A stretch of 64,000 nt of DNA from Epithemia pelagica (lineage: Eukaryota > Protista > Bacillariophyta): assembly GCA_946965045.2 (NCBI GenBank), contig OX337229.1:4464001-4528000 (forward strand), read 5' to 3'. Below the pieces are notes generated by a model. That model had not been told where the DNA came from. It saw nothing but the letters and a program-made list of their open reading frames with translations, and did no database searches. Below, piece by piece: positions 1 through 64,000 of this stretch (position 1 is the first letter of the stretch; the number at the start of each line of letters is the position of its first letter). The position numbers and the translations under genes are program-made.

Positions 1-1
1 G

Positions 2-2101
2 CGGACGGATGAATTGCGCAAGTCGGGCCGCCCCCACAAAACGCGGCGGTCTCGGAGCAATCCGTTGGTGCAATCCCAGAAATCTTCGGGGGCCCTTTCC
101 GTGGTATCTCCTTCGCCTCGAGCGCGACGACGAAGACCGGGCCGAAATGGACGACGACGCGCTCTATCGGACGATGAAGACGACAATCGACTCTTGCATT
201 CGCCCTCCTCGGACGACCATGCAGAGGACACCAAGGGAAAAGGTCGACGACGACGATCCCATTCGTCTTTTCAATCTCCCCAGAGTGTGGAATCACCAGT
301 GGCCTTGTGGCGTCCCCCATCGGCGACGGGGCCCTTGGCCTTGTTGCGGCGACGTTCGCGCGATGCAGCTGGTGCTCCGGGACCGCAAGATTTGCAGCAC
401 CAAGAAGAAGCCCCGCCACCGGAAGGGGCCATGGAATGGATGCAGTCTCTGTCCTTTCATTCGGATGGAACGGACGATCAGTCGATTGAAGTCATGACAC
501 AAGAGACCAAGCAGCAATTGGCCGATCAACCATCCTTATCGGAAACCATGTTCCCCGCCAACATGGCCGTGCCCTCCCCCATCGCACCAACATCCGCGAG
601 GCGGCGTCGATCCGAGCAAGCTCCCAGTACACCTCCCAAACATGCGCAGCCCATTCGGGCAAGCCAATCGAAAGATATCGAACCCGAATTAGAGGATTTG
701 CCGCCTACCACAGGTCTCACCCCCCGAAGAACCACCAGTTTGGGCAGTGTCAACAATACTCCCCCGCCCTCGCGGAAAGCGTTGCCCTCACCCTTTTTGC
801 TGCAACTCGAACAACAAGAGGATGAAGATGACCGCACGGAGGACGATGACATTCCTGTGGACAAGACCCGTGCCAACAAGACAATTCGATCCAGACCCTC
901 TCGGGAAGAAATGAGTGGCTACGAAAATGAGGATGATCACTACGATGAAGACGAGGAGGAAGAAGAAGATGTACGTCTCCAAGATATTCGAGACAAGCAC
1001 CATACCCTCTCGCCGACACCTCCACCACCTCTGCGACCGCGGTCCACCCAACGACCCCATTCGCCATACCAAGTGGAAACAGTTGCATCGACGAGTACGA
1101 CTCAATCGCCACTGGAACCCACACGACGATCGTCCTCGCGTTCACGGCGATCCATGTCTGCCAGTCGTCGACGATCCTCCCGTAGCAAGAGTCGCAGTCG
1201 ATCTGCTCGACGGTCTCGTCCTGTTCGAGGAGAGGAAGACAGCAAGGATGGCACACGTACCTATGATAGCCAGACAACGGATGGTACCTCGTTGCGACAA
1301 GAATTTCGACAAGCCATGGACGAGACGGTCCAAAAAGTGGTGGAAACCTTTCGATGCCATCCCGATTTGACGCCTCAACAAATATTGTCCAACCCTACCA
1401 ATGTCATGAATCTCTTTTACGATACTCTGCTCTGTGTACCGGCCAAGGACCCAGCTGCTGAACGACAACGGCCTTATTACAACGAAGCCTTTACCAAGGA
1501 ATGGTTGAGACAAATGACAAATGTAGGAATGTCCATCTTGTATTTACAACCCCCGCGATCACCAGGTAATGAATTGTCGGATGAATGGAAGGGTCGCTCC
1601 GTACAATTGTCTATTGTGCCGGGTGGAACCAGTTCCAGTGATCCCGATGCCATTCAACCCAAGCTACAATGGTCCACCATGGCGGGAGGGAAGTCCAGTC
1701 TTCTGGTGACTACAAGCATCTGCTTGCTGCACATTCACTCCATTCTCACCACCACCTCCAGTACTGAAGGGGGTTCATTTTCCGGCATTGATATGCAAGA
1801 CGAGGAAGACGACGAATATCGTGAGAGTTCCAGTAATACTCAAAACAATTGTTTCTTGACGATTACTTCAGAACGAGGACAAGTTCACATGTTTGAAGCC
1901 GAATCCGAGGAGGCTCGCGATCGTCTTTTGAATGGATTGCGCAATGTCATTACCCGTCTCTCCTTCCATTTGATTGCAGGAGATGCTCGGGCCAGTGTTG
2001 AATTGTATCACGAAAATCCGACGGGCGACGGCGAGTTGCCCCGCTTGCCCAATCCTCGACTGAATATGAATCGGATTGCTCATGCCCTCTTGGATTCTTA
2101 A
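2..2101 (+). CDS. Hypothetical protein, 5'-partial; long low-complexity S/R/E-rich N-terminus and a C-terminal PH-like domain
   Basis: The frame is open from base 2 (RTDELRKS...), so the start lies outside the window. The C-terminal segment CLLHIHSI...CFLTITSERGQVHMFEAESEEARDRLLNGLRNV has a PH-fold-like pattern of beta strands followed by a terminal helix. Confidence 0.7.
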   Translation, partial: RTDELRKSGRPHKTRRSRSNPLVQSQKSSGALSVVSPSPRARRRRPGRNGRRRALSDDEDDNRLLHSPSSDDHAEDTKGKGRRRRSHSSFQSPQSVESPVALWRPPSATGPLALLRRRSRDAAGAPGPQDLQHQEEAPPPEGAMEWMQSLSFHSDGTDDQSIEVMTQETKQQLADQPSLSETMFPANMAVPSPIAPTSARRRRSEQAPSTPPKHAQPIRASQSKDIEPELEDLPPTTGLTPRRTTSLGSVNNTPPPSRKALPSPFLLQLEQQEDEDDRTEDDDIPVDKTRANKTIRSRPSREEMSGYENEDDHYDEDEEEEEDVRLQDIRDKHHTLSPTPPPPLRPRSTQRPHSPYQVETVASTSTTQSPLEPTRRSSSRSRRSMSASRRRSSRSKSRSRSARRSRPVRGEEDSKDGTRTYDSQTTDGTSLRQEFRQAMDETVQKVVETFRCHPDLTPQQILSNPTNVMNLFYDTLLCVPAKDPAAERQRPYYNEAFTKEWLRQMTNVGMSILYLQPPRSPGNELSDEWKGRSVQLSIVPGGTSSSDPDAIQPKLQWSTMAGGKSSLLVTTSICLLHIHSILTTTSSTEGGSFSGIDMQDEEDDEYRESSSNTQNNCFLTITSERGQVHMFEAESEEARDRLLNGLRNVITRLSFHLIAGDARASVELYHENPTGDGELPRLPNPRLNMNRIAHALLDS

Positions 2102-2259
2102 GACTATTCTGAGGACGCTGTTCCGAATGGTCACTACCTCTCATTTGTTTACAGGACAACCCTAACATTCACTCCCTTTTTTGTAACGATTAGTAGTGCT
2201 TTTGTTGTCAATCTCTTTCGCGCCTATAGCAAGCAAGAGGAAAATCGCTATCTGATTAG

Positions 2260-5200
2260 CTAGGAGCACGAACTGTAATAACCATCGTTCGTTCGACATT
2301 CACCGCATACGTCAGTAAATGTTTCACCCTCGACGACCGGTATTGCTTCCGGGTATCCAAACTTTGTCGCACATTCGCAGAGGGGAGGACGATTCAATGA
2401 GCCACATGTGTACATAATCTCGCATAAGGATCGAATGGCACTATGACATCCAAACAAATCATTTTTGCGAGCACGGCATTGGATTTCTTGATGTTGCATC
2501 CCCACATCGTCTACCAGGGGCACAATGTCTCGTTCTGGCACGACATTGAACAAATACTGTGTAATGGCATCTTTCGAGAAACTGGGATCAAAGGTCTTGC
2601 GCGACAACATGTTGTTGGGACCTGATATGGCGATTCCAGGTATTCCGGTTTGAGCAGCAGTGATCAACGTAATACCACCTTATTTGTGAAACATGGAAAC
2701 CGACCAAGGCAGTGAAGAATGAGTCACGACAGAGCTGTATGATAAGCGACGCACTGTTGACTTTGGGCTGTTCTGCGTCAGGGCGAGACCACTTACCTCC
2801 TAATGACTGTCCCGTTATATGAATCCATGTGTTGTTTCCACTGGCCTGTAACTCCCGCACAAATTGCGTTGTTTGTTTGTACAATGACACTTTGTCCAGA
2901 TTGTCGGATTCGAGAACGGATATTGCTTTGAGTAGCTGATGAATAATGGGCGTAAAGATTTCACCTAGTGGCATGAGTCCTCGTACAAATTGCGCAATCG
3001 CCGCACCACTCCACAATTGGGCATCCGTCAACCATTCCCACGAGGTGGTGGATCCGCGAACCGTTACAATGGCACCCGCAACGTCCGGAAAGGTCACCAA
3101 ACGGTAACTCACGGCGGCGTTGCCTCCTTCCACACGTTGACGAAATTCCCGTACAATGTCCACTTCGTCTTTGGCAATGCCTGGACCAAACCATTGGTCC
3201 AACTTTTCCTGGAACGTATTTGGTGGTTGATACGCCATGACAGCCAAAAAGGCATCTGTTGCATCGTAACAAACGATAAACAACGAGTCAGCAAACAACA
3301 GAGACCTGGCTCACCCTGTAAACTTGAGCAGTACGTTCACTTACAGTCTGCAAGAGCTGTGAAATTACCGAGGGGGACCCCCAAGCCCTTGGCAAGTCCA
3401 CAGGTGGGATATGGCAGGTTGGGTTGAGATGGGTACGTAAAGTTGTCCCGTGGCAACAAGACAATTTCATCCGCATCCGACACGGAGTCTTCTGCCGATT
3501 CCGACAAGGCTCCCACAGTAAATAAGACGACGCCAAGGACCAATACACCAAAGACATAAATCCAACTCGTTCGACTGGGTCCCTGGGTCACGTGGGTCAA
3601 TATATTGTACAAGCGAGATTGCGAATTCCACAACCGAGGAGAAGGTGGGCTCCTTATTGATGACGCAGTTGCGGGGATTGTTTGGTCTGGACTGTGGGCC
3701 GAGCTCTGCTCTTCTCGACTGACGTTGTTCGGGTTGTCTTCATCTGACGGTGCTCTCCCCTGCGGAGTCGAAGAGTTATAAATGTCCTTCATGGATCCAT
3801 ATTCTTGCAAGAAGATTCCTGGATTGAGATAATACCGCACAACCGAAATTATGCAAAGGACTATAAACAAGATACATATGGCATAATTGGCTAAGGCCAA
3901 GAGAGTGACTGTGGGTGTGACCACCAAGATGGCCATTTCTAACACGAACATGAACCAGGCGAAGGCCGGAGAAGGACGTGTTAATCGATATTGATCGTAG
4001 ACCTGATAAATCGCCTCGTCGTCGTCTTCTTTGCCGTTCTTATTGAATTCTTTCCAGCTACCGTCCTCTGGTTTCTCTTCCGAGTCGGTATTACGCTCTT
4101 CTTCCTGTAGCTGTTCTTCATGTTCGTGTTGAATCGTTTCATATAATCGATACATGCGTTGTGAACTCCTCCATTGGCCCATACAGCAGGCCAGGGCAAT
4201 GACAAGGGCCAACAAGAGAATGACCAAGACGGAAGCTTCCATCCACACAAGAGCAGCGATAACCAAGAGGAGCACCAAGCCAATACATACAATGTTGCAA
4301 ATCCAACTCGATCGCACTTGAAGGGGATGCAATGCTGCATCATGATCATGGTGGTGTTTGTGAGCTCGTACCACGGCCACCGTTTGAAAGCGTGTCATTG
4401 TGCAAAAGAGTTTTTCCAAACTCCAATTTTGTGCCGTCAAGAATCGTCGTGTTCCCAAAATTTCGGACAAGGAATAGACTCGTTCCGGTTGCGACAAGGT
4501 TTCAAAGACTTTTGTGCAACCGCACAGCAAGGTGAAGCGTGCCCATACGTTTGGTACGATGGAAACGTCAGGCGGCAAAGATTCGCTGGCACCATCTGTT
4601 TCATGGTCCTTGTCTTGGAAGGGTTCGTCCAATTGAGTGGTGAACCGTGCATGAAATTCGCTCAGTCCACTGTATTGGTACAATTGTCGATGAAAAATTG
4701 CTTGAGTCAGACAATACCAAACTGTGGGCGCCGATTCCTTATCGGCTGGACCGCCGTTTTGTTGCTGACGCGATAAAATAGCCCGCAAAATGAGCCATGC
4801 CGCTTGCACTTCCAGGGCCACTAGCATGGTGGCAAAGACCACATAATATACCGTCACACTGGAAAACCATGTCAGAAGCGTAATTTTCCACCATTCGTCG
4901 GAATGGGCCAACAGTGTACCAATCAGCGTCACCAAGGGTACACCGATCAAGGCCACCAAGGCCAACCATTCTGTGACAATCCAACAGGACCAGGAGGTCA
5001 TGGCATTCTTCTTTTTCTTGTGGTTCGACAATGGCCGGTTCTTGCTGTGGTGGTAGTGATCCGAATCGAGGTAGGTGAATTGTCGCAACCAGACATGTCC
5101 GTTCCACACATCGTGCAAAAAGGCGGCTCCCAATGCCATTGCACAACTCAATCCATAAATGACAATGGGTATAGCACAAAGGGTACCAATAAAGGCTCCT

Positions 5201-5784
5201 GGATTTCCCTCCGAGGTGTCCGTCAAACCGGCTTCCACCACCAAATCCATAAAGACAAATAGAACGACTTGAAAGCACACCACGAACAAAAATCCCACAT
5301 AGAAAAAGGCAATCAAGGTATAGGCCAAACGCAACAAATTCAAGCCCGTCGTTTTGTCACTTGAAACATGTTTGACTTGAAACGCAATGGAACCGTTGTT
5401 TTCGTGGTCGCTGCTACTCCGTTCCTCGGTCGTCCTTTGGTGAATTTGCCATTGCGACGTTCTTGCTTCATACACTTGGACCGATGTGCCTCGAAATCGT
5501 ACATGACTGCTCGGTATGGGCAAGGTATAATGATCTTCAAACACGTCTTGTTGTTGTACCATTTTTGGCGGCCCCTGATCTGTAACAGTTGGAGGGTTGA
5601 CATCATCTTTTTCGTCCATGGTCCATTCGACGGCATTATCAATGTTGTCCATTGCCTCGTTCCTGTCGTCATCGTCGTCGGCTTTGTTGGGGTTTCCATC
5701 CTGGTCTTTTGGATTCGGACTCTCGTCCGCTGGCGCATTTTCGGCTTGTCGATTGTACAACCACATGGTCACAGAGCCGTCCAA
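2260..5784 (-). CDS. Multi-pass membrane protein with C-terminal class 3 lipase domain (3 exons: ~5784-3345, 3255-2797, 2678-2260)
   Basis: GT-AG introns at 3344-3256 and 2796-2679 join the ORFs in frame. Lipase_3 motifs are VTVRGSTT, HITGQSLGGG (nucleophile elbow), RDIVP (Asp) and GCHS (His). Exon 1 has many hydrophobic segments. The exact start codon is uncertain. Confidence 0.85.
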
Positions 5785-6522
5785 TGTTACGCTTCTTTTT
5801 GTTCGATGGTTCGTCGTATGGTGTGTCTACCTATTGAAAGAAGCAGATCTTCGAAAAAACAAGACAAAAGGGATCTTTTCGAAAGGGGCTTTCCCCCTGC
5901 GCGCGCGGTACGCCACTCCTATGTGCGACTACCAACGATCAACTTCCCTTTACTCTACCAATGCTAGGGGGAAAGGATGATTGACGATTCGCTGCCTCAA
6001 CTATTCCGAGTAAGAGTAGGAGTAAAAGAGAATTGACGAGTTCGAAGCACAACAGGTCAAGGAAAATATAACTACCACTCGACGGCCATGGGTTCTTTTC
6101 CTTTACTTGTAGGTCGACCTCATTTCTCTTGGTCTTGCTGAAATAAATGATGGTTTCATATAACTACGACTCGACGGCCTTGTTGTGTTCCTTAAACGTC
6201 GGAAGCTTTTTCTTTTCACTTGTAGCTTGTAGACACGAAAATGGAGGCTTAGCATGTCCATTGTGGACCCATGGGGCATATTTATGGATCTACACGCACC
6301 AGACGACGATCGCGATTCCTTGTACTCCTAGCATGAATTCTTAAAATTCCGACAATGAAAGAATCGGCTCGATGATTTCTCCCCGGAATGGTGTGTCATT
6401 GGAATGTGCAGAAAGAGACATCGGACTGGCGCCAATGGTGTTGATTGTTGCGAATTGACGTTTTCAATTGCATCGATAGGCTCGTGTGAGCTGAAGGAGC
6501 GTCAAATTCAACGTGTAAAAGG

Positions 6523-8065
6523 TCACGGGGAATCCGTCAGAGAAATGTTGATTGTGTGTGGCCCTCTGTCACAGGTATATACAAGAGACAAATTGGCTGG
6601 AACTGGGACAGATCGGCCAAGGACAACATCAATGGTAGAATTCATGAGGCGTTCAATGATCCCCACCAACTGACTCCCCGTTTGTTTAAAATCTGGACCA
6701 GGATTCACCTCCAACAAGTATACCTTCCCTAAGTGGTCCACGAGAAAATCCAATCCATAATGCTCGAAACACCCTTGACACGGAGCAAATACCCCAAACT
6801 CATTTTCGTAGGCCCGAAACAGTTCGCCTGTTATTTGTTCCATCTGCTCAATGACACGAGGAACCAAATCCCCTGGCATTTCAGCGCCATTTGTGTTCCC
6901 TTGAAGTAAGGGATTAATCTCCTCTTCGTTCCACGAAAGTATACAAGTTTCCTCACGAAAATTTGGATCCAGATTCTGATATGCAGTGTTAGTAACATGA
7001 GCAAAAAGGTCTGATGTTCGATTTCGATGATAGGGACTACCCGAGCAAAGAACCAGACACTCTCGGCAAAAGTATACTTTGAGGGCATCGACAGCCAAAA
7101 CGTAGGCACGGATATGAAACTTTCTTCCTCCCAATAAAAGAGGGGGGTCAATGTACTTTTGAAGGACCCTGTGAATGTGGACCATCAGCAAAAAAAGATT
7201 AGTAATTTGTATCAACCATCATGTGCTGCCACCCTGCATCCATTTATCTGAGAAAAGCTTCGTACCATTCTCGAATGGAGTCTTGACTCCATAAAATGTC
7301 CACCAGTTGCTCGTATATATGGACGAGATAGATTCCGGCACCTTTGTTCACTGTGCTGCCTTTCAGGATCCACATCGGAGGACATTTCTTGTTTGGTTTG
7401 TCTGTGTCAAACGTTGGTCCACAGGTCCACATTATGTATTCCTGCTCTGCGCTATCCATGGCTTGGTGGGCCTGGATCAAGCATTTTTCCAAGGCCTCTC
7501 GTTGGTTCGTTCCATTGCCACAGGTGCCCTCATTTGCCTTTGCTTCCACGACATCGGCTAAACCTTGTTGATTGGAGTTTGCCATACCCTGTTCCCATAC
7601 AGACCACGTGTCGATAGTCACTGTCTGTGGAATAGCGTCCTTCAAAATACTCGTCGGGTTCTTGATAACATAGCGGTGTGTGTAATAAGCCAATTGCGCT
7701 TTTCTACTTAAACCTTTGCGAACGCAATACGACGATGCACCATGTTTTCCTGCTAAAACGCTTTCCCAGTCAATGCGTTCGTATTCTGCCCATTGAAAAT
7801 CACATCCATATGGTAGAAGAATTTCGTCCATTCCACTTCCTGGACCAAGCGTCACCGAAAAGCTTTCATCGTTGAATCGTCGACGAAAGGCATTGGCAAT
7901 TATTCTTCTGGTATAGGGCTCGTCTACATCGAGGAAAATGGATCTTGGAGGATCACGAACAGTTTCCTCCACGATTTCTCTCTTCTTTTCCTTTTTATCC
8001 AGAATATGTAGAATGGAAAATTTGTCAGTAAGTACAACGTTGAGAGACGCTGTCTGATTCGTCAT
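6523..8065 (-). CDS. Tubulin-tyrosine ligase (TTL/Pby1-like) ATP-grasp protein (2 exons: 8065-7266, 7168-6523)
   Basis: Intron 7265-7169 joins IREW/VLQKYIDPPLLLGGRKFHIRAYVL. TTL motifs are WILKGS, HVTNT, YGLDFLVD and LLEVNPGPD. Confidence 0.9.
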
Positions 8066-8302
8066 CGTCGTTCCGGTTCATTCGTCATCGTGAAAGCAAC
8101 ATTAATGAATATGACGTGAGAGTGACAGACGACGCTTCTATTGAAGCGACTAAAACAATAAAAGCGAATAAGACGCGATTAAAGTATAGTCATGAGTTGA
8201 CAAACGTCACCTTTGGCATCATTTGAGAATGATGCCGACAGCCAAATGTTCTGTGGACGCATATTTCACCAGACTTCTTCTGTTCGACAACAACCCCGAA
8301 CC

Positions 8303-9636
8303 ATGACGAAAGGATTTGCGTTTGTGTTGCCCTATGTTCTGTCTTCCTTTCTTTTTTCCCATCCACTTCAAGTGACCAGCCTGATTGCACCGCACAATGT
8401 CAAGCGAAGTACCTTCCCACTTGTACCGTCTGTATCGACGACAACATCACCCTCTCAGCTTTTCATGTCTACATGGTCCGACGCCAGAGCTGTACGCGAC
8501 TACCAAGACTTTCTAAGTTCTGGGAAACAGGAATTGGAACTTGCCTCGGATGTACCATCTGTGATTGTAACTACCGATGGCCCCACAGCTCAGTTGGCGA
8601 ATTGGTTGAGGGAATACGGTACCGGAGAGGACGTGATCGTCACCCCAAATGATCCACTGCCTGAAACACTTGGGGGATCCTCAGAATTTCCAGTTTATGT
8701 CGTCATTCCTCCCTACTATCTCAACTATTTTCTCGAAAACCTGAGCGACAGCTACAAGATGCATATGGATGATTTTGTGTTCTTTAGCGGAGGACTGATC
8801 TATGGTAATATTGAAGAAGTTTTGAAGCAACGAGGTTTCTGTCGAGACGCCATGACTCAAGTTGTCATCAGTGGCTTGCACATTGCACCGAATGGACGAG
8901 GGCAAGATCTTTCGGGTAAGTATTTGTTTCGTCGTTTGTTTTGCCTCGCCCATAAGTCTCATGTGATTTGTATTTGGAAGTGAATCTTGGTCCCGATGGT
9001 AATGGGGAGTCGAAGATTGCTGGTGCGTGCTCTGCCTGTGGGAAGTGGGCCGGTGCCATTGCGGAACGATTGGAGCGTAGTAGTGTTCGATGTGCAACGG
9101 ATTTTTACCGTGAATGGAGGAGGAAGATGTGGGAGCGGAATGTTCTCGATGCCTGTTTTAATGTGTAAGTTGTTCGAATTTGCCGCGCTGAACCATGATT
9201 TCGGTGGTGGCATCGCATTTCAAATCATGATTTAACATTGAAATCTCTTTCCAGTTTAGGGTCAGTTCGTGACCAACCCACGACGGTTGCGGATGTGGCC
9301 AAGTTCTACGGTGAAGAAGTTAGTGAAATGGTTTGGGAAATGTCTCAGTTGCTCAGAGGTTGGAGAGCTTTGACGCTCATGTTTGGTTTTGAAGAACGCA
9401 TGTTTGGAGTTGCGGAAGCTCATGGAGGTGAAACACAATGCACCTTGGTGGAAGAAATGTACCCCTTCATTTGGGGAAGCCAAGTCTTTTTGGAATCAAA
9501 GATGTTTGTGGAATATCTGACGTATGCAAAGACACAAAAGAATTTCCTCCCCAATACACAACTCCCGCAACGAGCAGACTCTGAATACACAACCAAAATG
9601 CGACAAGGAAATCTTAGAGCAGATGGAGTAGTTTAA
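8303..9636 (+). CDS. Probable plastid-targeted protein, distantly ketopantoate-reductase-like (At1g16080-like family) (3 exons: 8303-8915, 8981-9164, 9255-9636)
   Basis: GT-AG introns 8916-8980 and 9165-9254 restore one frame. The N-terminus is a hydrophobic signal peptide followed by an S/T-rich transit-like stretch. GKWAGAIAERL...C...RKMWER...FNVLG resembles the plant/algal ApbA-like family (recalled, not searched). Confidence 0.65.
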
Positions 9637-9765
9637 GATTAAAAGTACAGACTACAGCATTAATTTTGTTTACGGTTGTTCAGACATATATGTACGTTGC
9701 CATTAACAAGGCCAAAACGACTACCCTTGATACCTCACCGACTTGGGCGTCACATGGACTCCTTG

Positions 9766-10953
9766 CTACCAAAAGTTAACGTTGTCAAATATTTCTATTT
9801 CTTCATCGCCGTCGCCGAGATATTCCATGCTTTTTAATACCAAGTTTTCGCCCCAACGAATTGCCCCAACTTCATTTGGATGAAGCAAGTCATTCATCAG
9901 GGTCGAATTGACACGTGACTTGTCATGTGTAAGAAAAAGATTTGTCGCGTTAAAAAACTCAACCCTGGAATTGGTGGCGGAATAGCATTTCAGATCGTGA
10001 TTTAGCATTGAAATCTCTCTCCAGTATATGTTCTCTTCGGACCAGAGGGGCTTGGATCCACGAGGCAAAATTGAATGTATTGCCACTATTGCGTCCTTTC
10101 GATGATGCAAAATGTACTCCACAACCTGGAGAATCCCTGCCAATGTCGCGTTGACATTGCAATGGGAGCTAAATAAATCGTTTGTACCGACAAGAACCCA
10201 CCAGAGGGGAGGATTGAAGCCTTCAGGCATCTCACCCTGCTCTAGTCGATACAAGAGGTTTGGTGCTCTGTCGCCTGCGATACCAAGAGCTAGTCCGTGA
10301 ATGAAGGAATCTTGATCACGAAACAGCCGCTGGTAGACTTGATGAGTTTTGTGTGCAACTTGCAAGTCGCCCCCAAGTTGTGTGCCAAGCCATCTCTCAA
10401 CAATCGAGTCTCCAACAAGCACTATATCGAGGGGACGATCCTGCGTCATACTTTCTTGCACCAATTCAGTGTTGCGCTGCAGAGCCTTCTCCCAGGCTTG
10501 TTCTCCATTTCGAACAGGCAACAGAGGGTTGTTACACTGGCATTCTTCGGTATTTTCTGAATCATCAGATGATTCTGGACGCAAACACCACTCAGCCTTG
10601 GCCAAGTCACCCTCGGCGTACTTCCATATTTCCCATCCCTGGCCTTCCGTGAATGCGTCTCGACACTGGGTCAACTGTCCCTCCGGTGCATGCTTTAACA
10701 TCCCAAAAAGAAAAAGACAAACAATTCCAAACATCAATCCTGCGAAGAAAAAGCAGTGTGCGGCGGAGGAAAAACTCCAGAAAATGATCTGCTTGCGACG
10801 TCGCGCCGCCCGCGTTTGGGAAGTGGGGCTTAGACCAGTCTCATTGGGTTCGTCCCCGTCTACAAGTGCAACCTCCTCTTCCTCATCATGGTAACCATCG
10901 GTTTCACCGTTTAGAGAGGGCGGCTCTCCGTCGTCCATTTCAAGAGGCTGCAT
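9766..10953 (-). CDS. SGNH/GDSL hydrolase (PAF-acetylhydrolase IB-like) with an N-terminal transmembrane anchor
   Basis: SGNH blocks are LVGDSIVERW, GIAGDRAPNLLYRL, LVGTNDL and DLLHPN. A hydrophobic TM segment lies near the N-terminus. Confidence 0.9.
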   Translation of the reverse strand: MQPLEMDDGEPPSLNGETDGYHDEEEEVALVDGDEPNETGLSPTSQTRAARRRKQIIFWSFSSAAHCFFFAGLMFGIVCLFLFGMLKHAPEGQLTQCRDAFTEGQGWEIWKYAEGDLAKAEWCLRPESSDDSENTEECQCNNPLLPVRNGEQAWEKALQRNTELVQESMTQDRPLDIVLVGDSIVERWLGTQLGGDLQVAHKTHQVYQRLFRDQDSFIHGLALGIAGDRAPNLLYRLEQGEMPEGFNPPLWWVLVGTNDLFSSHCNVNATLAGILQVVEYILHHRKDAIVAIHSILPRGSKPLWSEENIYWREISMLNHDLKCYSATNSRVEFFNATNLFLTHDKSRVNSTLMNDLLHPNEVGAIRWGENLVLKSMEYLGDGDEEIEIFDNVNFW

Positions 10954-11479
10954 TATCACACTTGCGTTTGCTCGCACCCGTCGATGATATTCGTCAAATT
11001 TAAAACGAATGAGACAAAAATGAAGGAGCATGTGAATCTTGTTGCCTCTGTTGGGGGCGGCTGTTTTGGGTCAACACACACGTGGCAGCAACAGCCCAAC
11101 TCACTTCCCCGCGCTCTGAATCTGTCCCTGATGCTCCATTATTTAAATGGATTTTGTCACGTATGCGAAGTTCGCACTTGGGAGTGGCCTTATGTGAATC
11201 TTTTGAGGGCTCGTTCGAATCTCTCCAACAGATTGAGCTATGTGACCAAATGCCTACGAGTAGGTAGTTACTCCTAGAGTCTATTCTTAGGGGTAGGAGC
11301 ACTCCTAGCTAGTAGGAGTAGTAGCAATGACTCTAGGAATCGATTTGGTTTTCTGGTCGGGTTGACACTCGAAGTGATTCAGATTGCAGTCCTACACAGT
11401 CCAAACGGAGCTGTATTGTACTACGAGGAATACGAATGATTGCCCACCTTATCGCAAACGAGAAAATAGATCCGATCTG

Positions 11480-12640
11480 TTAAAGAGACGATTGAGGTTC
11501 GACCTCAATCACAGCTGCAGCGCCCATGCCACTTCCAATGCACATTGAAATAACACCATACCTGGCCGTTCGTCTACGTTTCAATTCGTGAAGAAGTGTT
11601 GCCACCATTCTGGCTCCGGTGCAGCCTAAAGGATGTCCCAGAGCAATTGCTCCACCATTTGGGTTTACTTTGCTCTTGTCCAGACCAAGTTCATCAATGC
11701 ACCACGAAGCCTGAGAAGCGAATGCTTCGTTAATCTCATAGACATCAATGTCGCTGACAGTCAGGCCAATATGATCCAGTACTTTCGGGATTGCGACTGC
11801 TGGACCAATTCCCATAATACTAGGAGGAACACCGGCTGTGCTGTAGCCACGCCATATGCCCAATATAGGGAGATTTCTTCTCTTGGCTTCTGCCCGTGTC
11901 ATGAATAAAACAGCCGCGGCACCGTCTGTAGTTTGACTCGAATTTCCCGCGGTCGTAAGACCCTGTTGGCTAAAGACAGGTTTGAGTTTGGACAGGACAG
12001 CCCGAGTTGTCCCCGGTCGGATGCCGTCGTCTTTTCTGACGTCTCCTACTGGAATAATTTCCTTTTCAAATTTTCCATTTTGTTGAGCAGCCCCAGCCTT
12101 TTGATGTGACTGGGCGGCAAATTCGTCCAACTCATGTCTCTTTAGACCGTATTTCTTCACGACATTCTCGCTTGTCACTCCCATTGGCAACAAGCAATCC
12201 ATTGCAGTCTTGTTTTTCCAAGTAGTTTCCCAATCCACATCTAGAGGCTTCAACTTGTTCATGGGGTGGAAAGACATGCTTTCAACGCCTGCTCCGATCC
12301 CAATCTTTGTTTCTTTTTGGGCTACACTGTTTGCAACTGCCGCACATGCTTGTAAGCCAGAAGCGCACTGCCGATTAACAGATTGGAGAGACGTAGTTTC
12401 AGGAATTCCTGCTACGATTTGAGCCATACGCATGGCGGCAAACCCCGCTGGTGGTAATAAAACATTGCCGACACAAATATCTTCAATCTCGGCACCTGAA
12501 ACACCCGTTCGTTCGAGAGTGCCCTCCAATACTGTCTGAAGTAGCGTGGATGCTGGAACTTGAGCAAGTCCACCCTTGCGAGATCGGCACATGGGCGTTC
12601 TAATCGCCGACACAATCACTACATCGTCATCACTGTTCAT
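11480..12640 (-). CDS. 3-ketoacyl-CoA thiolase, probably peroxisomal (C-terminal SSL)
   Basis: Thiolase motifs are [29 protein letters not shown] and SMCIGSGMG. The protein ends in SSL. An extra in-frame ATG lies at 12703. Confidence 0.95.
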
Positions 12641-13037
12641 GGTCTTCGCTTGCAAACTGGATAATCCCCAGATTGATAGGTGAGGAGTGAGGCCCGCTTG
12701 CATGCGTACTCCGGTAATCCGTGACCCAAAAAACTACCTATACCCAGATTCAAAAGGCTAGAGGCTAGAGGTAGTTTTAGTTCTTCCATCACCCTTTACG
12801 GTCTAAGATGAACTACAGAATGGAATCAGACTCGTCTGTTTTCAATCTCTTGTCATCTCTTCTACTTTTACTAAAGGTATGAGCCACAGGTAACGATAGC
12901 GAGGGTGACGGGATCGACTGAGATTTCCCAATGATCTACTGGTGCTGTGTTTGGACTGTATCGGTTGTCGTTTGTATATTCACACAGTGACTAGGCCCAC
13001 AGATTCTTGTTTTCTCGTTGGTGGTACTCTGCGTTTG

Positions 13038-15347
13038 TCATTCTCCACCAAGTTGGGCAACAATGTGAGTGGCTTGATCCACCAGACCTTGCAACCTACC
13101 TTGTTCTTCTTGCAGGCGTTGATTTTCTCGGCGAAGATTCGCAGAGTCGTCTTGGAGGGTCTGCATCTGAACACGTTGACGTTCTCGCTTACGCCGAGAA
13201 TATATTAAATCGGCCATTCTTCGTTTCGCGACTCGTATGTCTTCCTTCTCCTTTTCCGTCCCTTCAGTTGTTGCCGCTTTACTGGCTACTGTTGTTTCTG
13301 CCACGGTTATTGCTGCTGGGTTCTTTGTATCTGTTGGTCCATCCTGGTCTTTCGATTCAGGAGTTTGCTGGACAGGAACACTATTGGTTACCTGGATTGG
13401 TGTCGTCAAGTTACCATCTTCGACCTTTTTTAGTAGAAGGTGTTTGTATGTTTGGAACTCTCTCTCCCGACGCCGTTGGCACCATTCAAACCAATCTTCT
13501 ACTCTCCATTCTCCACCAAATGATAACGGTACGGCCTTTTTGGTCATGCCAATGGCCAGCAACTTGTTTAGAATTTGATCCGCTTCAGTCTCAATGTGAG
13601 TGTACACACGTGTCTGGAATATTTTACCCATGGTTTGGACCAAGGAATGGACCAGCTCGGCTCCATCCGACTGTTTCCTTTTCTGAGGGACGCACAATAA
13701 GTGAAAGACGTGCCGAATGGGCATGACGGACGCGGCAATCCCAGTGATGCGACGCATACAATCCCAATCCACATTTTGATTCCGCGGTGTGACCTTGACG
13801 GAACAAAAGATGGCACCATAAAGCTGCGAATGGTAGTCTTGCGCCAAAAGTTTCGCCACATAAAAATAGGCTCGCAGTTTGTGCTCGGTGGTGGAAGTGG
13901 GAATCCACTTTCGACGATCCACCAAGATGCATTTTTGTCCCGTCGTGGCGTCTGGCAACAAGGCGGGGAACCCCGCCTCCAGTGTCTTCACGTCTTGAGG
14001 GTTCAAGGCGCCATTCCCCGTCAAAGTGAGGGGAAGAAAGGCTTTATCCGGTCCAAACACACTTTTTGGTTGCGTCCAGTATAAACATAATCGCTTGGCC
14101 GCCGCTTTGAGATCATAATTGCAGTATCGGACAAATTGAAGCGGGTCTGTTTCTGTCATTACCACGTCGGAATTTGTGGCCAATGCTTCTTTCAAAGCTT
14201 CATTTTCTTCTTCACAGGACAACGGCGATGATTGCACAATCTCCATGACCATGGAACGCACAAGATCAGGAAATTGTGAACATATATCATTGGGAGGTTC
14301 GGATGAAGAGGACAAGGAGAATGAGGGAGGGGTGGCAAACGCACCTATCGTACCCGATTTGGGAACTCGATTGGGTATCGTAGAAAATGAGACCCTTTGT
14401 GTGTTGCCATGTCTTTCAGAGGAGTAGGACATCTTTGGATCCAGATTCTCTGCCCTGGACGAAATGTTAGGGCGATGTGGGTGGCTTCCACCTACGGATA
14501 GTGGTCGGAGTTGTTCTTCTTGAGGTCGTTGTGGTTGCTGTGCAGAAGGATGAGCAGCGACATTTTGTTGGGATACTTCTTGCTCTTTGCCTTGTTGGAC
14601 TTCTATTGTTTGCCGTGTTCGACACCACAATTCAAATTCATCTTGATCCTTCCATTCTCCTCCCATGGACATCGGAAAGGTAGCTTCTGTCAAGTGAAGG
14701 GTCATGACAAAGTCTCGGACCAGCTTGCGAGAAGTTGCGTTTAGTACATGACATTCCACAAGAGGCATCTTAATATCTCTTTGATCCTGCTGATTGCTGT
14801 TGCTGCTGCTAGAGTTGATCCGAGTCTCGGCATCCGTGGAGGCAAACAATTCACGAAACATAGTTTCTCCTGCCGCCAAGACACCGGCCGCCAAATCCAC
14901 TTGTTCGGCGCGAGGAAAATTGATCAAGTGAACCTGTACTTTGACTGGCAAGGCTGTGTGGACTAACCCAAAGATTTGTTGCAACATATTCCAGTCCACG
15001 TCGGTATTGGATGGAGTGACCAGCACAATGAGACAGAGAATGTCATTCATGGAAGCTGCATTCTTGGCCAAGACGTGAAACAACTAAAACAACAACTTGA
15101 GCTGTCGTTGCAGCAGTAGAGGCACGGTGTCATTGTCAGTGGGGTTCTTCTCGGCGTGGGAGAGTTCCAGCCACCGTCGTCGATCGATCAAGATACATTG
15201 TTGTCCAATCTGAGAATCGGGCAAGACAAGAATGGTATTTTGGTTGGTGGGCAATGCGTTGACTTCATCCATGGTGAGTGCACCCGTTCCCGTCAAGCAT
15301 TATGGTAAAAAGGCACGTTCGGGGCCAAACAGCCGGAGACGTTCTGT
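13038..15347 (-). pseudogene. Disrupted tandem CRAL-TRIO-like domain gene with a C-terminal bZIP; intact downstream ORF from ATG 15050
   Basis: Two similar domains (ERLRLFGPERAFLP*CLTGTGAL versus QPKSVFGPDKAFLPLTLTGNGAL). The first carries in-frame stops: TAA at 15302-15300 and TAG at 15086-15084. The basic region plus zipper reads KRRMADLIYSRRKRERQRVQMQTLQDDSANLRRENQRLQEEQGRL. Similarity ends near 15347. Confidence 0.7.
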
Positions 15348-15532
15348 CTTTTGGAAGTGGGCATATGGCGTGAGTTGATGATATTTTTATTGTCCAGTTG
15401 TTTTGTTTACTTTATATTTCTATTTCTGTGTGGTGGTGGTGCTAAGCGGCCGAGCCGCATAGCAGGTGGGGTTCTGCCACTTGTGGGAAAAAGGTGGCTA
15501 ATGAGTATGGTGTGTATATAGTGGTGGTTGTG

Positions 15533-15770
15533 TGTCGCAACAGACGATGTTGCTGTTGCTCAAAGTCGTACGCAGCGGAGAGTTGATGCTCCACTATGGT
15601 CAACTTGGTTCGATGATGCGGCTAACGACGAAAAGGAAGATCAAAAACAACAGATTTGGAAATTATGGTGACAGTGGGAATTTGAATCTATCTACTTTCC
15701 CATGCCGACACGCGCGCTACAAGACTGCCCGTCAACCCCACTGATGGACAGTACGCCCCACTTTGTGACA
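15533..15770 (-). repeat. 3' LTR of the copia element
   Basis: Direct repeat of 21709-21946 that appears identical by eye, with TGTC...GACA termini. Confidence 0.97.
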
Positions 15771-15779
15771 CTCCCTCTC
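15771..15779 (-). other. Polypurine tract (GAGAGGGAG) abutting the 3' LTR
   Basis: Purine run immediately 5' of the 3' LTR on the minus strand. Confidence 0.85.
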
Positions 15780-15816
15780 AGACGTAGTAGCCGCGTAAGC
15801 TTATAGTTTTGCATGA

Positions 15817-18800
15817 TTACCATCCAGCCAACATCTTTCTCGCTCGTTGAAATAGAGTCTTATCCAGTCCTTTTGTCAAACAATCCGCCACTTGTTCGTC
15901 CGATGCGACTTTGACCAAGCGGATGTTGCCATTGTACACATGCTCTTTGAAGAAATGGTACTTGACTGCGATATGTTTGGAGCGAGGAGTCATTCGTGGT
16001 GATGTGGCCAACAAGATGGTTCCGTTGTTGTCCTCAAATACTTTTGAGTATGCTCTGCAAGGGAGCTCATCAATGTTGAACATGGTTTTGATTTCATCCA
16101 CTAAACCCCGTAGTGGAATGAGATCTCTCATGGCAAGACTGAGGGCAATGTACTCGGCCTCCATGGTTGATACGGCAATTTCTGTTTGTAATTTTGATAC
16201 CCAATGGACTGGACAATCACCAACCATTAAAACATAGCCGGTCCTTGACTTCACGCAAAGCGGATCCTGTGGATCCTCACTGTTCCACTGCCCCGCAAAA
16301 TCAGCATCCACGTAGCAATCAACGGCCAAGCATTCCTTCGATGGAGTGAGGATCATCCCTTGATCTCTCGTTCCTTTCAGGTAGCGGCAGATGCGTTTGA
16401 CGGCTTTGGCATGCGATGCCTTGGGGTTGTGTGTAAATCTTGCACACTGGTGCACTGCGTATGCGATTTCTGGGCGTGAGTTGGACGCCAAATACAATAG
16501 CATTCCTACCACTGACGCGTAGCTCCACTGTTCTGCGTAGTCCTCTCCGTCTTGGTCTTTACCGAGCGGCTTTTGACTCGCTGGAGTCTTGTCTGGGTTA
16601 CAATCTTGTAGCCCTGTTGCGTTCAACACTTTGTCAATGAGGCCATACTGTTTGAGTTTGATTTGGCCGTTGCTGAGACGTTCGAAATCGATGCCGAGGT
16701 ACGCTGATACGTCTCCCTCAACCGTCGTCTCCAAATCATCTGCGAGCGACTCCAACACCTTCATGATGCGTGCTTTGTCCGGTCCGGCCCAAATTACATC
16801 GTCGATGTATACAAGGCATAGGATCCGTTTGTTTGGGTCGTAAAATAGGCACGGATCAAACGGACTCTGTTTAAATCCACGTTGTTCCAGATGACCCTTT
16901 AGGTGGTCATACCACGAGAGAGGCGCTTGCTTCAAGCCATAAAGGCTTTTCTTCAAATGCAACACATATTCTTCACCGTCTTTGGTGTCCGGTGCAAAGT
17001 CCTTCGGCAGCTCCATGTAGACATCCTCTGTGAGGAATGCTTGAGCGAAGGCATTGGTGTAGTCCGTTTGGACTGTCTCCCAACTAAAGACAAGGACCAT
17101 CAACAATACCAGCCGAATCGTTATCCATTGGACAACAGGTGCATAAGTCTCGAAGTAGTCCAAGCCGTAGGTTTGCTTGTCACCTCTAACACACAGCCGT
17201 GCTTTTAGTTTTCGCACTGAACCGTCTGGATAGCGCTTTCTCCGAAATGCCCAAGTGGAAGGTAAGGCTTTGCCGCCACGCTTTTCCATCTCGGATCGGA
17301 GTGTCATGACCCAGGTTCCTTTGTCTTCCAGCTCTTTCACTTCATTTCCCATGGCAGCTACATAGCCCTCACGGTCATTACCAGTCATTGCCTCGTAGTA
17401 GGACGGCAGATCTGGATTGTTCTTTTTGGTTGAAGCTTGGAACACGATTGGATCGCGAAATCCAAAGGTGTCGGAGTCGGTATCCGAGTCAAGGTACGCC
17501 TGATAGGCTGTGCCCGTCATTGCGTTGGTCACGAAAGCTGCGAAACTCGCCAAGGCTCGATAGCCTGCACCTTGTGTGCCATCATATCCCCAACGGAGTG
17601 GCGCCTTGCGCGTTCTGCTGGAGCGACGGAGAGATGGTGACGGTTCCTCAGGTTCTGGTTGTGGCTGTTGTTGTTGTTGTTGTGAAGGAGGAGGTTCTTC
17701 AGCGTCAGGCTGAGGCTCTTCTTCGACAGGTGGCAAGGGCTGTTCCTCTTGCTGTTCGGGTTGATTCGGTTCGGACGGTTGGTTTGGTGCAGGTACATCC
17801 TGCTCCCTCTTTTGTTGCATCCCGTCGTTGATGGGATTGGTTGGTTCTTCAAACTGAACTCGTTGTTGTGTTCTCCAAATTTGAGATGAGCGGTCAACAT
17901 TGTCATTTTGATGCTCCACCCATTCATCCGCTAAAGCAACCGGGTCGTCTTCATCGAATGCATAGTGGTAGCGGGAGTCACCAAACAATTGAGTCCATTC
18001 AGCTTCATCGAATGGGCGGTCCAATGCAGTTCCGATCACGCTTGAGAACCAATCGTCGAAGACGACGTGGAACTGCGGTGAAATGTGTCCCGTTTTTGTA
18101 TTGAGGACTAGTGGCACCCTGGACGAATGTCGTTTGGAAAAACCAAGGAAGATTCCACGACGTGACCTTGGCTTCCATTTTGGGAGCTTGTGTCCGTCCT
18201 GGAGTGTCGGATCCAAGACATAACAGGGGCATCCCCACACGTGCATATCCGCAAAAACTTGGCGACCGGCCTTGGACTTCACAATCAACTCCATTGGTGA
18301 CATCATGCCAGCGCTGGTACGAGGCATGTGATTGTGTTGAAACACCACATAGTCAACCGCCATTGGCCACAGACTGATATCTGCTGCATCAGGCCACCAA
18401 ATCGCAGCGTGGATAAGAATCGTGCGTGCTTTCGACAAGATGGTTCCAATAGCACGCTCGGCTATTCCGTTTTGATGGTGAGCTCCGACTCCACTGAACT
18501 TGATGTTTTGGAGACCGGATTTGATTTCGTTCACAAAAGCGTTGGAAGCGAAGATGCCGTTGTCGGATTGATAGGCTTGGACGGTGATTCCAAGATCAAA
18601 CATTCGCTTTTCGTATCGTTGTTTGGCGGCAATCGTCTCAGTGGCCGTGAAATTGACCAAATGCTCGATGTGGATGTCACCAGTAGCGTGATCCACGAAG
18701 ATACAGCCTCCAGAGTACATGCTGTCTGGATGGGACTGGCCGCGAGACAAATAGAGGCGGCCCTTTTGCTTGACGACAAAATGATCCATGGAAACGCGTT

Positions 18801-20112
18801 GACCGGGAAACAACTGGTCTTTCTTCAAGCCATACTCCCTCTCGCGGACAATCGTTTTCGTTGAGGTATCAGTCGGACGCCGTTTTGCTTTGCCAAATTG
18901 GCAGCTAGAACATTTTGGCAATTCACATTTGGATGCAGCCTTGATGAGAGGGGACGAACCAAGGGCTCCAGATTGCATAAGACGTTGGATAGCAGCCAAA
19001 CCATGATGACACAAACGAAAGTGCCATTTCATGAGCTCCTTTTGTGGCGTTGTCAGGTTTGGATTTTGGGTGTGGGTGACACATGCTTGATTCACTGACG
19101 GAGAAGGTTGAACATTCGCCATAGTGCACGTAGGAAGGTTGTTTTCTGGATGGTATGAAATGCTTGCAACTTTGCCGTCTGCGGTTTCGAACCGGAGAGT
19201 CGAACCACGGATCACGAAACTTTCAAGCATGTTCTCGTCGGACGTGGCTTCTTTGTGTTGCAAGTAGCTTTGCGGAGAAAATAATCGGCAACGAGCGGTG
19301 GAGACATGGTAAGCCGGTGCTTCCATTTCGGTGTAGCTCCCGTCGTCAAGTTGCATTCTCCAGCGGACGATTCCGGTTCCATCTATTGGTAGGCCCTTTG
19401 CCAATCCTTGCAGCACTGAACCAGTTTGGGCAGAGTATTCAACAAAATCGTCTCGAAATGGGGTGATGGTGATCGTTGCACCAGAATCGATCGTGACCGA
19501 AAAAGTTGAGGCGGAGGATTCCGAAAGAAAGTTCCAAGCCAACGTTGCTCCCTCTGTTGACGGCTCGGCGGTGTTTGCCTGTGCTTGATGAGGGACGGCC
19601 GTGTGAAACAGAAGGGAGAAAGACAATTCCTCAAACGGGTCAGGGTCAGGAGGTTTTGGAAACAGAGAAGGGGGAGGATCGTCGTCTGCTGGGCTTGCGT
19701 CGTCAAGGTCACGACGCTTGCGTCTCCGTCGTCTACGCCATCGTGGTGGAAGGTAGAAGGTTCGTCGATGATACTTGAAAGCAAGGGTGATTTTGCTATT
19801 GGGTTGCCCAAACAAGCGTCGATGGTAGACGCGACTTGCAAAGGCAAGCGATGGAAACTTGGTGCGCGGTGCATCAATTCCCAAAACGAAGGAATGTGTG
19901 CTCATCATCACACCCGAATAGCAACAGAACAGACCAGGCAATACCAAGATCGGCGAGAAGCGAAAGCAGCGACGAGTTTTGCGAGTGGTTGAACGGCGAG
20001 GTTTTTGTTGTGGCAAGACAGTGCGCCAAAGAGAGAGGAACAAGCGAATAAAAGCGAAGAGAATGGGCAACGGATTCATCATCACCAAATAAGAATACAT
20101 AGCGATGAGCAT
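15817..20112 (-). CDS. pol: Copia Pol polyprotein (protease, integrase, reverse transcriptase, RNase H), 1431 aa, uninterrupted
   Basis: PR: IDSGAT. IN: WHFRLCH...CSSC, SMDHF, QSDNG, GIAER. RT: KARLCVRG, YIDD. RH: YVDADFAG, EAEYIAL, FEDN, ADCLTK. Confidence 0.97.
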   Translation of the reverse strand: MLIAMYSYLVMMNPLPILFAFIRLFLSLWRTVLPQQKPRRSTTRKTRRCFRFSPILVLPGLFCCYSGVMMSTHSFVLGIDAPRTKFPSLAFASRVYHRRLFGQPNSKITLAFKYHRRTFYLPPRWRRRRRRKRRDLDDASPADDDPPPSLFPKPPDPDPFEELSFSLLFHTAVPHQAQANTAEPSTEGATLAWNFLSESSASTFSVTIDSGATITITPFRDDFVEYSAQTGSVLQGLAKGLPIDGTGIVRWRMQLDDGSYTEMEAPAYHVSTARCRLFSPQSYLQHKEATSDENMLESFVIRGSTLRFETADGKVASISYHPENNLPTCTMANVQPSPSVNQACVTHTQNPNLTTPQKELMKWHFRLCHHGLAAIQRLMQSGALGSSPLIKAASKCELPKCSSCQFGKAKRRPTDTSTKTIVREREYGLKKDQLFPGQRVSMDHFVVKQKGRLYLSRGQSHPDSMYSGGCIFVDHATGDIHIEHLVNFTATETIAAKQRYEKRMFDLGITVQAYQSDNGIFASNAFVNEIKSGLQNIKFSGVGAHHQNGIAERAIGTILSKARTILIHAAIWWPDAADISLWPMAVDYVVFQHNHMPRTSAGMMSPMELIVKSKAGRQVFADMHVWGCPCYVLDPTLQDGHKLPKWKPRSRRGIFLGFSKRHSSRVPLVLNTKTGHISPQFHVVFDDWFSSVIGTALDRPFDEAEWTQLFGDSRYHYAFDEDDPVALADEWVEHQNDNVDRSSQIWRTQQRVQFEEPTNPINDGMQQKREQDVPAPNQPSEPNQPEQQEEQPLPPVEEEPQPDAEEPPPSQQQQQQPQPEPEEPSPSLRRSSRTRKAPLRWGYDGTQGAGYRALASFAAFVTNAMTGTAYQAYLDSDTDSDTFGFRDPIVFQASTKKNNPDLPSYYEAMTGNDREGYVAAMGNEVKELEDKGTWVMTLRSEMEKRGGKALPSTWAFRRKRYPDGSVRKLKARLCVRGDKQTYGLDYFETYAPVVQWITIRLVLLMVLVFSWETVQTDYTNAFAQAFLTEDVYMELPKDFAPDTKDGEEYVLHLKKSLYGLKQAPLSWYDHLKGHLEQRGFKQSPFDPCLFYDPNKRILCLVYIDDVIWAGPDKARIMKVLESLADDLETTVEGDVSAYLGIDFERLSNGQIKLKQYGLIDKVLNATGLQDCNPDKTPASQKPLGKDQDGEDYAEQWSYASVVGMLLYLASNSRPEIAYAVHQCARFTHNPKASHAKAVKRICRYLKGTRDQGMILTPSKECLAVDCYVDADFAGQWNSEDPQDPLCVKSRTGYVLMVGDCPVHWVSKLQTEIAVSTMEAEYIALSLAMRDLIPLRGLVDEIKTMFNIDELPCRAYSKVFEDNNGTILLATSPRMTPRSKHIAVKYHFFKEHVYNGNIRLVKVASDEQVADCLTKGLDKTLFQRARKMLAGW

Positions 20113-20124
20113 CCGCCCGATGAG

Positions 20125-21593
20125 TCATTCGTCGTCTTCGTCTAGAATAGTTGCAGCTCCACAATATTTTAGAGATGCAAGCGATGCGGCCGGTTTCGTA
20201 CCGCCAGTTTGATTCGCTTTCTTTGCATAATCGTTGTCATGCGTCGCCGTTCCGTGCGATAGTCGCCAGAATCCACAAATGGCACACCAGTGCCACGGCG
20301 TCCCATTCACATTTTTGGTTTCGGGCTCTCCATCACCCGGTGGTTTGGACTTCCAAGGAGCCTCTGGTGCTTTTGACTTGCCTTTGCCATCGTCGTTGTT
20401 GGCTTTCGGGCAATCCTTCTTCAAATGGTCCGGTGACCCACAGATGTAACACTTTCGTCCACCAGTTTGCTTTCCCTTTCCACTGTTGGTTCCGCCCTTT
20501 AAGGCAGCCGAGACACTCTTCTGCACGAGATTGTTAATCTCGGTTTTTGTGAACGACATCATCGCTTCTGGCGGATTGCCAGAGTCACTCTTTCCAGACG
20601 GTCCCCAACGCTTGGCCGTCAACAACAACTATACTCCGCATTCGCTTCCTCCACAAGTTGTTGGACCGAGATGTAATCAGGTTCAGCTGCTCGTCCTTCG
20701 ATGGTGGCTCTTGAGAGGCCATGGACTTTGGTGACCCATTGGTTGACTGCTGTGCTCCGCGCCATAAACTTCACACGAAATTGCTCTACTGACGATGTGC
20801 AGAGCTGTTCATTCAGGAGAAATGGAGCATCGCTTGGCACATTCTTTCCAAGCTCCACACAAGTTTGGAGAAACTTGGTGGTGAATACTTTCACATCTTC
20901 TCCAGCCGTCTGTCGAAGTTTGTGGGCCTCCAATTGTTGTTTCAACGCTTTGATTCGCTGGAAGGAGGCGGTTCGAACCTCGCGAACAACGTAAATCCAC
21001 AAGATTGGTCCAAATTTCATGTCGCGTGGTAGCAATGGACGAATGCTGGTCTTGACAGTTTCATCCAGCATTGACATGATGGCCTTATACGCAAGGTCCA
21101 TGTTGTTGGTAGAGTAATCGTCATACAGAGGAGTGGCAGCTCCCATCCCAGTCCTAAAGTGGTTCACCACAAAGGCCGGTGTGAATTCAGAGTCTTCTTG
21201 CAGGATGTCGACAAGTCTGGTGGGATCTTGTGGATCAGGAAGGTAGAATTCACTGTCCATCCCATGAAACTCCATATGGTCAGCGACCATCTCTGCAAAC
21301 TGCTCGATCGTGAGACTCTTTTCGTCTCTGGTGAACTTTCGAGCGTCGTTTTCACTGCTATCCACGATAGTGGTCTTCTGTTTCAGCGCCTTGTGCGCTT
21401 CCGTCGGGTCTTGCAACTGGTAGCAATACGGGCTCCGCGGAACGGTTCGCGTCGTTGTTGCGAACGTCACATCAGTTGGTCGGCCTCCAGTCCATGGATG
21501 GATCCCAGTTAATCCGCCAAGGTTGGGCCGAGGAGGTGGTGCCGGAGTACGTACACGAGGCGTCGGTGGTGTTGCTCCTCCTCCCGATGCCAT
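20125..21593 (-). CDS. gag: Copia Gag split by a one-base frameshift near 20628 (324-aa ORF plus 167-aa ORF with CCHC knuckle)
   Basis: ORF 21593-20619 overlaps ORF 20628-20125 in the -1 frame. The second ORF contains CYICGSPDHLKKDC and a W-C-x2-C...H...H motif. Confidence 0.85.
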
Positions 21594-21693
21594 GGTGTTC
21601 AGCGCCGTGTCTGTTTCGTTTCGTCGATGGTACGCGAAGTCTTCTTCTTCTCTAGCTCTCGTTCGGTAACAAAAGCAAGCTTACAACCCTTTA

Positions 21694-21708
21694 CTTGGGC
21701 TCATAACC
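21694..21708 (-). other. Primer binding site GGTTATGAGCCCAAG, complementary to the anticodon arm of initiator tRNA-Met
   Basis: Directly abuts the 5' LTR. Its complement CUUGGGCUCAUAACC contains the CAU anticodon loop. It matches the Ty5/Drosophila copia PBS type. Confidence 0.85.
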
Positions 21709-21946
21709 TGTCGCAACAGACGATGTTGCTGTTGCTCAAAGTCGTACGCAGCGGAGAGTTGATGCTCCACTATGGTCAACTTGGTTCGATGATGCGGCTA
21801 ACGACGAAAAGGAAGATCAAAAACAACAGATTTGGAAATTATGGTGACAGTGGGAATTTGAATCTATCTACTTTCCCATGCCGACACGCGCGCTACAAGA
21901 CTGCCCGTCAACCCCACTGATGGACAGTACGCCCCACTTTGTGACA
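21709..21946 (-). repeat. 5' LTR of the copia element
   Basis: Direct repeat of 15533-15770. Confidence 0.97.
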
Positions 21947-22582
21947 TTGTGGGGCGTAGCCGTGTTGTGCTAGCCTTAGTGCATTCTACGATTATTGCCA
22001 TTCATGTCTTTGGCGTATCCTTTCTCCGACACAACCATAAGGCGACGTGATCTTTCGGATAAACTGGTCAAAATTACTACTCCAGGCGGGTAATATAATG
22101 GTTCCGGGAACAGAGAAAGATCGACGGCTCAAACTCATCCTGCAGAAATACACTCCACCGCTGGGGAGATATCTACCTACCTACGAGAGGTAGGGTAGAC
22201 CCTCCAGTTTTGACGACACAGCGTAGTCGTGGGTCGGGGTAGGGTAGCGTCTAATAGAAAATAGAATCGAATGCGAGGCAAGATGATTCTTGAGAGTTGA
22301 GCAGGATGTGTGCACCATTTCGCTTTAGGGGCATTCATTCAGCACCTGGTGGGATGCTCATGAAACACTTGAACACAAAAACAGGAAATAATGGACCTGG
22401 TGTCATTCATGCCCCAATGATCCTCCTACTGAGAACCTACCTACCTAGTCCCACAAACGCCACTATATTCGGAGTCTACCGTGTCTGCGTCTCTGTCATA
22501 CCGAGATTTTACGTTGACAAAAGAACCCTTTCATCTTTTGGTCATGCCTATCCTATTATTCCTTTCTCCTGGGTATTTTTTC

Positions 22583-24685
22583 CTATTTCCGACTCGACTT
22601 CCAGGCCGCTTGCTGTTTCACATGTTTTTGCTGTTCCTTGACCAACTTCTTCATGGCCGATTTGGTCAATTCATTGCCCTCGGCATCGTGTGTCGGAATG
22701 CCCTTGTCATCAAATTTACTATATTTGCCCTTGAATTCGTCCCATTCACGAAACAAATTCACTGCTTCGATCAACATTCGTCGTTCCTTGGCTTCCATGG
22801 CCGCCCTGGTACCACTTCGTCGATCGTCCAATTTGGATTGTTCCGTCGCAGTCAACTTTTTCTTGGGACCTTCCTCCTTGAGAGATACAATGCGATTCAG
22901 CACAATGCGTCCTGTGGTGTTGGTTTCACAATTGTACGTTGTCTCGTAGTCCACGACAAAGTAGCCCATGCGTTCCAATTGAAAGGAGGGATTGGACTCC
23001 CATTCACTAACGGTCCTTCCATCAATGAGGGAGGCCGCCGATGGATCCAACATGGCCTTTTTGTAGACCACTTCGGATTCCGGATTGAGTTCCTCCATCC
23101 AACCAACCGAGGAAGGTTCCGGTACGAGAAAGAGAGGATTGTAGACTCGTACTTCACAAGTCAAACCATCCGAAGGGACCCAGGACAAGTAGGATTTCGG
23201 CTTGGCTCGCGACTCGGAGACATCTAAATGACATTCCAAGAAATCAGTAGTCTTGTCATTTTTCATGACCACCTTGTCACAGACCAAGTTTCCTCCATGA
23301 TATTTGAGTCCGACAGCTTTGTTGGGTGCCAACCCAAAATAGTCTGCATCGTCCTCCAATCGAAAGTCTGAGGAATCAATAAACACTTTGGAGGTTAACG
23401 TCACGGTATGGACCCCCAAATCTGGATTGGTGGGTGAATTGGCCACTTCAAAGGTGAGATTGGAGGAGGCGACGGCATCAAAATTGGTAATCACCACGGC
23501 AATGGGATCGAGGGCCGCCATAACTCGCCGACTTGTGTCACTCAACAAGACGCGCGCCGTCTGTTCCAATTTTTTTAGTTCCACCAGATTGGCAGCTCGT
23601 GTGGCTCCAATGTCTTGACAAAATTGATTGATAATCTGGGCCGTATATCCCCGTCGTCGCAACCCCGACACGGTGGGCATCCGACAGTCATTCCAGCCTC
23701 GGACAATCTTGTCCTGCACCAAGGTGATGAGTTTGCGTTTGCTCAAGACTGTTGCTTCGACATTTAAACGGGACATTTCGTACACCTTGGGACGGTACAA
23801 ATCCAAGGCCCACAAAATCCAATAGTAAGGTTCGCGACGAGATTCGAACTCCAAGGTACAAATGGAATAGTCAATGTGCTCGAGGGAATCGCAAATGCCA
23901 TGCGTGTAGTCGTAGGCTGGATAAATACACCATCCATTTCCAGCATGAGGATGCGGTGTATACTTGATACGGTAGGCAATCAAATCGTACATATTGGGAT
24001 TGGATGATTCAAAGTCCATTTTCAAGCGCAAGGTATAGGTGCCTTCATCAAAGAATCCCATTTTCATTTTATCAAAGAGCTCCAAGTTCCGTTCCACACT
24101 GGTATTTCGATTCCTGCCTGGGAGTAATGCTTCATCGAGCGGAAACTCCGCATCGGGATCGCGTCCGGAATTGCGACAATTGGCGCGATTCAAGGCCAAT
24201 TCTCGTTGCGCCCGGATTTCGTTGGCCGTCATATCGCACACATAGGCCAATCCCTTGCGAATGAGTTGCAAGGCAAATTGAAATAATTGCTCAAAGTTGT
24301 CACTACTATAGGTAGTCCGTTCTGGTTCCCATCCCAGCCATTTCAAATCTCGTTCAATACTGTCCATATATTCCTTGGATTCGGCATCCGGGTTGGTATC
24401 GTCGTAGCGGAAAATGGTTCGTCGATTGCTCACTTCGACACCCAATTTGTCAAAGGCCAAACGGAAATTCATATTCATGGATTTGGCATGACCAATGTGC
24501 AAATAGCCATTCGGTTCGGGTGGAAATCGGGTCCGTACCACCGTACCATTCACCGCCGAATGCGACTCGACCAAGGCCGCCGAGTTTTGCGCCCATTCCA
24601 ATTCTCGTCCTTGCAACACAGAAGGACCAGCTGCGGCATCGGAAGGCGGGCTGGTGGTGGTGGACGACGGTTCACTCGATGACAT
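22583..24685 (-). CDS. QARS1: Glutaminyl-tRNA synthetase with an unusual C-terminal extension
   Basis: Motifs RFPPEPNGYLHIGHAK, YDDTNP, YDYTHG, ICTLEFE, VLSKRKL and QLERMGYF. Single exon. Confidence 0.93.
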   Translation of the reverse strand: MSSSEPSSTTTSPPSDAAAGPSVLQGRELEWAQNSAALVESHSAVNGTVVRTRFPPEPNGYLHIGHAKSMNMNFRLAFDKLGVEVSNRRTIFRYDDTNPDAESKEYMDSIERDLKWLGWEPERTTYSSDNFEQLFQFALQLIRKGLAYVCDMTANEIRAQRELALNRANCRNSGRDPDAEFPLDEALLPGRNRNTSVERNLELFDKMKMGFFDEGTYTLRLKMDFESSNPNMYDLIAYRIKYTPHPHAGNGWCIYPAYDYTHGICDSLEHIDYSICTLEFESRREPYYWILWALDLYRPKVYEMSRLNVEATVLSKRKLITLVQDKIVRGWNDCRMPTVSGLRRRGYTAQIINQFCQDIGATRAANLVELKKLEQTARVLLSDTSRRVMAALDPIAVVITNFDAVASSNLTFEVANSPTNPDLGVHTVTLTSKVFIDSSDFRLEDDADYFGLAPNKAVGLKYHGGNLVCDKVVMKNDKTTDFLECHLDVSESRAKPKSYLSWVPSDGLTCEVRVYNPLFLVPEPSSVGWMEELNPESEVVYKKAMLDPSAASLIDGRTVSEWESNPSFQLERMGYFVVDYETTYNCETNTTGRIVLNRIVSLKEEGPKKKLTATEQSKLDDRRSGTRAAMEAKERRMLIEAVNLFREWDEFKGKYSKFDDKGIPTHDAEGNELTKSAMKKLVKEQQKHVKQQAAWKSSRK

Positions 24686-24903
24686 GGTTACAATAGTTCG
24701 TTCCTTCGTTCGTCGGTCAATGGTTGTAGACGGATATGGCGAAGAGACAAGCTTCAAAGAGGCCAAGAAAGCCAATGATCCTCTCAGTTTGTGGCGCAGA
24801 CGTTCATTCACGTTTGTCATTCACGTTTGGGACGGGTTCTGAGCCACACGTCTCCAAATTCTTTTCGGGTCGCTCGTCGCTCGCTCGACCTTTCGGTCGC
24901 GCT

Positions 24904-25208
24904 TAGAGGTTGGACCCGCGAGCTCAAATCAATGCGGGTAGGATACCCGCGCAACCCAGCCTTTGCGGTTCCAAATACCCGCGTGTTCCGCAGTTCCGCA
25001 CCACTATTGGATTTTATGTACTCTGAACAAATTTGACGTACGGGCGGTCAGACCTCGAAAGCAACAAATCGGTGCACCCCGCCTTTACTGTGCGTAGGTG
25101 CGAGTAGCGCGGATCGGACCCGCCAGTCTCTTTCGTCGCGGTTCCAGGGATCAGCACCGCGGATCCGCGGATCCGATCCGCAGCACCGCGATGCGGGTCC
25201 AACCTCTA
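24904..25208. mobile_element. Non-autonomous hAT-type MITE (305 bp)
   Basis: Perfect 16-bp TIRs TAGAGGTTGGACCCGC (24904-24919 and 25193-25208). 8-bp TSD GTCGCGCT at 24896-24903 and 25209-25216. Subterminal GCGGATC/ACCCGC repeats. No coding capacity. Confidence 0.92.
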
Positions 25209-25780
25209 GTCGCGCTGTGTCTTTCGTCGGCTGGCATCCATGGAATTTGGAATTTGGAAGAACAAAGAAGACAGAAACAAGCTGCATCTGGATGCAAGTC
25301 TTCGGCCACCGAGCCACCTACAAACAAGAGATATAGTCATACTGTATACTCTATACAAACCCACAGGCCGAAGGGAACACGGCAAGTCCATCTTCAAGTC
25401 CCTTCGGCAGACAACAGACAACGCCGCGAAAACCAAACCGAAGTCTGATCTTTTGAGAGCTTCTTTCGATCTCCACAAGCATTGCACCAGTGACAACTCC
25501 TTCGCTTTGTTTGGTGTTGTCTCTGTGTTGTTTTGGTTCTTGTAGTGTTTCCTCAAACTCTCTGGTTGGGTTCTTTTCGTTGGGTTGGGTTTCCCCCGTC
25601 GGCCATCATCCTTGTGAGGGTTTTCCCATCCAATCCAGGTTCTCGTTGTGCCTTCCAGACCACACACACAAAACCAAAACCAGAACCAGAGCCCCTTGTC
25701 ACTCTCTGTCACTCCGACACAAGACTACACAAGGCTTGTTGTTCTTATTCTTTTTCCATTGATCTAGTAGTATTTACACA

Positions 25781-28700
25781 ATGCTCCAACCGTTTACCCC
25801 CTTTATGAATCTTTACGATACCTTTCCCAATGTCGATGACGACGACGAGGAAGACTACCACGACGACGACCAAAGACTGGAACCTTTGGATTCGCAAGTA
25901 CCGCAAGATGATCCCCAAGACCATACGAGAATCATACGAGCTGCCATGCGGCACTCGCAAGTATGGAGCTTGTTTTGTTCCAAATTATTTCTCTGTTGGA
26001 TCTCCACCCTCTTGATTGTCTACCTCATCACGTGGCATTCCGTCTACACACCACCCGGCGTATCCACTCAAACGACGACGACGACGACAAGTCCGTCGTT
26101 TGCTCACTCTCCTCCCACCACTACTTCCACCACCCAGAAATGGCATGTTCCCTGGAAATGGTCACATCATCCTCGTGCACAATCGTCGGGAAAATCCACG
26201 CCACAACTGTTGCAATTGACAGGCTTATATTGGGGAGATGATGACAAGACTGCAGGAGAAAACCAAGAGGAGACCAAGGCTTCCAATCCTCCTGCCGTGG
26301 TGGTTCAATCTTGGAATGCGTCCCTGGTAGCTCCACAAACACAACAGCAGCCGCAGGGAGGTGGATCATTATCACCCACCTCAACAAGAAGAGATGGGAC
26401 CCTCTCTTCCCACTCGTATCGAAGGATGGAGCATCCTCGTTCATTAACCTGGAGGAGAAGTAGTACCTTGACACAACTCATGACTCGTTGGTTTGGCCGA
26501 TCTCAATCACAAGAGTTTTCCTTGGTCCATTATTCGGTTCCTCAGCAACACCCTTCATCCTCTTCCTCTGCTTCTCCTCCCCTTCATTCGGGTCTTTCTT
26601 CTCATTCCGTCAGTACCAATGCGGACTCAACCACAAGTCAAGAAGAAGGAACACGATTTCGTCCCTCTCGGCATGAAATGGACCAGGAACAATATCTCAC
26701 CTTTACCGAACCACAACCCATCATTCCAACGACAGAAGCCAGCGGAATGTCAGCCCTTGTGGCGTCCGAAACCACCTACCAGGATCCAGAGCAACCATCA
26801 ACAACAACAACAACAACCGCATCACCCGATCAAGCGTCTGACGGGAGTAGTGATGACCAGGACGAGCAAGATGATTCTACTCCACAAGTCAAGAATCCAG
26901 CCGTCTATGGATGGACCCCGTCAGCCTTTCCTAATCCAATGACCAACCCCATTCGGTGTGCCATTGCCTATTTGCCACAATTTATGGACCATCCACCACC
27001 ATCGCGTGACAATGGAGAAATGATTTCTCCCATGGCAATCTCCTTGCAACAGCAGCAACAGTCGGTGTCCACGTATAATGAGGAGGAAGGATCTATTTCG
27101 GCAGCTCATCCACTTCGATTATGTGACCCCGATTGGGTTTTGGGAGGCAGTTATTTGGAACAAATTGCCGTGGCCATGAACAACTTTACCACCTTTTTTG
27201 GCAAGGAACATCATGACGAAATGGTACAACAACGAGAACAAGAGTTGCAAGAACAACCCAACCACCATTATCCTCGATTAAGACCGCAATCCTCGCCCAT
27301 TTGGGTGGTTCCCTGGGCCGATTTAGCCTTGGCCACGGCACGTAAAATGGATTTGACCGCCGTCTTGCGTGATAGTTCCTACTATGCCTATGAAGATGAA
27401 GACGATATGGTCAATGATGCGGCACAATTGTTTGCTCATGGATTGCATGATGCCTGGTGGCCCACGACATCGTCGTCATCATTGGACGAAAATGGAGACA
27501 ACAATGAGGAGGAGGATGACGCCTTAGTCTTGGCGGAAAATGGCATTTTGATTTTCTTATCCATTCAAGATCGAGTGTGTTTCATATGCACTGGCCCAGC
27601 GATTACACCGGTTTTGCCCTGGTGGCGATTGGACCATATTATTACCTCCATGAAACCAGCGTTGCGCGATCGTGATTTTGGTGCGGCAATTCTAGAGGCT
27701 GTGGCCAATCTCAGTGCCATGCTCCAATCCGGTCCACCCAGTATGATGGATCGATTGCATGACTTTTGTTCTCGCTTTGGCGTGGTCATTTTATTTGCCA
27801 CCTTTACCTTTTTCTTTGGTGCTTGGGGAGAATACCGAGATCGCCGAAAACGATTTCAATTTGCCGAAGAACGGAGTCAACTCAAGGGTGTGGACCGAGA
27901 AAAAGCCTGTCTGCTACAACAAGGATACAAAACAACTACCTGTCCCATTTGTCTAGAACCCTTTCTGTCGGACAAAGCAACAATTCTCTCGGACCATTCC
28001 TTGCACGATGAGGAGGATGAGAGCAACAACAGTGACTTGCACACGGTCATTTCCAATGAGACAGAAGAGGGTGGTACCACACCCCTGTCCCTCACGAGGA
28101 GGAACCGTTGTGGCAATCCGGCCGCCACACCATCTCCACAAGACAACAAGGGTGTGGATAGTTATGGGATTCCGTTGTTGGGGGCGGATGGGAAACGTAT
28201 CAAAATGCTGCGTTGTGGACATATTTTTTGCGATTCCTGTTGGAGATCCTGGGTTCATTGTAAGTTACCGACTCATCGAATGTGGGTCCTGTTTGTTTCT
28301 CTTGTCTTGAACCTCACGCTTGATTTCACCGTACTGCTAATTTAATGTATTGTATCACAGCGGGCTGTGGAAATCCTTGCAACTGTCCAGTATGCCGGCA
28401 GGACATCGGAAAAGGTGAGGGAATTTTTAAGCGTGTTGTTGTTATTGTCGTTTAGCACGTGATGCTGATCCTATTGCTTTGCGGCGTGAATCCTTGTTGT
28501 TCCAGCGCCACGAACTTATCGTCGCCTGTCGTCGCAACGACGACGAAGCACCGAGGGGGGAAACTCTATGGCCACTCCTGACGTTAGTAGCGGCACACCG
28601 CAGTCGTCACGGCAAAGACGAGCCAACCATACCGTTTGGGAAGCTCATCCCTCGTATGACTCCATGGTGATAACCCGGTTGGCGTCACCCGTCATTTTAA

Positions 28701-28846
28701 ATGCCACACCGGGGAGGTTATTGGCACCGTCGGCTCTTACTTCCGCCACCATGACCTCGAATGCTGGTCGGATGAATGATGACAACAGTCAGGATCATAC
28801 CAGGGACGAAACACAACCACTTCTCAATCGCACTCCGTCCGTGTGA
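25781..28846 (+). CDS. Membrane protein with TPM-like domain and C3HC4 RING finger (3 exons: 25781-28259, 28341-28395, 28506-28846)
   Basis: The TPM pattern is NGILIFLSIQDRVCFICTG...MKPALRDRDFGAAILEAV, followed by a TM helix. The RING CPIC...CGHIFCDSC...CPVC is completed by splicing. Confidence 0.8.
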
Positions 28847-29211
28847 CGGTTTGAGCGAGCAGCGGTCAAAAATGTGAGCTATTTACTACGAGGCGGTCTC
28901 CCTGCATTGGAATTCATGCACGAGCTCCTCGCTATAAGATGCTTCCTAAGATGCAAGCATTCCATGAAAGTGATTGGTTAAGTGTAGCTGATAAAAAACT
29001 ACTTTCCACTACCAGCTGGTACTAATTACTTAATGCAACCATAATTGCATAGGAGTAGTTTATGCGTATTTCGTTTCCGTTGCTACCCTGGAGTCATTGG
29101 AAGTTTCCATTCATTGATGGCTGTGTTCTTCATCTCCCAAGCTGCAAAATCGGGTTGTTCCTGTTCTTACAATGAAATTTACTAGGAAACACTTCATCGG
29201 GCCCGAAAATG

Positions 29212-30202
29212 CTAATTACCACCAGCAGCTGCACGAAGCATCTCTTGGAAAAAAGCGTGCTCAAGTGCCTGACTGGCAGTTATACGCTTTCCCGGGTCGT
29301 ACTGAAGCATGCGAGAGAGAAGATCTACTCCATCCGGAGGTAGAGTGGGCACCAAACTCGCCAAGCCACTGGAGGGTGATGGGTAATTCTTACTGCTGTC
29401 TCCCAATAGTGTTGCATATTCAGGCAATTCAGCCAATGCAGGATAATCTTGAAGGGTCGGAGTTCCCAGCAGTCGAAAGATACGATCCAGTTGGTCTTGC
29501 TCCGATGTCCCCGCCACCAAGGGTCGTCCATTGGCCATTTCGGCAAATATGCAACCAACGGACCAAATATCAACCGGTGTGCTATACTTTCGACTCCCCA
29601 TCAGAACATCTGGTGCTCTGTACCAAAGCGTTACTACCTCATGGGTGTAACTTCGAACTGGAATCCCAAATGCTCGAGCCAATCCGAAATCGGCCAATTT
29701 CAGTTGACCCTCCCGATTTATTAGTAGATTGGGTGGTTTCAGGTCTCTGTGCAACACCCTGTGATGGTGACAATACGCGACTTTGAACACACACATCCAA
29801 GAGATAAGGTATACGGTGGTCACGCAAAAATGAGAAAGAGAGAGGGGAACACCTACCTCCAGTAAGCAATTGATAGAGAAAGGATTTGAGGATGGGAAGA
29901 TCCAACCCTGTTTCGCAAATATCCAGGTACTTTTTCAAATCTTGATCCAAGAATTCAAACACCAGCGTCAGTTTGCGCTCCGTATGAACGACATCGTATA
30001 AGCGAACAATATTGGGATGTTGCAGTTCTTTCAAGAGTGAAATTTCCCGAATCGCTGTGCTCGGAATTCCTTCATCTTCTGCTTCCAACCGAATCTTTTT
30101 CAGTGCCACAACTTCACCGGTGACCCGATCCTTGGCCTTGTACACAACCCCATAGGTCCCCTCTCCAATCTTTTCCATTTTCTGGTAACGTTCCATTTTC
30201 AT
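29212..30202 (-). CDS. CDKA: Cyclin-dependent kinase A (PSTAIRE) (2 exons: 30202-29857, 29780-29212)
   Basis: Motifs [28 protein letters not shown] and [12 protein letters not shown]. Intron at 29856-29781. Confidence 0.97.
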
Positions 30203-30768
30203 TCAATCTCGTCGGAAAAACTCGTTCTCGCGTCAAAGGTGGTGGTGCCGATTCGCACTTGGCAGCACGTAAGAGATTTTGTACTTCTCTTCTCTTGAGA
30301 AGAACTTGCCTGTGACACTGCAACAGTCGCTGTCACCCAATGGATGGAACCAGCTTTTGTTGGTTTGCCTTCGTGGCAAAGGAACAATGGAAAGGCCGAA
30401 AACACGCCAACTCAAGAGAAGAAACGATAAAGACGACTCTTGAAAGATGCGCTTTGATTTTGAGTTGGATCTACATCCACGATCCACATCACCGGTTGAC
30501 GACAGTTTGTATGAGCTGCAGTGTAGTATGCGCGCGCGATGGAAGCAGGGCAATTTCGACGCGGGACTCCACTAGCTCCACTACGAAGATCTACTCCTAC
30601 AAGACGTTGTCAATGAGCTCATCCATCACCGTCATGTCACACATCAGCAGCAGCAGAATCGTCAATGCGCTCCCAGTGTTGACAATGATACAACCACGTC
30701 TCCATTTGCATGCCATATCGGTGGGTTGACATATACAATAGGATTTTGTTTCTTCAAGGACGAACGGC

Positions 30769-33700
30769 TTGGAGATCCAGAGAATATCGTCTACTGTGGA
30801 GAACCAACCAACAACAACTACAGATCAGAAATCATCATCATTTGGCGCTGTCCTGTCGCCCATACCACCTCATCGTTCACTCGAATTACTGAAAGGGCCC
30901 AAAGAAAAGCTTAGTCGACTTTCCATTGAAAGAATGCAAGCCGGAAAACCTATTCGTGTTTTGGTGAAGAACAGCTCCGACACAGTGAAGGAAAATGGTG
31001 AAGTGGAAGATGTTGGAGGGAAACCATCCGCCGCATCTTTTCGCAACAACCGAACGAGCAGTTCTTCCATCACCGACCAGCAGCCGTCAGTTGGGAAAAA
31101 TCGGAAACGCGGAAATCGAGGCGAATCTTTGTCAGCCACGGTTGCACAACCAATAACAGGCAGTGGAGAAAAAACAAATCGCAGTGGCAAAGGAAAGCCT
31201 AACTTTTCGAAAAGTCGAAAACCCAAATATGATGTGGTTCATCTCATTGATCTGGCTCCAGAGCTCGGGAACGCTGGTAACAGGAAACAGCGGGATTCAC
31301 AACCGAAAAAAGCGGCAAACAAACAAGAAGTATCAGGGCAGACGAAAAAAGACACAAGAGGGCCTGACCGTTCGTACAATCAACCATCGAATCTAAAGCC
31401 GAGACAGGCGCCTCAGCGTTCTCTGAAGCAAAACCCTGCTGCCAATAAAAAGAGCACATCGGATAATCCTCATCCTGTCCTAAGTATGGATGATTTTCCT
31501 CAGTTACCAGTGAGTGAAAAAAGTGAAGCTCGTCTCAATCCTTTGGCTCGACCATGGACACAACATGGTCACATCCCAGTGCCATCGAATATCGCTGAAA
31601 CGAAAAATTCGATTCTTCCTTCAAAGTCAAACTCAAAAGAAACTCAAAAGAATCGGTCTGGAACAGCAGATTCACGGAGCGGGAAGCTTCAAAATTTGGG
31701 TAACAAGTCTGTAACCAACGAACAGATCAAGAAGAAGGACCACACGGTGAAGACCGAAACGCAGCAGCGGGCTCCTGAGAAACATGCATCATCGGGAAAG
31801 ATGAAGGGGAGCAAAACCACACCATCATCAACTGCGGCGGTTTCGTTATCAGATATGTTTGCGGCCAAGCAAAGAGCGCCTGTTTCAAATGAGGATCATA
31901 CGGGAGGCGATGCATTACAGCTTGTACGATTAATGATGGAAGGGAAGGTTGCAACTTCACATAGGGGCCATGGTCATCGACAACGGATTGGACCGAGGAA
32001 AAAGAAATTCAGTACTCTCAAAAAGCACGTCCTCAAAGAACGTTTGCTAAAGTGGCAGCTTCAGAATGCTTCAAAGGTTCCGGAGAAAACAGCTCAGGTC
32101 CAAGGCGAGGAGAGTGGTGGTGTGGCGCCAACCAAAGAAAATTCGACAGCAACCACCATTTGTATACTGGGATTCGCAGAACCCGATCTGATAGAGGATG
32201 AAGATGAGTATGAAGAACTGGTCAGAAACCTAGAAGACATGGCGAAAGAAATTGGACAATACAGAACAATCTTCATACCTCGGCAAAATCTGCAAATACA
32301 AGTAAGCTCACCGATGGAGTCACCGCAGCATCCTGCCTTTGTTCGCTTTACGGATGTAAGAGAAGCGGAAGCAGCTTTGTCTTGTTGGAATGGTTTAACA
32401 ATGGGTGGTAAGCCTTTGCTCGTGGATCGCGTCACACATATATCTGGTGGAGACGAAGATGCTGGTGCCTCGAGTGAGGACTCATCGAAATGGGAAAAGG
32501 ACTGTGAGGATTGGTATACCCGAGGTTCCCTTCCTCCATTGAAAGAGGAAGCTAGCAGCATAGCACAAGTACTTCTGCAGGATGTCCTGACAGAAGATGA
32601 TTTGGACGACGAAGACTGCCTCGAAGAGAGTTTAGAGGACATTCGCAAGATGGCTGAACAGCACGGTCTGGTCAACGAAATCCGAGCGGACAGAGCGTCT
32701 AAATCAGTTACAATCATCTTTGATCCCTCCGCTTCTGGCGCTGATACGGCAAGGAAAGCAGCGGATAATTTCGGAAAGACCATTCTTGGTGGGTCATCGA
32801 TTATTGCACGGCTCCAACAGCCTAACGAGCGCAGTTCAATTCTGTTGAAGAATGTCTTTTCAGAGGAAGACTTGGATGACGAAGACTGTATGGAAGAAAG
32901 TTTGGCGGATCTGCGTGAGCTGGCAAGCAAATATGGCCATGTTGCGTCGATTGAGCCCGTCGAGAACACTGCGGACGCTATGGTTAATTTCTTGGGTCCA
33001 GAGAAAGTTGCTCAGGCCGCTCGTTCGGGTTTCCAAGGAATGGTTATTGGCGGCGCAGAAGTTGCAGCCGTCGTTCTCGGTGTCAACGAAGGGGGTACTG
33101 ACGTACCAGCAGACAACATGTCTTTATTAGAGTCAGCTGGTACTACAGAGTACAAAGATGAACCATCAAGTGACTCATCACCAACACCGCCATCGCAGCT
33201 GTTTTCTGGGGAGAAACTTATAGGTGAGAGATGGGCCGAATGCAAACGGGCTTCCAAAATTCCAAACGGTAGCAATCCACGGAGATATGCGACGCTTGTT
33301 GACGATGAAACGACGAAGCCTCTTCTCGTTGAACTGTTGAGTGAATTGATGAGACTTCAAAAAAGAGCTGTTGAAGAAGATAAGAACACGAAAGCAAAAA
33401 GACGGTTGGTTCTAGGGCTTCGGGAAGTTGCGCGAGGCATTCGAACCAAGAAAGTAAAAATGGTGGTCATGGCCAACAACTTGGACGAATATGGTGCGAT
33501 TGACGATAAGCTTCAAGAAATTCTGGATCTAGCCTATCACGAATCCATCCCTGTTTTCTTTGAATTCAGTAAGAGGGGGCTTGGAAAAGCTATTGGTAAA
33601 ACAATCAAAATAGCTGTTGTCGGGTAGGTTCCTTGTGCAATTACACCATGTGAACGATGTATTCAATGACATCTCACACCTTTCGTTTGACACTTTCCAG

Positions 33701-33782
33701 TATCCAAAATCCAGAGGGGGCTCACCAAACTTTTAAGAAACTTCTGAGATTGCAGCCCTCTTATGTACCTGCGCATAGTTGA
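30769..33782 (+). CDS. SECISBP2: SECIS-binding protein 2-like (SID motif and L7Ae domain) with three inserted UHM/RRM domains (last intron 33624-33700; 5' end uncertain)
   Basis: SID-like KKKFSTLKKHVLKER. SBP2-type ELLSELMRLQKR...KAKRRLVLGLREV...VVGIQNPEGAHQTFKKL. The ORF starts at TTG and the first ATG is at about 30934. Confidence 0.85.
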
Positions 33783-34296
33783 ATGACGGAAAGCAGGGTA
33801 TCGGGCTCATTCTCGTGCGCCCCATGTTTTCTGGATGTGTTAAAAGTTACGAGGATTGCTCGACCGCGCTGTTTTCCAAAGAGCGTTCCTTTGATGATTC
33901 GTTATCCGGTTAGCATGTGTGGATGCGGCACTTGAAACAAAGATGTTCATAAACACAGATTGTTACCACTATGTTATTTGCTTAATACGTCACTTGACCG
34001 AAAAATGCGGTAACGAAAAGGTTTGGAATATCATCGTCCCCTATATAGAAAATGGACAAACAGCATGACACCACGCGTCCGAAAGAAAGTAGACCAATAA
34101 GCTTTCTCAATCAACAAGGCGAGGTTGGGCTCGGCATCAAGCTTCGTGGCATGACAAGAACGCCCAACTTCGCTTGGCGCCAATTATCAGGGTCCTGATA
34201 GACAACGGCCCTGGGATTGCTTTGTATTAAAAAAAAAGCCTGCTTATTGTTTGTGGTAGTCTGGTGATCGCAAATGTTCTCAAAAGAACGTTGATC

Positions 34297-37200
34297 CTAA
34301 CGTCGTGGGCCGCCACCAAAAGGGTTGGAGAATGAGTTCCCTCCAGTTGCGCCTGACGATGATGAGGGTATTTGGTGCGAAAACTTGCAGTTATTCCCAT
34401 ATCGACACTGACCACGGGCGAAGAATTTACAAGGGGGACGATTGTCCGGAACAGAGGACCCAAATGAGCCACCACCCCCACCAAAGGGAGTCGCCGCTGG
34501 CGGAGGAGAACCGAAGGGAGAAGAATTTGAGGCAGCCGGCGCTCCAAACGGGGAAGGTTGTGACCCAAACGCTTGCTGAGGAGTCTGTGAACCAAATGTA
34601 GAGTTGGTGTTGCTCGGTGGAGCAGCTCCGAATCCTCCACCAAATGGCGAGGGGGATGGGGCTTGGTTACTAACTGTGGCAAAAGGCGACGCCGAAGGGG
34701 GAGGAGCAGAACTGTTGCCAAAAGGTGACGGGTTCGCATTGGGAGCCACTCCAAATGGAGAAGGATTACTAGCTCCTAAAGATGATGCAGGTCCCGCGGT
34801 AGAAGAAAATGGGCTGGGATTCGACGCAGGGACTCCACCTCCAAACGGGGTTGTGGAAGACGGTCCTCCCCCGAATGGTGATGCCCCAGTGGATGGAGTT
34901 GATGCAAAGGGAGTTGCAGAGTTTAGAGGATTTGCAGAGCCAAAAGGAGACGCGATCGGTGCACCAAAAGGTGAAGTCGAGGGAGGCGCTGAACTCCCAC
35001 CGAAAGGGGTAGTTTGGGCCGCCGGTGCACCAAAAGGCGACGCCCCAAACGTACTATTGCCACATACCGGAGCTCCAAAAGACGGCTGTGAAGATGGAAC
35101 ATTCGGAGTGACCGAGGGTGTTGCGGCGCCTAAGCTTCCACCCATGGGAGTTGGAGCAGCGCTACCAAATCCACCTGTGCCTCCTCCAAAGGGAGATGGT
35201 GAGGAGGTAGAGGTATTTTTGTTTGCTGCCGTTGTATTCATTTTGTCGGAAAGCATCGATTCCGACGTTTCAGGCTGATTTGCTAAACCAAATGGAGACG
35301 GATTCGATGAAAACGGCGACGGTTGGCTATTGGTAGTCTGTGCTGGTGGCTGAGCGACACCAAAAGGATTTGCTACGTGAGTTCCGCCACCAAACGGGTT
35401 TGGCGCCTTGGCTGGAGCAGCAGTGTTACTAGTAGCCATGCCAAAGGGAGAAGCAGAAGCACTGGGTGATGCACCAAACGGATTGTTGAGTTGTTGTTGA
35501 GGCATTGCGCCGTTGCCGGGGGGAGGCGCAGCTCCTGGAGCAGAGGAGATCGGCTTCCGTGTGCCTGTGGCACTAGATCCATGGTATAGTTCACCCAGCG
35601 CTCGACTGGGGAGAGTAGTCTTGAATGATTCAAATCCACCATCCAAGGTTTTTCTCAAACGAGTCGCGGAAGGTTTTCCCACTGCTCCTTCATCCAAACG
35701 AGGCAGGCAATTCGTTTGAATTTTTTCAAGACATTTCTTGAATTCATCCGGGAAAGTATTGGCCAACATGTGTCCAGCACCGGTCAAAAAGGCATCCAAA
35801 ACGGGCGCTGTAATCAAGGGCAATGGTGAGACGGGTGGCTCGGGGAGTTCCGACAAGAATCGAGAGAGCCATTTGACTGCTCCCTGGTGTCCACCGAAAA
35901 GGTTATGTTCTGCAGGTTCTGACGACATTATGTTGGCAATGATAGAAACCAGTCCTTCCGTCCGAGCCAAGAATCGTTCAAAGGTTTCGAAGTTGCCGTC
36001 TTTGCCTCTCAGCATGCCCAAAGTTTCCATAACTTCATCCTCAGTAGCATCCTGCGCAATCTTTGGAAGTCTGGGAATGGCGGTAGGACACACTGTATAT
36101 ACATGAGCGGCCAAAACTGGGATAACGTCTTTATGTTCTACCGACACCATGGTCAACATGTGTGCCAGGGGAAATCCATCTCCACGTTGTCCATTGAATC
36201 CTTCCGCTTGGACCCGAACAATCACTTTGCTGCACAGTAAATCTACAAAATATCGTTTCCCCTTGGCCATCTCGGGACTATATTCTCCATTTCCAGCCTT
36301 GATTTGTTCTTGAATTTGTAGATCATCTTCTTTTGCTTTTTTTATTGCTGCTGCCACATCCCCGGCTACGGTCCGAATTTTATCCGCATCTTCGGATAGA
36401 GTATTGACTTTTCCGTTAACAATCTTTTTCATTTCTAATCGCCGCCGTCCCATTGGTTTCGATTTGTTAAAGGGTTCCACTGATTCTTGTAATTGCTTGA
36501 GCTGCGCCACTAACTTTTCGGCTCTTCCAAGATAGTCTCGTGCAGCGGCCCTTTCGGCTTGCTCCTTGGCAGCTTTTTCAGCGGCGCGTTGTTCCTCACG
36601 TAAACGTTGCTGTTGCTGTGCCTTGGCAAGGGCTTCTCCTTCTGCTGCAATCTTTCGCTGTCGTTCCAATTCTTGCAATCGCAGAGTTTCGGCCTTGGCG
36701 GCTTCTTCCTCACGTCTTTGTTGTGCCGCCATCAACTTGGCTTGCTTTTGCTCTGCCTTTTGCAAAAGCGCCTTGATCTCACGACAAGTATCGCTATGTT
36801 GTTTGTCAAATTTTCGCTTTTCTTCCAACATTTCTTGCCGAATCTGTTGTTCCGCGGCGCCGAGCTTAATATAGGCAGAAGGCAATGGAGCTGGTTCCAA
36901 AGAGGGAAGATCACTGTCGTCTTGCCTCGAATCTACTGATCGAACAATGATTGCAAGTGCATCCATGGCATCATTCAGATCCTGAATTGAAGGCTCACCA
37001 TCCCCATTTTCATAATCTCGTTGATTTTGCTTTCGCGAGGCTGAGGAAGCGTCTTGAATAGCATACTTGAGAAGAGTCTTCATAGGAGTAGTATCAGTGT
37101 TAATTCGTGCTGAAAGAAGGGCTTGTTGCGTCGATTGACCAATCGGTGGCTCTTTCCTCCATTTGTTCAGAATAGGACTTCCAGTCCCACGACTGTCATC

Positions 37201-37353
37201 TTCATCATCATCGTCATCCGTCCTGTCTTCATCAAAGAAATACCGAGACTGCCCTATGCCTCCGCACGAATCGAGAGAAAGTTCACCTGACATGGTAGGT
37301 CCCAGTTCCTCCGCATCCTCCTCGTCCTCCTCCAAGAGAGCGAACCGTGGCAT
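34297..37353 (-). CDS. GLE1: mRNA export factor Gle1 with a C-terminal FG-repeat region and CCCH zinc finger
   Basis: A coiled coil is followed by the Gle1 domain (KIVNGKVNTLS, VYTVCPTAIP, FLARTEGLVSIIA, AVKWLSRFL, KPSATRL), about 26 FG dipeptides (mostly SPFG/NPFG), and CKFFARGQCRYGNNCKFSH. Confidence 0.85.
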   Translation of the reverse strand: MPRFALLEEDEEDAEELGPTMSGELSLDSCGGIGQSRYFFDEDRTDDDDDEDDSRGTGSPILNKWRKEPPIGQSTQQALLSARINTDTTPMKTLLKYAIQDASSASRKQNQRDYENGDGEPSIQDLNDAMDALAIIVRSVDSRQDDSDLPSLEPAPLPSAYIKLGAAEQQIRQEMLEEKRKFDKQHSDTCREIKALLQKAEQKQAKLMAAQQRREEEAAKAETLRLQELERQRKIAAEGEALAKAQQQQRLREEQRAAEKAAKEQAERAAARDYLGRAEKLVAQLKQLQESVEPFNKSKPMGRRRLEMKKIVNGKVNTLSEDADKIRTVAGDVAAAIKKAKEDDLQIQEQIKAGNGEYSPEMAKGKRYFVDLLCSKVIVRVQAEGFNGQRGDGFPLAHMLTMVSVEHKDVIPVLAAHVYTVCPTAIPRLPKIAQDATEDEVMETLGMLRGKDGNFETFERFLARTEGLVSIIANIMSSEPAEHNLFGGHQGAVKWLSRFLSELPEPPVSPLPLITAPVLDAFLTGAGHMLANTFPDEFKKCLEKIQTNCLPRLDEGAVGKPSATRLRKTLDGGFESFKTTLPSRALGELYHGSSATGTRKPISSAPGAAPPPGNGAMPQQQLNNPFGASPSASASPFGMATSNTAAPAKAPNPFGGGTHVANPFGVAQPPAQTTNSQPSPFSSNPSPFGLANQPETSESMLSDKMNTTAANKNTSTSSPSPFGGGTGGFGSAAPTPMGGSLGAATPSVTPNVPSSQPSFGAPVCGNSTFGASPFGAPAAQTTPFGGSSAPPSTSPFGAPIASPFGSANPLNSATPFASTPSTGASPFGGGPSSTTPFGGGVPASNPSPFSSTAGPASSLGASNPSPFGVAPNANPSPFGNSSAPPPSASPFATVSNQAPSPSPFGGGFGAAPPSNTNSTFGSQTPQQAFGSQPSPFGAPAASNSSPFGSPPPAATPFGGGGGSFGSSVPDNRPPCKFFARGQCRYGNNCKFSHQIPSSSSGATGGNSFSNPFGGGPRR

Positions 37354-37696
37354 TTTGTAGCTTTCTCTGGATCTCCTGGAAGACTTGCGCAAACGTGGGA
37401 TCGGTCACCACAAACAATGCAAAGAGAAGGAGGAGGAAGAGGAAGATGGCATGGATTGCTGTCTCTGGAAAAATTGAACAGACAGTTGCATGAAACTTCT
37501 TCCACGTTTGTCGATCCAATCCATCGCCAAGGAGCGGGCGCGAGCATGCCTGTGAACTCTAAAACCAAGCGATCACGTATTGAACTTAGCAATTATTTCA
37601 TTCATCTACAAACTCTTCTTTACCGATGGAGAGTTCGGTACATCATATCAAGTGCGACTGCGTCTCCTCTGCGCGCGGCATGCGCAAACTTCTTCC

Positions 37697-38371
37697 ATGA
37701 CCATGAGCCACACAAGAATCGCTTATCTCTCAATGATGATGGCGTCGCCGCACCATCCAAACAACCGAAGGCCAGGAAAATCTTCCAACACCTCCGCTTC
37801 AGGGGCTAAAACATCCAGTTCTGCTTCTTCTATGGCGTCCCCAGCGAGCAATATATCCTCCCGGCACACACAACCGCCGTCTCATGCTCACCATCATCAT
37901 CACAGTGTGTTTTCGGAAGATCGATTGGCCAAAACATGGCGTACCTTGGCTAATTGCTTTATAGCAGGAACCCAAAAGGCTGAAAAGTTGGTACGGAATA
38001 CCGATGGAACATCCGCGACAGTACAACAATCCCCACAAGTGGCGACGCTCACCAAGGAACTCCATGATTATGTGGCATTATTTTTGCGTCAACGCGTGGA
38101 ATGGGGACGTTTAATATCGCATTTGGAAGCAAAATTGGAAGGCACGGCACAGGAAATGGAAACCATTCAACAATTTCATCGGACAGTTCCAGTGCTTTGG
38201 AGAGGAGAAGTACAACCGAATCTACGTCGTGTCTCCGGCCAGCCCACAACAACAACAACATTAAAAATGGAAGGTACAGCCTCACGTAAACGCAAAGAAG
38301 TTGATGAATCGGCATTGATGGATGATGGGAGTGGATCTTCCGAGCCCAAAAAAGTTGCCCGGACAACCTGA
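37697..38371 (+). CDS. Small hypothetical protein with a helical/coiled-coil core and basic C-terminus
   Basis: Open frame of about 225 aa between two opposite-strand genes, with a helical pattern and an RKRK NLS-like motif. No family recognised. Confidence 0.55.
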   Translation: MTMSHTRIAYLSMMMASPHHPNNRRPGKSSNTSASGAKTSSSASSMASPASNISSRHTQPPSHAHHHHHSVFSEDRLAKTWRTLANCFIAGTQKAEKLVRNTDGTSATVQQSPQVATLTKELHDYVALFLRQRVEWGRLISHLEAKLEGTAQEMETIQQFHRTVPVLWRGEVQPNLRRVSGQPTTTTTLKMEGTASRKRKEVDESALMDDGSGSSEPKKVARTT

Positions 38372-39045
38372 GGGATCAATTTCCATTTTATAGACCCGAC
38401 ACGGTTCGAAATGTGCACTTTGGACAGAAGCAACTGGCTGTTTGAAACAAACCCTCCTTCACCTGAGTAAACGACAAGATCCTTTTCGAAGATTTTGCAT
38501 AATAGTTCGGAACGGAATTAGAATAATGGTTTCCTAGTCTTTGCCCTTATCTTTCGTTTGTACAATCTTTGGCCACGTCCTCCTCTCGTTATTAAAAAGC
38601 TGATCATTTATACTCTGAAACACCGGTGCACTTCGTACTTGCTAAATGGGACGAATGTTGTGTGTTCGTGGGTAATTGACCCCATGCTTTTGGACTCGTC
38701 AGAGTAGTTTTCCACTCGCAGGTTCTCGCCTCTCCCAGTTTTTGGGGAAAGTGTTGTGATGGGGATTTCAATGTCTCGGATACCTGTTTCTTCTGTCGAT
38801 GGGGCTTTATCTTCGCTATTTCGTCCACGAAGATTGTTTCTGGTAATCGATATGAATAGAAAGTAGGAGTATGTGGGAGTAATCTTCGCAAAAATAAGGA
38901 CTAACTTACACACCAGAGTAAAGACTGGTTGTAAGGCTCTATCTTGTGTCTTTCTTTGTTGGCTCGAATCATCCAAATAGATTACGGGAAACGCAGCCAG
39001 GTTCTGATTCCCTCGAACCTCGAATGGAAAATTTTCAGTTTTTCA

Positions 39046-39876
39046 TCAAAAGTGGTGGCAGCTTTGACTCAAGATAATGGATCGACTGCTGCTTAATGTA
39101 TCTGCCACCACCAATGAGTCGCAGTCGGCCAAAACTTGTGCCCAGAGCGAGGCATATATTGAATTACGAGAGTACTGCAATGCCAAAATGTGACATCTCT
39201 GCTCAACACTGATTCCTTGTTGCTTCAGTAGTCTTTGCTTCGAGAGCAGCTGTTTTCCTGTCCATTCTCGACGATGCCGCATCATTTCCACGGCATAGGA
39301 CTCCAATCCTCTAGCGGACGAGCCCACAATATCTGGCAAGACGGATGCTGTCCGGAGACAATGTAGGCTGGATCCAGTCTGTGCACATTGTGTGATCATA
39401 CTTCGGACTGCTTGTGTATAGTCAGCTCGATGTTTGGAGAAAAAGTCCACAACTGCATAGGCATGCTGATACATTGTCTGCATTTCCTTTGGAGAGAACC
39501 ACACCGCAGGCATATCCTGGGAGAGGGAGGTTCCAAGCACTGAAGAAACCACCTTGTCGCGTTTTTTGTCAATATCGAAATGTACTTTCTTGGTTTGGGT
39601 GGCCGAACAACTACGTGATATTCCGCCAGGCTGTTGTTGCTGCTCGACAGACCTTGATAGGGAAGACGACGATTCACCGTCTTCCGAACTAGTATGCGCA
39701 GTCGTGATTGTGTCAGCAGAGGACTTGACAGGATCAATGCCGAGATCCGTCGTGACAAGGCCTTCTTCCATGTTGCTTTTTCGGCACCATCGGATCAGTT
39801 CTGGCTGTACAAGAGACGGTTTGGATGATCTCTGCACGCAACTGGGACGATTGGGCTTGGAGACAGGATCCGTCAT
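39046..39876 (-). CDS. Diatom-type hypothetical protein (KKVHF...W...E...RGLE family)
   Basis: Motifs KKVHFD, VWFSPKEMQTM and SARGLESY are typical of an expanded diatom family of unknown function. Confidence 0.7.
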   Translation of the reverse strand: MTDPVSKPNRPSCVQRSSKPSLVQPELIRWCRKSNMEEGLVTTDLGIDPVKSSADTITTAHTSSEDGESSSSLSRSVEQQQQPGGISRSCSATQTKKVHFDIDKKRDKVVSSVLGTSLSQDMPAVWFSPKEMQTMYQHAYAVVDFFSKHRADYTQAVRSMITQCAQTGSSLHCLRTASVLPDIVGSSARGLESYAVEMMRHRREWTGKQLLSKQRLLKQQGISVEQRCHILALQYSRNSIYASLWAQVLADCDSLVVADTLSSSRSIILSQSCHHF

Positions 39877-40542
39877 GCTTGTTGCTTTGATCCTTTCTAC
39901 CAAAAAATGCCAAAAACAAGTCAGCCAGAGGTATATCTCAATTCTCAACCATGCGAGGTAAGTTTGTTATTGTAGAGATTGTAGTTGTTCGATGAGATAG
40001 ATATGAGATCTCTTTTTCCTTTGCCCTAAGGGGATAGGTGATAGGGGAACTTTTTTATCTTTTGGGGCCATTTTTTGTGTGAGTTGGTTTTTTCTGTATT
40101 ATTACTTCCAAAAAATGTCAAAGAGGTCGGTCCAGCGGAAAGCGGTCAAGCAGTCAAGCAGATCCAGCGCTAGAGAATCTCCAGCACAGATTTTCTGTTG
40201 CGTGTAAGGTTAGGCAACGTGTGGGATCTCTGCACTATCCTTTCTCATTTGTTTGTTTCATACCGGTCACCCTGTGTCATTCATTTGCTCCACACAGCCT
40301 TCCAAAATGTCTGATTGCAATGACAATGATGACTCTTCAACGGTGGAAGAGAGCAATATGTATGGCAATCCGAAGCACACCCCGAAACTGCAGGTTCTGT
40401 AAGAGGACACCTATCAGTGTATTCTTGAAAGGAGAGAATATTGACATGGCAACAAAACAAAAAGATTCTGCTAGAGACCAAGCAACTATTCCAGCACTGG
40501 AAAGGAAAGCTCTCACCAAGATAGGAGTAGGTGCTCTAGTTA

Positions 40543-40562
40543 CTACTCCTAGCTAGGAGTAG
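40543..40562. repeat. Perfect 20-bp palindrome CTACTCCTAGCTAGGAGTAG
   Basis: Self-complementary by direct inspection. Confidence 0.9.
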
Positions 40563-40921
40563 GCATTTTCATCATGGTAGCACAGGTAGTCTTTTCCCCA
40601 GCTGGAGGCGCATACCTAGAGCTCCAGCAGAGTCGTCTCCAGCGCATACCTAGCTCCAGCAGCCAGCAGAGAAGAGCTGTTGCTGACCAGATGATATAAT
40701 AATTATCTCTACGAGTATTTAAGACAAGAGGGAACAAGAAAAATAAGAACGACAATCCTCTAGTAGAATGATTATTCTTTGCTGAGTCCCTTGCGACTTG
40801 CGAGTTGCGAGTACGAAAACGAATAACGAATACTGGTACTCGTACGAGGTGACGAGGTGTACTAGTAACTCGTACTCATACTAGCTCCTATCAGTCACGA
40901 GTCCTCATGAAGCCCTACCAC

Positions 40922-40974
40922 TACTCGTACGAGTACTAGTAGTCGTACGAGTACTCGTATACGAGTACTCGTAC
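40922..40974. repeat. Palindrome cluster: 14-bp TACTCGTACGAGTA and a perfect 30-bp palindrome (40945-40974)
   Basis: GTACGAGTACTCGTATACGAGTACTCGTAC equals its reverse complement and contains two tandem 14-bp palindromes. Confidence 0.9.
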
Positions 40975-41231
40975 TAGTAACATCAGTACGAGTATTATTT
41001 ATTCGCACTTCATACTTAACTTCCTGCCAATTCACAATTCACTACTCGTACAACAAAATGGTTGGGTAAGTTGAAGACTCCGAGCTACTTGAGCCTGAGT
41101 GCCGGTGGTTCTCGTTGGGTAATTGGGGTACGGGGAGTCTGGCCGCCATCCGTAGTCACTCTGTCCGTCAGCCGTTATCCGTCTACCGACAAAGATTTCT
41201 GCATCTTGATGTTTTTTTCGCACCATGATCC

Positions 41232-41999
41232 ATGATCATCCCCGGTTTAAAGTTGGCAGCCGGTGCCATTGCAGGTACTCTTACGTTTTCATGTGTTCGA
41301 AATTCTCTCCAAACAGTTAGTGTGATATCTGATGGAAACATTGAGGATTCACTTTCCCGTGGTCTCTATATTCAAGATCGTTTGTCGAATATTGCTCAGA
41401 TAGCACCACTGGCTGGGGACACCTCAGTTGTTTGCGAGAGTCTTCTTGATGAAATGAAGACTCTATCGAGGAAAGATTCGCTGTGTTTGTTTCTTTCTTG
41501 TCCGTCAATATCACCGGGAGATGTTGAAGGAAGCTGGAATGGTAATTTACTGGAAAATAATGGTTGGGTCTTGACATCGGTGACAAGTTTCATTTCGAAC
41601 CAGCTGTTTGGAAGAGGCATTCCATGGAACGGCAAGGCTTTCAAAGGATCTACTGGTAGAGGAATAAATCGTTTTGTGTCCGGAAAGCAGGAGGAACGAT
41701 TGCATGAGTTTGATTTTGCACATGAGCCCTCACGCTTGCTTCTGTCAGAGGGACCGGATGAATCGGCACTGACAGGATCGTCGTGCGTAGCATTGGATTA
41801 CAGTGGCTATCATGCCAAACTGTCCCTATGGAATTCCATGAGAGACGAAGTTCGTCTCGTTCCACTTCCATCATCGTGTAACATTCGTCTACTAATAGGC
41901 CTGGGCTGTATGGGATGGTCTGGTGGTATACGGAATTGTTCCCCATTTTGTCTATGGCAAGACACAACAACAACAACACAATCCACCGAGAAGGGGTAG
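41232..41999 (+). CDS. GXWXG/DUF4334-like protein
   Basis: Motifs EGSWNGNLL, WNGKAF, LDYS and SMRDEVR. Intronless. Confidence 0.6.
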   Translation: MIIPGLKLAAGAIAGTLTFSCVRNSLQTVSVISDGNIEDSLSRGLYIQDRLSNIAQIAPLAGDTSVVCESLLDEMKTLSRKDSLCLFLSCPSISPGDVEGSWNGNLLENNGWVLTSVTSFISNQLFGRGIPWNGKAFKGSTGRGINRFVSGKQEERLHEFDFAHEPSRLLLSEGPDESALTGSSCVALDYSGYHAKLSLWNSMRDEVRLVPLPSSCNIRLLIGLGCMGWSGGIRNCSPFCLWQDTTTTTQSTEKG

Positions 42000-42124
42000 A
42001 TGTCGGATGTTACCATCACCGACCAAGAAATAGCATCTCCGAGCTATCGCGACAAAGGCGCTTCTCAGTGTACAGTATGTTTCGAGTAGCGTTCCATGCT
42101 TTAGAAGAGAGAGAAACCCAGCAA

Positions 42125-42190
42125 AACATGTTCTATTATTCTTCGTCTGATGATTCAACATGTTCTATTATTCTTCGTCTGATGATTCAA
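42125..42190. repeat. 32-bp tandem duplication spanning the DBP3 stop codon
   Basis: AACATGTTCTATTATTCTTCGTCTGATGATTC occurs at 42125-42156 and 42157-42188. Confidence 0.9.
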
Positions 42191-44208
42191 ACGTGATCTT
42201 GGTTGCTTGTTTCATTGGCACTTGCGAATTTTTGGGACCAAAGTTGCCATACAATTTGTGTTCCTTTTTCTTAATGGTGCTGCCAAACGCTTTTAATTCT
42301 TCGGGTATTTCTTGTTCGGCTTGTCGCAACACATGTTGCAAGGCTCCAGCATGAGCCTTGTCAGCTGTTGGTTGAAAAAAGGTATACGAGACACCCGTCT
42401 GTCCGGCGCGTCCAGTCCGACCAATCCGATGGACATAGTCTTCAATCGTCAATGGAAAGGTGTAGTTGATGACCACGTGAACATTGGGTATATCTAGGCC
42501 ACGCGCCGCGACGTCCGTGGCAATCATGAGGGGACAAGAACCGTCCTTGAATTGTTGAAGAGCTGCCGTTCGAGCTTGTTGGTGCTTATTCCCATGAATC
42601 GAACAGCACTTCCATCCCTCTCGCTGCAAGGAATATTCCATGCGCTCTGCCTCCTTTTTGTACAAACAAAATAAGAGTAATCGCTGTGTTTGTGATTTGT
42701 GTACCTGATTGAGAATCTGTCGTAACCGACTCGGACGTTTCATGTCATCGACAACCTGAATGATTTGCTTGACTCGCTTGTTGGCCGACAAGGAATCGTC
42801 CACGGTCGAATGAGGGTCGCTGGCGTCTCCATTGGCACCATCCTCCGTGCTGCGGATTGTTTCAAAGCCAACGTAAACACGAATGGGATCCTTATGCATA
42901 AAGTCCATGGCAATCTTTTGAATATCCGCCGGCCATGTGGCGGAGAACATGCATGTTTGCCGTCCTTGGTCCTGGCGCGGACATTCACCAATAATAAAAC
43001 GAACATCCTGCTCAAATCCCATATCCAACATACGATCTGCTTCGTCCAACACAAGAAATTCCACATGTTCCAAGGAGCAGGACCGTTCTTGGATCAAGTC
43101 CTTCAATCGGCCTGGTGTGGCAACCAAGCAATCCAGGCCACGTTTCAAGGCTGTCGTCTGTTGGTGTTTCGGGACACCACCATAGACAACCAAAGACTTT
43201 AAGCTAGCTACGGCACCAAACTCTTGTAAGACCTCATCGGATTGCATGGCCAATTCTCGAGTTGGTGCTAGAACTAGCATTCGAGGAGAGGATGGTATGG
43301 ACCTTTTCTTTTTGGACGCCAACCGAGTCAATGCAGGCAGTGCAAACGCTGAAATGAGCAAGAGGACCTGTGAGAGTCATGAATTGGCAGATTGACAGTG
43401 GGCATATGGAAGAAGACCACGTATATGAAAGTAGCGTACCCAATGTTTTCCCACTCCCAGTCTGTGTTAAGTGACGCAAGGCACCACGTGTGCAGGACGA
43501 CATTTCGTTAGAACGAGACAACAACTAACTGGACACCAACAGTTTACAGTTGTTTGATACATTTCTTACCTCAGCAATTCCAACGACATCATGTGCTTTG
43601 GTAAGGATGGGCCACGCCTGAGCTTGAATGGGCGATGGTTTGGTAAAGCCATTGCCTTTGGTGCACTGCTGGACCAACGATGGTGCAATGGTATCTCGAC
43701 AATCGTCAAACGAGCAAAACGGGAAAAAGGAGCCATCCCGACGTGTTTCTTCCGTCGCTTCTACAGTGCTTCGAACCAAGACAATTTTCTGTTCTCGACG
43801 CCAAGCAGCGATTGCATTCGTGTCGGGAGACGACGACGACGACGACGACGAAGGGATGGTCGACACCTTGTTGTCCGTCTTGGATCGTTTGTTGGGACTC
43901 CGTGGAAGGTCACTGTCTGCTCCCGAATGATCTCCATTATCCTTGCGTTTCTTGTCCTTTAAGGAAATCTTTTTTCCTTGAATCTGAAACTTGGAACTCT
44001 TTTGGATCCATTCCTTGACAAGATTGGACGAGACCGTAGGATGTTCTTGTTCAATCTTGTGACAAGTTTCTTGTACGAGATTCTTCAACTTGAGTTCCGA
44101 TTTGGAATGCTTTTTCAGTATTTTCTTTGCCGCTTTCACTACAGCTGACTCTTGCTCTTTCTTAGTTGTTGAGGCGACCCCATTCTTGCCGTTTGTGAGT
44201 TCCGTCAT
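42168..44208 (-). CDS. DBP3: DEAD-box RNA helicase DBP3 (3 exons: 44208-43570, 43461-43440, 43348-42168)
   Basis: Q motif PSPIQ, spliced AETGSGKT, PTRELA, DEAD, SAT and HRIGRTGR. DBP3-type C-terminus KKKEHKLYG. Lysine-rich N-terminus. Confidence 0.92.
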
Positions 44209-44436
44209 GGTATAGAGAGCAAGTTGTGATCCTGAAAATGAAAAGTGATCGAGCCATTGGCGGCGTGGACATGGATGGAGATGCGTTCTTTAGGTTCTGA
44301 GCACACAAAAAGTGAGGTCGTACATGCGATTGCAGAGACTTTTCGGCGACCAGATCCAGATGTGAATGGTCGCGCTTTTCGCTCCAGAACAGAATTGCGC
44401 GACAATGACAGGAGAGCACACAAAAAATGAGCCAAA

Positions 44437-46911
44437 ATGTCGTCGGTTGCCGCCAAACGAAGTAATGTGGGTCCACACTTTGATCATGAAGGACAAAAGG
44501 AAATTTTGATTCAATGGAAGAAGGAAGAGGAGGCGGTGTTACGAGAATGTTTGTTCATATTGCAAGGAATGGATGGAGATTGTCGATTGTCCTGGACCAA
44601 GAACCACTCGAACAATACTTCGGCATCCGGAATGGATCCACAATATTTGTTGGCTCAGGAACAAATTATTTCCCATTCCTTTGTCCTTTCCAAAGATACG
44701 ACGGTGGTCCTACCGCCCTCATGGTGTGGCCAATCCAGATTGGGAAGTGGTGCCAAGGATGCCTTGTCCTTGTGTGCCGAAGCGGGATGGTTGTATGGAC
44801 GAGTTCGAACGTACATTGATGCAGTGCAACAAAAAAAGAAGTCTTCCACTGTAATGTCCAGTGCTACAACATCTACTAGTACACCCACGGGGTCCATTGC
44901 CAGGGCCTTTGCGGTGGCACTGAATCAAGAACTGCAAGAGTATTTACAATTCCTGTACGAATTGGAACAAGAACTGGATCAATTGCATTTGCGGCAGATA
45001 CGGGTGCGTTTGCGAGAACCGATTCGACGATTGCAATCCCTTGCTCTGTTAACGGATAGCTCGCAACATTTATCAGGTGGTCCCTTGCTTGCGGCTCTTC
45101 AAAAACATGCCGTTCGCAGTGGCGACCCACGCCATGTGGCCATTGTTCATCGACTTTTGGCTGCCGCAAGTAAGCCGTGGTTCCAAATGCTTCATTTGTG
45201 GGTTACCCAAGGTATTTTGAGCGATCCAGCCGAAGAGTTTTTTGTTCGTCAAAGTAGGGGCAATCCCAATCATTCCCAAATCCTCGGCGTTGTTCCAGCC
45301 GAAGAATGGAAAGGGGGTAGTCCTTCCGGAAAGAGTACCAGTGGAGGAAAGTTGTTGTTTGAATGGAAAGATTGTTTTGATTTGGACATGACGAAATTAC
45401 CGGGTCCTGAATTGATGGGTTTGGACCTGGTGGAACCGGCCTTTCGTGTGGGCAAGGGTGTGAACTTTGTCCGACGCTGTCTCATGGATGGAGAATGGAC
45501 GTTTGGTAGTGAGTTTGTTGAACGATCCAAGAAAGCTTTTTGTTACAGCTCGGGGCAAGCCACCGAACTAAGTCGTTTTCGATCTACCTTGACGGAAGCC
45601 ATGAGAACTGTACATTCCCATATATTGGACTCACTCCACAAAGACCATCATCTGTTGTTGCATCTCCATGCGCTGAAACAATTCATGCTGCTGGGACACG
45701 GAGATTTTTATACCGTGTTGATGGACGGCTTGTCCTCCGAATTTGGTAACAAGGTTGGCGTTGCCGGAATCTACCGTCATACCTTGACGTCAGTCATTGA
45801 ATCAGCTTTGCGCAGTACCAATGCCAATTTCTTTCCGCCTCACATCCTAGAACGACTTGACATTGATTGGGATGTCGATAGTAATGACTGGCAGTACTAT
45901 GGATTTGATTCGGAAGATACGGCCTCTTCCTCGCAAAATTCAAACAAGGACAAGCGACGAATCTGGGATATTTTTGCTCTGGACTATACCGTGCCGGAAA
46001 CTCTGGTATCGGTCGTGGACGAAGATGCCAAAGCGGATTATCGCCGAGTCTTTCGCTCTTTGTTTGACCTTCGAACTGTGGAGCATCATTTGAATTCCAC
46101 TTGGCGTACCGGAGCAACGTTACAGCATACATTGCACGCAGTGGCACAGCAAAACGGTCTCACGGTCCGAACTAGTCAAGCCTACGCCAATACGATCGCT
46201 CTTCTGCGACAAATCGCCATGACACGTCAGGCTATGGTACATTTTATCGTTAACTTGAAAAGTTACATCATGTTTGGGGTCCTGGAAGGGGGTTGGAAAA
46301 GAGTGGTGCAGGATATTCAGGAAGCCGAAACGCTGGACGATGTCGTGGCTGCTCATAGTCGGTATATACGAAATATTTGCCGGAAGAGCTTTTTGGGAAA
46401 TGACCACACCAAGACGGTTGGTCCATTGGCTGGATATCCCAAACTGGGCAGTCATGTGAACGAGTTGCTGGAGTTGTGCAAAGAATTTTGTGTTTATCAG
46501 CAGAAAGTGTTTGGCGTGGCGTTGGAGTCAGCCGAAAATACCAAAGAAGAACGAAGGCAAGCAAATGAACGAGCAGCAGTCGGTGACTGGGGATTTGCCA
46601 CCGAAGACATTCTTGCGGAAGAAAACAGCTTTTTCGGTCTGGCAGATTCCATCAAGAAAAACGACCTGTCAGTGTTGGCAAATGCTTTTCACCAAAAGAT
46701 CATGGCCATGCTCTCCTCCGCAGATGAAATTCTCAATGGGGTATACATGTCAAGAAATCCCGGGCCTGCTTCTCCTGGCCCCGCCACCCCAGATAACCGA
46801 GACAAGTCCCATGGTTTTGGAAGAGCAGATGATGCACTGGATTCACTACGATTCTTTATATTTCAGTTGGACCAAAACAACTATTATGAATTCAATCATG
46901 AGGCCACTTAA
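44437..46911 (+). CDS. TUBGCP3: Gamma-tubulin complex component, GCP3/Spc98-like
   Basis: GRIP-domain patterns AEAGWLY, WVTQGILSDPAEEFFV, GKGVNFVR, FMLLGHGDF, WDIFALDY and YIMFGVLE. Confidence 0.85.
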   Translation: MSSVAAKRSNVGPHFDHEGQKEILIQWKKEEEAVLRECLFILQGMDGDCRLSWTKNHSNNTSASGMDPQYLLAQEQIISHSFVLSKDTTVVLPPSWCGQSRLGSGAKDALSLCAEAGWLYGRVRTYIDAVQQKKKSSTVMSSATTSTSTPTGSIARAFAVALNQELQEYLQFLYELEQELDQLHLRQIRVRLREPIRRLQSLALLTDSSQHLSGGPLLAALQKHAVRSGDPRHVAIVHRLLAAASKPWFQMLHLWVTQGILSDPAEEFFVRQSRGNPNHSQILGVVPAEEWKGGSPSGKSTSGGKLLFEWKDCFDLDMTKLPGPELMGLDLVEPAFRVGKGVNFVRRCLMDGEWTFGSEFVERSKKAFCYSSGQATELSRFRSTLTEAMRTVHSHILDSLHKDHHLLLHLHALKQFMLLGHGDFYTVLMDGLSSEFGNKVGVAGIYRHTLTSVIESALRSTNANFFPPHILERLDIDWDVDSNDWQYYGFDSEDTASSSQNSNKDKRRIWDIFALDYTVPETLVSVVDEDAKADYRRVFRSLFDLRTVEHHLNSTWRTGATLQHTLHAVAQQNGLTVRTSQAYANTIALLRQIAMTRQAMVHFIVNLKSYIMFGVLEGGWKRVVQDIQEAETLDDVVAAHSRYIRNICRKSFLGNDHTKTVGPLAGYPKLGSHVNELLELCKEFCVYQQKVFGVALESAENTKEERRQANERAAVGDWGFATEDILAEENSFFGLADSIKKNDLSVLANAFHQKIMAMLSSADEILNGVYMSRNPGPASPGPATPDNRDKSHGFGRADDALDSLRFFIFQLDQNNYYEFNHEAT

Positions 46912-46970
46912 ACCCAAATACTTACTGAGGCAGACCACTTAACCTAAACACTTAATGAGGCACAAAAACG

Positions 46971-49421
46971 CTAAACCGAGACTTCTTGTGTTGCAGTCAG
47001 TACCTGCCCATCGTGACTGTCATATGCATCATCTTCGTCTTCTGTTTCATCCATTTCAGCGTTCTTTCTAGATCTCTTGAATGGCGACGAATCCTGGTTT
47101 TCGCCTGGGACATCTCGATTATAATACGAAAGCATGATTTTGGCGGCCTCGGCATCATCAATTCCCAGTGCTTTTACCTCTTCGTCCAATCTCCGTTTGA
47201 GGCTTTTCAAGTCTGTTCGCATCTCCGAAACAAGCGATTCAACTCGAGCGGCACGTTCCTGAGATGCGGTGTAAGTCCTCTGATTAAGAAGCCGAATGCG
47301 ACGTTGACGATTAACTTCGTTCTTCACTTGCCGCAACTTTGCTTTCATAACGATGCAGTTTTGATGACGTTCTTCGTATTCGCGGACCAATGGCGGCACC
47401 CCTACGTTGTCTGGGCGTCCAAGAACGGACACCCCACCGAAGAAAACTTTAGTGTATTCTTTGTCCAATTCATCCATGCTTTTCTCCGTGACGAAGGGTC
47501 CTCGGCCAATTTTCGTGGGAATCAAATTTGATCCAAACGGGAGAAGCCTGGTTCGTTTGTTCGCCTCAGACTCTCCAGGTTCTGTAGGAGCAGTGCCGTC
47601 CGGATGCATCCCCCTGTCAGATGCCTCACAGTCGGCTGGCGTCGAGGTACTTTGTTCTGCCATTGCTTCCATATCCAACGATTCTCCAAAAAGGGGCGCC
47701 GAGTCCATCATCCCACGCCACCGCTGGGCTAGGCGAGCATCCGAGAATGACGCAGGATTCTCCAGTGGCTCCACGGCCGAGGGTGGGAAAAACCCAACAC
47801 CGAAAGACAGTTGCACGGCTACTCGTGGAGGAAGAAGCTCGCAGTCGTTTGTTGACCCCACGTCTTTTGACTTTGGCTCATCAGACGATTGCAACTCTGG
47901 TTGATCAACATCCATAATATCTGCATCGTCAGCATTTTTCTTTGCTTTCTGGCGTCGAGTCGCATTCTGACTCGATCCAAGTTTGCTGCAAGGCAGAATT
48001 TCCACAACCTTGCCTTCCCCGTAAGGAGTGGACACCTTGTCCCCAATCACTGTCCACCCTTGACAGATCTTACGTGGTTGTAGTTGCAGGCTCTTATCCC
48101 ACAACTGGAAGCTCTTTGGACCAATGCCACCAACACCCCTAGCTTTGTTCATTACAGAGGGTGTCGATGAATTCGTGGCAGCCGAGGAGATGCCCTTTTC
48201 CTGCAGTTCCGTGCCCCGTGCTCGAAGTACAGCCAGGACATCACGCATGACATAGCTGCTCTTCCCAGCCCCACGGCTGCGAGTTCGGGAGGTGAGCAAA
48301 TCCGCTGCACTAACGCATTCTTGTTGTACACGAGCAGTTTCATCGGAGAGCTGCACAAACTCTTCATCCATACACTCTAGATGACTGAGGAAATGCCTTC
48401 GGAGATGGTTGTCGATCATTTCAATCCGGTCCTTCTCCTCCATTGCCTTCTTTAGCTCTTCTCGAGTCTTCTGCACTGTTTTCCTGTAAGTTGTGAGATC
48501 AACCTCGATATCAGCGGGGCGGCGTTCCCACCGTAGCATTCTATGCTTCTTTTTGGGTCCCACAGATTCTGGAGGACGAGGGGGGTTAAAAGCTGTGACA
48601 GATTCTACGGCTGTGGGTGGTGTAGTCTTCGCAACGTCACCGTTCAAAGCACTAGCAGAAGGAGCCACAAATACCGAAGACGGAAGCTCGTACTCAAATC
48701 CAGCCACCTCCATGGATCGTGTTCCATGGCGAAGAAGTTCCGATGCCTTATCTTCATCAGAAGGAGCAACAACATCATCCATGTCCATTTCGTCCTCTCG
48801 AGCACGACGAACCTTTCTCGCTAAAGTAGAGGCTACCGACGCACTTGGTGTCATGCAACGTGCTAACGCAAGATCGCCTTTGATCTCTTGTTTCCGTAAC
48901 GCATTCATCCCATCGACATTGGGCAAGTACCTGGTTCGAGTTCGACGTTCTTCTTCAGTTAGCGAGTCAGAGAGGAACGACGGTCCGGCAGTCGGTGTAG
49001 GCTCTTTTTCACGAGGAAGACTTATTTCGGCTTCACGATGACTACTTTCAGCCAGGATATCAAGAGCCGTTTCTCCTGACCGTCCTCTGGTGCTGTAAGT
49101 GGCTTCGGCGGCATGTTTGGCCATGATATCATCCTCGGATGGTTCTGCCACAGCCGCCTTCTCCACGGTTTCTTCAGCTGTCGGTTCCGATGGGCCTTTT
49201 TCTTCGGAAGTGCCACCTTCCCCTCCATTTGGATCTTCTTCTTCCATAGCTTCTTCTTCCTCCTCCTCTTCATATTCAGTTGCTTCATTGTCCTCTTCTG
49301 GGCCTTCCGCTTCGCCATCTTCAGGGACAGTATTCTCCAGTGCAGCAGTCGCTTCTGCGATGCCAATCGTCTCCTTCTGAGCTTCTTCCGCTAGCTTCGC
49401 TGCTTCCAGTGCTTCGTCCAT
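46971..49421 (-). CDS. Hypothetical nuclear protein: acidic N-terminus, coiled coils, possible KOW/Tudor-like GDKVSTPYGEGKV segment
   Basis: 816-aa uninterrupted ORF with an ATG start. No firm family assignment. Confidence 0.75.
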   Translation of the reverse strand: MDEALEAAKLAEEAQKETIGIAEATAALENTVPEDGEAEGPEEDNEATEYEEEEEEEAMEEEDPNGGEGGTSEEKGPSEPTAEETVEKAAVAEPSEDDIMAKHAAEATYSTRGRSGETALDILAESSHREAEISLPREKEPTPTAGPSFLSDSLTEEERRTRTRYLPNVDGMNALRKQEIKGDLALARCMTPSASVASTLARKVRRAREDEMDMDDVVAPSDEDKASELLRHGTRSMEVAGFEYELPSSVFVAPSASALNGDVAKTTPPTAVESVTAFNPPRPPESVGPKKKHRMLRWERRPADIEVDLTTYRKTVQKTREELKKAMEEKDRIEMIDNHLRRHFLSHLECMDEEFVQLSDETARVQQECVSAADLLTSRTRSRGAGKSSYVMRDVLAVLRARGTELQEKGISSAATNSSTPSVMNKARGVGGIGPKSFQLWDKSLQLQPRKICQGWTVIGDKVSTPYGEGKVVEILPCSKLGSSQNATRRQKAKKNADDADIMDVDQPELQSSDEPKSKDVGSTNDCELLPPRVAVQLSFGVGFFPPSAVEPLENPASFSDARLAQRWRGMMDSAPLFGESLDMEAMAEQSTSTPADCEASDRGMHPDGTAPTEPGESEANKRTRLLPFGSNLIPTKIGRGPFVTEKSMDELDKEYTKVFFGGVSVLGRPDNVGVPPLVREYEERHQNCIVMKAKLRQVKNEVNRQRRIRLLNQRTYTASQERAARVESLVSEMRTDLKSLKRRLDEEVKALGIDDAEAAKIMLSYYNRDVPGENQDSSPFKRSRKNAEMDETEDEDDAYDSHDGQVLTATQEVSV

Positions 49422-50036
49422 GACTCAAAGTAGAAGTAACTTTACTCAACTGACTATTGATCAAAGACCTGTTTCCTGTAAAAAGTGCGAGAAACACCTG
49501 TTGTAAGATGATGTCAATCAAGAATCCAATTCAGCCTCCCCCTCGGTGTCGCTTTTATGGAAACTCGCCCGAAACCCAATAAAACAACCAAGCAGTTCAA
49601 TAAACCCAGAACAGCCACCATGAAATCGGTAGGACAACGCAAATATGGTGAGATCGAGTCTCATGGTCTATCTCACCTGCTCACCAAGGACCGAACGCAA
49701 CTTTGCGCCAACAAATAAACTTGAGAGAGACTTCATCTCAACCAAAACACATATGCCCCGTCGAAGAATTCATCCTTTTAACTTTCAAATTCGAACTGGC
49801 CTTTCAAGCGACTAAAAAACGATTGAATGTTTTAAGGCGACCACGGACCCCCCCAAAACTCACACGCGCATCTCCAATCAAATTTGGTACGTCAGCAGGA
49901 GTCCTGCCACCACTGATTCAGCATCTCTTCGGGAAAATCGACGTGAGTACTTGGTACTCGGCTTCCGTACGATAACTTTGGCAAAGATACCTTCTCGTTC
50001 GTTCGTCCCAAATCAGCATCACTCTCCCGATATAGT

Positions 50037-50762
50037 ATGCCGTGCGAGATGATAACATCACCTGGAATCATTGTTGACCAAATCGCCTCTGAAAATGAAG
50101 GCATAGAGGGAGGCAAACGAATCATGGGGTCCCTCTATCATCGCATTGCTTCCGAAAGATTCACATCAACTACGTCTGGCCACAGTCCTGTAGTAGGCGA
50201 TATATGCAACGGTTTGTCATCTCCCGCTGATGCCAATAAAAAATCAGTGCCATCAGCTCCCAACGACATCACCACGAAACGGTCAGGACGATGGACACTT
50301 GATGAAAAGATCCTCTTTCTTTATGGTCTTAGAAGATTCGGCAAAGGGAGATGGAAGAAGATTAGCATATACTTGCCCGATAGGTACGTCATTTGATCGT
50401 GGACATCGCTAAATGACTGTTCGGTTGGCCTGACGCAGGTCTTTCGCCCTCCTTTTAGATCCCTTGTACAAATAAAAAGCCATGCACAGAAAGTCCTGAA
50501 ACGAATGGAGTCGGGAGAAAATGTCTTTCGTCGTCTGCACGAGAACGTGAGTCGCACCGATGCTCTGGTGCAAGCAATACATCGCAAATACGGGCTCGAT
50601 TCTCCTGATTGGTGGACTTCAAAGCGAAAAGTTCAGGATGCTGCCGATGTTGCGGAACAATTCGATGCTGCATCTGCCCTCTGTCAACTATCTTCCCATA
50701 CATTACCCGAGACAAGCACGAATCCAAGTTCAAGTCCAGGTGCAACACCATCTTCCCCATGA
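50037..50762 (+). CDS. SHAQK-class single-repeat MYB transcription factor (2 exons: ~50037-50383, 50459-50762)
   Basis: Splicing gives GRWTLDEKILFLYGLRRFGKGRWKKISIYLPDR/SLVQIKSHAQK. The start is uncertain. Confidence 0.9.
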
Positions 50763-50930
50763 CACAATGACGCATTTGAGCTGTACATAGTCCCGTCTCG
50801 GTAGGAAGAACTGTTTTTGATCCTCCCACGTTTGGGTTTGACTGCTATTGGATTGGCTTCGTAAGCGGACAGGCGGTCAAGAGCTGCTGTTCGCATGTAT
50901 TTAATACGTTTAAGACAACCAAGTATATCT

Positions 50931-53404
50931 TTAAACTCGCCTTCCGGCCAGATAGTAGGCTTGACACACTTCGATCTCTACATCAATGAGACTTCCTCGC
51001 AGTTCTTCGATATTGCCTTCACAATAGACAATGTAACCTTGACGTGTGCGACCCATCACCTGTGTAGGAACTTTTACATTCCGTTCTTCCACCAACACTT
51101 CAACTGTTTCGCCAAGAAGACGAGCCCGCCTTTGTGCAGCATGCTTCTTGTTCAATGCAATGATCCGCTGAAGCCTTTCTTGTTTTACCTCATGTGGTAT
51201 TTGGTTCTCCATTAACGCCGCTGGTGTGTTGGGGCGAGGGGAATAAGCAGCAGTGTTGACCGAATCGAAGACCACCTCCTCCATGAGGGACAATGTTTCC
51301 TCAAACTGCTCCTCAGTTTCACCTGGGAAACCGACAATAGCGTCTGCTGTTATGGATGCCTCCGGTATTCTCTGTCAAGGCGGTACTATGAGAATGGAAA
51401 GTTGACGCGGTATGCTCATCATGACAATAATGGACGTACCGTTCTTATTCTGTTGACAATGTGCAAATACTTTTCTCTTGTATGACCACGACCCTAAAAA
51501 CGAGAGGGAATATGAGATATTCCTGGAACATGAATCATCTCACGGATTTCTTAAAGACGACGCACCATGACAGCCAAGATCTCATTGGATCCACTTTGGA
51601 AGGGGATGTGAAAGGATTCGCAAGCGGTTGGTGTGTCCGCCACCGCATCGACAACTCCGAGGGACATGTATCGAGGATGGCTGGTCACAAAACGCAACCG
51701 TTGCAAGCCTAAAATGATGAGATAAGAATTCTTCGTGAGACGAATGACACAAACATGTCATCAATTGGATACAAAATGAACCCTGCTTACCTGGAATATT
51801 TCCCACTATCGAAATAAGGTCAGAGAACTTTTGTTTGGGTATCATATCACGTCCGTACGCATCAATGTTCTGCCCCAGCAAAGTGACTTCTTTGTATCCT
51901 TTTGCAACCAAGTCTTTGACTTCCTCTACAATGCTTTTGATCGGTCTTGATTGTTCCACGCCTCTTGTCGTGGGAACGATACAAAAGGTACAACGTTCGT
52001 TGCAACCATAAATCACGTTGCACCATGCCACCTACCAATATCATGTCTGTTAGGCACATTCCAAAGGGTAGGACGAGAACCGGAAAGTGAGGTACTTACC
52101 ACCGAAGACTGGCGCCGAGGCTTGGTAGAGTCCTCCATAATATGTGTTGCTTCTGTTGCAACCACTTGATTGCCATTGAATACGTCTTCCAACAAATCAC
52201 CAATGCGGTTGGCGTATTGGGGACCCTGATGACCAGCAGCATATAACCATACGCAACACACGAGTGAGAAACGTCTTCTAGTAGAAGCGGGCACTTACGG
52301 GGCCACAGTACTTACCATGACCAGGTCGACTTCCGGGGCTCTCTGAAGAAGTCGGTTTCCTTCTTGTTGAGCAACACATCCAGCAACAATAATGGCAACG
52401 TTTTCCCCATTCCGTTTCCGCTTGGCATAGGGACCAATATAGGAGTATACCTTTTGCTCGGCATGGTCACGAATGCTACACGTGTTGAGAACCACCACGT
52501 CGGGTTGTTTATTGGCAGGGCCGTTGGATGTGTCGGCCTCGGACTCATTGTGCGGTCGTATTCCCAGCGACTGCAATTGACCCTCAATACGTTCCGAATC
52601 CGCCAAATTCATTTGACAACCCATTGTCTCGATCTTATACGTCAAACCTGATTCGTTTGGATCTTGTTGTTGTTGTTGTGTGGAAAACAATCCTTCCATC
52701 AGACCCACTTCCGTCGAGTTGTTCAAGGTTTTTCGTGAGCGACTTTTGCGAGTCGCCATTTTACGAACATCGGCCATGACATCCACAATCTGGACCAAAT
52801 GAAAGCCTCTTTCCGATTGTACGGAAATGACGTCACCAGGTTTGGTAGTGATTTGAATGACAGTCCTTCTGGCTCTACTGGGTAGAATAAGATCCAAGTG
52901 ATTGTCCACTGTCGTATCACCAGCATCTTTATCATTGTCATGTACTAAGCGCTCCGCGGCAGACACCCATCCGATTTCACCTCCCTCATCTCTGGTTTCC
53001 GGACAGGCACTAAGTTGCTGCGCCAGTTCTTCAAACAAAATATCACCGGCACGAAGTCGATGCAAGGATGCTTGTGCCAATTCTTCGGTGGCAAACAAAA
53101 TATGTTTCAATCTCACAGCGGTAAGATGGGCCCGACCAGCTCCCGTGGCAATGATTTTTCGGCTGTCCGTTGTGGTCCCTCGTTGTGTGGGATACTTGGC
53201 GTCACTGCGCGGCTCCAGATCCACTCGCGACGCTGGCAACGCCGTGGAGGTGGAGGACGATGAGACTGACGCCACTGACGAGTCGAACTTGAAACAACCT
53301 GGGAGCTGGCATCTCTTGAGGCGATCCCATACGGTTGGTGTGAAAGCGTTTGTTTCAAACGGAAGCAATAGCAGGATCCAAGCTGCGTTGATGGTCGTCC
53401 TCAT
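50931..53404 (-). CDS. miaB: Plastid-type MiaB tRNA methylthiotransferase with an N-terminal PPIC/parvulin domain (6 exons)
   Basis: UPF0004 domain (TMGCQMN, NTCSIR, AGCVAQ), radical SAM motif [16 protein letters not shown] and a C-terminal TRAM domain. Introns include 52315-52226, 52099-52032 and 51790-51709, plus two more near 51560-51495 and 51440-51372. The presequence ends ...ETNAFTP. Confidence 0.92.
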
Positions 53405-53644
53405 CTTCGACTTTTTCTATCTTTGAGTTTTGATTTTTGATGGCCTGCGTTCGGCGGCGAGTGATGGATGGCAATATGATGCGCGACTCATAGCCCTTCC
53501 GCGCGACCGAAAGCGGACGAAGGAGAGACACCACTGACGACGTTGAAGTGGGACTGGTGGCGTGATTTTTTCCTCCTTGTCGGATCTCTGCTTCGACGAC
53601 GCATCCACCTTCGTCGAAATCCAAGATAGTGTTGTGAAACCACC

Positions 53645-54436
53645 ATGTTGAAGAATCGTATCCTTGTAGTCATTGCGGCCGTCATCGGCTCCTCATCGGC
53701 ATTCGTCCCTGCCGTTGTTCCTCGAGGAAATCCGTCGAATGTGGTCCTGTCCAGTACTGTTGACGACAAGGCGGAAGTGAAGGAATATTTCAACACGGAA
53801 GGGTTCAACCGATGGAACAAGATCTATTCCGATTCCGACGAGGTCAACTCGGTCCAAATGGACATTCGAACGGGACATGACCAAACAATCCAGAAGATTC
53901 TCAACTGGGTCAAGGCGGACGAAACAAGTATTGATGGAAAGACATTTTGCGACTGTGGCTGTGGTGTCGGCAGTTTGGCCATTCCCTTGGCCCAAATGGG
54001 CGCCAAGGTGTCGGCTTCGGATATTTCCAATGCCATGGCCACGGAAGCGGCTCGCCGTGCCGAGGAATTGGGGATTTCTACGGCTGAATTTTACACGTCC
54101 GATTTGGAGTCCGTTTCGGGTCAATACAATACGGTCACTTGTGTCGACGTGGCCATTCATTACCCCGAAGAAAAAATGGCTGAAATGATTCAACATTTGT
54201 GCAGTCTCTCGGAAGATCGTGTCATGTTCAGTTTTGCACCCAAGACATGGTACTACGTGTTCTTGAAGAAAGTGGGAGAGCTCTTCCCTGGACCTTCCAA
54301 GACAACACGTGCCTATCTTCACGAAGAAGAAACCGTTCGCAAAGCCTTGGAAGAGGCGGGGTTCAAGGTGACACGAGAAGAGATGACGGCCACCAACTTT
54401 TACTTTTCTCGACTCTTGGAAGCCAGAAAGGCTTGA
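53645..54436 (+). CDS. chlM: Mg-protoporphyrin IX O-methyltransferase, plastid-targeted
   Basis: Motifs YFNTEGFNRW, DCGCGVGSL and DVAIHYP. Signal peptide with an SSAFVP cleavage motif. Confidence 0.96.
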   Translation: MLKNRILVVIAAVIGSSSAFVPAVVPRGNPSNVVLSSTVDDKAEVKEYFNTEGFNRWNKIYSDSDEVNSVQMDIRTGHDQTIQKILNWVKADETSIDGKTFCDCGCGVGSLAIPLAQMGAKVSASDISNAMATEAARRAEELGISTAEFYTSDLESVSGQYNTVTCVDVAIHYPEEKMAEMIQHLCSLSEDRVMFSFAPKTWYYVFLKKVGELFPGPSKTTRAYLHEEETVRKALEEAGFKVTREEMTATNFYFSRLLEARKA

Positions 54437-54720
54437 GGTCGTCTAACTCGAGAGTATTGTCACAACTACGAATAAGAGACTTCATTTTTCTTTGGGGCCA
54501 AGGTTTCATTGAGTGTCCTGTATTATTCATCTGATTCTCCTCACACCACAATAAGATCTAATAGAGACATATTCGAAAGGTACCACTGGTTTTCTATGAG
54601 AGCGAAGAATAGTTAAGAACGCCTATCCTAGAACAACTTATGCATGTATACTACGAAGCGATTCTTGGTTGTGACTCTCGAGTAAACGTGACAAAAATCA
54701 TACAACAAGTTCAGTGTTTC

Positions 54721-55713
54721 TCACGTTTTGCTTGGACGCAAGGTGACAAAGATAGAAGCTGCCATGGAAACAAGTGCTCCCGAGGCACACAACCAGAGTT
54801 GTGCTCGTTCCGCCAAGAGCGAGGGATTCTTACCCACATCTTTTTCTGCCGATTCGTCGTCGGGAGAACGAATGCGCTTGTTCATACCAGTCGCACAGGC
54901 CGCCAATGCCCAAGCAATTGTTCCACCAAACACCGGTGCCTCCCGTACCACGGTGACGGCAACACCCAAACCAGTCGCTAGAACCGCCGACAGATGGCCG
55001 AGACCTGTAACGGTTGTTTTGGTCGTTGAGGGTTGAACCGATGTGGCTCCGTTCCAATTGACCAGGGATGCCGCCGTTGTCCAACCGAAATGGAGTGTCA
55101 AGGGTAAAAAGTAAAGGGCATATTCGACTCCAGTGAGTTGGGATGTGCTCGACGAAAAATGAGCATGGGCCCTTGACAGGGAATACGCAATTCCAGATAA
55201 CATGGAAGCCGAAATAAAGGCCGACTTTCCAGTGTATTTGGGACGAAAAGATGCCGTCCATAGGGTTTGGAATACATGAGCCATGATAAAATGAGCCGAA
55301 ACTTTTTTAAACAAAGGTGTGACAGGAGACGATTCCTTTACCATCGCAGTCGAAGATGAAACAAAGACAAACTCGCCCAAGAAGATGGGTCCCCATATGA
55401 TGAACGCCCATCCGGAAGGGGTTAATATCGACCTTCCAGACAAGTAACTTTGGATGCTAGGCCGGTTCTCATCGTCTTTTATCTCATCCTTCTCATTTTT
55501 TTCTAGTTTGGACACTTCTTCGACTCCATCGATACGTCCGGGTCGTCCCACCGCAAACACACTCAATCCATACGCGCTCCAATTAAGGAGTTTCACGAAT
55601 TGGAGACTACAATTCGCAGTCAACCATCCCTCCAAAACTTGGGAGACGCCAAATGCTACAAGGCCTCCGACGGAAACGAATGCCGGGTGATTGAGATCTT
55701 TCAGGTTCTTCAT
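54721..55713 (-). CDS. TspO/MBR-related (tryptophan-rich sensory protein-like) membrane protein
   Basis: Motifs TPSGWAFIIWGPIF, LHFGWTTAASLVN and FGGTIAWAL, with multiple TM helices. Confidence 0.7.
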   Translation of the reverse strand: MKNLKDLNHPAFVSVGGLVAFGVSQVLEGWLTANCSLQFVKLLNWSAYGLSVFAVGRPGRIDGVEEVSKLEKNEKDEIKDDENRPSIQSYLSGRSILTPSGWAFIIWGPIFLGEFVFVSSSTAMVKESSPVTPLFKKVSAHFIMAHVFQTLWTASFRPKYTGKSAFISASMLSGIAYSLSRAHAHFSSSTSQLTGVEYALYFLPLTLHFGWTTAASLVNWNGATSVQPSTTKTTVTGLGHLSAVLATGLGVAVTVVREAPVFGGTIAWALAACATGMNKRIRSPDDESAEKDVGKNPSLLAERAQLWLCASGALVSMAASIFVTLRPSKT

Positions 55714-56339
55714 GGTCGTGTCTCTGGGACTCAAAAAATGTGTGTTCCGAACCGGGAGAGGGAGAGCGATCCGGCGGGGGCTATTGTCGAATCGGAACTT
55801 CCCAGCGCTTCATCGTAACTAGAAAATTGTTGAACCGACACGAAAGACGGTTCGATGGACCACGATTCAGGAGTAGTAGGAGTTGTCGAAGTGACACTCT
55901 ATGTTTTTCTGTAGAAGCGAGATAGACTGTAAGTCAATGTGTAGGGGCAGACCTCGCAAGAATCAAATTAAGGTGAATTACTGTTGATTGTTTATTGGTT
56001 GTTGTGATCCGAAGTCCGAAGCGTGTATTGCTGGAAGCGCAGCGAGCGATCCATCCCGGACAAGAAACTGTACGCCACGGCGGCAGAGAGAATAAGGCGA
56101 GTACGAGCGGTACATAGAGCGGCGATAATCCGTAGAGACAGCGCCGTGTTTGGGTTGGTGAGACAAGGCACATCTTTTTTGTGGAACCAGCCAAAGGAGT
56201 TGGTCGTGTTGTCGGACACAATACAAACAGCCGAAACGCATTCTCTCCTCTCTCTCTCTTTCTCGTTGTTCTCTTACATGTTTGAGGCTCATTGCGGTTG
56301 TGACAGATTCTCCGGACATACCACTAATATACCACCATC

Positions 56340-58100
56340 ATGAGCAATCCCAAAGACGATGTTGCCCGATCCTCTCCTTCCTCCTCAGAGGCGGCCCCCG
56401 CACGGCCCGAATTTCGGTAAGTCCAAATCATGCAATCCATTCAGTTCGCGGATGCCAACGACTGGACTGGCTGTTCGTGGTTTGTCGAGGGGATAGGACT
56501 GTTGCCAGCAGACTAGGAGAAACGATTGAATTTATTTGGCAAGTCCCACCCGAAGGGACAACCATCTGTGGCAGTTGGACGTTATAGTCCCAACCGATTC
56601 AACACTCTTTTGCACACCTACATCTTGCTCACTCTCTCCACCCTTCCTTGTATAATAACCATGTTTAGATCGGTCAACATGCAAAGAGACTACCATGCGA
56701 TGCTGCAACGGCCACCTACGGTAGGAGGAGCAGCCAGTCGACCGAAACCTCCACCCATGGCGTCTCAGGGAGATATTATTGATATGGAAGAATATCGGGC
56801 AGGCAAAGCCGAATCGTCTGCGGTTCCCTCAGGGAAAAGTAGCAACTGGACTCCATCCAATCCTCGGCCGGTTCCTGCCTTTTACCCACTGGAGAAATCC
56901 ACACGGTTGGTAGAGTTTGAAACCGCGGTAGAAGTTGCTGCCCGGCTCTCCGAGAGCCTCCGATACATGTCGGTCCAAGCCATTTACGACGATGAAACCG
57001 CAACGGCAAGTTTGTTTACCTCGGAAAATGTGGAAATGCACATGTGTCTATGGAAAACACCCAACACGGCGCAACAAGAAGGAGTCCTTGTGGAACTTCA
57101 ACGACGAAAAGGAGATTCGATGGTGTTCCATCGATACGCCAGACGAATTTTGGATGCAGCGGTTGGAGATGTGGATGTTTCTGATTTGGCATCCAGTGTT
57201 GACTCGGACAAGATGCATTCCAAAAAGTAAGGAAACCATTTCGGTTGAGACAATTCCATGTTCTCAGTTGATTCAGCACTAACAAAGCCTTTCTGTGATA
57301 GGGTCCAACGACTTCTTTCTCCAGAATTGAAGAATCAAGAGCACCAGGAACATGAGAATGCTGTTGTTGCCTTGGAGATTGCACATGGACTTTTAATGAA
57401 AGACCGTATGGATGCACGCCAGTTAGGTCTCGAATCCCTTTGTTTGCTTACTGATCCGAAGAAAACTGGATACATGACCGCTGTTCTTGCAAGCCATGTT
57501 GTTCTGCTGGGTAGCACAGCAGGTGTGGTTATCTCAGGTGTTACTGACGTTGCAGAACGGGATTCGATTCTGATGAACGAAGGGCCTTTTCAAGAAATTC
57601 GAGAAACGATCCTCAGTCTCGTTCAATTCTCCAGAATTGGAGAAGATGAAGATGACGAAGTCATGTCACCCGAGTCAGAGCAAATGGTTCTTTTGCACAA
57701 CTTGGCTCTTGCAGTCCTTGCGAACTCACTCGAAGTGATTGAACACCCTGAACAGTATGAACCTGAAGATACGAAGCAACGCCCCCGCCTTCGCACTCAA
57801 TCGTCGGGTGACATCACTAAAGATTTCTTAACGCAGAGTGAAGAACATTCAAACAAAGAAATATTATCAACTCTAATCAGTGAGCTGGGAAAAGCAAATT
57901 CCAAGCCTCACAACGCCACTTTGTCTGCGAAGTGTGTCGGTAGCTTGTGCCGTGCCAGCGAAGAAGCTAAAAGAAGGGCCAAGGAACTGGGAGCCAAGAA
58001 CGTTGTGGCCACTGCTCTTGATGTAGGAGTCAAGACTCACTTGAAGCTCGAAACAGAGTGCCAAAAGGTTCTGAGGGCGTTGGAAACCCAAACCGAATGA
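56340..58100 (+). CDS. Diatom-type hypothetical protein with KA1-like and helical-repeat regions (3 exons: 56340-56416, 56669-57226, 57302-58100)
   Basis: GT-AG introns join the ORFs in frame. VELQRRKGDSMVFH is KA1-like. The C-terminus is helical. Confidence 0.7.
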
Positions 58101-58274
58101 ACACAGCGCCATGGTAGCCAAATCATAGAAGAGACTAAACAGATAGAGGCGAGTGTTTCTCTCTCCTTAGTTTTCTTATTCACGTCATACGGGACTCGGG
58201 GATAATGCGTGAATCAAGTCGGACGAGAACCACCCATTTCTCATTTGACTTTTGATGTAGCAGATAGATCGGAG

Positions 58275-59588
58275 ATGGGCAAACGATCCGGATCTGGACG
58301 AAAGAAGAAGCGTACTCATGTTCCTCAAGGGGAAGAAACCAATAAACCATCGGACGAGAGCAAAGTTCCCAAGTCTTTGGTGATTCGTCGCGGCAAGACA
58401 GCTCCTGGAGTTGCCGAGCTGGTTCAAGACTTGCGTCAAATGATGTTACCATACACAGCCATTAATTTTCATGAAGATGCCAAGAACCGGAAGCTTACCT
58501 TGCAGCAATACTCCAAGCATGTGGCTTTGCCCATGGGAATCTCTCATATCATGAGCTTTTCACAAAATGAAAATCGACTGAATTTCCGTCTTGGCCGTAC
58601 ACCAGAAGGTCCAACGCTTCATTTCCGAGTCAACAAATTTACAATGTCAAACCATATTCGAGCCTTACAAAGGCGACCAGTATCCTATACGTCAGGTCTG
58701 CGAAACAATCCACCTGTTGTGGTTACAAACAATTTTGGAGATTCATCAAAGCCAGACAACCGTGGAGTGGATCCACACGTCAAGCTCATGCGCATCACGT
58801 TCCAGAACATGTTCCCAGCCATTAATGTGGCCACTGTCAAACTAGCGGAGTGTCGACGTGTGGTCTTATTCAACTTAGTTTCAGACGCATCCACAAAATC
58901 ATCGAAATCTGGAGATGGTGAAGAAAGCGAGGGTGAACCAACTGGCCCACTTGTGGAAATGCGACACTATGCGATCCAAGCCTCGGCGGTGGGAGTGCAT
59001 CGACGTGTCAGAAAATTGGTCTCTTCGTCAAGGCGTAACCTACCCAACTTGCACAAGGTTCAGGATATAGCAGACTACGTAATGGGGCAATCGGCATCGG
59101 GAGGTGCAACCAGTGTGGCGAGTGACGCAGCGCCATCCGACAGTGAAGCAGAAGATGATCCTCGCCATACCGTCGAACTACCCGACTCCTTCATGGGACA
59201 ACGAAAATCCCAAAAATCTGCTCTTAAATTGGTGGAAATAGGGCCCCGGTTGACCATGTCGCTGATCAAGGTTGAAAAAGGTTTGGGTCAAGGGGATGTT
59301 TTGTACCATGCCCACGTCCACAAATCAGCCGAAGAGGTGGCGGCAATCAAAGCCAAGAAAGCACAAGAAGCTGCCTTGAAAGAAGAACGACGCAAAACAC
59401 AAGAGATGAACGTGGAGCGAAAGAGGAAAGCTGCTGAAGAGAAACGGGAAGCAAAGCGAAAGCGCAAAGAAGAACGACAGGAGGCCATAATGGAAAATCT
59501 CAGAAGGGGTACCGCCACTGAAGAAGACGGAGTCAGTGGGGAAGAAAGTTTCCAAGAGGACAACCAAAGCGAGGCATCGGGAGAATGA
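58275..59588 (+). CDS. PPAN: Brix-domain ribosome biogenesis protein Peter Pan/SSF1
   Basis: Motifs VPKSLVIRRG, RTPEGPTLHF, RRVVLF, ALKLVEIGPRLTMSLIKVEKG, and a K/E-rich tail. Confidence 0.93.
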   Translation: MGKRSGSGRKKKRTHVPQGEETNKPSDESKVPKSLVIRRGKTAPGVAELVQDLRQMMLPYTAINFHEDAKNRKLTLQQYSKHVALPMGISHIMSFSQNENRLNFRLGRTPEGPTLHFRVNKFTMSNHIRALQRRPVSYTSGLRNNPPVVVTNNFGDSSKPDNRGVDPHVKLMRITFQNMFPAINVATVKLAECRRVVLFNLVSDASTKSSKSGDGEESEGEPTGPLVEMRHYAIQASAVGVHRRVRKLVSSSRRNLPNLHKVQDIADYVMGQSASGGATSVASDAAPSDSEAEDDPRHTVELPDSFMGQRKSQKSALKLVEIGPRLTMSLIKVEKGLGQGDVLYHAHVHKSAEEVAAIKAKKAQEAALKEERRKTQEMNVERKRKAAEEKREAKRKRKEERQEAIMENLRRGTATEEDGVSGEESFQEDNQSEASGE

Positions 59589-59693
59589 GATCCAAAACTA
59601 TCAATGTCACCATGGTTAGCATATGATGTAGAAAAATAGTTATTTCATTCAGCATCCTTTAATCTACAAATGCGGAGGAAAGAGAACATTTCA

Positions 59694-62138
59694 TCAAGGG
59701 CGATATTTTTTGCCATCTTGATGCGAGCCTTCCCCGTGGGACGCTGTTGCCATGTTACTTGTTGTACGAGGCGTCGTGAGTACCGTGAGGGTGCGTTCAA
59801 AGTCTGCTTTTCTTGCCATAATCGTGGTAATTTCAGATACAGTCATGAGTGAAACGTCTTCTCCATCAATAGCAACGATTCGATCACCTGGGCTAATCTT
59901 CTCTGCCAGCACAGACGAAGTGCGTACACCCGAGACAACTGTGCCTTTACTATCGGCTTTGTTCGCAAGAATGATTCCAAGTTTTCCAGGTGGTGCCATG
60001 ACCGTAATTCGACTTCTTCGAGCAGCTGCAGCGGAAGACGTCCGTCTACCAGATGCCGATGACGCTCTGGAGCGACTACTGCGATGTCCACCTTCGGGTC
60101 CCACAGACGACTTGCTCGGTTCATCTGTAGCGCTTGCGTTGGAAGTGTTTTGCTGCGATTGTTGTTGACCGACCATGGCTAGTTGCATTTCCAATCTAAG
60201 CAAGTCATTGGCTACCGAACGCGACTGTTCCGACATTTGACTGATATAGGACTTGGTTGAGCGATGAGAATATCGACTGCTTCGACTTCGACGACTTGTA
60301 TTCGATCGCTTACTATCCTTGGAATTGACGGATTCTCCACTGCTTCGTCGGCTTCGTCGCTTGGATTTTGTGCTTCGGTGGGACTTGTGGGACCTTCCAC
60401 CTCCTGATAAATGAGATCGTCCAGAGAGAGACTCCAAATCTGCAGCAATTCCTTGGGGACCAATAGCCCGAGTAACTTGATCAAAATACCACGATTCCGC
60501 AGCTTCGTCCGATTCATCCGACTCTTTTTGCTGTCGGAGCTTCTTCAGTCGTTCCTTGGCAGACTTGACGGAGCCAGAATCCCTTGTTTTGTTCGCGGAG
60601 CTCAGATTCTTAATAATGTCTGATACCGATGCCGCGGCACCACCTCCGTCTGCGGTGGATCGCGATTCGAGACGACGAGTCACACTTCCACCATCTCGAG
60701 CCAAGGAGGAGGACTTAACAACCGGTGCCGAATTCACACTGCTGGCTGACTTGCGATTGGGAGGAGCTTTGCTTCTAGCTTTTTCGAGGAGCTCTTCCAG
60801 GGATGTTTCTCTCGTAGATCTTGATGCTCCTCCTGACAAGGTGGTGGCATGTTCTCCACGCGCCCTACTACTGCTTCGCAGTTTTCCTGTTTCAATGTAG
60901 ACCATGGAATGCTTCTTTGGGGCTGGTGCCGTTTCTCCGTCAGCGGGTGATTCATGAGTGTTTTGGCTTGGGGCCCCCGCGTCTGCATCGTTAGGCCAGT
61001 CTGTCTGGAAGTTGGAAAAGTCTGCTATAAAGGCAAAGTCGTCTGGAAATGGTTGTGGTGATACTGTTGAAGCACTCGTGGTGCTCGTCACCGATTGTTT
61101 TTGCCGTTGCGTGGCTTTGGATTGTTTAAAGAGTTGAAGTGCACTTGGTGGCTGAGGCGGAGGAGAAGGAAATCCTGAAACGTTTCCAGAAGAAGAGGTA
61201 GGAAAGTCCTCCAGAATTGGACTGTTTGGGTCCCATGCCGATGGAAGAGATGGCTTTTCTTCGCTTTTCGGCTCGTTCTCTTCGACTAGATTCGGAAATA
61301 CAGAAGAATCAGCTTCTGATTTGTAGGCTGAACTAACTGATTGGTCGAGACTGCTGTGAGGAGGCGCGGCTCCTTGCTTCATTTTCAGGTACTCCGTGTC
61401 TTCGTCGGCATCGGTAGAGAAATTGAGAGACGAACCATCATCGGTGGCTTCTACGGGCGGTTTGTTGAGGAGCAAATGGGGTGCGGTTGGACTGGTTCCC
61501 TCCATGGCAAAGACAGGAATGGCTGACACATGTCGTCGCATCATGTTCTCATCATCGTCCGAGTTTTCATCGTCGAGGTCTACCGGGCCTGTACTGCTTC
61601 GTGAGGGTGGGGACGCGGCCGAATTTCGAGGACTCAAAACACGATGGGTTGATACAGTGGAATTCCAGCCATTGACTTTTGGTGGAGAAGAGCGAGTATC
61701 ACCAGCATCTTCAGAGGGAGGAGGAGAGTCTTGGTCTGACGTTTTGGAAGTTGAACCTGTACTGGGGGCGAATTCATAGCCTGGTCTTGTTGTTGTTCTA
61801 CCATTGCTTTGATGGAGAATCGAAGTACTGGTAGTGGTCCTACCAGATGTGGGCGATGTGGCGCTTTGTGGTGAGAGAGGCGAGCCCTTCACAGGAGATG
61901 TTTTTAACTTGCTTGTATTGGCAGCCACTTCTGTGGTTGTGCTGGACGCTGCAGAGGCAGCCGGACCTGTGCTTCCCGGTCCTTTTCGTGATCTTCGAGG
62001 AGATGACTTGTTCCTCGAGTTATTGTTGTTCTTCTTCTTGCCTCCATTTCGTCCTCCGCTTGTATGCTGTTCCACCAAAGAGTCTTTATCGCTTTCTCCG
62101 TTCTTCCGACGGAATATTTTGGAGAATATATTGGGCAT
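59694..62138 (-). CDS. Low-complexity S-rich protein with a C-terminal PDZ domain
   Basis: PDZ pattern APPGKLGIIL...VSGVRTSSVLAEKISPGDRIVAIDGEDV. Confidence 0.85.
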   Translation of the reverse strand: MPNIFSKIFRRKNGESDKDSLVEQHTSGGRNGGKKKNNNNSRNKSSPRRSRKGPGSTGPAASAASSTTTEVAANTSKLKTSPVKGSPLSPQSATSPTSGRTTTSTSILHQSNGRTTTRPGYEFAPSTGSTSKTSDQDSPPPSEDAGDTRSSPPKVNGWNSTVSTHRVLSPRNSAASPPSRSSTGPVDLDDENSDDDENMMRRHVSAIPVFAMEGTSPTAPHLLLNKPPVEATDDGSSLNFSTDADEDTEYLKMKQGAAPPHSSLDQSVSSAYKSEADSSVFPNLVEENEPKSEEKPSLPSAWDPNSPILEDFPTSSSGNVSGFPSPPPQPPSALQLFKQSKATQRQKQSVTSTTSASTVSPQPFPDDFAFIADFSNFQTDWPNDADAGAPSQNTHESPADGETAPAPKKHSMVYIETGKLRSSSRARGEHATTLSGGASRSTRETSLEELLEKARSKAPPNRKSASSVNSAPVVKSSSLARDGGSVTRRLESRSTADGGGAAASVSDIIKNLSSANKTRDSGSVKSAKERLKKLRQQKESDESDEAAESWYFDQVTRAIGPQGIAADLESLSGRSHLSGGGRSHKSHRSTKSKRRSRRSSGESVNSKDSKRSNTSRRSRSSRYSHRSTKSYISQMSEQSRSVANDLLRLEMQLAMVGQQQSQQNTSNASATDEPSKSSVGPEGGHRSSRSRASSASGRRTSSAAAARRSRITVMAPPGKLGIILANKADSKGTVVSGVRTSSVLAEKISPGDRIVAIDGEDVSLMTVSEITTIMARKADFERTLTVLTTPRTTSNMATASHGEGSHQDGKKYRP

Positions 62139-63166
62139 TGCTACACAAGTTCCACGAAAGCTGGATGGAATGTCACCGTCGAACGTTCACGAGGCCCCAG
62201 AAGTGGCCTTGACAACAGGTTCGGGCAGCTTGTCGTCGTCCAACGATCAAGGCCTCTCTCCCTTTCCCTTGGAACGGATCAACAACACTTTGCTAAGGCG
62301 ATACAAACAGACAAGGAGGGTTCAGGTCGTTCCTTTCTCTGCTATCGGCGAGATATCAACGTGTTGCATCTGCGAATTGGTTTGTTCGAAACAACAAACG
62401 CTATTGAAATGGGGCGGCGTGGATGGAATGCTTCGCACCAGCCAACTCGGTCTCCTCCTCGGTTCATGACTCTTGCCTGATCACTCACTATCCAGCGCAT
62501 GTATATCGTATGCTTCGATATACTTCCTCAATTTATGGTTGTTAGCAGCGACGGGTTGTGATTTTGCGTGTCCTGTTCCTTCAGGAGGCCATGTGCAATG
62601 TGCATCCTCGAGACTTAGCCGCGCGCGCACGACGATCATCGGACACCTACACATCCTGAAAAGACTTGTGGGTATCGTCTATGTAAGAAATCGGACACCC
62701 CCATCATTCACAAGGATACATAGTTGCGGACAGCGTGGCCATAGACGAAATGGGACTACGAAGTCGTGGCATGGTTGTATTGAAGCGAGCCCAGCTATTC
62801 TCGTCTTGGTTACTTAGGCACGTTTGGGACATCTTAACGGGCTTCTAGCGAGAAAACACACAAGGCAGCAAGTAAGAATGCGTTGGGATTTGATTTACGT
62901 TTTTTTGTAACACGACGGAGAAACCAAAAAATCGTCGGATTTGGGATTTTCATTGTTGTCATGAAAGACATGTGCGATCCGAATCCAACCGCTGGACATT
63001 TTTGACAGCAAAGAGACCAACAACAGGACGAAGAGACTGTTGAAACACCTAAAGGCGTTGTTTGCATAGGGAAATACTACGATTGCAATCCTTGATTCCA
63101 ACAAACCAATATAGAATGGATTATTATCAGGAGAAAGGAGGGGATCCATTGATTCTGTCTCTTCGG

Positions 63167-63737
63167 ATGGATCCCCAAGTAATGAAGTCCCTGGTCTTTA
63201 GTTCGATCGTTCTTGGGATGAAGTGCATGTTCTCCGTATTTGCATCAAACATTTCTGAACGTACGTCTTTGCGTACGGGTTCTTCCTTCGCTAAGCATTT
63301 CGTCACTCACGAACCAACCTTTGTTCTCTTTCACAAATTTATGGGTGTTATTGGGATTTTTAAATGTACCAGAATATCCATCCCTCGTGAAAAAGCTCTT
63401 GGGTGAAACTGCGGATGAGGAAACAGTGAACAAGACAATGAAGCGATGGAGGCTCGTCGTTGGGGATGATTTAGAGAATATTCCCGCTGGATTAGGACTT
63501 CTTTGGCTCGCTGGAATAACGACATCTTCCTCCAATTCCTTGTCGGTTCCGGGCTCTTCGGTAGCAGCTGTCGTCTTGTGCACACAAACATTCACCGTGT
63601 CTCGGCTGTTACATTCGGCCTTCTCCTATGCTGATTGGAGCCCTTCCTCGCGTACCTATGCCTATATTGGAGGCTTGGTGACTTCGTGTGGAGCAGGAAT
63701 CATTGCACTCAAGGGACTCTTTAGCATACCAAGCTGA
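63167..63737 (+). CDS. MAPEG-family membrane protein (2 exons: 63167-63260, 63373-63737)
   Basis: Intron 63261-63372. Motifs KRWRLVVGDDLENIP, SRLLHS and SRTYAY. Confidence 0.85.
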
Positions 63738-64000
63738 GACAAACGAGAAACACAATACGATACGACATTTGGTTCTGCGGATATGGGGGTTCTTCTTGAG
63801 CAGTGAAAATTGGTTGATACGAATCATGCAGCAGTGATGATCCGTGACAACGCCTACTCTGGATGGATTTATCTTTACATACTCCTTGGGGTTGTGTAGG
63901 AAAGGACAAACTTTGTCTCATGGAGCATGTCAAAGAATCGCAGTATCCTGTGGTTGGTGTGTAAATTAGAAAAGCGTGTTCTTCATGAAGATGAAAACTA

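Follow-up and report, generated by a model that had tools for sequence, protein, structure and literature searches.

Can Gle1 and its pore partner Nup42 exist as one protein? The question is raised by a gene of the diatom Epithemia pelagica, for which a preliminary description had proposed, at positions 34297-36500 of the window (the whole stretch of 64,000 nucleotides analyzed), an intronless fusion of Gle1 to Nup42-like FG repeats and a CCCH finger. [quoted passage not shown] Lin et al. (2018; PMC5998080) explained its effect by stabilisation of Gle1 together with anchoring of FG repeats near Gle1, while another group reported direct stimulation.

The protein encoded at this locus has five parts, from N- to C-terminus a disordered N-terminus, a long coiled coil, the Gle1 C-terminal domain (CTD), an FG stretch and a CCCH finger with a conserved end. 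Their positions in the window are as follows.

34297..37353, minus strand: complete coding sequence of the Gle1-FG-CCCH protein, 1018 aa, with the stop codon at 34297-34299
37129..37353, minus strand: disordered N-terminal region, aa 1-75, starting with an MPRF(x)L motif (pLDDT <50)
36940..37083, minus strand: two short helices, aa 91-111 and 123-138, predicted with moderate confidence (pLDDT about 55-64)
36541..36855, minus strand: coiled-coil region, aa 167-271, predicted as one long charged helix (AF2, pLDDT 72-88)
35535..36644, minus strand: segment duplicated elsewhere, aa 238-607, covering the end of the coiled coil and the whole CTD (branch points 35534 and 36644 in all four runs)
35584..36537, minus strand: Gle1 CTD, aa 273-590 (Pfam GLE1, profile against PDB, AF2, Foldseek)
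34441..35568, minus strand: intrinsically disordered FG domain, aa 596-971 (25 FG, mostly SPFG, NPFG and TPFG)
34375..34431, minus strand: CCCH zinc finger C-x8-C-x5-C-x3-H, aa 975-993 (zf-CCCH_4, E=4.9e-9)
34300..34374, minus strand: C-terminal tail, aa 994-1018, ending in NPFGGGPRR (family alignment)

In the mechanical list of open reading frames this frame spans 34297..37392 on the minus strand, and its first ATG, at 37353, gives a protein of 1018 aa. A stop codon in the same frame precedes this ATG by 42 nt, the N-terminus of the family (MPRF...) begins exactly at the ATG, and none of the 1018 codons is a stop codon. The interval given in the preliminary description was thus too short; it misses about 285 N-terminal residues, those of the disordered region and the coiled coil, and the gene extends about 850 bp further, to 37353. 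The coding sequence is identical to protein P0001 of ENA assembly ERZ21939226 (contig ctg1267l), and the same sequence was found in four runs. Contigs of run X2 tile positions 33700-37415 with zero joints within the frame. This run is RNA-like, as it lacks coverage at 37416-37599 and is the sole run in which the adjacent gene shows a GT..AG joint; the RNA evidence is contig-level, no run is recorded as RNA, and contigs of this kind cannot prove a single transcript. Expression as a single unspliced gene is the best explanation of these observations. Together with the occurrence of the protein as one frame in more than 130 diatom proteins, the uninterrupted codons and the joint-free RNA-like contigs agree with the intronless frame proposed earlier.

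The identity of the folded domain is clear. Pfam GLE1 (PF07817) matched aa 285-545 at E=2.4e-25 and 89.7 bits, far above its curated cut-off of 24 bits, and covered profile positions 3-249 of 250. Profile searches against PDB returned human Gle1 at 1.3e-20 and yeast Gle1 at 8.9e-6; the alignment to human Gle1 carries the fold to about aa 590 and stops at most 5 residues short of the human C-terminus. The AF2 model of the CTD has a pLDDT of 92.4 and a pTM of 0.90. When it was compared with PDB by Foldseek, the 13 best matches were all Gle1 CTDs (human, S. cerevisiae, D. hansenii and C. thermophilum) at TM 0.63-0.81, followed by a sharp drop. The domain had been read as Gle1 from the sequence alone, and both the profile match and the predicted fold confirm that this diatom protein is orthologous to the mRNA-export factor Gle1.

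One detail of the CTD differs from yeast and human Gle1. Yeast residues K377 and K378 of the motif KKCP, which we take to be ligands of IP6, were reportedly identified as such by Alcazar-Roman in 2010 and Montpetit in 2011. Where yeast and human Gle1 have KKCP, diatoms have YTVCP, in which C and P never vary and Y hardly does. The yeast-type lysine pair, which makes up 2 of about 6 pocket residues and is the part examined here, is therefore missing and aligns with TV. Metazoan Gle1 is IP6-independent as well (PMC5998080), so the missing pair is no argument against membership in the Gle1 family. Given YTVCP, helicase regulation in diatoms may depart from the yeast model.

A second copy of the Gle1 CTD was detected on another contig of the same assembly. 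It comprises 370 codons, in frame and gapless, is 96.8% identical, and is hosted by another ORF with FSFG repeats. The copy lacks the xPFG/CCCH tail, so the statement in the preliminary description that the fusion hard-wires Gle1 to these elements needs a qualifier. The in-frame capture of the CTD by an FSFG-repeat ORF in this species may point to a repeated benefit of tethering Gle1 to FG repeats. The branch at 35534 was also considered as a gene boundary or a chimera and rejected as such; it coincides exactly with the flank of this paralog.

Upstream of the CTD the protein follows the tripartite plan of human Gle1, which consists of an unstructured N-terminus (1-123), a coiled coil (124-355) and a CTD (382-698) (PMC5998080). 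In the AF2 model aa 1-75 are disordered, aa 167-271 form one unbroken helix, and the CTD occupies aa 273-590; the coiled coil sits where that of human Gle1 does (PMC5998080). Among 28 diatom proteins M1 never changes and at least 90% retain R3 and F4, and 25 further representatives start with M.RF. By analogy with the N-terminus of human Gle1, the MPRF(x)L region is a candidate pore-anchoring peptide.

Since the CTD alignment reaches the end of human Gle1, the FG domain begins where canonical Gle1 ends. It starts within about 10 residues of the CTD end in the same frame and is thus covalently linked to it. Of the 27 FG in the whole protein, 25 fall within aa 626-964 (about 35478-34460), including 12 SPFG, 4 NPFG and 3 TPFG; 20,000 shuffles of the segment gave 4.2 +/- 1.8 FG with a maximum of 12. 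This disordered stretch of about 375 aa is rich in S, P, G and A and practically uncharged, with 9 charged residues in 381 aa (aa 590-970). No tandem copies were found at the DNA level among the repeats, which rules out both a recent expansion and an assembly artefact. The finger that follows reads CKFFARGQCRYGNNCKFSH (aa 975-993), and all 28 diatom proteins compared share its C975, C983, C989 and H993. The ...PFGG(G)PRR end is conserved across diatoms, with F1012, G1014, R1017 and R1018 invariant. The coiled coil, FG repeats and CCCH finger of the preliminary description were all recovered, as the helix at aa 167-271, the 25 FG and the zf-CCCH_4 match. In PDB searches the finger proved to be of a generic type, with comparable matches to ZGPAT, ZMAT5, CPSF4 and RBM22.

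Do the repeats and the finger come from Nup42? Among 5.8 billion proteins the FG+CCCH module had one non-diatom match, P0220 (E=5.8e-7). P0220 is a genuine fungal Nup42/Amo1, with a C-terminus that aligns with the crystallised Gle1-binding motif (GBM) of Amo1 (6B4G_B, E=9e-7). The diatom protein and P0220 agree at 38% over 243 aa in their FG regions, a similarity that is partly compositional, and at 44% over 34 aa in their fingers. A comparison of the two fingers by hhalign gave a probability of 97%, the diatom finger being C-terminal, not N-terminal. SPFG is the commonest FG flavour of both proteins, and among Pfam models both fingers match zf-CCCH_4 best. The nearest named Atlas clusters of the tail were all of the Nup42/CG1 type (Amo1_N/NUP42_C), at scores of about 0.8 that serve as a lead only.

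The third element of Nup42, its GBM, was not found in these comparisons. The precomputed Pfam lists gave the Pfam 38 models Amo1_N (PF27634) and NUP42_C (PF27899) for no diatom member, and gave PF27634 for P0220. PDB searches with the tail returned no Nup42/AMO1 chain at E up to 1. The family profile had 76 matches at E up to 10, and the 60 best of them likewise contained no such chain; hhalign of the diatom family against the GBM of P0220 gave a probability of 0.9%. The idea of a GBM concealed at the junction of the CTD with the FG domain was considered and rejected: the CTD alignment covers human Gle1 to its end, and from Y590 to the finger there is no conserved block. These PDB, profile and hhalign comparisons bear out the proposal that Nup42-like elements are present in altered order and with no detectable Gle1-binding motif. 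A simple end-to-end fusion does not explain the module, since the order is Gle1-FG-CCCH here and CCCH-FG-GBM in Nup42. Because the fusion shows no evident substitute for the GBM, a separate protein with a GBM could still exist. No stand-alone diatom CCCH+FG protein was present among the protein matches to the tail. Matches lacking GLE1 were considered as stand-alone diatom Nup42s and rejected; each begins inside the Gle1 CTD and is a fragmentary gene model.

The fusion is widespread in diatoms. Of the 134 family members with at least 150 aa downstream of the CTD, 132 have 10 or more FG together with one or two CCCH fingers, and all full-length diatom copies recovered are one long Gle1-FG-CCCH protein. 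A word-indexed search with the single protein returned 66 homologues from diatoms only, HMMER with the CTD gave 538 matches, the best 150 of which were all diatom-like, and a word-indexed search with a 25-sequence profile returned the same set again, also diatoms only. The fusion occurs in raphid pennates (Epithemia, Amphora, Mayamaea, Fistulifera, Seminavis, Nitzschia, Pseudo-nitzschia and Cylindrotheca), in Thalassiosirales (Thalassiosira, Stephanodiscus and Cyclotella) and in Attheya; Cyclotella/Stephanocyclus is among the ten most divergent fused representatives. Independent diatom sequences with the same continuous architecture number more than 130 and come from genomes, metagenomes and transcriptomes (MMETSP). 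The proposed mapping covers diatoms, and the matches listed included none from other stramenopiles. The fingers number one or two and lie from about 60 to about 450 residues past the CTD, and some metagenomic relatives carry PFS/PFA or Tyr-rich NPY/QPY repeats instead of FG. In the Atlas, the sole GLE1+zf-CCCH cluster among the nearest listed has Bacillariophyta as its commonest phylum, and the fold search returned one GLE1 cluster, from Mucoromycota. We found no paper on a Gle1-FG-CCCH fusion. All its parts are known and databases already label such proteins GLE1-like with a CCCH finger, so this is no new kind of machine.

We lean towards the explanation that the diatom Gle1 orthologue, encoded by a single gene, obtained its FG/CCCH module most probably from a Nup42/CG1-type gene and that the tail acts in a Nup42-like manner at the pore. 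The protein keeps the usual Gle1 plan, with a presumed anchoring N-terminus, a coiled coil and a CTD that presumably activates a DEAD-box helicase. Right after the last CTD helix come the xPFG domain of about 375 residues, the CCCH finger (two in many other diatoms) and the ...PFGGPRR end. The covalent FG repeats probably take over the role that the Nup42 FG repeats have in yeast and humans, the part played by Nup42 being described as "anchoring FG repeats proximal to Gle1 in the NPC" (PMC5998080), and the finger may supply a local RNA or protein contact. A peptide bond would then stand in for the non-covalent interface between the Nup42 GBM and Gle1. The Nup42/CG1-type gene could have been fused and rearranged in a diatom ancestor. 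Of the Nup42 fusion proposed earlier, the resemblance of the module to Nup42 stands through the P0220 match, whereas descent from Nup42, as against convergent gain, is unproven. We infer pore localisation, receptor binding and helicase activation for the diatom protein, as well as loss of a separate Nup42 in diatoms.

Another possibility is convergent accretion, in which diatom Gle1, with no contribution from Nup42, grew a low-complexity xPF(G/S/A) tail and captured an exon of one of the many CCCH genes, while Nup42 was lost independently or persists in divergent form; even then the tail may act in a Nup42-like manner. The permuted order, the missing GBM and the lack of Amo1_N/NUP42_C in the precomputed Pfam lists are consistent with this, as are a finger that matches many unrelated CCCH proteins about equally well and varies in number and position between diatoms, and an evolutionarily plastic tail with PFS/PFA or NPY/QPY in place of FG in some metagenomic relatives. 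However, the sole non-diatom match of the tail is a genuine Nup42 and no other FG nucleoporin or CCCH protein, both modules match P0220 and share its SPFG flavour, the host of the CTD paralog in the same genome uses a different flavour (FSFG), and both sub-modules are attached to the known binding partner of Nup42. We regard convergent accretion as unlikely, though deserving of serious attention.

It is quite improbable, in our opinion, that the tail and finger serve cytoplasmic functions of Gle1 such as translation and stress-granule or RNP-condensate dynamics. CCCH fingers are typical RNA-binding modules, and an uncharged, S/P/G/A-rich, disordered composition like that of the tail is also found in condensate-forming regions. 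Cytoplasmic roles of Gle1 with other DEAD-box proteins are documented (PMC7864074, PMC7851961). Yet regular xPFG spacing with almost no charge is what characterises cohesive nucleoporin FG domains, nucleoporins are the closest relatives of the FG+CCCH module, and the conserved N-terminal peptide and the coiled coil have counterparts in the portions of human Gle1 that target it to the pore (PMC5998080). Read-through of neighbouring Gle1 and FG/CCCH genes or a chimeric contig, suggested by contig-level read evidence and a graph branch at 35534-35563 near the CTD/FG boundary, is close to refuted by 1018 codons without a stop, the same architecture in more than 130 independent diatom sequences, four runs with the same sequence and a branch at 35534 that the paralog's flank explains exactly.

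A whole algal lineage with FG repeats and a Nup42-type finger on Gle1, and with the GBM undetectable, provides classical Rosetta-stone evidence that FG proximity is what was selected. A more far-reaching version, which we put forward tentatively, is that diatoms lack both a stand-alone Nup42 and a GBM-Gle1 interface, that Gle1 itself has become an FG nucleoporin with one or more RNA-contacting CCCH fingers, and that only the placement of FG repeats next to Gle1 was selected. If true, this would be a natural experiment on whether Nup42 tethers, stabilises or directly stimulates. The Nup42 GBM has the further effect of stabilising the Gle1 CTD in fungi and humans (PMC5998080), and the fusion predicts that the diatom CTD is stable without one. 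This prediction is directly testable because diatoms such as Phaeodactylum and Thalassiosira can be manipulated genetically. More generally, opisthokont-based parts lists of the pore can miss components that are present as domains of other proteins.

The combination of an FG domain with a folded pore component in one polypeptide is also found in the Nup98-Nup96/Nup145 precursor and other FG nucleoporins. Proteins of the Nup98-Nup96/Nup145 type are scaffold-anchoring or autoproteolytic nucleoporins, have no CCCH finger and are not helicase activators. In diatoms as in humans, Gle1 is built from an N-terminal region, a coiled coil and the CTD. Canonical Gle1, with its orthologous CTD and shared N-terminal plan, ends at the CTD (698 aa in human, 538 aa in yeast; Atlas GLE1-only clusters, 481-645 aa). 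Nup42, hCG1 (NUPL2), S. pombe Amo1 and plant CG1 likewise have one zf-CCCH_4-type finger and SPFG-rich repeats. Nup42, however, is a separate protein of about 400-600 aa in the order finger-FG-GBM, whereas diatoms have (Gle1)-FG-finger-short tail, in many cases with a second finger, and no detectable GBM. In the Gle1-Nup42 heterodimers of yeast, C. thermophilum and human (6B4E, 6B4F and 6B4G; PMC5998080) the same CTD fold is coupled to an FG domain, through a folded Gle1-binding motif on the hydrophobic CTD surface there and through a peptide bond at the C-terminus of the CTD here.

One long open reading frame on the minus strand (34297..37392 in the six-frame ORF list) encodes the Gle1-FG-CCCH protein in the window. 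Its first ATG lies at 37353, with an in-frame stop upstream, and translation from this ATG gives 1018 residues with zero internal stops, identical to P0001, a prior prediction on ctg1267l of ENA assembly ERZ21939226. The preliminary description ended the gene at 36500, about 850 bp too low, yet all the elements it named, namely a Gle1 domain, FG repeats, a CCCH finger and a coiled coil, are present where it put them. The N-terminal domain is Gle1 by HMM: Pfam GLE1 (PF07817) matches residues 285-545 (E=2.4e-25, 89.7 bits versus a cut-off of 24), and zf-CCCH_4 matches residues 971-993 (E=4.9e-9). Between these two domains, residues 626-964 carry 25 FG dipeptides in which SPFG, NPFG and TPFG predominate; shuffling the same segment yielded 4.2 +/- 1.8 and never more than 12 in 20,000 shuffles. 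Charged residues account for 9 of 381 in the FG-bearing segment, and no DNA-level tandem copies were found among the FG repeats.

Four public runs include the locus, available as contigs only and none registered as RNA. One of them, X2, is transcriptome-like, being the only run with a GT..AG joint, which skips 77 nt in the convergent neighbor gene. Its contigs (longest 19.6 kb) tile 33700-37415, and coverage is absent from 37416-37599, immediately 5' of the ATG. The proposed single intronless ORF is borne out by 1018 codons without a stop, and X2, as contigs only, shows no splice joint inside it. Breaks between X2 contigs correspond to one variant site and to two branches of the graph, one at 35534 and one at 36644. 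These branches were rejected as gene boundaries after they were traced to a paralogous copy of the Gle1 C-terminal domain (CTD), P0003, on a different contig (ctg1302l) of ERZ21939226:

L001:3661-8553, plus strand, P0003 locus on ctg1302l, with a copy of window 35535-36644

The P0003 protein is 95% identical to residues 238-608 of the window protein. At the DNA level the copy is gapless over 1110 bp (370 codons) with 96.8% identity and contains the end of the Gle1 coiled coil and the CTD; the loose ends that all four runs show, the RNA-like X2 among them, are precisely its flanks. It is in frame within a 1631-codon open frame, with about five FSFG-type PGGFSFGSSITSAPTPFTQPLSS repeats upstream and 460 residues downstream that matched no Pfam family. 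Compared with the window gene, dS is 0.069 and dN/dS 0.31. Several strongly conserved positions have derived residues in the copy (P423H, R565S, E438D). The window gene is therefore the conserved Gle1 orthologue, and the copy reflects a recent domain capture that is lineage-specific, with uncertain function; it is notable that this capture again puts a Gle1 CTD beside FG repeats.

X2 contigs cannot prove a single transcript, and the main support for one gene is comparative: the continuous Gle1-FG-CCCH architecture recurs across genome, MMETSP transcriptome and metagenome sequences. Many public gene models of this family (P0139, P0142, P0157, P0159-P0163 and others) end in ...VQAEGFNG or begin with ...IMSSxP, which implies that other diatoms have conserved introns there, at which prokaryote-style gene calls break. 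At both sites the window gene lacks an intron. The convergent neighbor (30769-33627, plus strand) is an ORF of 952 aa with a precomputed match to Ribosomal_L7Ae (SBP2-like); since the 77-nt GT..AG intron in X2 (33623-33699) falls at the end of this mechanical ORF, the true C-terminus of the neighbor lies beyond 33627.

Searching a word index with the full-length protein gave 66 proteins, and the closest named source was Epithemia (57% identity). Further named sources were Amphiprora, Amphora, Mayamaea, Fistulifera, Seminavis, Nitzschia, Pseudo-nitzschia, Cylindrotheca, Thalassiosira, Stephanodiscus and Attheya, to which the most divergent fused representatives added Cyclotella/Stephanocyclus. 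An exhaustive HMMER search with the CTD only (E up to 1e-3) found 538 proteins, and the best 150 of these were all diatom-like, with identity of at least 45%. We fetched 141 members with a recognizable CTD end, of which 134 have at least 150 residues beyond it. Mapped across these 134 diatom members, the fusion proved general, with at least 10 FG in 132 (median 24 FG, median tail 392 aa) and at least one CCCH finger in 132. Exceptions are truncated models or P0108, a member with an FG-poor tail that keeps its finger. Two fingers occur in 57 of the 134 (P0015-P0051 and others) at highly variable spacing: Thalassiosirales have a tandem pair close to the C-terminus, separated by about 45-70 aa, and in some Bacillariaceae the first is about 60 aa past the CTD and the second near the end. 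A single finger is present in the lineage of the window protein, to which Epithemia, Amphora and others belong. Among the nearest clusters listed in the Atlas, the sole GLE1+zf-CCCH cluster has Bacillariophyta as its commonest phylum.

Common to the family are an MPRF(x)L start (aa 1-6 of P0001, window 37336-37353) and a ...(N/S)PFGGPRR end (aa 1010-1018, window 34300-34326; variants end in W or WR), which are candidate docking peptides. The aromatic-repeat tail itself is plastic. P0090 and P0237, on JGI metagenome contigs of about 2.1 kb, have a diatom-like Gle1 CTD (45% identity) followed by Tyr-rich NPY/QPY/QSY repeats in place of xPFG, with no finger in the sequence available, while the tail of member P0086 has mainly NPFS/SPFS.

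When the tail (residues 600-1018) was searched alone, each diatom match proved to be a piece of this fusion; matches lacking a GLE1 label were rejected as stand-alone proteins, as each begins inside the CTD. The sole non-diatom match was a Penicillium protein, P0220 (E=5.8e-7), with Pfam Amo1_N. Its C-terminus aligns with the crystallized Gle1-binding motif (GBM) of C. thermophilum Amo1/Nup42 (6B4G_B, E=9e-7), and P0220 is therefore a genuine Nup42. The FG regions of the window protein and P0220 are 38% identical over 243 residues, with an (N/A)PSPFG flavor in both and SPFG the commonest type in each. Their fingers are 44% identical over 34 residues, including a stretch beyond the finger, and among Pfam models zf-CCCH_4 fits both best, although the finger type common to Nup42 and diatom Gle1 is generic. 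The two alignments are mutually non-collinear, consistent with the changed order of Nup42 elements noted in the preliminary description. Language-model neighbors of the tail were without exception Nup42/CG1-type clusters, of animal, fungal and plant origin, which at scores of about 0.8 we treat as a lead only.

The expected lack of a Gle1-binding domain held in every comparison: no GBM was found in the diatom tail by phmmer or by the family profile against PDB, and hhalign of the family against the P0220 GBM gave a probability of 0.9% (97% for the finger as positive control). Amo1_N (PF27634) and NUP42_C (PF27899) are absent from the precomputed Pfam lists of all diatom members. We conclude that, by the features that define Nup42 as a family, the window protein falls outside it and is, by analogy, a putative covalent Gle1-Nup42 unit in its way of working. 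Of the proposed Gle1-Nup42 fusion, a Gle1 with a Nup42-like FG/CCCH module on one polypeptide stands; descent of this module from Nup42 is plausible and unproven, and we would put it near an even chance. The diatom protein is a lineage-wide, single-polypeptide version of the Gle1-Nup42 module in which the order is permuted and no binding motif was detected.

Gle1 has been recorded in diatoms/heterokonts or reviewed in papers on pore inventory and pore evolution (PMC1257468, PMC2951903, PMC8421043), and a survey of export factors did not recover it outside opisthokonts (PMC3032688). Neither these papers nor full-text literature searches gave a description of an FG/CCCH extension of Gle1 or of a Nup42 fusion. 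Some members carry automatic database labels such as "mRNA export factor GLE1" or "GLE1-like protein/CCCH-type zinc finger".

Lin et al. concluded that the GBM of Nup42 has two effects, stabilizing the CTD of Gle1 and anchoring "FG repeats proximal to Gle1 in the NPC" (PMC5998080). In diatoms, a peptide bond would do this anchoring. The xPFG domain may recruit an FG-binding export receptor with its mRNP beside the CTD, where Dbp5 activation would occur, and the finger could supply an extra RNA or protein contact. With no GBM, the diatom CTD must therefore be stable alone or covered by something else. The "KKCP" motif of yeast and human Gle1 is "YTVCP" in diatoms; its lysine pair in yeast, K377/K378, provides IP6 ligands. 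Judged from sequence, the missing GBM and the "YTVCP" motif suggest a mechanism that differs from the yeast model. Focused follow-up of the Gle1-FG-CCCH fusion, by comparison and by experiment, is worthwhile.

A profile built from 28 diatom CTDs had PDB matches to Gle1 of human (1.3e-20) and of yeast (8.9e-6), and its alignment with human Gle1 ends no more than 5 residues from the human C-terminus. An AlphaFold2 model of residues 268-604 (pLDDT 92.4, pTM 0.90) gave Gle1 CTD structures as all top 13 Foldseek matches in PDB (TM 0.63-0.81), below which scores fall sharply, to MIF4G-like folds. The full-length predicted model gives the following order:

residues 1-75, disordered N-terminus
residues 91-138, two weak helices
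residues 167-271, coiled coil, one long helix
residues 273-590, CTD
residues 596-971, FG domain, unbroken disorder
CCCH finger, small folded unit, pLDDT ~70
C-terminal tail after the finger, disordered

Human Gle1 has a plan of N-terminus, coiled coil and CTD (PMC5998080), which the window protein shares. Canonical Gle1 stops at the CTD, whereas the FG domain and finger of the window protein are added exactly there.
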